From Adineta vaga (lineage: Eukaryota; Animalia; Rotifera): a stretch of DNA of 64,000 nt. The notes under the pieces were generated by a model. It was not told the DNA's origin and searched no databases. It worked only from the letters and a program-made list of their open reading frames with translations. The stretch lies in contig CP075494.1 in assembly GCA_021613535.1 (NCBI GenBank), forward strand, positions 16,740,001-16,804,000, given 5' to 3'. Position numbers and translations under genes: made by a program. The first letter of the stretch is position 1, and each line of letters opens with the position of its first letter. This document shows, one piece after another, positions 1-64,000 of this stretch.

Positions 1-190
1 CAATATGTTCGTTCTTGATCGATTTATGAGACCACGAAACATACTCCGATCTATATTAAATTTCAACCTTTCACTGTCTTATCGAAAATTTACTATCAAT
101 TGCAAATTTAAAGCAAATCTTCCCAATCATCTTGTAAGTGTACCTATTTTTGAAAGTTGAAAGCTCACCATATACTACTTCAATGCTATT

Positions 191-1520
191 CCCAGGTCAA
201 CGAATCCGATGTCGGATCCGACAGAATCCTATAGGACTCCTGGTGACGGAATCGAATAGGAATCCGACTGTCAGAATCCACTACACTTCCGATAATATCG
301 GATGAATTAAAAAAAATCTGAAAACACCTAATTTCTTTGTATTTTTTCGGATTCAAAATCCTTTAATTATTCACCTGATATCTATCTCGTAGGATTTTTC
401 TGGATTGTTTTTCGATTTAAAATCCTTCACTTGTATTTCGTATATGCTCGAGTAGAGTATGATTCGTTTGGACTGATTTAGCATGGAATGCTGATTATGT
501 AGATTGTATAGTGGTTTAAGGAAGGGATAGAGGAAACGGATCCGTGGAGAAATGTGATTTTTTTCCGGCTCTCAGAATCATAGGAGATGAAATATATGAA
601 AGAATGCCAATGTCAAAGTTCTTTCGTGGAGAATTAATCGAGTGTTTCGGTGGAAACTGAACATTTTTCGGGAGATATAGTTGGAAATGTGAGTTGATGT
701 TTGCGTTTCTTTTGGTTATGTCGTTCTGAGTTGTTGGGGATACCTAGTAGTGTTAATTATTTTCATAAGCAGTATTTGTACATCGTTAGGTAGTGTCGCC
801 TTGGCGAAAGCACGAAGCTGGCAGTTATATTAGCAAAGCAACCCAGGAATATTCCGGACAGTTCCAGCTAGTTCCAAAAGCTTCCAACCGGAAAACTCAG
901 GACAATGGAAGCAGTATTCCGATCGGAATTTCTCGGACTGTTCCGGTGAATTCCAGTCGGAATGTTCTGGTTCCGGCGGGATCTGGCTCGGATTTTTCGA
1001 CCTGGGTAAATGTTTTCAGGTTGTTAAGATGGTGGATGCCGCAGATTTTTATGGATCATACTTTATGATGGAGTTAGGAGGTATGAAATTAAAAAAACGG
1101 TCTGCTTAAAATGTGAATGGTTCGAAACTATGTATTTCAGTAGGCGTTAGGTAAAATATATTCATGAATAGCGTCAAATAGTTTAAATATCGTTTTTCAG
1201 GTTCATCTAATGCATTTTTTTGGTTGTTTATAATATTCATTTTAAGATCCATGTCGGAGTTCGTTGAATTTTGTCAGAGTGTGGTGGAAATCGTTCGAAG
1301 TCATGGGTTCACAGTAATAGGATCCGATCGGTTCCTTGATACTGGATACCATCGGACATAGTTAATATTAACCGATAGGATTCGTTGATCCGAAGGATTT
1401 CAATGCGATTCCGTCACCGAGAATCCAATTAAATCCTATAGGAACCCACAGAATCCGGTAAAATCCTATGCTTTCCGATCGGATCCGATCCGATTCGAGT
1501 ATGGGATTGGTCAACCTGGG
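191..1520. mobile_element. Non-autonomous TIR DNA element (CCCAGG...CCTGGG ends, CMC/EnSpm-like) with GGATCC/GAATCC-rich subterminal repeats
   Basis: Left end cccaggtcaacgaatccgat (191) matches the reverse complement of right end atgggattggtcaacctggg (1520). Many short ggatcc/gaatcc/atcgga repeats near both ends. No coding capacity. Superfamily is inferred from the CCC...GGG ends only. Confidence 0.65.
842..1006. mobile_element. Small related MITE nested in the 191-1520 element
   Basis: Starts cccagg (842), ends cctggg (1006), rich in ttccgg/ccggaa repeats. A related ttccg/cggaa-rich stretch starts at tcccag near 10915. Confidence 0.5.
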
Positions 1521-1637
1521 TTGCATCATATTACTTTTACGTGATACCATACTCGTTAATCAACCTTTTAGATATAAGCAACATTTTCCTTATCAAGAAA
1601 TTCTCATTTTCTATATTGTATATATACACCTTCTTGT

Positions 1638-1640
<3 letters not shown>

Positions 1641-1669
<29 letters not shown>
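1641..1669 (+). repeat. (CT)n microsatellite
   Basis: Uninterrupted tctctc run. Confidence 0.9.
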
Positions 1670-1672
<3 letters not shown>

Positions 1673-1788
1673 AGATCCTAAAAATTATACTGACTGAAAT
1701 TGGTCAATGTCCACAAATGTCGTTTACGGTTTTTGATTAAAAATCTCTGTTTTTTTATTTCAGATAATATTTGTTATAACTATTTGAT

Positions 1789-3574
1789 ATGTTTCGTCAT
1801 GTTTACAATCGCGTTCGTTTCAACTATTTATCTGCAATCATCGACCAGCAACTATCATACTATGGTAAGACCTACTGTATAGCTTTCTGTGTGCAAAACT
1901 TCTGTTATCTCATTGAGAAACTAATTAATTAGCAACGCCACCTCGAGGAGAATGCTATAGTGTAGATCAATGGGTTTCTTTGTTTGATCGTCTCGAGTTG
2001 AAACAACGCTAATATGTTTGTGGATAACGTTCTGTTATGAATATATGAGTGGCGTGCTAAAAAAACAGTAAAATAATTACAAGAATCTGATGTCTAGCCG
2101 AAAATTGACGGAATCAAATTTTTGCAACATTCTGATACTGAAAAGCAATGACATAATCATGCTTCGGGTAAAAAATATTTCCAATACGAGATCTATCGAA
2201 TAGTTGTATGTTTGCACCTTCGTTTTTGTTGCGTTTTTAGGTGGAGCCTCTACCAGTATACTGCCGTCACTACCACTGTCAACAGTTTCTGTTGATCAAA
2301 CACGAAAGACTGACTCGATTAGAGAACAACTTCGTCAAAATATGCAAATATATTTCGAGTCTTTTGCTACGGGAAAAGGCGCTATCGAATTGCTTTCGTT
2401 AGCGCATCCACATCGAATTAATATCCATCTCGATAACAATGACTACTTGCATTTATCCTTCGATCCAGAATTAGTTGTTTCTGATGCACATATAGTTGGT
2501 GCCCCACAACATTATTCCAAAAATCCGAAAAATGGCCCTTCAAAACTCATCAAATCAGAAGGAGACAGTGCCCATCCAATGCAGGGATCAGATAACATCA
2601 TGTCAGGAATGTTTTTACAAAAGGGTTGTCTACAAGACCAAGTGTCTGACTTGCTAGCGAAACAAATACTTGGAAAAGAAAGTGTGTATTTAGCTCAAAG
2701 TGGATATGCCGCTAACTACGGTCTACTTCAAACAATAGTTATCCCGGCAACGAGCCACGTCTATATTGATACAGCTGCTCATGAATCACTTTGGCAAGGT
2801 GCCCAGCGTGGTGTTATTCACAAGATTAAACATAATTCTCTAGAAGATCTTGAACAAAATCTTCGTAGGTTTGGTAGTGGAATCATTGTTGTCGATTCTC
2901 TTTACTCAGCGAAAGGCTCGATTGCCAATCTGGTGCAATTATGTAATCTCAAGGAACGGTACGACTGCATTTTGGTGGTTGATGAATCTCATTCAATTGG
3001 ATTGTACGGACCTCACGGTCGTGGCCTTGCAGCAATGGCAAATGTAACAGATCGTATTGACTTTATTACAGGTAGTCTGGCTAAGGCATATTGTGTTCGT
3101 GCAGGATTTATTGCCGGTCGCACTCAAGATGTATTATACGTGCGAGAAAAATCATCACAGTCGATATTTAGTAGTGCACTTATGACTTGGGATTTGCAAC
3201 GTCTTCGTCGTGCTATTGCAATCATTTATAATGCAGATAGTAAGCGTAAACGATTAATGGATATTGCAACAGTTGTACGACACGCTGCAGTGAACTTGAA
3301 ATTTGATGTTGAACAACCACCATTTCCAAGTCCCATTCTATGTTTAATCGGTGGGCCAAATGCACTTTCGAAAAAACTTCAAATTTGCTTCGAGAACGCA
3401 GGAATTTCAGGTGCCATATTCATAGCACCTGCTACACCCGCTACTCGATCTATCTTGAGACTCACAATGCATGCTGGTTTGTCGAATGAGGACGTCGCAC
3501 GAATAATCAGTACACTCGAATCCACTGCCCGATATCATCGTGCTAACCTTTCGCAAACATTTTTAAAGCATTAA
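1789..3574 (+). CDS. CqsA/LqsA-like PLP-dependent alpha-hydroxyketone autoinducer synthase (aminotransferase class II, AONS-like); two exons, 1789-1864 and 2241-3574
   Basis: Motifs NDYL, MSGMFL, QSGYAANYGLLQTI, VYIDTAAHESLWQGA, GSGIIVVDSLYS, VDESHSIG and ITGSLAKAY (PLP lysine) match recalled Vibrio CqsA motifs (SGWNANVGLLQTI, VYIDFFAHMSLWEGA, GPGIIVVDSIYS, MTASLAKTF). Donor g|gtaaga at 1864 and acceptor tttttag|g at 2240 are both phase 1, giving MFRHVYNRVRFNYLSAIIDQQLSYY-GGAST... Confidence 0.8.
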
Positions 3575-4434
3575 TCTCCAAATATGATTAAGATCTTTAT
3601 GTTTTTAGTGAAGGAACAAATGAAACAGTTCTTGACTATGAAGTATTTCATATTTATTTAAATTTTGTTAAACAAACTAACAATATTCTTACGACGCACA
3701 TGTGTAAATGCTTATTTTTTATTGTAAAAACTACGAAATATGTGATACTTTCCTTAGTGATAAATAAATATCTCGGGTTTCTTTTCGTTCTTTTCTTTTA
3801 TTGATTTTACTTGTAAGAGAAATACATTAAATTTCATGACGTTCTGTTTCTTTTCTCATTCTCTCTTTTTTTTTCTCTTATCAAATGTTACACGAGATTG
3901 ACAAAATGTTCTTATTTAATTTTTCAAACTTATCTAAAACATTGACGACATAGAAAACTGTAGTATTATCATGAGTTGCCTAGTTCGAATTATAATATAA
4001 ATGCATATTTAGCTAAATAATATCACTTCGAAAATAAATGACAAAACTTGAACTAGATTGTTTCTATAAGACAGGAACACTTTTTCTTCTATCTATAGGT
4101 AATTATAACTCACGTAGAGCATATTTCTGTTAAAATAGGAATAGGTAGGAATAGTTTTATTTCAGTTGCTATTGAATACGATACAAAAATATACACATAT
4201 ATATCTCTATTTATGAATTTTATTTACTGGAAACAAAAGCTAAATCTTTATCTATCAACGATTATGTCTATAAACGCTTTTACAAAATCATCATTTATAT
4301 TCGAAGTCGAATTAGGCAGCTACTCCCTTTTTCAGTTATGTTTACTTATAGATGAAAAAAATTATAATCGTTGGATCCAGTTTGATTTACAACGATCATT
4401 TTTCATATCAACAAAAATGTAAGCATCACTAATT

Positions 4435-5720
4435 CTACACAATATGGGTTTCGGACTGATTGCCAGCATCACTAAGATCTCTTTTGTAATGTTTGTAGAG
4501 ATAACTCATAGTTTGAATCATGCAAAGTTCATTAATATTCTGTCTAATGATACGTAGAATAACAAAACCATCTAAACCTATATAATCAATAAAACGACTT
4601 TCTATCGAGCTCTTCTTTTCGATCATCAATTTTGTTTCAAAATGTTCACACATTTGCAAGCATTGATTAATGAATCTTTTTCGATTCTTCTTTGTCAATA
4701 AAATAATCCATAAAATAGTGGAAAGCATATTCGCAATACTTAGAATAATCAACCACATTGTAAGTCCAAAGAAGATTATTTCATTATAAATATTAATTGG
4801 CAAATTGCATTGAACAGCATACCAATGTTGATTGGAACCTAATTCGCGAATCATAAAATCACACAACACAACATGAGGAAATCGGACAGACTCATAGGCA
4901 TGCACTCGATCTCCGAATAATTGGCCAATTATATTACTATCAAGATCAGTGTGTCGTAAAGAAAGAAAATTGATTAAAAATAGCAGTTGACCCAGTGTAT
5001 TCATGATATAAAAGAACTTGACTATGAATAATAACGGTGTTAGTCGACCAATAGGATTTAGAACTCGAAATTTGAGACGAGGAAGAGTGCGTGAACGTAT
5101 GTTGCTGGTCATATCCAGTTGTGCTTTGATTAATCGGAAAGCATGATCGAGTTCTTTTCTGTTACAACGATCTTTTTTGATCATTTTGATCAAATTTTTC
5201 AGATTTACACCTCTTTGAGATGAAAAAGTTTGCCATGCATGACTTGGTGATGTAAATAGAAAAGCCATCAGCAGAAGAGTTATTGTCGTCCATTGGTAAT
5301 AAGATCTAGATTGGTGGCATGAGAATATGGTGACCTAGTTTCAATCAACTATCTACTTACACGACATACGTTCGTGGTACGGATCTATCAGGAATTTCAA
5401 CTAGAACAACAATAGTTGTGACGAATGATGACTAAGAATGCGACAAAACGTACTGTCCTTAGTTGGTAAATAATAAGTTCCCTTGAGCCAACAAATACTA
5501 TTGATATAAGTAAAATGGATATTCTGAAATTGTGCTATATAGTAGATGAAGAACGAGCAACTATCGATTAGAAAATATGTATGATTTCCAAAACTTACTT
5601 GGTCCCCAACAATTAATTGGATTTCCTACATAAATTTTCCCCAATACAATCAGGAAACAACCGAGCAATGCCAATGTAGTATATCGACTGTTTAATCGAT
5701 CAATAACATCGGCATCAACC
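4435..5720 (-). CDS. Innexin (gap junction/pannexin family), multi-exon; first exon not resolved
   Basis: DVIDRLNSRYT...YVGNPINCW, YINSICW, SYYQW, FPHVVLCDF and QCNLPINIYNEIIF are innexin signature motifs, split by ~55-65 bp GT-AG introns. Confidence 0.92.
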
Positions 5721-6479
5721 TGGAAGAGTGACTTATAAATAAAGAGTGTTTCTATTTCAATCTTCATCTAATGATCAGTGGTTGTATGTGCACGTCCGAA
5801 AAGACAATTTGATGTACTTAACAATTGTATTTTATTCGTTCGTTACGTCTCTCTATTGATTGTTCTTTTTAACATACCAATATATTTATTTCTATTTGCT
5901 CTCTCTATAATTATACATCGTACTTGACAAAGTAATGTTAGATGTGCAAATATTGTACTGATTGATGACATTATCAAATGATATTTGAAATTTAATTTCA
6001 AACATAGTTCTCACTTCGTACGCTCTAATAGAACCGTTCTGAATTCTATTAAATAATAGTCATCATGTCATAGACTTGAATATGTGGCTTTGTTCATGCA
6101 GTCGTTATACTTTTGTCTCGTTGCAACAATCGAAAGTAGTTTTCTGATAAACTATTCACAATTCGATTAAGAGCATCTTCCATAGCTTACCTTACGATTT
6201 TGGAATCTTGGTTTTAATTTTCTGCTAGATAATGACTCAAAATAACTCTTTGAATACCGGCGACACATATATGTGTGTAAACATGGCTTACCGAATATGG
6301 CTTTTCAATTAAACAAACAAAAGAATCCAATGAAGATTAAGAGAGTGAGAGTGATAAATACCAGCGAAAAAAGCAAATAAAGTAAAAATAACTGTCTTAG
6401 TAGATATAAGAAAACATATTGTACAAGAAAAGGACCAGAGATACGATGAATTTGGTCTAAATTGATATAATGGATGATA

Positions 6480-6926
6480 ATGTGAGAAAATTACGCCTTA
6501 TCTAATTCAATGTTGATGTTGATTGATTTTTCCGTCTATTTTCGTCCTAAATCCTCTTTTTAAAATGATTAGAAAAGAATTTCGTTGATAAACTTCGTGT
6601 ATAAAAATGGTATAATAAAAAACATGTTGAATATCTTCGTGGTTATTTCAATGATCTGTCAAATCGAATTCTTGATTGGGCAAAAATGAAACAAACAAGA
6701 ATTTCGTTCAAAACGAATTAAATTCAAATCAATTTGTCGAAATAACATCAAAGAACAACGTTCATTTTATCCTGAATGGATTGAAATTTCGAATCTATTT
6801 CAATATGAATTTCATGGTCCATTATTAAATCTTCGAAATAATCTCAGTGAACTTCATCGATTTAATTCGATTGATCAACAAACATATGTTATTGAAATAC
6901 AAATGTTACTTTATATAATACAAATA
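6480..6926 (+). pseudogene. Frameshifted coding remnant of unknown family, ending at a telomere-like palindrome
   Basis: Readable pieces (VEYLRGYFNDLSNRILDWAKM; EFRSKRIKFKSICRNNIKEQRSFYPEWIEI; QYEFHGPLLNLRNNLSELHRFNSIDQQTYVIEIQM) are broken by frameshifts and stops. Family not recognised. Confidence 0.35.
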
Positions 6927-6966
6927 TTGAGGGTGGGGTGTAGGTGTGAATACAAGAGATCCTCAA
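6927..6966. repeat. Telomere-like palindromic junction motif
   Basis: ttgagggtggggtgtaggtgtg ... cctcaa. Confidence 0.65.
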
Positions 6967-7260
6967 GGTCAACATTCTCATATCTGTCCGTGTTCAAAAC
7001 AGATAAGATCCTTACGTATAATTGAATATTTACAATCATAAGTAGAAAGAAAATGATTTCTATGAATAATAAAAACGAAAAATCTTAAGAAGAACAGAAA
7101 AATATTATTTTCTTCATTTACAATCTTAAAGTCAAACAATTAATAAAGATTGTTGATTAATCATTTTTATAATATACATTGTATATAACTTGTTCCTTAT
7201 TGGTTAATGACGCCATAAATCTAGATCGTCTATACTTTGATCAATTTCTAATAGAATCGA

Positions 7261-7316
7261 TTGAGGGTGTGGGTTTGGGTATACCTTCTTGACTCACATC
7301 TACACCCATACCCTTC
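7261..7316. repeat. Telomere-like palindromic junction motif
   Basis: ttgagggtgtgggtttgggt ... actcacatctacacccatacccttc. Confidence 0.8.
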
Positions 7317-7663
7317 CATATATTAATAAATTGAAAATATTTGTAAAACTAAATCTTATGATCATATTCAATACTTTTGTTAATGTAAATATCAGTTTAA
7401 GAATTTTGAGATTTATTCAAATTTAAAAAAAGAAAAACATCTTTGTTTTTTTCTCTTTTTCTTCACATTTTATTTCTTTATGCATTCAGATATGTATAGA
7501 TGTTTTATTTTTACCTTTCTTGTTCTGTAATTGATGTCGAACAAAATGTGCAACTGTGTGTCTTTAAGCAACATTGGAAAAAAGAAGTGTTTATATGCGT
7601 ATAAATCTATGTTAGTTTAATATCTTTTTAGATTTTGTAGATACAAATTAATGAATATTATTC

Positions 7664-8656
7664 ATGGATACTTATAATGGTTGGTCATTAAGACGTACAA
7701 TTTATGTTGGTATACTAATGGTCTCTATCCTATGTAATTTTTATTATCCTATAAAAACTCGTTTTATTTCTTTGAAAGAACAACATTTTCTTGAAAGTTC
7801 AAAATCACGTGATTGTAATATTGATAGATTACTTTTAGAAAAATGTTCCGAATTAGATTTTGTTACATTACGAACATATCGACGTTTATCATCAAATAAA
7901 AATGCAATTTATGTTCATGGAACTCGTATTATTAATTTAGGTGAAAATTATTTTATTAGTGTTGATGATATTTTATTTGGTTATGATATTTTATTTGAAA
8001 AAGATTATTTATATAGTATGGGATCATGGTTAGGTGTACAATTTCAATCAAGTCCTCATGATGCGATAGTTTTTCAACAATTAATTTGGAAAATAAAACC
8101 TGATTTAATAATTGATTTAGGAACAAATGTTGGTGGTTCAGCTGTATTTTTTGCTTCGATCATGTCATTTTATAGTGATGTTGGTATTGTTCTTACAATT
8201 GATCGTAAATCATTTACAAAAAATTGGGTACCAAATAAAAATTTATTATGTAAAGATTGTGTTAATCCAATTGATCATAAATTATGGAAAAAATATGTTC
8301 ATTTTATTCAAGGAACTACAATCGATCCTCAAGTATTAAATAAAGTTAAAAATTATGTATTAAATGCTACAACAATATTTATTAGTCAAGATGCTGCTCA
8401 CGATGGTCCTTCAGTTTATCAAGATATATTAAATTATGCTGAATTTGTAAGTATTAATTCATATATGGTAATACAAGATACAAAATTGGATCGAATTAAT
8501 GAATATTCTGTTGGTCCATTAGCTGCTGTAAGAAAATTCATGGATTATCAAAACAAAAATGTAGAAAATTTAACATATAGATTTGAAGTAGATCGTTCAG
8601 TAGAAGTATTTTATTATTCACAACATGCATATGGTTGGTTAAAACGAGTTAAATAA
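7664..8656 (+). CDS. CmcI / cephalosporin hydroxylase family SAM-dependent methyltransferase (rhamnosyl O-methyltransferase-like) with N-terminal membrane anchor; intronless
   Basis: SWLGVQFQSSPHDAIVFQQLIWKIKPDLIIDLGTNVGGSAVFFA, VLTID, FIQGTT, QDAAH, YMVIQDT and GPLAAVRKF follow the CmcI pattern. Hydrophobic segment at about aa 13-29. Confidence 0.85.
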   Translation: MDTYNGWSLRRTIYVGILMVSILCNFYYPIKTRFISLKEQHFLESSKSRDCNIDRLLLEKCSELDFVTLRTYRRLSSNKNAIYVHGTRIINLGENYFISVDDILFGYDILFEKDYLYSMGSWLGVQFQSSPHDAIVFQQLIWKIKPDLIIDLGTNVGGSAVFFASIMSFYSDVGIVLTIDRKSFTKNWVPNKNLLCKDCVNPIDHKLWKKYVHFIQGTTIDPQVLNKVKNYVLNATTIFISQDAAHDGPSVYQDILNYAEFVSINSYMVIQDTKLDRINEYSVGPLAAVRKFMDYQNKNVENLTYRFEVDRSVEVFYYSQHAYGWLKRVK

Positions 8657-8830
8657 TGTTTGTATTTTGCATTTTCTAATTTAAAGAAAATTTCTCATTG
8701 ATAAATTTTGTTTGTAAAAGTATCATTAGAAGTCAAAGAAATCAATTTTTTGAATGAATGACAATAGAATTGATAATAAATCAAATAAAATATCATTATA
8801 ATGTCTATCTCAATATTTTATATTAGGAAA

Positions 8831-8880
8831 GAGGGTGTGGGTAGAGTGTGGTGTTGTCATTACACATATCCATACCTTCA
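8831..8880. repeat. Telomere-like palindromic junction motif
   Basis: gagggtgtgggtagagtgtg ... tacacatatccataccttc. Confidence 0.75.
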
Positions 8881-10125
8881 ATTTTCATATTATCCATTTG
8901 TAGATAGTTTATCTGTATGTATTCCATGAATTAATTTGATATCATGATAAAATAAATAAGATGAATACAGTATTGTTAGTTTATAAGATATATCTTTTCA
9001 TTTTTAATATAGAAATGCAAACAAAATTGAATTAAAATAATGACTTAGAAATCTTACATAGAAATTAGAATTATTTAATCAATGGCAAGAATTCAATAAT
9101 ACATCTTGAATGAGTGTAGACTGTGAATATATAGGAGGGAGATTTACACTCTCAAGACAGTGATATATTGTATTAGCATATGAAAAATACGTATTCAAAA
9201 TTGAATCTTGATGTAACTTGATAAAATTACTATTTGAATAATCTGAAAATATCTGAATAATTACATTCATATCTTATTCTTGCATTTGACATTTTTAAAT
9301 ATAACATCACCGTATTTATGAAACACGATCTGAAAGAGTGTGTTGAAGTATTTAAGGGTAGAAATTTACATTCATCCCTTTCCATCACAGACGTGACCGG
9401 GTGACCCGAAAAAAAGACATTCCAGAACGTGATCGACTGAACAAAAATCCATCAGAAAACATCGAACACGGTGATTGAGAATAATATAAATAACTGGAAA
9501 TGTACATTGAGAAACAAATTGATTATTCTATGTATTCACATTTTTAATCCCGTAGGGATTGCGATGAAAGTTCTTTTTTTTTAAATAAATATCAAAACAT
9601 TAGAATAAATCACACTACTTAAAAGAAATGTGTGTCGAAAAACTCTTATTTATGTGGATAATGTTTCACGTATCATACGTGTGTTGTTAAAATATTTTCT
9701 TTTCTGCTTTTGTTAAGAGGAATAAAATATTTTGTATTTATAAAAGATATAAATATTTTATTACTGATATTTTTCTTTTAATCCTAAACAATTATTATTA
9801 ATCAAATATATGGAGGATTTACTTTTAATATTTGTCATAAATTGAAACATTCATAGAACAGAAGCAATAGCAGATTCTTACGCAGTATTTATTATTTGAA
9901 AAGGCTTATAAGTAAACTTCAAACAATTTCATTGTTTCAACCATTTCTATTTAGAGTTAGTCGAAGTTGAAAAATTAGCAAGAATGAAATAATTTCAACT
10001 TACTTATTGTCATTATTTGATAGATACGAAAGAAAATATCTAAGATGGAAAAAGAAAAAAAATGATAAAATGTTCGTTGAATGAAACTCATTTATTTATG
10101 AATATTTTTCAATATTCTACATCCG

Positions 10126-10271
10126 CAGGGAGGAATCCAAAGAGGCGATTATGGGGATCGATCATCCCCCTGCCAAGATTAAAATACATGGAGGCTATCT
10201 TTTGCCAGCGGAGAAAATCTTGTTTTCCTCAGGTAGTCTCTCTGAAAAAAAAATTGCTGATTGCGTCACTG
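10126..10271. mobile_element. Degenerate short TIR element (hAT-MITE-like)
   Basis: GC-rich island with cagggaggaatc at the left and gattgcgtcactg at the right, an imperfect CAG...CTG inverted pair. No clear TSD. Confidence 0.3.
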
Positions 10272-11340
10272 TAAATCTGTTGTTAAAATATTTTCTTTCC
10301 GGTTTTCTCGAAGAATAATGAAATGACGTATATTTATGAAAGGCAAAAGTAATTTATTATTGACATGTCATTTAATTGTAAATTATTTTAATCCTGAACA
10401 TAAGGATTTAATTTTGGATCTGATACAAATTAAAATATCATAGTTTAAAGACTAATGTAGATCCTTACACTATTATTTTAGAAGTATTTCAAGTATACCT
10501 CAATCAGTTTTACTACTTGTGCAGATTTATTCACAGTAAGTAGAAAAGTAAAAGCGTTAAGAAGAATAAAATGCATTCAGTTGATCATTGTCATTATTCA
10601 AAGAGATGAAAAGAACTTGAGGATGTAATATCTTTAAAATTCGCTTTTGATGAATCATATAGCCGGTTAGAATGAGAATTCAATTGAGTTTTAACTTCAG
10701 ATAAAATCAGACTTCTACATTTATTGATGAATCTGCACTCTAAAGAGATGATACTCGTCAAACTTTGAACATATTTGAAGACTTTTTCGTAAGGACAAAA
10801 TCTTTTTCGAATGTTCAGTATAGAGCACCAACTTTTTAAGAGTGAAATATATAAGTTCAAGAAAAGCTTTGTAGCGCAGTCCTTATAAGGCTAAAATGTG
10901 GAACTCATACAGTCTCCCAGATTGGACAGTCCGACCCGAGACCGATGGGTTCCACCACGTTCCGAGAGTTTCATGGAAGCAGTATTCCAGACAGGAATTC
11001 ATCGGATTAAATCTAATAGTTTCCGATCATATCTTAACGGAAAATACCTGAACAAAGGAGACCTCGGAAAACTATAGGAAACCCGCAGATCCTGGACTGA
11101 GTTTCCGACAATTAGGAACTTCGGTATTCCGTATTAATACTTGAACGATCATTGATGAATAGCGCTTCCCAATTTCACCTCCGCTCCCGCTATCCAACAT
11201 TCTACATGTGTTCGCTGAATTCAGTTACGGATTTTCGAGAGGATTAAAATAGGATGAAAGATGTCGAAGGCGGTCACGTTACGCAGGATGTTTTCGGATT
11301 TTGTTGGTACCGATCGTTTCTAGGCGTAGCCGACGGGAAG

Positions 11341-11410
11341 AAGGGTGGGTGTGGGTGAGGGTGGAGGTGGGTGTATCCCTTCTTCTTTCACACCCACACC
11401 CACATCCTAA
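11341..11410. repeat. Telomere-like palindromic junction motif
   Basis: agggtgggtgtgggtgagggtggaggtgggtgt ... cacacccacacccacatcct. Confidence 0.85.
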
Positions 11411-11492
11411 CAAATGTTCTATAATAGTATCTGTTTGTTAATTTCGATAGTGATTTGCACTGAGTTCAGTAGAATTTTCACTTCTTTTTTAG

Positions 11493-14400
11493 TGTCGCAT
11501 CTTCTACGACGAATTCGAGAATGGTTAAACAAGTTTGGAGAGTTTGTTCAAGTTTACAATCTCTTTAAATCTGTGCCACCTGCAGCCAATGAACATAATC
11601 TACAAAATCAACGAATTTCAACAAGAATATTCATCATCTTATTGATATTATTCTTAATAGTTCTTTTCGTGTATAATTCGCTAATTGTTATTACGCATAA
11701 GAAGGAAATGGACGATCCTACTTTCGATGAATATTTAACATTGCATTTACGATATTCCGATAGTCTCACATGTCCATGCACAAAACCATCGATTGATCAC
11801 ATTAGATTCTTTAATATTGATTATATATTACACCAGCTATGCAGTAGTATATTTTCATCAAGAGAATGGTTTTCTGATATCCCTATGTATGAGTATTCGA
11901 CAGAGCTAACAAAAGAGGACCTTCGATTCATTGCTTACCACCAATTTCATGCGCTAGAAGCATTTTGTCGAATGGCAAATCAAACAATATTGAACAGTTT
12001 GACTCAATTCTACTCAGATCAATATATTAGCGCAGCTGTCATTCCGTCACACTTATTTACTGTAGAAACACAGTTCTTGATTAATCAGTTCAAAACATCA
12101 ACAAAATTAATTTTTTTTCTTTTGTTTAATATGATACGGCAAACTACTCAAGCCAATGGTTTATTTTCTGGAAGACGAACGAATTATCATCTAAACATAC
12201 GAGCGAATAATTCTTGTATCAACCTACGAACTTGTCCCGGTGAGATCGAAGTGTATCCACAATGGTATGATAGTTGCAAGTGTGATTATTCCATGAAATG
12301 TACTAGTGAAGCACGCCTCATTAGAGATCAACATCAGCGAATGATATTCTATGCACCAGGTCTATTAGCCGGATGTTATGTTATTGAAGCAACTTTACAA
12401 TCAAATCTTCAATGCTTCTATAATCAAACATGTATCGAGCAAATTTTCTCATATCTACAAGTTGAAACACCAATAAATGGAACACATCTTGATTCATCAT
12501 TACCTAGTCGATTCTCTGTTAATTCAACAATTGAACAACTTCTCAATGAACTAATGATAGAACAATGGAACATATCAACTACATATGAAAATTATTATAA
12601 TGAATGTCGACCGAAACAATGTATATATACATATAAGACAAGGAATGATGTGATATTCGTTATTACTGCATTGCTTGGATTAGTGGGTGGTTTGACTACA
12701 GTTTTGAGACTGATTGTGCCAATTTCAGTTAAATTTATTAGAAGAAAAACAAGAGCACAAGCAATAGAACATGGTAAAATGATCATCTCAGGACGCTAAG
12801 AAAATTTTTCACGGAGAAAATAATCTTCGCTTTCGATTTCAAAATGAGCATAGAAACAAATAAATGTATGGGTGGAAAACCAGAGGGTGTGAATGAAAGT
12901 GAAGTGGTAATTAGGTAGTTTGATTTTGCCACAGAGCTTTTTAAAAATTCAATTGATAATTAACTTTAGACTGGGAAAAAAAGAAGAATATAAAATGTAA
13001 CTAATGCACAAGAAACATGTGTAGATTCACCAAGTATTCGGCACTACACGCCGTGCCTTGTGCGAGTAGTATTAGTGATATTAATCAAATATAAGTATAG
13101 GGATCACTGATAATAAAACACGATTTGAAAGATAGTGTTGAAATACATATAAGGATAAGAATTTGGACGCTGTTCCTCACAGGTCGTGCTCGACAGACTA
13201 TGTACTTTGTCTACCCTCCCACCTGTGAAACAGACTATGACTAAGTAAGAAATAAACAATCAGCGACAAGTACTTAATTGAAAAACTGTAGATATTTGGT
13301 TTATAGTTTATATAAAAGATATTTTGAAAAACTTCTTGGATTATCTAGTAGCAAAACACTAACCAAGAGCGTAGTTTCTACATTTGGCTTTTAAAAAGCG
13401 CAATTTCGGTTACAATGTCAATAAAACCTGAATTAGATTCGGTTTTATAGAAATTGTATTATTTTTCTTGAGATTGAAATCAGACGCTGAATGTTTTTAT
13501 AAAATAAATTCTGCTCATACTTGATTGTTTTATTATTTGTCTATACATTTTTCTATTCCAGAAAGTGAAACTAACACGATGCAAACCGATTTATTTGTAC
13601 AAATCAGAAATCATCTCTTCACATTGAACTTATTTCCATCATTTCCACCTTCTGTCAACGAATACGATCTTCAAAACGAACGAATCTCAACAAGAATATT
13701 TATCATAATATTTATTCTTTCATTATCAATTCTTCTCTTCTACTATTCATTAATAAATGTCACAAGTATCATCAACAAAGAAAACCCTTCATTCAAGGAA
13801 TATTCACAACTTTATGAAGCACATTCTCAAACTCTCACATGTCCATGTATAAAAGTATCAATACAATACAAAGAATTTCTTGAAGTTAGTTACACATTGC
13901 ATCAACTGTGCACTAGTGTATTTATAACTGAAGAATGGTTTAAATATCTTTCATATCGATCTCAAGATAATTATATTCATCCCGATGACTTTCGATGGAT
14001 AGGTCAGGCAATATTTGAATCATTACATACATTTTGTCAAATGTCAAATCAAACAATCTCAGATAGTTTGAGTCAATTCTATTTAAATCAATATATTAGT
14101 ACAAGTGTTGTATCATTAGAGTTATTTACACTGCAAACTAAATCATTCTTGGATCATTCGAGAAGTGAAGGAAAAACAAATTTTTTTCTTACACTCGATC
14201 TCATACAAAATATAACTGAAGCTAACTATCTTTTATCAGCAAGAAAAACTAATTACTACTTTTATCATCGCTATGCTGCATTTGATTTTGTGCTTAAAGA
14301 CTCTAATGAAACCTGTACTGATCCTGTTGAACGCAATTTCAAGAAGCCAGTGTCTATTTATGATTATCCTAATCATGCGACACTATTTGAGATACCTGGT

Positions 14401-16608
14401 TTATTAATAGGATGTTATGTTATTGAAGCAACTTTACAATCAAATCTTCAATGCTTCTATAATCAAACATGTATCGAGCAAATTTTCTCATATCTACAAG
14501 TTGAAACACCAATAAATGGAACACATCTTGATTCATCATTACCTAGTCGATTCTCTGTTAATTCAACAGTTGAACAACTTCTCAATGAACTAATGATAGA
14601 ACAATGGAACATATCAACTACATATGAAAATTATTATAATGAATGTCGACCGAAACAATGTATATATACATATAAGACAAGGAATGATGTGATATTCGTT
14701 ATTACTGCATTGCTTGGATTAGTGGGTGGTTTGACTACAGTTTTGAGACTGATTGTGCCAATTTCAGTTAAATTTATTAGAAGAAAAACAAGAGCACAAC
14801 AACAACGAGACGTATCGACAATCGAAACGCGTAAGATACACAAATAGTATTGAGTATTTTAGATCAATAATGAATCATAAATGCTACGTTATGATGGTCT
14901 TGTAGAGGTTATATGTGACAGAATAATACTCTGTTCTCTTAAATGAATCTCGTTTTAGCATATCTACCTAGGTCAACCAATCATTTTTGTCAATCAAAAG
15001 ATTCTAACATGTAACATATTCATCTACAAATTCTATTGTAAAAACGAAAAATCATAAGACAATAATTAGATAGTTCTAACTTTGGTAAAAATATTGAAAA
15101 CAGCAATGACGATGCAGATGAGAATGCAAGAGTGAGTGTGAAGGAGGTTTAAGCCTTCAAACTTTACTGTTTTCAATATGTTTGTCTGTTTTTCATTTTC
15201 GGTATTAGTTGTTAGTTGGAAGAATCATAGGGAGCAAAAAATCCCATAGTATTGCAATAAAAAGTGTAGTTATTTAATTGTTGATTTAGAAGTTTAGAGA
15301 AATACATTCATAATTGCTTTTCTTTGTATTTAAGAAATTAATGATCAAAGACGATTCCAAATCTATTTAAATAAAGTAGTACATTTCATTCACAATTTCA
15401 ATTTGTTTTCATCAGTTCCACCTTCGATCGACGAATACGATCTTCGAAACGAACGAATCTCAACAAGAATATTTATCATCTTATTTGTCTTTTCATTAAC
15501 AATTCTTCTCTCCTATTATTCATTAATTAATGTTACAATTACCATCAGTAAAGAAAAACCTACATTCGATGAATATTTACAACTTTATGAAGCACATTCT
15601 CAAACTCTTATATGTTCATGTATAAAAGTATCAATACTATATAAAGAATTTCTTGAAGTTAATTATACATTACATCAACTGTGTAGTAGTACATTTGTAA
15701 CTGAAGAATGGTTTACATATCTTGCTAAAATTTATTTGTATCAGAATATATATAAAGATGACTTTCTTTATATGGGTTCGTCAACATTTCAAGCGTTGAA
15801 TACACTGTGCCAAATGGTAAATCGAACAATCTCAAATCGCTTAACTGAATTATATTCACATGAATATCTTAGTGCAATTTTGACATCATCAAATATATTT
15901 TCATCAACTTTTGAATCATTACTTGGTCAATTAAGATCATTAATAACACATAATTTTCTTCTTTCTTTTGATATAATACGAAATACAACAACTATTAATG
16001 CTCTCATGTCAGCATTTCAATCAAATTATCAGTTTAACAGGAACAGTGACTTAACTATATTTCCGACGACTCATTATGCTTGCTCGTGTCACGACACAAT
16101 AAAATGTGTCGTACCCTTTCCTGTCAAGAGTCATCCCATGGCACCTACAGCATTTTTTATACCAAATTTCTTTACTGGGTGCTACGTTATCGAAGCACTT
16201 CTTCAGTCGAGTCTTGAATGTTTCTTTGATGAAACATGTATCAGTGAAATACAAAAATATATAACATATACTTTACCAATGAATGTAACAGCTCTTGATC
16301 CTTTATTACCGAGTGAATACTCTGTCGATTCAGCAATACAAGATATTCTCAATCAATTAATGATTGAACAGTGGAATCATTCTGTTACATATGAGAAGTA
16401 TTACAATCATTGTCAACCAAAACAATGCACATATGTTTATGAGACGAATAATGGTGCAGTTGCGATTATTACTATATTATTTGGATTAGTTGGTGGTTTA
16501 TTAACTATTTTAAGTCACGTTGTGCCACGATCGGTGAAAACTATAGCATGGATAGTAAGAAGACGGAGAAGAATAATAGTTCAAGAGATATCCACTATTC
16601 AGACTTAA
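11493..16608 (+). CDS. Multi-pass membrane protein of three tandem ~425-aa repeat exons (11493-12773, 13562-14830, 15335-16608); 5' exon(s) apparently missing
   Basis: The three ORFs are paralogous (NERISTRIFIILF-TM, LTCPC, YTLHQLCSS, GCYVIEA.LQS.L.CF, EQWN, C.PKQC.Y-TM). Acceptors at 11492, 13561 and 15334 and donors at 12773 and 14830 are all phase 1 and join in frame. Confidence 0.8.
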
Positions 16609-17166
16609 ATATCACTTTTGTAAAATAATAATTATAATTAACTTTAAAAAAAACAGTACGCTAAATAACTGTGTGAGAAGAGTGGATGAATTTCAAGAAG
16701 CTTTCTTAAAGATCGGTGTACGTATCAATTAAAAAATGTCAAGAACTATCCTTTGAAATTAATAATAAATTTTTGAATATACATTTGATTCTTGTATCAC
16801 GTCTTGATCAAGTATAATAAATTTAAGGACATTGGAGTGTGAATATCATTCCAAGAATTTTCATCTTGGATATATAGGAAGGAAAAGATGACTGTTTAAA
16901 AGAATCGTTGTAAAGCAAGTTTATAAACATTTAGTAATCGTGAAGAAAAGTAGACTTTACTGTGAAATCCTCAAATTACTATAGATCATTATATATTTTG
17001 ATTCTTTCTCTTGTAAACTGATATTAATAATATTCATTAGGACAAGTGTCTGTTCTGGACATTCAGTATATAATGAAGATAAACGTTCTAACTTTGACTA
17101 CATTGCTGACAAGTAGAACTGAGTGAACTCTAACCATTGTACATTTTTTCCCCATGTATATATGTT

Positions 17167-18416
17167 TTATTTATTCAGTATATCAACAATTTTTGTTAAT
17201 ATTGGTTCAAAGCGATTGTTAGCAGCTGTTATTGTTCCTTCCATTCGATTCATCACATAAGCAAAGGAGAGATTGTATGATGGTGCAGCCAAACCAACAC
17301 TTCCGCCTGCTCCTATAATAATACAAAAATATAAATTTTAGCAAATCTATGAAAAATGTAAATATTTATGTTACCAAAATGACCAAAACTTCCTGATCCT
17401 AATTTAGGAAACGTTTTATCAAGAAGCATAAAACCCATACCAAATGATGAATGTGTTTGTGAAACAAGATCTAATTCACCATCTGGTGTATTCGATTTTG
17501 TTGCTAATTTCATAATATCTTCATTTAAAATTCGTTGATACTTTCCATTATCAACATCACCAATTAATAACGAATAGAATCGTGCAATTGACCAAGCATT
17601 CGATATGCCATTTCCAGCCGGTATTTCTGCTTGATGTGAACGAACATCATTAAAGAAATTCATGGCAGAATTTAATGATTCATCATTGAAATGTTGAGAT
17701 AGTTGACTAAATTCGTGTGGTGATACACGATATTCTTTGGTTGATGGTAAACCAATATAAAATTCAAGATTTGATGAAGATGAAATTTCATCGTAAATAA
17801 ATTGTCCAAGTGACCGTTTCTTTGGATCAACACGTCGAATAAGTTCACCAGCAAGCCAGCCATAAGTAAGTGAATGGTAACTATGAGCAGAACCTGGTAT
17901 CCAAGATGGTGATTGTTCTTCCAATATGTTTATCATTGTTGTCCAATTGAGATATTGTTCAAATGGAACTGAAACATCAGGTAATCCAGCACGATGAGAA
18001 AGAATATCGCTTACAAGTGTATTTTCTTTTCCATTTTGTCCATATTCAGGCCAATAGTCAGTGACTAGTGCTGAATAATTGAGTAGACCACGTTGAACAG
18101 CAAGTGCTACAGCTCCAGCGACAATTCCTTTTGTTGTTGAAAAGACTAATTGTAATGTTGCGTTATCATAAGGTTTTGTTCGTGACTGATCAAACCATCC
18201 ACCAGATAGACCAACGACTAATTGACCTTGATGATACACTGCTATTGATGCTCCTAAATCTCGATCTTCAATAAAATTATTTTCAAACAAATCATAGATA
18301 CTCTCCCAACCAGGCGTAATAGTTCCACGAATATTATAATCAATATTTTTAGTATAACTAGTCACTATTGAAGCAAGAATAAAGATCAAAAGATGTATTG
18401 TTCGATGATAACTCAT
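17167..18416 (-). CDS. Secreted beta-lactamase-family serine hydrolase (EstB/class C-like); one intron near 17294-17372
   Basis: Signal peptide, FSTTK (SxxK), ILSHRAGL, HSYHSLTYGWL, PAGNGISNA, and FGHF-G joined by a GT-AG intron to GAGGSVGLAAPSYNLSFAYVMN...ILNK*. Confidence 0.88.
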
Positions 18417-18668
18417 GTTTCAATTGTAATGTAGAACAGAACAGAATATTAAAACAACAACAAAACATAAAGGGCTTATATATAGCTATATATAGTTGAA
18501 TAAAAATCAGTAGGTAAAGAAGCAAATAAATAATGACATATATGTTAAGCCCAAAGGATTAAAGTAAAATAATTGAAACTTTGTATTTATTTACCTTATA
18601 AGGTAATGAGATGTATCTATTTTTCATACCATTTTAGGACATTGATATTATTACATATAAATGTGATA

Positions 18669-18700
18669 TTGAGGGTGTGAGGGTGGATGAATGCGTGAAA
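18669..18700 (+). repeat. Telomere-like junction motif (G-strand half)
   Basis: attgagggtgtgagggtgg between the beta-lactamase-family and CAP genes. Confidence 0.65.
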
Positions 18701-19237
18701 GATAGGACGATTAGATAAAGTAATACTCTCATCGAAATTGAAATATTTTCTCTGTATTCAACTTAGTCATTTTTGAAAGACAATCATGAAGATAGATTGC
18801 ATCGCCTTAAAAGTATAAATATGTATGTCATATAAAAAAATTGAGGCCATCAATAATGACCGTACAAAAAAACATTTAGGTGAGACAGTAAATAGAACGC
18901 ACATCTATTATGTGTTAATTAAAATTTAACAGCCATATAAAATAGAGTTGATATATTGATTTCATCTATATAGTCAATACATATTTTCCGAAGAACGGTG
19001 AAAATTCATATTTTTATTCGTTATTTTCTTTCTCAGAAAAACAACGGTGCTTTCTTAGTTACAAACAATAAAACATGTTAAATCTCGACGGACAACCTGA
19101 TACAATGCAACAACTCTCGTAATATCGACATTAGCTTTCGTATAGTCACTACAACTAACATTTTGATGCCTTTTTTCAATTAATTATAAGATCATATGTC
19201 ATATTTACTGAGTTATTGTTTTTTGTTCTTTTCTAGG

Positions 19238-20356
19238 ATGTTGGGAACAAAACAAATTGTGACTGGTGTTGGGATATTCCTTTGTTTGACTTTCGTATCA
19301 ATTCCACTCGTGCTCGTAGTTTCTTTGGTTCCTCTCTATTTGAGCAACAATGCAGTAGCTGGTAGGTTATCATTTACCACAAATTGAATTCTCAATTTTC
19401 CCGTTTGGTGATGATTGCTAACCAAATGTAAAAAATTGTGATCAACTGAAAGTCTTTTCTCTCTTGGTGATCCCACAATATGAGATAAATAATAATCATT
19501 CGATCGGGCACTTCAAAAGATAAAGCAAAACGTTAGAGCTAAAATACTTTTGATGTTTAGATTGACATATAATCTCTATTTTTGATAGAAAGATAGGAAC
19601 AATCGGTTACTGCTAATATTTTACTATGTAACTTGGTCGTTGACTCTTCGTCATCCTCGTTTACAAATGTTTCGAATAACAGCTGCATAACTTAAGTATT
19701 AATTAGTTCTAGATTGAAATCACGATAGGTACAATAAATACATGAGATAATCATCTATTGTTTCTTTTGACATTCCAATAATTCTTATAACATATGTAGG
19801 CACAAACAGTGGTTCCTTTACTACATTCCAAAAACAAGCATTGGCGCAATCAAATACATATCGTACAACTCACTGCGCTCCTGATTTAACCTTAGATAAA
19901 GATTTGAACACAATCGCACAAAATTATGCTCAAACGTTGTGTGATACAAATTCTTTTGCACACAGTGGAAATACGTATAATGGACAAGCTTTAGGCGAAA
20001 ACTTATGGCAAATGAGTTCATCGAGTCCAATTAGTAAAGATTCGATAAATGGTAATTATATATACATATATGGTTAGAAATAAAACTCATAATTATTATT
20101 TCTTATTCTAGGTGCAACTCCAGTTACTGCATGGTATGATGAGATAAGTGCTTACAATTTTGCGGCAGGTGTTTTCGCGTCAAATACAGGACATTTTACT
20201 CAATTGGTTTGGAAATCTTCTACTAAATTCGGTATTGGCATATGTTGTACATCAGCTGGTACTACATGTATGGTCGTTGCTAATTATTTACCTGCTGGCA
20301 ATGTTGCTGGTCAGTTCATCGCAAATGTTCTACCAGCTTCATGTAGTGGAAAATGA
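19238..20356 (+). CDS. CAP/SCP (PR-1, GAPR-1-like) domain protein with N-terminal hydrophobic anchor; multi-exon
   Basis: Exon at 19238 encodes a hydrophobic segment. Exon ~19800-20051 has HCAPDLTLD...AQNYA...FAHS...LGENL. Exon 20112-20356 has WYDEI...TGHFTQLVWKSS...GIG...VVANYLPAGNV. Confidence 0.88.
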
Positions 20357-20600
20357 TGTCATTTTTCTCAACAGAAATATTTTTAATCCATGAAAATTAA
20401 CTGTGACTTCTTTCTCAATGAAAAGGTTTCTTTTTTTACTAATAGTATTCGGTGATGGCTATTCAACTAATATTTATCTATTTTCATTTTCAAAATTTCA
20501 TTATTTAACAAAAAAAAATAAAAATTTTTTCTTTGGTACATTTATTATTAGCCAACTGTTCTGCTATTTATTATGAATTCAAAACAAGTACAAATATTGT

Positions 20601-20675
20601 TCTTGAGCGTGTGGGGTGGATGGGAGTGGGAGTGTGGGTAAAGGAGTCATGTGTTTACACCCACACCCTCAAGAT
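20601..20675. repeat. Telomere-like palindromic junction motif
   Basis: tcttgagcgtgtggggtgg ... tacacccacaccctcaaga. Confidence 0.85.
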
Positions 20676-20679
20676 CATT

Positions 20680-21510
20680 AATAAGTATAGAAATACTTTG
20701 TATCATAAGACTAAAAAGTGTTAGTTGATTCCAAATACATGTAAAGATAAGAAGATAAATAATAAATGTACGAATTATTGTTGAATGTAAAAGAGTTAAT
20801 ATTGAACATAAATTACTTAATAAACCAATAAAAAACATAAAAATTGATAAAATTAAATAAATTATTTTTGATATTGATGAAATATTTTCATAATCATCAA
20901 TTTGATCATTGGAAATTAATAAAGTTTCAACTGAATAACCAAATTGTGCTGTTTTATATTGACATAATAATCTATAATAACATTGATGACATCGATAGAG
21001 AAAATCAGAACGATTTTCATGTTTATTTCGATAAATACATAAACCATCATATAAACCTTATAAAATCGATAAATAAATTTAATAGATTTTCTTAAAAACA
21101 AATTTCTTACAAAAATCACATTGATCATATTGAAAATGATATTTATAACAAAATGCTGATTGTCGTTGTAAATCACATAAACAAAAATATGTTTGTTCAT
21201 CATAAAAACCTAAAATATGCGAATTTCGACATACTTGATGATATCGTTTCATAAATGGTATCAATTTTATATCTGAATTATAATCATTTTTATCTTTCGG
21301 AATTAAATTCTCGAGCATGACGACATCAATTTGTTTCATTTAATATTACAATTTTACTAAAATAAACCACATGTATCATTGTCCATAAAAGATAAATATT
21401 ATAATCTATACTGAATGTATAATATTTTAATAAACCTACATCATTAGAAGAATAAGTAGAACGAAAATATGTACGACTGATTGTTGCATTAGACATTGCC
21501 ATTATATGCT
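20680..21510 (-). pseudogene. Degraded fragment of a Cys-containing receptor-like gene with hydrophobic segments
   Basis: YHQVC...YFCLCD...FCYKYHFQYDQCDFC followed by hydrophobic pieces (FFIGLLSNLCSILTL) in different frames. It ends at the 20601-20675 palindrome. Family call is tentative. Confidence 0.4.
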
Positions 21511-22144
21511 ATTCTAATATAACAGAGACAACAGATGAATCATAAATATAATATCTTATTCTATTTTAACATTCTATATTGATGAATTCTTTTGACTGAT
21601 ACAAATAATTGAAGGTAATATTAATTTCTAATCAATTATTTAATCAATAAGTAGTTGACAAAGATTTTTCAAGAAATTTTGTATTAGAAAATGTTCAATA
21701 TTGATTAAAAATGCTTCTTAAACGTTGATTTGTACATAAAATATGTGTTTTATTATGAATATTTCTTTCATTTAGATTTATTTTAATATATTTAAAATCT
21801 TGAAAACATTTCATTTCAAAAATTATATCAATTCATAAAAGAATAAGAATAAGAATTTTCATTGTTAAAAACTTAATTAAGCATCAACGACCCACACGCT
21901 CCAAAATACAGTGGACATTGCAGTGTGAGTCGAAAACTAGAGTCCTCTGTCTAACATCTTTATATATCTCCTTGAGGAAAAAACTTTTACCTTCATTCGT
22001 CAACATAAGTTACATGATTTTTCCAGTAACAGCTATCTTGTCAGATAATATATAAATATATGTTATCGTCATTCATCTCCATACTCTCTACAATATATTT
22101 CGAAAGTATAAAGACTTTATTTTTACAATTGTAACTAAAGAAAT

Positions 22145-25100
22145 ATGAATACAAACGATCATCAAGTTGAAAAATATGTTTTAATGTGGAATGATCCAAC
22201 GGTGAATTCAACAGAAGAAATTCGAAAAGCACAACAAAGTTTAGTTAAAAATTTTAATCAATTGAATACATACGAAACTGTTGATAAATGTAAAAATGCT
22301 ATTCGACAATTGTCCACAACTAGTCGAGTTATTCTTATTATTAGTGGAACATTTGGTAAAGAATTAGTTCCACGTATTCATGATTTACAAAATATTATCA
22401 ATTTATGTTTTTTGTTTTCAACGAGATAAATATATACAATGGGCAAAAGAGTACAACAAAGTAAAAGAATAAATTTGTAATTGATTCTTTTCAAACCTTT
22501 TCTTTTTTTCTTCTTTATAGATCAAAGCAATTATTGTTGATATACAAAAACTTATTTCAACTATTCAATTCGATTATGAACAACAATTTAATCTAAAATT
22601 AAGTGAGTTAATAAAGAAAAAATACAATATTTTTCATCCTTTTAATTCTTATTTTTGTTTTTTAGCAAATAAAATATTCCACATATAAACGAAAATTTAT
22701 TACTTGAAAATATTTTGAAGAATTCAGATCGATCTCTTCGTCGTTGTTTAATATCTCTTCTTAGTAAACGTAATTCTATACCAATGATTCAATCTTCATA
22801 TAATTCTTTAAATAATGAATATTATTTAATATCTGATATTATTTATGTATGGGATTATTATCGACCTATATTACTTTCATTTGATATTGGTCAATGTAAA
22901 AATAAAATTATATCAATAAATAATTTATTTGGTACCAATTTCGAAAAATCTATTAACAATATTTCAACTACTATCAATGTTGATTTTGGTTATTATTTTG
23001 ATGAACGACGTCCTGTTAATATAGCAATTACTTATGGACAAATTTCTCATAAAACTTTGATTGAAATATCAATGTTATTTAATGGTTTTATTATTCATAT
23101 TGATCAAATATATTTATGTTCAAATCAATTAAATGTTATTAATTATCTAAAATTATTTTCTAAACAAAAATATATTCTCATATTAATTCATCATAACAAC
23201 GATGAAATTGATGATCAAACAGAATTAATTATTAAAAATATAAATGAAATTTATTCTAATTATCAAATTGATTATTTATTAAATGATCAGGAGAATAAAG
23301 AACAAATTGATGAAGTACGAGAAAAACTCTTTCATAATGCAATTCAACTACAAAGCTTTGATGAGAAAACAACTCAAGAATATCTTAAAAAATTAATGAA
23401 TAAAAATGAAAAAGATTTTATTGAACAAGATGAAGATTTTATTAATTCTATTCGATCTATTCTTATTGATGGTAAAAAGGATAATTATTTATTATATTCT
23501 TTGTTTACAGATTTATGTAAGAAAAAATTGAAAGTGAATCAAATGGATCGATATGGAGATGATATGAAATGTGATATATTGTATAAACTTCATCTAGAAT
23601 TATTTTCTACAGAAACAGAATTCAAAAAACAACAAGATATTGATTCACGTATATATAGTCCTGGATTTGAAATGTTTTTCAATTTACTTCAAGAACCAAA
23701 ATCACGATTAGCGAAATTAAATCTATTATCAATGGAATTGAAAAAAGAAGCAATTCAAAAATTGAAAGATAAAAAAACTTTACAATTTTATGAACAATTA
23801 TCAATTGAAATTCATTGGCGTAATGTAATTATTAATTCAAATAATTTAACTAATATTGATCAACAAATACTTATTACATCATATCGAGATTATATTATCG
23901 AAGGAAATCCATTTGAAATAATTGATGGAGATAATTTTGAAATGCAAGATACATTTTTAAATAAAGTATTTCAATTATTTCAAGATAAAAAATTTTTTAT
24001 TATTACGACAATTGGACCAGAGAATAGTGGTAAAAGTACATTATTAAATTTCTTATTTGGTACTTTATTTGAAACACGCGATGGAAGATGTACAAAGGGG
24101 TAAAAATTAAAAGAATTTTTATTTTAATATTTAACTATTTTTTGTGTACTCAAAAAGTGAGGATACTATAAAAATCGGTCAGTGTATCCGTTCGGCCATC
24201 CGTTTACACGATAACTTCTCAGAGACTAATGAAATTCTCATGAAATTTTGTACACAGCATTAACTCATCAATATCTCAGTCGAGTTCGAAGATGAGCTCA
24301 GCCGATTGTACTATTGTTGACTTACAGAAAAATTTCCCAATATCTCTACATATAAAGTAGTATGTTTGTCTGCCTGTTCGCTAGCCATTCAGTCCCTGTA
24401 ATAGCTAAGATCACCAAACTCTCCATGGTACTTTCCTAGGTCTACAAAAAGGTTGAGAGAGTATTGGCATACGAATAGGGAGTAGGGAGGGCTGACCTGA
24501 GTGAAATTTCACCCATGTAGTTCTGTGGGTTATAATGTCACACCCACTTTTTATAGTGCTTACCTAGGTCTAGAGAAAGGTCACAATGTGGTTGGCATCA
24601 TCAGGATGAGTGTGATGAATCAGTAAAAAAGAGTCACATGCTCATATTTGTCCTTGCTTTGCACTTTCTCCTTATTCTGTATTCAATTCTTATAATCCTT
24701 TGTCTTTTTCTCTTTCAAAAGGGTATATAAGTGACTGTTTTGTTTGAGAACGATACGATATATGATATGAAGAAATAAAGGAAAGTGTGGCTTCATCAGC
24801 GCTAAAGCCTCTTCTATCAAAAAACATAATTTCTTTTAATTTGAATGTCTCAGATGAATATAATCTAGGTATCAACAACATGTTATTGACAGCATATTTG
24901 AAACCTCATACTTTTTCGAGCATACGGGAAAAGTGAGCGCATTACTATAATCAATATTGATATTTACATTCATGCGTTCGTTTACACGACAACTCTTAAA
25001 AGGCTAATCCAATTGTGGTGAAATTTTGTACAGAGTCTTCTTTCATCAATATCTCGCTCGAGTTCGAAGATGAGCCTGATTGGGTAAGCCGATGTTGAGT

Positions 25101-38453: not shown

Positions 38454-41400
38454 TACGACCAAGAATATTTTGTTCTATGAAATCAGAATTAATTATTAAA
38501 TATATAGAACTATAATAGTCTTAATCTATTGACAGTTTTAAACAAATTTATAGACAAATATTTGAGCTCATATACATATTAGATTTATCTCGAAAGAACG
38601 AACCAAATGATTAATTAAAATTCCTCATTGTTTAAGAATTAACAATTATGTATTCTTTTTTTTCTTGCATTTATCTACAAATCTTCCTGACTATAAAATA
38701 AGAACATATCCTTCATCCGTGATAAGTCATTTCCTATTATAACCAAAGTAACGAGTACGAATGTCTTGACCAACTTATGTGAATAATGAAGAATTCTTCA
38801 TTAGTTAAAACAATTCTATAAATATACCTTAGATAGGTTTCTCAATATGAATAAGTTAGAGGAAAGCAAACTTATTCCATTTACCGTTGTTAATATCTCA
38901 AAATATTCAGTAATATCTGAATTTGTAAGAAGTTTAACAGATAGTTTACAAATCTACTAACTATTCCATAATGATTGAAACTTCTACGAGAAATATAATT
39001 CTAATGATATCTGTCTGACACGCAGTATTTTCGTTCAATCATTGTTTTTGAAAAAAGACAAAAAAAATGCTTTATTTTCGATCATTCGTCATAATTAACG
39101 TAACCATCAAATGTGAAAGTAGCGTTAAACAGTTTTAAAACAAATAGTACAGAAGAGCTTTTTCTTTTTAACCTCCTGAATATCGACAAGAAATTTTCGT
39201 TCTGTTGAATACGCGAAAAACGATGGCGAATCACTCTCTTCCAGCGAATTTAGCAGGTGAACGATTTGACAGAACGCAAGAAAATATCTCGTCTTCAATT
39301 TGAAAACTCCGATATTCAAGAGGTTAAATTTTCGAAATATATATATTTTTTCTAGTTCAATCATTAGAATAGATTATTTGATGCAACATATAAAGAATTG
39401 AATCTAATAAATTATGAATAAAATCAAATGAAATGATGAAATTTCTTCTTTTTTCATTTATTATATATTGTACATCAAATCATTTACTTAAACTTTTCTC
39501 TTCTAATAATATTTTAAATAAGAATAATAATTAGGTTTTCTAGAGTTAATCTAATATTAAAAGAAATCTATGAATAAATGAAAATAAAATTATACTTATC
39601 AAAAAATAAATATTCTTTTTATCTATTTAAAAATTTACACTTACCTTAATCTAGGAATATTTCGTGCCTTTTATAAATATAATTCGATAATGTTAATACT
39701 CACATATATATATATCATATTTAGAAGGACAAAAAAAACATACAATAAAAATAATAGGTCGACATATGGTTGCATTATGATAAATCAGTGAAAAGGAAAC
39801 AAAATAATATATAAATATATTCATGTATATATTAATTAGAACTCGATTTAGGACTATCATTGAGAATGAGAAAAAATTGTATGATTTAGATTCTCGAAAG
39901 TTTTATTTTTATTTTTGACTCAACAATTTGGTGAATGTTTAGTAAAATAATTAAAATCTTTCGTACTCTTTGCTAATCAACCATGACCTTGAATCGAACG
40001 TATTTATCGCTTTGTTGAAAAGGAAAGAACAGTCATCCATAATTGTGACGACACGTGTTTGATACGTTATGCACTGATGAAAAAAATGACAATGTATATC
40101 CACAAATATTATATATAGAATGTTTTTTATTTGTTCCTATATTTTTTTAATATAAAATATTTAAGAGAATATACAGTATAGTTCGAACATAATATCATCA
40201 TGCATAATCATTCAAAACTGTATCCTCACAAAAATCAATATTGATAAATTATTGAATGAAGTATCCTTTTGTATCGTGAGATAAACATAAATTTTATATT
40301 AATCTTATATATCTAATCCTTTTAAATAATTAATTCTTTTTTTCTAAAATTATATCTTGTTATCAACAAAATATTTTGATAAACGAGTCAAAAATCCATA
40401 TCTGAAATGAACGAATTTTATTTATATTGATGATGCTTTTTTTAATCTATTATATTAATCATATTTTTATTTTAAAAAATGAATGTTTTTTTTATACAAA
40501 TACGATAAAACAATAAAATACATTTAATATTGATAAATAATCGCATTATCTATATTTCATCCTTGATAAAAACGTTTCATTTTTTCTTATGTATGTCAAT
40601 CATATAAAATATTTTTTACTAGATGATCCATTCGATGTTTTTGAACTTTCTTTTATCAAATATAAAATGTAAAAAATATTCATAAAATTCTATGAATAGC
40701 TTCCGGATAAATATCGACTATAAAAGATTTCTTTTTTCAATTATATATTTCAATAAGTATAAGAAAATATGTTTTCTTCAAATTATCAAACGAATAACTT
40801 ATTTCACTTTAACCTTGTTTTGTTGATATTTACTCTGAGAAATAATTCAGAGTCTATGATAGAACGAAAAAGATATATATATAGTGAATGAATAACTATT
40901 GTATGAAATAAACTTTTTATATAAAACGAAAAACAATGAAATGCATTATAATAAAAAAATTTCTTTTTTTCTCACACGATATATTATTTAAATTCTATTT
41001 ACATGATGAATAAATTTATTATATATATAATGATTATTTATTCATAGAATTTTCTTAATTATTTTAATAGAAATTATAAATATAATAAAAAATTTGTATC
41101 GGCCATTTCTTATTCTTAATATTTCTTCTTTTATCACGGTAAATCTTTTTATGTACTGAGAATTCAAATAACAAATCTTTATGTACCTAGTAGAAAAATA
41201 AAAATGCGATTTTTTTCTTTATCTAGCAATTAACATTATTTATTTGAAAATATTTCAATATTCAAAAACTATATTTCGAAATTAAAATCCTTTGATAGAA
41301 AATTTACAAGTTTGAGAAGATTTCAACATATTTTGTACCATAGTTAGCAACTGGGATATCTGATAAAGTATCGTCATTAAAATTTCCAATAGCGGCTGAA

Positions 41401-41512
41401 AGAGGATGAGCACCAAAACTCATTCCTTACCTTCGATATCTACTGGTAAGACGTATTTAACACTTTTTTTTCTTTTCTTTCGTTCGACGTGGTATACTAG
41501 TTCCCTTGTACC

Positions 41513-42213
41513 TTGTACAAAGAACGTATGAGTAATCTAGGGGATAGTATGGATAATTATGGTTCAAATAACCGTAGGCAAATTAATCACGATGATCAAG
41601 CACAATTAAGGCAAGATTGTTCAACAATGGAGGAGGATGATCTTGACATGCACAAAAATAGCTCTCAACAAGCTCGATGTATAAAAAGAAATCAAATTGA
41701 TGACGAAAGTCCTTCTAAGGACAGTACTAATACAACAAAAAGGCACACTACAGCAAAAACTGATAGTTTGTATGGGAAGGGTTTAAATCAACTAAACCCA
41801 ACTAATAAACTATCGTCATATTTCAATAACAATAATCAAATTGTGAACAAAGAAGTTCGTGAATCACCAATGCATAAACAAATAGGTGACTCAAATAGCA
41901 GAAACCAGCATCAAAGTGATTCATTTCCACCCTTTCGTATTCGAATCAAAGATGTCACCATCATCAGGGATTTAAATAAGAAATGCAAGTTAAATCTGAC
42001 CTATGGTCGCATGTCATCATCGAAAAATGATCGATGTTATTTGCTCTACTGTAGTACATCCGTTCAATTTGAACTTCTGCTCGATAGAACAAAATAACCG
42101 GATACAATATGTGAATCAAATTACACGGTCGAATTGCCTCGAAAAGTTCCATCGTCATATTCTGTGGTGATGCTCAATATTCCAACAAATTGGGATGTAC
42201 AATATTTTTGTGA
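41513..42213 (+). pseudogene. ORF1/gag-like retroelement fragment, truncated at a telomere-like palindrome
   Basis: Low-complexity N-terminus, then FPPFRI...LTYGR...YLLY...*PDTIC...LPRKVPSSYSVVMLNIPTNW. In-frame stop at 42095. The frame runs directly into tgagggtgtggg at 42214. Family is inferred. Confidence 0.4.
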
Positions 42214-42317
42214 TGAGGGTGTGGGTGTGAGTGTCGATAATGATGTGGGCGGTTCTAAGATAGATGTGATACTCACGCACTCACCGATCCACCATCACTC
42301 ACACCCACACCCACACC
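42214..42317. repeat. Telomere-like palindromic junction motif (longest copy)
   Basis: tgagggtgtgggtgtgagtg ... cactcacacccacacccacacc. Confidence 0.9.
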
Positions 42318-42374
42318 GGCTATTCAGCACTAACAGAGGCAGAGAAACGTTCAGCTGAACAAAAAATCAAATCA

Positions 42375-42878
42375 ATGGTTCTTGATGACACATTTCATTC
42401 AACACAATTTACAACAAACACATTAACAATAACTGCACCTGCAAGCAACAAATTATCGATAAATGCACCTACAACCAATACATTGAATATGTCAAATCTT
42501 TCTGACAAATCAAATCGAAGTACAATGGATCTATTCAATGAATCTATTGGTGAAATTCTTTGTGAAAGACGTCCTGGAGATAAAAGTATAAGAGCAGCAG
42601 TTATCGATGACATTCATAATTATCGGAATTACGTAGTAAGTTTCAATTTGAAACATAAACCAGATGTTACATCAGCAGCAGTATTTTGGCAAGCACATGG
42701 AACAAATTTTTCAATTTTAAGTAAGTTGTCAAAAATAATGCTGAGTTCGCCTGCTACTTCTGTTCCGAGTGAAAGTTGTTTTTCTATTTCTTCTTATTTG
42801 GGTAGAAAAGAACGTTCACGTTTGACTGGCGAGAACCTTTCTGCAAGCGTCTTTCTTAAAGATAAAATTAATCTGTAG
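42375..42878 (+). mobile_element. hAT transposase C-terminal dimerisation domain fragment
   Basis: FWQAHGTNFSILSKLSKIMLSSPATSVPSESCFS...RKERSRLTGENL..VFLK is the hATC signature. The catalytic core is absent. Confidence 0.85.
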
Positions 42879-44416
42879 AAAATTTATTTAAACATAGCTG
42901 ATTGTATTGTTTTTATTGTATTTTTGTTTTACATATATTTTTAGTGCTTTCTTTCTTCTTGTTGAAATGCGTTGTGAAAAATTCTTTCCTTACAGATTCT
43001 ATAGTTTATTACGACGTCTAGTGGTTTGCTCTTTTGTGTGTTATCAATTATTACCTTATATGACGTTTTTATTATGTTAATCTGAATGATAGAAAAACAT
43101 TTCTATTGCTATTCTTACATAGTTCTTCTTTTCTAACGTGTATTCATATATGTGATCTTTTTCAAGAAGGTTTTGTTTGTTTGTTTTATGAAGGCTTACT
43201 CTTCTGTTAATCGGAAGAAATATGTATGAATGGTTAGTACAAGCTTGTTTTTTTATTCTGCTAGTTAATCCTGTCTTGTTCAACAATACTGAATGTTTAA
43301 GAAAATAAAATAAAAATGAAATGATCAAATGATCTTTAAATCTACATCTAAAGAATTTTCTAGATCTAAGCTCGATCAATTATAACTTTAACGAAAGATC
43401 ATAATGGTTAATATTACATACAAAGGCAATATTTGAGCGTAGAAATGTAATCTAAATGTGACTTATATCAATTCATTGCGCACGGCGTTCTCTAAACATA
43501 TATATATATATATAACTATGAAATGACTTATCGTAGTGATGTTTTAATCTATCACTACTGAATAGAGACAAGATGATAACAAACTTCATGCTCTCATTAC
43601 CGTTCAAAGTAAATACCTAAGATTCATTAGAAGCTTAATCTGTTACAGCTATAACAGGTTTTTTAACTGTCTTGAATGTCATCAGAAAACAGTAGTCTGA
43701 TATTATGTATTAGAATTATTTAACAAAATGCATTCAATTCTATATGGCTTCCTACAACTAAATGTATAAATAAAAATCAAGAATTCCAATAGTAATAATA
43801 TTATTACGCAAATCAAGACAATATTTGGTTTTATAGATACATGAGTACGCCCCTCTTAACTATTTAGGGTAAATAGGAATATAAACATTATTAGGCCTAC
43901 CTTTTAATGAAGTCAGTGCGTCAGTGCTCCACTGAACACTGATTTCAGTATTGTCAGTGCCACAGTGCGTCACTGTCGGTGCTGACATTGCACGGTTTAC
44001 TGAAACTGCGCATCCCTACAAATAAACACGAGCTATAATGGCACGGTCTCATTTTAAATCTACTATTTCGAAATAAATAATATCTTAAGAATGAGCTGAA
44101 AGGATGAAATTTTCTCTGGAATATTAGAGCTACTATCTCCGATATATAATGTAGACAAATAGACAAAATGTCGTTTCTTTGAACAAATTATAGCGAATTC
44201 CAAGAACTTTTTGATCATTTTATGTACATGAAAATGAGTTTTTTTTACAGTTATTCTCTAAAGAAATCGAGTTGCCTCGAATGTGGTAAGAGTATAAATG
44301 ATCGTCCTTTATTTCTTCTCTCTCTCTCATATTTTATTATTCTCGTCGTCACTTTCATCCTATATGTAATATTGGAAGAAATCAAGTGGATGATTATACG
44401 TTTTATTTAATTAGTA

Positions 44417-44440
44417 NNNNNNNNNNNNNNNNNNNNNNNT
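44417..44440. other. Assembly gap
   Basis: Run of 24 N. Confidence 0.99.
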
Positions 44441-45100
44441 ATCTATTGAAAAGATATTCATTTAGTTTCTATATGATAATCTAAGTAGTTATCTGTGTCT
44501 AGAGAAAGATTACGAAGTTGTTAATTCTATTTGCAATGGATTTCGACTATAGTCAGTATTGTTAAACTTTCCATAGTTTACACTTAGATCCAGAGGAAGT
44601 TTGAAAGAGAGAGAGAGAGAGAGTTAGCAGGGTTTAAGCAAGAAGATTTACATGATTATAATTCTGATACACTCGTACCTCACCCACATCCTCAAACTCA
44701 ACCATAATCTTATTCAAAACGGCAATTCTACCATTATAGTCTGACGAACATGAGTGACTGATAAACGTGTTTTTTTAAGCTCTGTTTTGTTAGGATAATC
44801 TCTATTTACATATTTCAACTAGAATTACAACTGCACGCACATCCATATACAACCATTTGTGTAACTCGAACAATAAGGTCTGAAAAAAATTCTTTTTATA
44901 TATTTGAGAATGAATGAGAGTATGCATTCCGAAATATTTAAGGAAAATCAAAATACGAATCGACGACATATATAAGAATACGAAAAATAATAATTGTTAT
45001 AAGGCAAAAGTATAATATTATAAGAACAGAAAGCAATTTTTAATTGAATCAGTTTTTATTTGTTTTTTCTTTATACTTGACCTCAAGGTTTAGTTCAATT

Positions 45101-45762
45101 TCATGTATCAATCGATGTAAATTGATTGATGTTTTTAGCATAGTTCTAAAAAAAAATAAAAACCAAATTTGAACACAATTGATTTTCACATCAAAGAATG
45201 TACCTACGTTAGCATGTGAAATACTATGATCTGCATCGATGCTATCGCGACGTCTTCGTTTTCCAATTGGAATTTGAACACCAACTCCGACTCCAGCTAA
45301 TCCGTCTTGATTTACATCAACATATGGTCCAGCTTGTACTCCGTTCTTGAATGTGTATTGTGGTTGAACACGTACGTTATCGTCGACTGGTTTGACAAGA
45401 ACATTAACTGGAGGCGGATTTGGTTTTATATTTAGAAGATCTTTTGCGGGATTCAGATTGTTTATTGGAATTGGATTAACATTTACTGTAGGTTTATAAT
45501 CAATCAATGGAGACTTGAAAGGATTTGTATTAAATGATGGTGGCACAAATGGGAGTGGTTTCACTATCGGTGGTGGAATGTTGACTGGCGGTACTCTAAC
45601 AATTGGAACCAATGAGCCAAAATTAAAACCACCTCCCAATAGAGCACGTTTTGTACGACTATCAGCTTTAACCATATTTTGAATAGAATCAACTGCATTG
45701 CTGTAAACAGACAATGTTATTTGAAATAAAGCAAGAAGATAGATAAATTTTGATAGACCCAT
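45101..45762 (-). CDS. Secreted Pro/Gly-rich peptide precursor; one intron near 45146-45207
   Basis: Signal peptide MGLSKFIYLLALFQITLSVYSNA, furin site RTKR, Pro-rich middle, Gly/Val-rich end ...AGVGVGVQIPI-G-KRRRR. Donor aac|gtaggt and acceptor ttttag|aac give a last exon NYAKNINQFTSIDT*. Confidence 0.75.
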
Positions 45763-47152
45763 GTCACTGGTATTGATTGAAAAAGTAAAGTAATATGTCG
45801 TTTAGCAAAAATCTGGTCAATTTATACAAAGTTTTACATCTAATTTATTATTATCTCCAGCGTTTAAAGTACTTATTCTTCCCGATTAAATCTATTATTG
45901 CAATTTTTCAAGGATTTTGAGAGTAAAATTTGATTATTCATGCATGCATATATAATCGATCTTCAATGCAAGATTCTTGGAAAAAAACCCATAAACCAGT
46001 TACATATTCTCTAAATCGAAATAAATAAATCATGCAAGTGTAAACTAGGAAGAAGGGTATGAATATTATTGGGCACTAATCATCACGTCTCCGTCTATAC
46101 ACTGGATAAATTGCAATTATTATTGAAAGTATATTTAACAGAGTTGACTTTCATACTACAGCCCACGTTTCTTAGAGCTGAAGATATCATTGTAATTAAA
46201 TACATGAAGTAACGATAGTTTTATTAGTGATACGACACTTTAGCGTATACATTATGCTTTTGTTTCGTTTTTCCTGTCATTGCATAAACGCACGTCTGAA
46301 GTACATGAATCATTTCTTTTATTCTTTATTTTACTCTCTAGACCCCCATACAAAACTTGAAAAGTATTTGAATAAAAAGAAACTTAATTATACTCAGTTA
46401 TTTTTTTAAAGGGTGAATATTTAAATAGATGAAATGAAGTGCATTTGAGATTAAAGTTATTAGCAAAATAATCAATATACAAATAATCTTTCAATCAGAA
46501 GGCACAAAGAATATTTTTATTAAGGTAATTACTTCTGCGAAATTGATTTTATCAGCATCTTGAGAGTGTGGGTGTGGATGTATTCGCGATAGATGAAATT
46601 TTTACCTGTACGAGAAAGCATGGGGTTTGCATTGGGAACTGTTAGGAGACGGATGAATTTGGAATGCTATATAGTATAAGTTGTTCTATCTTAGATATGC
46701 GCGACAGGATATGTTGTAATATAAATAAAAAATTTCAAGGACAATCCTATGTGTGCATTCTGTCGTTTTCTGACATATGAAGTCATCAGTCTGGAAGATT
46801 CTTGACCATCATCGGTGTATCTCCGCTAGTAAAGTATGTGACGCCGCATTTTTTGATGGGAAAGACAATTTTGTTTACGTGAGCTTTTGAAGCGAATGGC
46901 ATCTCACAAGGTCGTCCACTCAATATAAGAACTATACTTGTCCTACCTAGTTTGTCTTGCAGAATCCAATAGAGAAGTTTCCGTATGCATGATTTATATG
47001 TGATTTTGTAGAGCACAAAAAACTGTGTTACCCCACACTACTATTTCTCATATGAAGTTGTAGAAAAAGAAAGGACACCGCGGAATAAGACCGTAAATCT
47101 GCCACCCCCCTAGATCTTATTTTCTCTCGGATAGAATGATAGAGCATGAAAT

Positions 47153-47980
47153 TCTGCACATTTTTGTATATTTAGTTTTTTTCTAAAATGAAGCAAAAAC
47201 AATTTTTTAGGAACTAAACAGTTTTAGGAAGTCTATCACTTTTGGGTATTCGAATAAAAAAGTAGGGTACGTATGATTTTTTCTATTATACGCTCAATTG
47301 AAATCTAATACTATACGTCGATGTAGTTTTTCCTGCTCTATAAAATAACATAAGATCATAGCTATCATTATTATCTCTCTTAGAATTGCTATGGACATAA
47401 AAGTATGAATAATTCGTACTAGAATGAAACTTTAGTTTAGATTGTCATGATGCTGACTGTGACTATAAATGATCCATACCCGCTCTGATCCTCTATCGAT
47501 AATCTATCGTTACCTATTACTATATCCATACTTATGTAGAACGAATAGGCAAGAGATAAATAAAGATATCATATTAGTGGAATGGCTTTTTGGCAGTGCA
47601 TTTGCGCAATCAAACCGCCGAATGTTGTACTGTCCGCATAAAAAATCAAATATTTTCTGCTTTTCGAAGCAGTTTCAAATGAAAACTTAGAAGAATATTA
47701 TGACAAGCCCTGTCAAATATTCATACTTTTATGTCCATAGCAATTCTAAGAGAGATAATAATGATAGCTATGATCTTATGTCATTTTATAGAGCAGGAAA
47801 AACTACATCGACGTATAGTATTAGATTTCAAATTGAGCGTATAATAGAAAAAAATCATACGTACCCTACTTTTTTATTCGAATACCCAAAAGTGATAGAC
47901 TTCCTAAAACTGTTTAGTTCCTAAAAAATTGTTTTTGCTTCATTTTAGAAAAAAAACTAAATATATACAAAAATGTGCAG
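47153..47980. mobile_element. Foldback/MITE with ~260-bp near-perfect inverted arms
   Basis: 47153-47411 (ctgcacatttttgtata...ggacataaaagtatgaata) is the reverse complement of ~47718-47980, around a ~300-bp spacer. Confidence 0.85.
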
Positions 47981-48314
47981 TTAATATCGATTAAATAATT
48001 CAAGTCAAATAGATATGAATTTCGATGATATAATTGAAAGTTGATGTTACTCTTTTTGACATTTTCAAGATAGATGAGGGACAGAAAGTCATTTCAAATT
48101 TCATTCAAAAATTAAATAAGAAAATAGTATCAATAAATTAACTAATTATATTAATAATTAATATCGATTAAATAATTCTCATTGAAAGAAAAAGTATGAA
48201 ATATCTATTGAATTATTCATCGAAAGATATTCAATTTAAAGGAAATATTATTAAACCAAAACTAATAAAATGTTAAATTAATTAAATATATAAGAAGTAA
48301 GAACATTATTTTCT

Positions 48315-49052
48315 TATTGATTATATTGCTGATCGACGGAATTATCGTATTATGAAATGGAAATAGAAATAGAACAAATCAATTGAATGGTCCAATAGAT
48401 ATGATTGTTGATGAAGAAAATAATTCATTGATCATTGCTGAATCGTCGAGTAATTCGATGATTTAATGAAAATCAACGAGAAGATTCTCATTCGAAATAT
48501 CAGTTGTTATGGTTTGGCAAAGGATAAATATGGATTTCTTTATGTTACTGATTCAGTGATGAATGAAGTGAGAAAATAGAAAATTAGAGAAAAAGGTGAA
48601 GAAACATTAGTTGTTGGTGGAAATGGATGAGTAGGAAGTCAACTTAATCAATTTAATTTTTCTGCTTTTATATCTGTTGATAATAAACAATCCGTTTATG
48701 TATCAGATCGTTTCAATCATCGTGTAATGAAATGGAGAAAAAGTGCGACAGAAGGTATAATTGTTGCTGGAGAAAATAGAAACGGAAATAATCTTAATTA
48801 ATTAAATAAACCTCTCACATTAATTATTGATGATATGAATCAAATCTATGTAGTAGATTTCCTTAATCATCAAATAATTCGTTGGGGTAAAAAGAAAAGA
48901 AAGAAGGTAAAATCATTGTTGGTAGAAATGGATTAGATCAAGCAACAAATCAATTGGCTTTGCCCTTTGGTTTAGCATTTGACTTGAAAGGAAATCTTTA
49001 CGTTAATGAGTGGAAAGAAAATCGGATCGAAAAATTTAATTCAATTTCATAA
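48315..49052 (+). pseudogene. NHL-repeat protein pseudogene
   Basis: YIADRRNYRIMKW, QLNGPIDMIVDE, LYVTDS, VYVSDRFNHRVMKW..IIVAG and IYVVDFLNHQIIRW, with many stops and frameshifts. Confidence 0.8.
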
Positions 49053-50369
49053 TTCAAAATATCTTTCTTTTCTAAAAGTTATTGTAAGTTTTGAAGATAA
49101 GGTGTTTTCGTGAGTTCCGTTTATTAATGAACAAGAACAAGAGAGAGAGAAAGAAACGCACGTATGTAGATAAGACATTAGAGAGAAGAGAGAGAAGAAC
49201 TAGATGGCGCATAGTATACGATATACGAAAGAGAACAAGATACATGCACGTATATATACGTATATGTGATCAGATGAATAAGGAAAACTTCAATATAAGT
49301 ATTTCGGAATTGATGTTCATACTAACAGTTATATTTTGTATTTAAAAAAAAATCAGTTAAGAAGCTCTTCATCATTATCTTTATGTAGTTTATTTTTATA
49401 AACAATACATATATGAAGAAAGACTTTGATTTTAGAATACATTTCATTCATTTTGGTTTTTTTCGAAAATTCTTTTATAGTCAAAACGAGACATTGTTTT
49501 TCGATTGATTCTTATGAATTATTAATCGGTATAAGTAATGTAATGATTATTTTAACATTGTATTTCTATTATAATTTATTTTTATTTCATTGATAAAAAA
49601 GATTAATAATAAATTCATTTTAATTATTTAATTCTTTTAGTTAATTTATTAAAAAATATTCGCAATTGATTCTATTGAAAAAGTTATATTTTATAGAGAA
49701 AAAAAATTGAATTAATATATAAAATATAATTTTAATTTTAATCAAAAAATTAAATCTTTATTTTGTAAATTTATCGAATTTTTTATTTAGTTATAAAATG
49801 ATTAACGAATGTATATGAATATAAAAGAAAAACAAATATATGAAATTTGGTAAATATTCAAATAATTATCTTTTATATAAAGATAATAAAAAAATATTTC
49901 GATATATCCATTCTTTTTTATTATATATAATCTTATAAAAATGATGTATTATTAAAATTGATACGAAAACAAACTGACAGCAAAGAAATATCGATATTTT
50001 AATATGTATTTATTCATGCATGATGTAGAAAATATACCGAATAAATACAAAGTAATTATATAAGTAAAGAAAAAAATAATATTCTTTTATTAAAGATTAA
50101 AATCAATAGGTAAGTAATGTTTCACCTTAACTAATAGACAAAATAAATAAAAATATATTATTTTAAAATAATTTATATAAAGTCATTTTCTTTATTATTA
50201 ATAATAGTTAAATAAATCTATAAATTAAATTTTAATAATTAATTTTTCTTAGATTCATCGACATCATATGTTATACTACATATAATAATGATTTTATTTA
50301 TAATCCATGATAAACTATTTGTTTTAAGTATGATCTTTAATGTTTTGTTGTTTTTTTTTCTTATAGTTG

Positions 50370-53300
50370 ATGGATCGAAATAATCAATTGATTATTGCGA
50401 ATATATCTGACGAACTTTTATGTACTGAAGTACAAAATAATAATATATTGAATGTAATTCAAGATTTATCTTATCAAGAAACAATTTACAATGATAAAAA
50501 TAATTTAAATAAAATCATTAGAGACAAAGATAATTGGTATTGATTTTTATTATAAATATATAATAATTTTACATTTATTATTCATAGGAATATATGTTAT
50601 CCATATATAAAATCAAGATATCTGAGAAATTTCTTAATATTTATTATATTTACAAGTATTGCGATAATTGTTGGTGTATTAACAGTTTATTTTACTGTAC
50701 CAAGGCCAAGTATGTTTTTGATTTTGTTTTTGAAATATCATAATAAAATGAATAATACTTTTTATAACTATACAATTGAAAAAGTTAAATAATACACTTT
50801 ATCATCAATATTTAATTTAAACTTATGTAGAGAAGTTCTATATAGAAAATTAGTGTTAAATTATTCTAAACAGATTTTAATCAAAATATTTGAGATTAGA
50901 ATAAATCATTTTATATATTAATGGATAATAGAAAAGTTTATTTCATCTTTGGAATTATTTCTACCATGACGAGTTCTATAGTTTAGTTGATTTAAAATTA
51001 TATTTTTTAGGTACAACATGTCAAGTTACTTTCAAACGAATGGATAAAAGTTTAATTATTTTCAATTCACAACCACGATCTCTTGCTGCTGATGACTTTA
51101 ATAAAGAATCGCAAATGGATGTAGTTGTAGTTAATTTTGGTACAAATACGATTGGTATTTTTCTAGGTTACGGTAATGGAAGTTTTGTAGATCAAGTAAC
51201 TTATTCAACTGGTTTTTATTCTCGTCCTCATTCAGTTACTATTAGTGATTTTAAGAATGATTATTTTCTTGATATTGCTATTGCAAATTATGGTACAAAT
51301 AATATCGGAATTTTTTTGGTTATGGAAATGGAACATTTACTAATCAAAAAATATTTTCAACTGGTTCATCTCATCCATTATTTATCATTAGTGATGATTT
51401 AAATAATGATAATAATTCGGATATAATCACTGTTAATAATGGTACAAATACTATTGGAATTTATCTTGGACGTGGTGATGGATCTTTTCAAATACAAATA
51501 ACTTATTTTACTGGTTATGATTCTATTCCTTATTCACTAGCTATTGCTGATTTTAACAAGGATAATATATTAGATATTGTTGTTGTTCATTATGGTACAA
51601 GTGAAATTGGTATTTATTTTGGATATGGTGATGGAACATTCGATAATCATAAAATATATTCAATTCCATCCAATTCAAATCCATCTTCTATTACAATTGC
51701 TGATATTAATCATGATAATTATTTAGATATTGTTATAGCCAATTATGGTACCAGTAATATAGGAATTTGATTTGGTTACGGTAATGGTTCTTTTCTTAAA
51801 CAAAAAACATATTCAACTGGTGCTCAATCTCGTCCACAATATATTAATATTGGTGATTTTGATAAAGATGATCATCCAGATATTATCGTTGTTGATGCAG
51901 AAAACGAACAAATACATCTTTTTCTAGGATATACCGATGACAATTTTGCTAGAATAGGTAATTATGATGCTACTTCTGGATCTCGACCATTTTCACTTGT
52001 GCGCTTGCTGATTTTGATCAAGATAATTATTTAGATGTAGTCGTTGTCAATTTTGATACAAATAATTTACTTCTACTTGGTAATTATTCTTTAAAATCGT
52101 CTGCACGACAAAAGAATTATTTTATTGGTCAAGGAACTATTCCAACTTCAGTTGCTATCGGAAATTTTAATAATAATAATTATCCTGATCTAGTCACTAA
52201 TGCTTATACTCTAAATAGTATTGTTGTAATGTTCGATTATATCAATGGAATTTTCATGAAAGAAACAATTTATTCTACTGGAGATCAATCAGGTCCAAAA
52301 TATGTTTCTATAGGTGATTTAAACAATGACACTCATATGGATATTGTTACTGCTAATCTAGGATCTAACAGTGTTGGTGTTCTTTTTGGAAAAGGAGATG
52401 AAATATTTAATAATGTAACGATATATTCAACAGGTATTGGATCTGGTCCATGATGGGTTGTGATTAATGATATTAATAATGATAATCGAATGGATATTAT
52501 TTCTACTAATACAGGTACGAGTAGTATTAGTATTTTTCTTGGTAATGGTAATGGAACATTTGCTAATATAATGACATATTCTACTGGTGATAATTCTAAT
52601 CCGCGTTCAATGACAATTGGTGATGTTAATAATGATAATTATCCTGATATTCTAACTGCTAATATAGGAAATGAGGGTGTAAGTGTACTTATTGATGATG
52701 GCCATGGAATTTTTGTTCTTACCGCAATATATGTTACTGATAAGGGTTCAGTACCACTCTCAATTGTTCTGATTGATGTCAATAATGATAATCAACTAGA
52801 TATTATTCTTGCTAATACATTTAAAAACAATATAGGTGTTTTTTTTGGATATGGATATGGAAATTTTAGTTTACAAACAACATATTCGACTGGCTCTGGT
52901 TCTCAACCATACATCCTTACAATTATTGATTTTAATCATGATAATCAATATGATCTTGCTGTTACTAATTTCGGTACTAATGAAGTATGTATTTTGTTGG
53001 AAAATAGTAATGGAAGTTTTCAACTTTCAACAACATATCCAACTGGTTCTGGTTCGGTTCTATATGGAATTACTACTGCTGATCTTAATAATGATTAACA
53101 AGTAGAAATTATCGTTACTCTTTTTGGTACTGGAAATGTGGCTATATTAACTGAATATTATGCTGCCAAGTTTGCTTTTCAAACACTTCATTCAACTGGT
53201 GCTGCTCCACGTCCTTATTCATTAGCTACCGGTGATTTTAATAATGATAATCGAACAGATATTGTTGTTGCCAATTATGGGACTAATAATTTAGATATAC

Positions 53301-54400
53301 GTTTAGGTTTAAACAATAATACATTTGGAACACAAATGTCTTATTTCCTTGGTACTGATTATCATCCACAATATGTTATTACATTTGATATTAATAACGA
53401 TTATCAACTAGATATAGTAACTGTTAACTCACATAATGATAGTATTAGTATGATTCTAGGATTAGGTAATGGAAATTTTACAGGTCAAAGAACGTATTCT
53501 ACTGGAATTGGTTCACATCCATCTGCAATTGCCGTTGCAGATGTAAATAATGATACTCGATGGGATTTTGTTATATCTAATACAGGTACTGATAATATTG
53601 GAATATTTATTGGATTTGATTATACTTCATTTCAAACTCAAACGACATATTCAAAATTAAATACTCAAGATTCATGGATCAGTGCTGTTGCTGATTTTAA
53701 TCATGATAATCATTCAGATATTGCCGTTATCTTCCAATACAGTAATGTTGTAGCTATTCTTCTTGGATTTGGCAATGGAACTTTCAATGATATGATTACT
53801 TTTTCAACTGGAAACAAGTCAGCTCCGACTTCTTTAACAATTGGTGATTTAAATAATGATACCAATATAGACATAGCTGTGAGTAATTCATATACTAGCA
53901 ATATAGCTATTTTTCTCGGATTGGGTAATGGAAGCTTTGCTACTATGATAACGTTTTCAACTGGAACTAATTCCCTACCTAATTCGATCGTTATTGCAGA
54001 TTTTAATAATGACCATTATTTAGATATATTAGTGGCTAATTTGGGTACTAATAATGTCGGCATTTTAATAGGATATGGGAATGGAACATTTGGTACTATA
54101 GTGACTTATTCAACTGGAGATGGTTCAATTCCATATTCAATTATTGTAGGTGATTTCAATACAGATAACAACATTGATATTGTTGTAATTAATTCTGGTA
54201 CATACAATATGGGCATTTTTCTAGGTTATGGCAATGGAAGTTTTGTTGATCAGGTTACTTATTCTACTGATGTTTACTCTCAAATATATTATGGAACTGT
54301 TGGTGATTTTAATAATGACAAGAAACTTGATATCGCTATTGCTATTCTTAATCATGCTAATATTTGTATTTTTCTTGGTGATGGTAATGGTTCGTTTTCT
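50370..54400 (+). pseudogene. FG-GAP/VCBS-repeat membrane-anchored protein, disrupted and 3'-truncated
   Basis: Many DFNND..LDI.V.N.G...IGIFLGYGNGSF....YSTG..P repeats, preceded by short exons including a TM segment (~50630-50700). Frameshifts and stops near 51320, 51768, 52000, 52451 and 53096. Repeats end abruptly at ~54400. Confidence 0.85.
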
Positions 54401-54619
54401 AGTACGGAAGAGAAAGACGTGCGTGGAAGTCAGTTAACGCGCACTGAGTGACGACCTGAAGGATTACACTAGCTGAGACAGGGCGAAAAAGGAGGGTGTG
54501 AGGAGTTTTTATACACGACAGGTAAATACCAACGAAGAGATCCAGTGGGTGATGAGAAGAGCACTGTTGTAGATGGAAAACGTATATTGTGTCCTCTTAG
54601 CAGCGGGTATCTCCGCTAG
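54400..54619 (+). mobile_element. Helitron-like 3' end fragment
   Basis: GC-richer segment ending gcagcgggtatctccgCTAG|t. The same 16-mer gtatctccgctagtaa recurs at 46817-46832. Confidence 0.5.
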
Positions 54620-55767
54620 TAATTATAGAAAATTATAATAATACATTTAATGAACATAGTATGGTAACTAACGATGATTATATGTTCATAAATAGAATAT
54701 CTACAAATGAATATATGAGATCAACTTGATTGTCGTAATTAAAATCATTAGTAATAATATTAATACTATTGTAAGTTATTGTATTCAAACTATGATTCAT
54801 GAATTTATTTTTTATTAAAACAATATAGAAAAATAAAAATTATTTTATTTTATTTTGATAATAATATCGTCGAATTCATGATGAAATATAAAGATAAATA
54901 CATTCTAATATCTATGTGTAACAATGATTGTAAACATTGATATTCTTAGTTATTATTTTGCAACAAATAGTTGCAGAAAAGACAAAAAATGGTGTCCAAG
55001 TATAAATCCTTTGAGCTTTTATTCTGACATTTGAATATATATATTTCTCTTTCATTCCCAATTCAGTTAATTTTACAAAACAAAAATTTTCTAAAAATAC
55101 AGTAGTAATGTTGAGTTCGAAGAGGAATAAATAACAAATTTCTAATTGATTATTTAGCAAAATTCATTCAGCAGAAAAAATAATTGTTATAAGGATCTGA
55201 ACATTTTATTAAAAACATCGAGAAAAGCTGATGACAAACTCACATTAGAGACTGTATGATCTATGGTAGACGTCGATAAAAATATGAAATACGAAGAAAA
55301 TGTTTCCATTATTCATACTTACACCCACAGTCTCACCATCATCTACCATTTGAGAGTTGATTATTACTTGAAGTTCTATGTTTATGAATCCTGATATTTT
55401 TTGGCGTGTTCACGAGTCATGACTTTTTCTTGGAGATTGTTGAGTAGAAAAACATTGTTGTCTGCATTCACTATTTATGCATATGTACCATTACGACCCA
55501 AAACAGTACCTCTTTGGTAAACAATGAAAATGTTTTTCAATGTAGAATAAGTGAATTGTTTAGTTTAGAGAAAAAAAGAAATTGTTTTGTTTTGTTTTGC
55601 ATTTGTATTTAAATTTCATAAGAAGAGACGTTTTTTTTTCATTTCCTTGAAAAATTCTGTATATTGAATTTGCTACGTGGGCGATCAAGAATAAAAGTTT
55701 TTCTATTATTTTATTATTATACACAAACCAAGATAAAATTACATTTTAACTTCAATTAGTTTCAAAG

Positions 55768-58500
55768 ATGAACAGTCGAAAACAACGACAAGCTGTAACA
55801 CCCATTAAAGATAAAGTTTGTTAATAAGTTTCTATATTCTTCTTATTCTTCCTTTTTTTTTATCAACAGAATTCAAATCAAATTATTCAAGAACATGTTA
55901 TTAAAAATACTGAGGCAGCAAATGTCTTAGTTGCTGAATATGGTGTTATTCATAAAGAAAAGCCTATATCATGTTGGAAACATGATTTAATTATACCACG
56001 ATGGCTTTTGTTAACATTAGTTTCATTAGCAATTCTTGCTATGACTGTATTTTTAGTTTTTGTAACAATTGTTACATTAAAAAAAGAATCTAATGGTGGT
56101 CCATGTAAAATAAACAGTGATTGTCGACAAGATTTAGGTTTAATGTGTAATAATTATCGTTGTGGATGTGCTTATTCACATTTTTGGAGTGAAACATATA
56201 AAACTTGTGAACGAAGACGAATGATTAATCGAACATGTTACAATGATTCCGAATGTGATATTCTTGCAAATTTACAATGTTTTAATGTAACACTTACGTA
56301 AGAAAATTATCATAAAAAATTTTGATTTTATTTTTCTATAAAAAGTTTTTTTTTTAGAAATGGAAATATTCAACTTCAATGTCAATGTAAAGCTTCATTA
56401 AACTGGAATGGGCTTATGGTAAATTGAGAGAAATTAAATATAAAGTATTGAATCTATTGATATTTATTCTAGTGCACTGATCAACAATTATATCATTATG
56501 GATGTATTAGCAATGATAATTGTGATACAACACGATATTTATATTGTGATGCTTCAATAAGTAACAAGTGTAATTGTAATTCATCGATGTTTTGGAATGG
56601 AGAAATAAAAGGTGGAGTTGGAACATCGGGTACATGTGAATACAAAAGAACAGTTAATCAATATTGTTATCCATATGATGATAGTTGGTGTGATGATACA
56701 GGTCCAATGGGTCAAGGTCTTAAATGTGCTCGATATTCAAATCCATATGGAAGTGAATATGGTAAGATAAAGAATTAAATTTAATGAAAATAAAATTAAT
56801 TTTACTTAGGTATTTGTCAATGTGATTCAAATCAATTTTATAATGGTACAACTTCATTAGCTAATGGTTATTGTGAGCCACATCGTGATTATGGCAAGTC
56901 ATGTGTAGCAACATCAAATTGTGATTTTCGAAAGAATTTAATATGTACAAACAATCTTTGTCTATGTACATCGGGTTATAATTATGACTCAACAATTGTT
57001 GTTACTCCCGGTGTTACAGGTTATTGTACAGCAGCTGCAACTTATTATGATAATTGTACATCAGTTATTAAATGTAGTACATCACAAAAACTTTACTGTG
57101 ATTATACAACATGGAGTTTACCTTCAGTAGGTCGATGTTTATGTAATTCAAGTACATCATTTTGGGATGGTAGCATATGTGCTGATAAATTAACAATTGG
57201 TGGTGTATGTACAACAAATACAGAATGTAATTCTGCAGATAGTTTATTTTGTAGTAATTATACTCAATCAATTGGTACTTGTGATTGTGATAAAAACCAT
57301 TTTTGGAATTATACTTGTATTATAAAACAATTATTTAATACAAGTTGTACATCATCATATGTTTGTGATGATAATCGTGGTTTATTTTGTCAAGGTACAG
57401 GTGGCGCTCTTTTTCAAAAATGTGATTGTTTTAATATTAGTTTTGTTTGGGATTCATTATATGTGACTAATCATTCACAAAAATGTGTATTAAAAATGGG
57501 ACACGGTCAATCAACATGTTTTGGTGATCTTGAATGTCAAGATTATCGATATTTAAAATGTATGAATGGAACATGTTTATGTAATTATGATCTATATTGG
57601 GATGGAAATGTTTGTCAAGATAAACGTAATTGGACAGTTGGATGTACAAATACATATGAATGTAGAGATTTTTCACCAGTCAACTTAGTTTGTACAGAAA
57701 CGTCTCCTGGATCGGGCATGAAGGCATGCCTTTGTAATGATTCAGCGTATTGGGAAAAGTGTACACAAACATGTCTTATTGCGAAAAATGTATGAAATAA
57801 ATACAATTTTTACTTTATTGATTTATTTTTTGTTTAGCGTCATGAACCATGTACATTAGTATCAAACTGCACAACGGATCAATGTTTGAAAAAAGCAAAT
57901 TTACAATGTATAAATGATTCAGTTTCGAATCAAACAGGTTCTGGTTGGTGGTATGTATCAAAGATTTTCTCATTTAAATGAAATGAAAAAAATTTATTTA
58001 TTTATTTTTTAGTAATTGTACGAGTATACAATGGTGGAATGGAACATATTGTCGTGACAAAGGTATACCATCATGGGGTGTTAATGCAAGTGCTGCATGT
58101 AATGCAACATATCAATGTGCTGATTACAATTTAGTTTCATGTCCATTTGGTTCAAGCTCAGTAACATCAGTTGCTACATGCGAATGTGCGACAACAAAAT
58201 ATTGGGTATAGAAATTAATTATATATGATTGAGTTCAAATTATTATTATTATTATTATTATTATGATTATTTTTGAATACTTTCTAGAATGGAATTACTT
58301 GTATAGATCGAGTGCTGGAAAGTCAACCTTGTATAGATTGGACATTTAATCCAGTGAATACGTCAACATGTTTAACTGCAGCTGGAGCAGGGTTAAAGTG
58401 CACTCATGCGGTCGATTATAACAATGGTACATATTCAGGAGTGTGTCGGTGTCCGTCTACCACGAATTGGAATTCAACGTTTTCTATATGTGTCGCTTAG
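55768..58500 (+). CDS. Type II membrane protein with many Cys-rich EB-module/EGF-like repeats; multi-exon
   Basis: TM segment WLLLTLVSLAILAMTVFLVFVTIV followed by repeated C...C....L.C....C.C....[YF]W....C units across short GT-AG introns. Confidence 0.82.
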
Positions 58501-58883
58501 GGTCCTGCATCGGGATTTTTTTGGGATTGAATATTTTTGAAAAAGAAACTCGAGCCTAATTCTTCAATGGTTTTAGAGACGTGCAATCAACAAAGGAGAC
58601 GATTCTGTATCGGACCATCGTATTTTCGAATCTCACTCAAATTCCTTCGCAGGAGAAATATCAGCGGGAGTACAAAAACCTGTTTAAACCCGAAAAATCG
58701 GAATTTTCTTATCCCGTTGATATTACTTCTGCGACGGAATTTGATTAAGATCCGAAAATACAATGATACGACACAGAATTTCATGCTCTATTCATCGGAC
58801 ACCTTTAAAACCATCTCAGAGTTAGACTCGAGTTTCTTTTCTAAAAATACTGAATCCCGAAAAAATCCCGATGTAGGACCCTA
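58498..58883. mobile_element. Palindromic MITE (MULE-like) with long TIRs
   Basis: tagggtcctgcatcgggatttttt / aaaaatcccgatgtaggacccta, with the inverted match extending inward (gaaactcgag/ctcgagtttc). 9-bp near-TSD tgtgtcgct / cgtgccgct. Confidence 0.85.
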
Positions 58884-59100
58884 CGTGCCGCTCCATCTGT
58901 TTCACCAGGCGGCTAACGAAGATGTAACAAAAGCTTTTTCAGCCATTTTTCAACTGAACGTTTTTTTGCATCGAAGAATCTAAGAGACTTTTTCAAATAA
59001 AATCTCATATGTAATACTCGTAAATTCACATTGAAAATCTTATCATTTACTTGAAAAATACAATAGAATCAAACATGTATAAATCTGCCAATCTGACATA

Positions 59101-59156
59101 TAGGGTGTGGGTATATCTTCTTCACTCTCATCCATACCCACACCCACACCCTTTTC
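59101..59156. repeat. Telomere-like palindromic junction motif
   Basis: agggtgtgggtat ... catacccacacccacaccct. Confidence 0.85.
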
Positions 59157-59501
59157 ATACACAACTTATAAATGTTTCAAGTGCTTCCGAGGACGTGTGG
59201 GGTTTATGTCTAATGTAAACTCACCAACAGTACGGAGTTTATAATTATTAATGTATTTTTAGATAATGAAGAGTGTTAAAATGTTCATCGACAATTCTTT
59301 TTAATGATGAATTATGAGATAAAAAGAATATCCTTTTTTTTGTATTTTAATGATCTTGAAGTTCGCGATTGAATTAATAATGAATGATGATAAAAGAGAA
59401 ATAAACAATATAAATTTTATCTGATCTATCTTCATATAAAAATTTGTTATTCTATTTTTTAAATTTTGCACGATAGTCGTATTTATAAGCGAATTAATAA
59501 A

Positions 59502-60443
59502 ATGCCAAGTATTGATGAAGTTTCACCTATATGGGTAAATATCGAATTTTCCCTCTTTGTTTTTGGAGAAGTAATGGCTTTTCCTTGTTACATCTTTGTA
59601 TTATATCATCTATTAGCAACAAAAAATGCACGTCAACTCATTCCGAATCATGCGATTGTTATTATGTTAGTTTTCAATTGGATTCATCTCTCCATTGATT
59701 TATCAATGACAACAAATTTTTTACGATTGAGATATGTATCACCTTTTCATCCTATTCTATGTGGTTTGCAACAATTTGTGGATTATGGAATTTGGTATGG
59801 TGCTATTTTTATTATGCTTTGGATATCAATCGAACGACATATTGTCATATTTCATTCAAGTTTAATTAGAACAACTCGTTCTTGTCTAATATTTCATTAT
59901 TTACCGCTCATCGTTTTTACTCTCTATGCACCAAGCTTATATTTTTATTTAATAGTTCTCTATCCTTGCGAGCGTCTTTATGACGATAGATATAATTTAT
60001 GCGGTGGTGTATGTTTCTATACAACTATATCATCATGGTATATTTGGTATGAATCAACTGTAAATTATGTTATTCCAATATTACTCATCGTTGTACTTAG
60101 TTTTGCTCTTCTTGTTCGTGTTTTTTTACAGAAACGTCGTTTACAACGAAATGTCGGATGGCATCGACATTGGAAAATGATCATACAATTTATTGTTATA
60201 TGTTCAATGTATCTTATATTTGATCTTCCTTATATTATTATTATGATTATTCAATGGGCAGGAATTCGTAATTTTGGCAATTCTTTTGCATCACCATATA
60301 TAACACATTTAACATATGTTCCAGCTATTGTTTTACCATTTGCCACTCTTGTAACATTGCCCGATGTAACGAAGAAATTTCATGCCTTGTTTATTTGGAA
60401 AAAGAATCAACGAAATATTGTACCGACGACTGTAAACATTTAA
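59502..60443 (+). CDS. Class A (rhodopsin-like) GPCR, intronless
   Basis: Seven hydrophobic segments, Cys before TM3, ISIERH (DRY equivalent), F.LPY in TM6. ATG at 59502 (MPSIDEV). Confidence 0.85.
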   Translation: MPSIDEVSPIWVNIEFSLFVFGEVMAFPCYIFVLYHLLATKNARQLIPNHAIVIMLVFNWIHLSIDLSMTTNFLRLRYVSPFHPILCGLQQFVDYGIWYGAIFIMLWISIERHIVIFHSSLIRTTRSCLIFHYLPLIVFTLYAPSLYFYLIVLYPCERLYDDRYNLCGGVCFYTTISSWYIWYESTVNYVIPILLIVVLSFALLVRVFLQKRRLQRNVGWHRHWKMIIQFIVICSMYLIFDLPYIIIMIIQWAGIRNFGNSFASPYITHLTYVPAIVLPFATLVTLPDVTKKFHALFIWKKNQRNIVPTTVNI

Positions 60444-63400
60444 GTACTATATCCATTTGAGATTGAACTATCGTATTATTGTTTTACTTTTTTTTCTCGA
60501 ATTTATTTAAGTTTTTGATGTTAACATGTAATCTTTTTATTTCGTCTTAATTATTATAACCATCTAAATAAACGTAAATTTTCTCTTTTCACTTTTCTAT
60601 CTCTTTCTTTATACCAGAAGTGAAACTTGACGAAAATAAAATCGAGAGATTTTGAAATAAAGATATCGTTAATAATCAAGAACAAATTTTGTGTTTACAC
60701 GATGTTTATTCATATGTTTGATGTGTAGTGTTAACTTTGAATCTTTCCTAATTTTTCGTTTGATTCAGTTCCATATTTATAATTTTCATCTTTGTATCTG
60801 ATAAATAAACATGCACAACATATAACAGAAATAAATATTAGTTAGACGAAGACGCTTCTCACAATAAGAGACACAGCGAGAGAAATAAAAATTATGTGAA
60901 TGAATGAAGAGTAACGAATATAATTGAGTTGAACATTAATCTTGAATGATTAGATAGGAAGCGATATACATGAGAGAAATAAGAGAAGGAAAAAAAGAAA
61001 TAAAGAGAGGATCGCTAATATTCCTGTTAGCGATAGTATATTATCGCTACTCTCCTTTTTCTTCTGCTCACTTGAGAGAATGTTATCTGCCATAAAGTTT
61101 GATATCGATATAGAAATCGACAGAAAAAAAGTAAACGTTATCTTATGTTGCGTGTCTTTTCAATAGTCTGTTTTTTTGCAAATATGAAATTCTTCTTATA
61201 TTCTCTTGTATCTCTTTTTCAAGTCATAATAAAAGCTAATGAACTTAACCGTGCTCGTGACTCTATGTATCATTGGAACCGTTAAGAAGTTTTGAGTATA
61301 AGATTTAGCAAGAGCATCATGGAAATTGTAGGGAAAATAATCGGAACAGTGACGAGTCTAAAATCATTTTTGTTTAAAGGTTTGTGCGTTGTTCAGTAGT
61401 ACAGGTGAGATCTGTCGACAGAATTTTAGCAGAAATATGCGGATAAAAACGGAGTAGATAATGAGTGTGATTTTACCACTGGATATTCATATTCATCAAA
61501 CAGATTAAAGAACATTCCAAAAATATGAAAACCTATGGTAAATGAATGTGCTGTAACTATGACCACTCACAAAAAAGTAGCTCCTGTTTTCAGTTTCTTT
61601 TCCGGAACTGTATTAACATAAACTCGTTCCTTTTCAAAAGCGGAATTAAAGGAAATTCATATATTCCCTTCGAAAGTGATTAAAAACTAGAAGACATAAT
61701 GGAGAGTTATACTTTAAAGTATAGATTGAAATAAGTTTCAGGTACTTTGAACGATTCTTCGAAGGAACTTAATTGATGATCATGCGAGAATGAATCTGGC
61801 GCGTTACAATTTTCCTGAAAATAAAGAGGCAAATGAAGTGTATGCTCAAAACCATACACTTATGTAAATTGTCTATGTCTTTAATTATGAGTTGATCCAC
61901 CATAATGGGCTTTCTTTTTGCAACTGTGAAAATCTTCGCCTGACTGAAGAGATGAACATAGGAAAAAGACCATGTGCTTGTTAACGACTAGTCGTGAGTG
62001 GCAGACTAGACGTTTGTTTAAGAAACTTCTAGTAACTAAAATCTGTAGGGATTAATGAACTTTTAAGAAGTTTCAAGTACTTCAATGCATGAACTAAGGC
62101 AAATCTTTGTCGTATTTTTAGCGTGATGACCGACCGAGTTATATCCTTACAACAAAGGATCGGCATCAATTTCGATTCATAACTTGTTATCATTATTAAG
62201 AAACTGAAACTAACTTTTTATTATGCATAGAAGTTTTGATTCTCATTAAGAATTTTGTTGTAGAAGTGTTGCTTTGAATATAAGGTCTAGCGGGGTTTGC
62301 GTTGTGCTTCTTGTTATTCGAAATTTCTAAATATTCTGAGCACTGTTATATTTCTTTCAGAAAATAGTCAGCGAATCCGAAGGGTGAGCCTTACTTGTGA
62401 GCTATAAGATAAACAAGTTCAGTTAATTATTAGGACGTAAATGGTCCGTCCGGCGTCGTCGATGGAACAGACTAAAACAATTACTGGTGAATAATATTCA
62501 ATACAATAATGAAATAATTCTTAACACAATAAAAGAACATTTCCTCAGAAGATATTACAAATCAATATCTACGTAATATTTAAGCACTTTTGTCATAATT
62601 GAAGTCTATATGACACGGCCATATTCTTATATACATGATTTATATCATTAAGTAGCTTACCAATAATAATATATCCTGATTATTAACTCGAACATTTAGT
62701 AGAAAATATCTACATGACTTATAAAACATAGGATTGAAATAAAAAATTAAAGTTTTGATGAATTCGCACTTTTTCCTCAAATAATAATTCGTAAAACCCA
62801 CTGTCATTGATATCGTATGCTATCACCTAGTATATGAAATACTTTGAGAATAATATATATATATAAATAAATCGATATATCTGTATGATAAGATGTGCAA
62901 GTATTTGTTGGAATACTACTGTCATGAAAATTTTTACAAATTCGCATTAGGATTGAGATACCGCGTTCTTCTTAACATTAAGATTGAGTTAAGCTCTCGT
63001 CGATGATCAGTGTATTTCCTAAATATTTATTCAAATTAATAAATGTAAGGATAGAAAACGAACACTAATGAAGGTATTTTATATTAAAGCATTTTACACA
63101 ACATGATCGTGTTGTGACTTTCACACACATAATGTAAACATAAAATTCACAATAATTTGGAGAAAAGGACTAAAGAAAACATGTGTGTTAGTGATCTGTC
63201 ATACACAACACATGATTTTTATTTTCGGTAAATGAAGGTCAAAAGCATGTCTGTCGATTTATATTCATCGTTTCACAGCACATTGATAAACAATGAATGC
63301 AAACACTACTTTGCTTTAAGTACTGGCTTCCCACTTTCTCTTTTTCTCTTTTTCTTTTGAGAAAATATTTGCTTGACGTATTTTTTCCCCTTTTTTCTCA

Positions 63401-63711
63401 AAAAACTTAAATATTACTTAATATAAGTCTGTAACAAATGCGAAGTAGTGATGTGAACAAGAAAGTTCAGAATAAAATCAAAAAAAAGAGAAAAGAAAAA
63501 CAGAGGAAAAAGAGGAGTAGTGAGATGCCAGCTTTAAGCATGGTCAAACAATTGTTTACTTGACTACGATAATATTATGTGGCATATTGGTTTCTTCTAA
63601 CTACATTCTATGAAAAAATTGCTTCGAACAAAAAAAACGCATTTGTTTTTCATTCTTGACTTTGTACGTGTGAGTTGTTGCGATTTCGATCATTTTTTTT
63701 CTTGTATGTAA

Positions 63712-64000
63712 ATGGCGACTGGTAAGTGCGAAAAATTTCGCGTTGGTCGTGAATTCCTAGAAAGTGTTTTATGGCCTTTCGCGATGCGGAAACCCGATCA
63801 TGATCGATGTTATTGTAATCAATGTTATCCAGCTACTCTCTCAAACACATTGACTGTCGCTGGTTATACGAATGTCATTCCACGTGGATGGACTCGTTTT
63901 GCTGTTTCTGTTGACGAAGCTTTCTTCAATCATCATGATGTATGGAAAAAATGGCTTAACTGTTATCATGGAACAAGTATTGAGAGTGCAAAATCTTGTG
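63712..64000 (+). CDS. NEURL4-like ADP-ribosyltransferase (PARP-like) domain protein; runs off the window end and is absent from the ORF track
   Basis: Open frame MATGKCEKF...HDRCYCNQCY...IPRGWTRFAV...VWKKWLNCYHGTS. CxCxxC, P.GW.RF and W...YHGT resemble the C-terminal ART-like domain of NEURL4. Confidence 0.7.
   Translation, partial: MATGKCEKFRVGREFLESVLWPFAMRKPDHDRCYCNQCYPATLSNTLTVAGYTNVIPRGWTRFAVSVDEAFFNHHDVWKKWLNCYHGTSIESAKSC

Follow-up and report, generated by a model that had tools for sequence, protein, structure and literature searches.

We analysed a stretch of 64,000 nucleotides (the window) that derives from chromosome 5 of Adineta vaga (16,930,519 bp) and corresponds to C5:16,740,001-16,804,000. 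The gene described here lies ~0.19 Mb from the end of this chromosome (Table 1). Its two exons, when joined, exactly match the NCBI protein I4U23_027270 (469 aa, Adineta vaga, annotated as hypothetical), and the translation of exon 2 is 100% identical to that protein. A sequence-only reading of the locus had proposed an intact open reading frame with motifs of the autoinducer synthase CqsA, a spliceosomal intron and a neighbouring innexin gene. All three are borne out. The motifs GLLQTI, HESLWQGA, GSGIIVVDSLYS and SLAK are all present; contigs of the RNA-like runs X1 and X16, which come from different studies, skip exactly the 376 nt between the GT and the AG; and the innexin gene next door is itself spliced. 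The intron is retained in a contig of the DNA-like run X14, and the 3′ half of the gene is covered by a contig from a third study. The gene is thus expressed in cultured animals in several studies, with run types ('RNA-like', 'DNA-like') being predicted labels and the assembled contigs carrying no expression level.

Table 1. Coordinates of the synthase gene, its surroundings in the window and related loci elsewhere
Feature	Position	Strand	Remarks
Dispersed repeat	1019..1521	.	Upstream of synthase gene; many copies genome-wide
Splice-acceptor-like site	1750..1763	+	25 nt 5′ of ATG; putative spliced-leader acceptor or 5′-UTR intron
Exon 1	1789..1864	+	76 nt = 25 codons + 1 nt, phase 1; basic acid-free amphipathic peptide
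Spliceosomal intron	1865..2240	+	376 nt, GT..AG, phase 1; absent from RNA-like contigs
Exon 2	2241..3574, including stop	+	Low-confidence linker, then complete CqsA-family alpha-oxoamine synthase (fold type I PLP)
His206, PLP-stacking histidine	2780..2782	+	His137 in 393-aa Vibrio numbering; site list PMC8301110
Lys307, Schiff-base lysine	3083..3085	+	Aligned with V. cholerae CqsA Lys236 (PMC9516700)
3′ UTR	3575..3858	+	RNA-like contig coverage; contig ends 3697, 3775, 3858
MITE-like dispersed repeat	3968..4325	.	44-nt imperfect inverted ends; between synthase gene and innexin
Innexin (animal gene)	4435..5767	-	Pfam 4e-36; spliced
Rhamnosyl O-methyltransferase/CmcI-family ORF	7664-8656	+	Intronless; GC3 7%; candidate foreign gene
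Three related tandem ORFs	11414-16608	+	401-461 aa; two scanned, no Pfam match
Beta-lactamase-fold (serine hydrolase) ORF	17313-18416	-	Signal-peptide-like start
URGCP/very-large-GTPase-like gene	22715-28696	+	Across several ORFs
Second A. vaga copy of synthase gene	L013:5228-6941 = C5 ~663.2-664.9 kb		NCBI model I4U23_022092
PTS1-bearing CqsA-family genes, giant-virus-like contigs	L015:2207-3523; L023:2663-3805; L108:648-1799		At least two different kinds of contig

The spliced X1 contig terminates at position 1762, on the AG of the acceptor-like site upstream of the ATG, and an acceptor-like AG at the same distance from the ATG was found at four of six bdelloid-type loci. The position of this AG together with the end of the contig fits either spliced-leader addition or an intron in the 5′ UTR; in bdelloids, a spliced leader is trans-spliced onto more than half of transcripts (PMC1925144). 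On the other side of the gene, the innexin region (4326-6400) is duplicated at 98% identity ~42 kb upstream (C5:16,702,213-16,704,283), and the edge of the MITE-like repeat marks where the duplicate starts.

Databases were searched with the exon-2 translation, while the full NCBI protein entered the alignments (two of which served as search profiles), the trees, one family scan and the fold model. The protein matches Aminotran_1_2 in Pfam, and its best match in NCBIfam is PRK07179/NF005526 (alpha-hydroxyketone autoinducer synthase; 321.7 bits, 5e-96), followed at a distance by BioF (161.2 bits, 3e-47). With 321 bits, the full protein is under the NF005526 cut-off of 428; the scanned bdelloid, fungal and viral relatives scored 312-356 bits, and two bacterial members of the same phylogenetic branch, P0124 and P0278, exceeded the cut-off (446 and 432 bits). 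A sequence search of the PDB gave 4e-56 for CqsA as against 2e-28 for SPT, and Foldseek with the predicted model (pLDDT 83.8) returned CqsA in all of the top six matches, with a TM-score of 0.88 (by target) to 3hqt. The cut-offs of BioF, KBL, SPT and ALAS were not reached, and the protein did not group with these enzymes in trees. NCBIfam, PDB, Foldseek and phylogeny thus agree with the earlier proposal of a CqsA-family enzyme rather than one of the BioF, KBL or SPT type. The latter enzymes and ALAS share the fold and the general chemistry with the rotifer protein, but are only 24-27% identical to it, carry other motifs and form an outgroup with 100/100 support.

The core residues of alpha-oxoamine synthases (H206, D273, H276, K307 and R432) are conserved in 15 of 15 bdelloid sequences, and the wider set of PLP-binding and catalytic residues (N92, S179, G180, H206, D244, D273, H276, S304, K307 and R432) in all or nearly all of them. 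Also kept are Q178, S245, Y247, S275, R312, F419 and A423-T424, which are CqsA-type and mostly absent from BioF, KBL and SPT, as well as the family-typical motifs SQSG, D-S-x-Y-S, DESHS, SLxK-x4-R and F-x-x-PAT. The protein is very likely an active alpha-oxoamine synthase. Several residues of the pocket, as listed in a homology-model paper on Vibrio CqsA (PMC8301110), differ, however (Vibrio CqsA>rotifer: W113>Y181, F134>T203, M138>E207, F261>E328, P265>Q332 and C350>I420), so the substrates may differ too. The change M138>E207 is nearly bdelloid-specific; F419, P422, A423, I334 and F335-S337 are retained. V. cholerae CqsA (PDB 2WK7/2WK8/3HQT), the top match in every library, resembles the rotifer enzyme in fold, in the PLP lysine, the PLP pocket and family residues, but is only ~33% identical to it. 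The rotifer enzyme, in addition, has an extra N-terminal exon resembling a presequence and a ~35-residue low-confidence insertion.

A second copy with 79% identity and the same exon 1 and intron is present in A. vaga at C5:663.6 kb; its NCBI model begins within the intron and so omits the conserved exon 1. An ohnolog origin of this copy was rejected, as both copies lie on chromosome 5. Homologs with 55-80% identity were found in A. ricciae and A. steineri, several copies being present in these other Adineta, and on metagenome contigs. Two of the latter carry animal neighbours (GPCR, arrestin, ApoL) and are presumably bdelloid; the named matches of the protein search included no Rotaria or Didymodactylos proteins. 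The arrangement of an ATG, a GT donor 76 nt later and an in-frame acceptor downstream is shared by five bdelloid-type loci, with even the most divergent, L018, among them. The dN/dS of exon 2 was 0.31 between the A. vaga paralogs, 0.20 in comparison with A. ricciae and 0.09-0.28 in distant pairs, whose dS approaches saturation (0.13-0.31 for the gene itself; 0.09-0.31 overall, six loci). The gene is under purifying selection, and is a domesticated, spliced foreign gene of the CqsA family with two copies in A. vaga. Since foreign genes make up ~11.5% of Adineta gene sets (PMC11258130), one more such gene is ordinary. Two aberrant models, an A. ricciae one with an internal duplication (P0002) and one with leucine-rich repeats fused to a fragment of the synthase (P0127), are probably artefacts of assembly or annotation.

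We compared the gene with its homologs in a tree of 56 sequences (LG+C20+F+G4), from which fragments, fusions and near-duplicates were excluded and which was rooted on BioF/KBL/SPT-like proteins, with no ALAS among them. The bdelloid-type sequences were monophyletic (100/100), and their sister was the pair P0021 and P0123 (100/98; 37-41% identity). Together with fungal sequences, further unassigned contigs and five sequences of bacterial or presumably bacterial origin, they formed a branch (99/97) that was sister (93/86) to the canonical group of Vibrio, Legionella, Oxalobacteraceae, Chlorobium and Streptomyces. A larger quick tree placed the branch inside the CqsA family, nested with weak support. 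Placement of the bdelloid sequences with the canonical Vibrio/Legionella/Oxalobacteraceae synthases was rejected by the AU test (p=0.0004). The gene is, then, no close orthologue of CqsA, LqsA or JqsA, but belongs to a separate branch of their family. The kinship with these synthases expected by the sequence-only reading thus stood at the level of the family, with BioF, KBL and SPT excluded, and failed at the level of the canonical clade. The label 'bacterial' fits only the remote origin: the nearest sequences are found on one giant-virus-like and one unassigned contig, in fungi and in uncultured bacteria.

The sister gene P0021 (contig L015) is intronless and lies among F-box and ankyrin-repeat genes. 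In IMG/VR, matches to the ankyrin family of this contig were limited to an 847-kb and a 314-kb contig of one sample. The 314-kb contig encodes both RPB1 and RPB2, RPB2 with an intein, and a second L015 gene has a match at 2e-20 on the 847-kb contig. The band-7 neighbour of a further branch member, P0125, is 57-58% identical to genes of viral contigs of 1,021,348 bp and 1,259,197 bp, and P0139/P0366 is surrounded by densely packed genes with few Pfam matches and 30% GC. Because their neighbour genes match large viral contigs, a giant-virus origin of L015 and L023 is well supported; that of L108 is suggested. None of these three short contigs carries giant-virus hallmark genes itself, and weak Atlas matches for the neighbours of P0123 and P0021 were excluded from the evidence. 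IMG/VR scans returned no member of the branch, BFVD contained no CqsA-like match above 20% identity, and GTDB and JGI scans added one branch member, besides 162 loci of the canonical type. Fungal members in NCBI come from Orbilia (KAK6344236), Drechslerella, Emericellopsis, Aspergillus cavernicola (KAL2818230), Mortierella and Neoconidiobolus (KAI9292565).

Several other homologs deserve mention in their own right. P0144, P0152, P0157, P0280, P0303 and P0330 are from scattered fungi, among them Neoconidiobolus and the nematode-trapping Orbiliaceae, and mostly carry a peroxisomal signal (PTS1); we found no paper on these fungal enzymes. A branch member ending in SRL (P0126, L072:212-1468) comes from a Gammaproteobacteria MAG, where its contig is 2.6 kb long, and may be misbinned. 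A contig that looks phage-like by eye (L131:5366-6499, IMGVR_UViG_3300025769_014894; DNA polymerase-like and thymidylate-synthase-like ORFs) carries a distant CqsA-family gene of the P0178 cluster, possibly a phage-encoded autoinducer synthase. The P0122/P0132 pair comprises metagenome fusions, one of two tandem oxoamine-synthase domains (802 aa) and one of a large membrane-transporter-like protein with a CqsA domain (1195 aa).

The branch members differ in their targeting signals. A canonical C-terminal PTS1 was present in 12 of the branch's 15 complete sequences of viral, fungal or unassigned origin (13 of 16 if one sequence chosen for its PTS1 is included), in none of 180 other, mostly bacterial homologs from two word-index searches, in none of the 162 further canonical-type loci and in 0 of 15 bdelloid sequences. 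As the PTS1-bearing sequences are related by descent, a Fisher p-value overstates this contrast, which is still clear. Conversely, the first 18 residues were free of Asp and Glu in 9 of 10 bdelloid N-termini, in 26 of the 180 comparison sequences and in none of the PTS1 group; those of bdelloids contain 2-3 Arg/Lys and have a hydrophobic moment of 0.49-0.72, and the one Asp of the Adineta N-terminal peptides is at position 19. No PTS2 motif was seen by eye in the N-termini. Judged solely by composition, the peptide encoded by exon 1 appears to resemble a mitochondrial presequence, and given this N-terminus and the lack of PTS1 the bdelloid copies probably work in mitochondria. Acyl-CoAs of beta-oxidation are found in both mitochondria and peroxisomes, which would suit an enzyme needing medium-chain acyl-CoA. 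The fungal homologs and those on L015, L023 and L108 share with the rotifer enzyme the branch and the Y181 and E328 signatures, but most have PTS1 (SKL/AKL/ARL) at the C-terminus and no N-terminal extension.

How the gene reached bdelloids is evenly balanced. There is about an even chance that its source was a eukaryote, either a protist or a fungus, or else a bacterium that passed it on directly, and that the viral copies were picked up independently from a shared pool of hosts and did not act as a vector. Sister groups do not tell which way a gene moved, viruses do acquire host genes, the contig of P0123 has no assignment, and protists are poorly sampled. AU tests rejected the grouping of bdelloids with the fungal clade (p=0.03) and with the branch's own bacteria (p=0.02), which is modest evidence because the groups were chosen after inspection of the tree. 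Against a non-viral source, the closest sequences are intronless and PTS1-bearing, the contig of one of them has genes matching the 847-kb and RPB1- and RPB2-encoding 314-kb viral contigs, and no protist homolog closer than P0021/P0123 was found.

As to function, we consider it somewhat probable that the gene encodes an organellar CqsA-family alpha-oxoamine synthase, an old horizontal acquisition, that makes an aminoketone lipid as a secondary metabolite. In Vibrio, CqsA forms a PLP-SAM aldimine, from which MTA is eliminated before attack on decanoyl-CoA and decarboxylation give Ea-CAI-1, and other steps convert this to CAI-1 (PMC10491745, PMC9516700). The rotifer enzyme, presumably a PLP-dependent dimer like its family, would by analogy condense a fatty acyl-CoA with SAM in a decarboxylative Claisen-type reaction that frees MTA and gives an Ea-CAI-1-type enaminoketone. 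SAM would be the substrate with slightly better than even chances; alternatively, a small amino acid would serve as co-substrate and yield an alpha-aminoketone lipid. The product would not necessarily be CAI-1 or LAI-1 itself, and as a secondary metabolite it would most likely target microbes or cells of the animal itself. Both LAI-1 and CAI-1 influence the migration of eukaryotic cells (PMC5289986), LAI-1 through Cdc42; such a lipid would thus also be of use to viruses or fungi.

The product could instead be a true quorum mimic, as the sequence-only reading had suggested, with released molecules resembling Ea-CAI-1, CAI-1 or LAI-1 being read by bacterial sensors of the CqsS, LqsS or JqsS type and steering food or gut bacteria. 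CqsA-type residues are retained, the bacterial branch members P0124 and P0278 score above the family cut-off, and cross-talk exists, as cqsA as well as lqsA can partly stand in for Janthinobacterium jqsA (PMC3566124). Yet jqsA does not make up for the cqsA mutation in V. cholerae (PMC3566124), so the same family need not mean the same signal, and the rotifer enzyme stands outside the canonical clade and has an altered substrate pocket. Legionella LqsA and Janthinobacterium JqsA belong to the same family, but the rotifer enzyme is 31-37% identical to their homologs and not their sister, and their genes are in operons with sensor kinases. Those of the branch's bacterial genes whose surroundings were examined adjoin minE/minD plus a fatty-acid cluster or, in an integrase island, a GerE regulator, and no sensor kinase adjoins them in the DNA examined (for L022, 328 nt upstream only). 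Nor was a partner resembling Vibrio CqsS found in the A. vaga genome with the single presumed sensor-kinase query used, taken from a cqsA-type locus; HATPase_c had only three weak matches there, and no sensor kinase is next to the synthase gene in the window. We therefore regard quorum mimicry as unlikely, and equally unlikely a product that bacterial CqsS-type sensors could read.

Rather unlikely, too, is a role confined to internal metabolism, in which the enzyme would make short sphingoid-like or other aminoketone lipids, or serve as a sink for surplus organellar acyl-CoA, with no microbe-directed role. The organelle signals throughout the branch suggest coupling to beta-oxidation, and expression in cultured animals across several studies would fit. 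Giant viruses carry sphingolipid enzymes, and BFVD indeed gave SPT-like and S1P-lyase-like viral matches. However, A. vaga still has ordinary SPT-like genes of its own, and a patchy distribution with repeated duplication near chromosome ends is more typical of accessory chemistry (PMC11258130). Bacterial contamination or a decaying pseudogene, which the GC content of the gene (41%, above the 26-33% of adjoining genes) might suggest, has practically no chance, being refuted by the spliced contigs, a dN/dS well below 1, the context of a 16.9-Mb chromosome and orthologs in three Adineta species and on metagenome contigs with animal context, in line with what the sequence-only reading had concluded from the locus.

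The secondary-metabolite synthase that we favour would have a precedent in the NRPS and PKS genes of bdelloids (PMC11258130), which are likewise foreign, intron-bearing, expressed biosynthetic genes of the same animals. Unlike these, the rotifer synthase would be a single-enzyme pathway, and its closest kin are partly viral. A more far-reaching scenario, that a giant virus brought a peroxisome-targeted synthase to the bdelloid ancestor, where it was retargeted to mitochondria, and that the whole branch makes CAI-1/LAI-1-like lipids acting on bacterial quorum sensing or eukaryotic cells, we regard as quite doubtful.

The enzyme family itself is known; what this analysis adds is the expression of the gene, its branch of viral and fungal sequences and the contrast in targeting. 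We found no paper dealing with animal, fungal or giant-virus members of the CqsA family in a search that had most subscription journals outside its reach. CqsA and autoinducer terms are absent from the text of PMC11258130 and those of its supplements that were examined, and CqsA from the portions covered of the supplements of two A. vaga transcriptome papers, in which other gene ids are used.

Alpha-hydroxyketone synthases have been treated as bacterial. The family, however, has a eukaryote-adapted branch with organelle signals, found in an animal, in several fungal lineages and in giant-virus-like DNA. As single enzymes open to direct assay, the members of this branch are candidate makers of quorum-type lipids in eukaryotes. 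The branch further lends itself to testing whether giant viruses carried the many foreign genes of bdelloids, and whether targeting signals change upon domestication.
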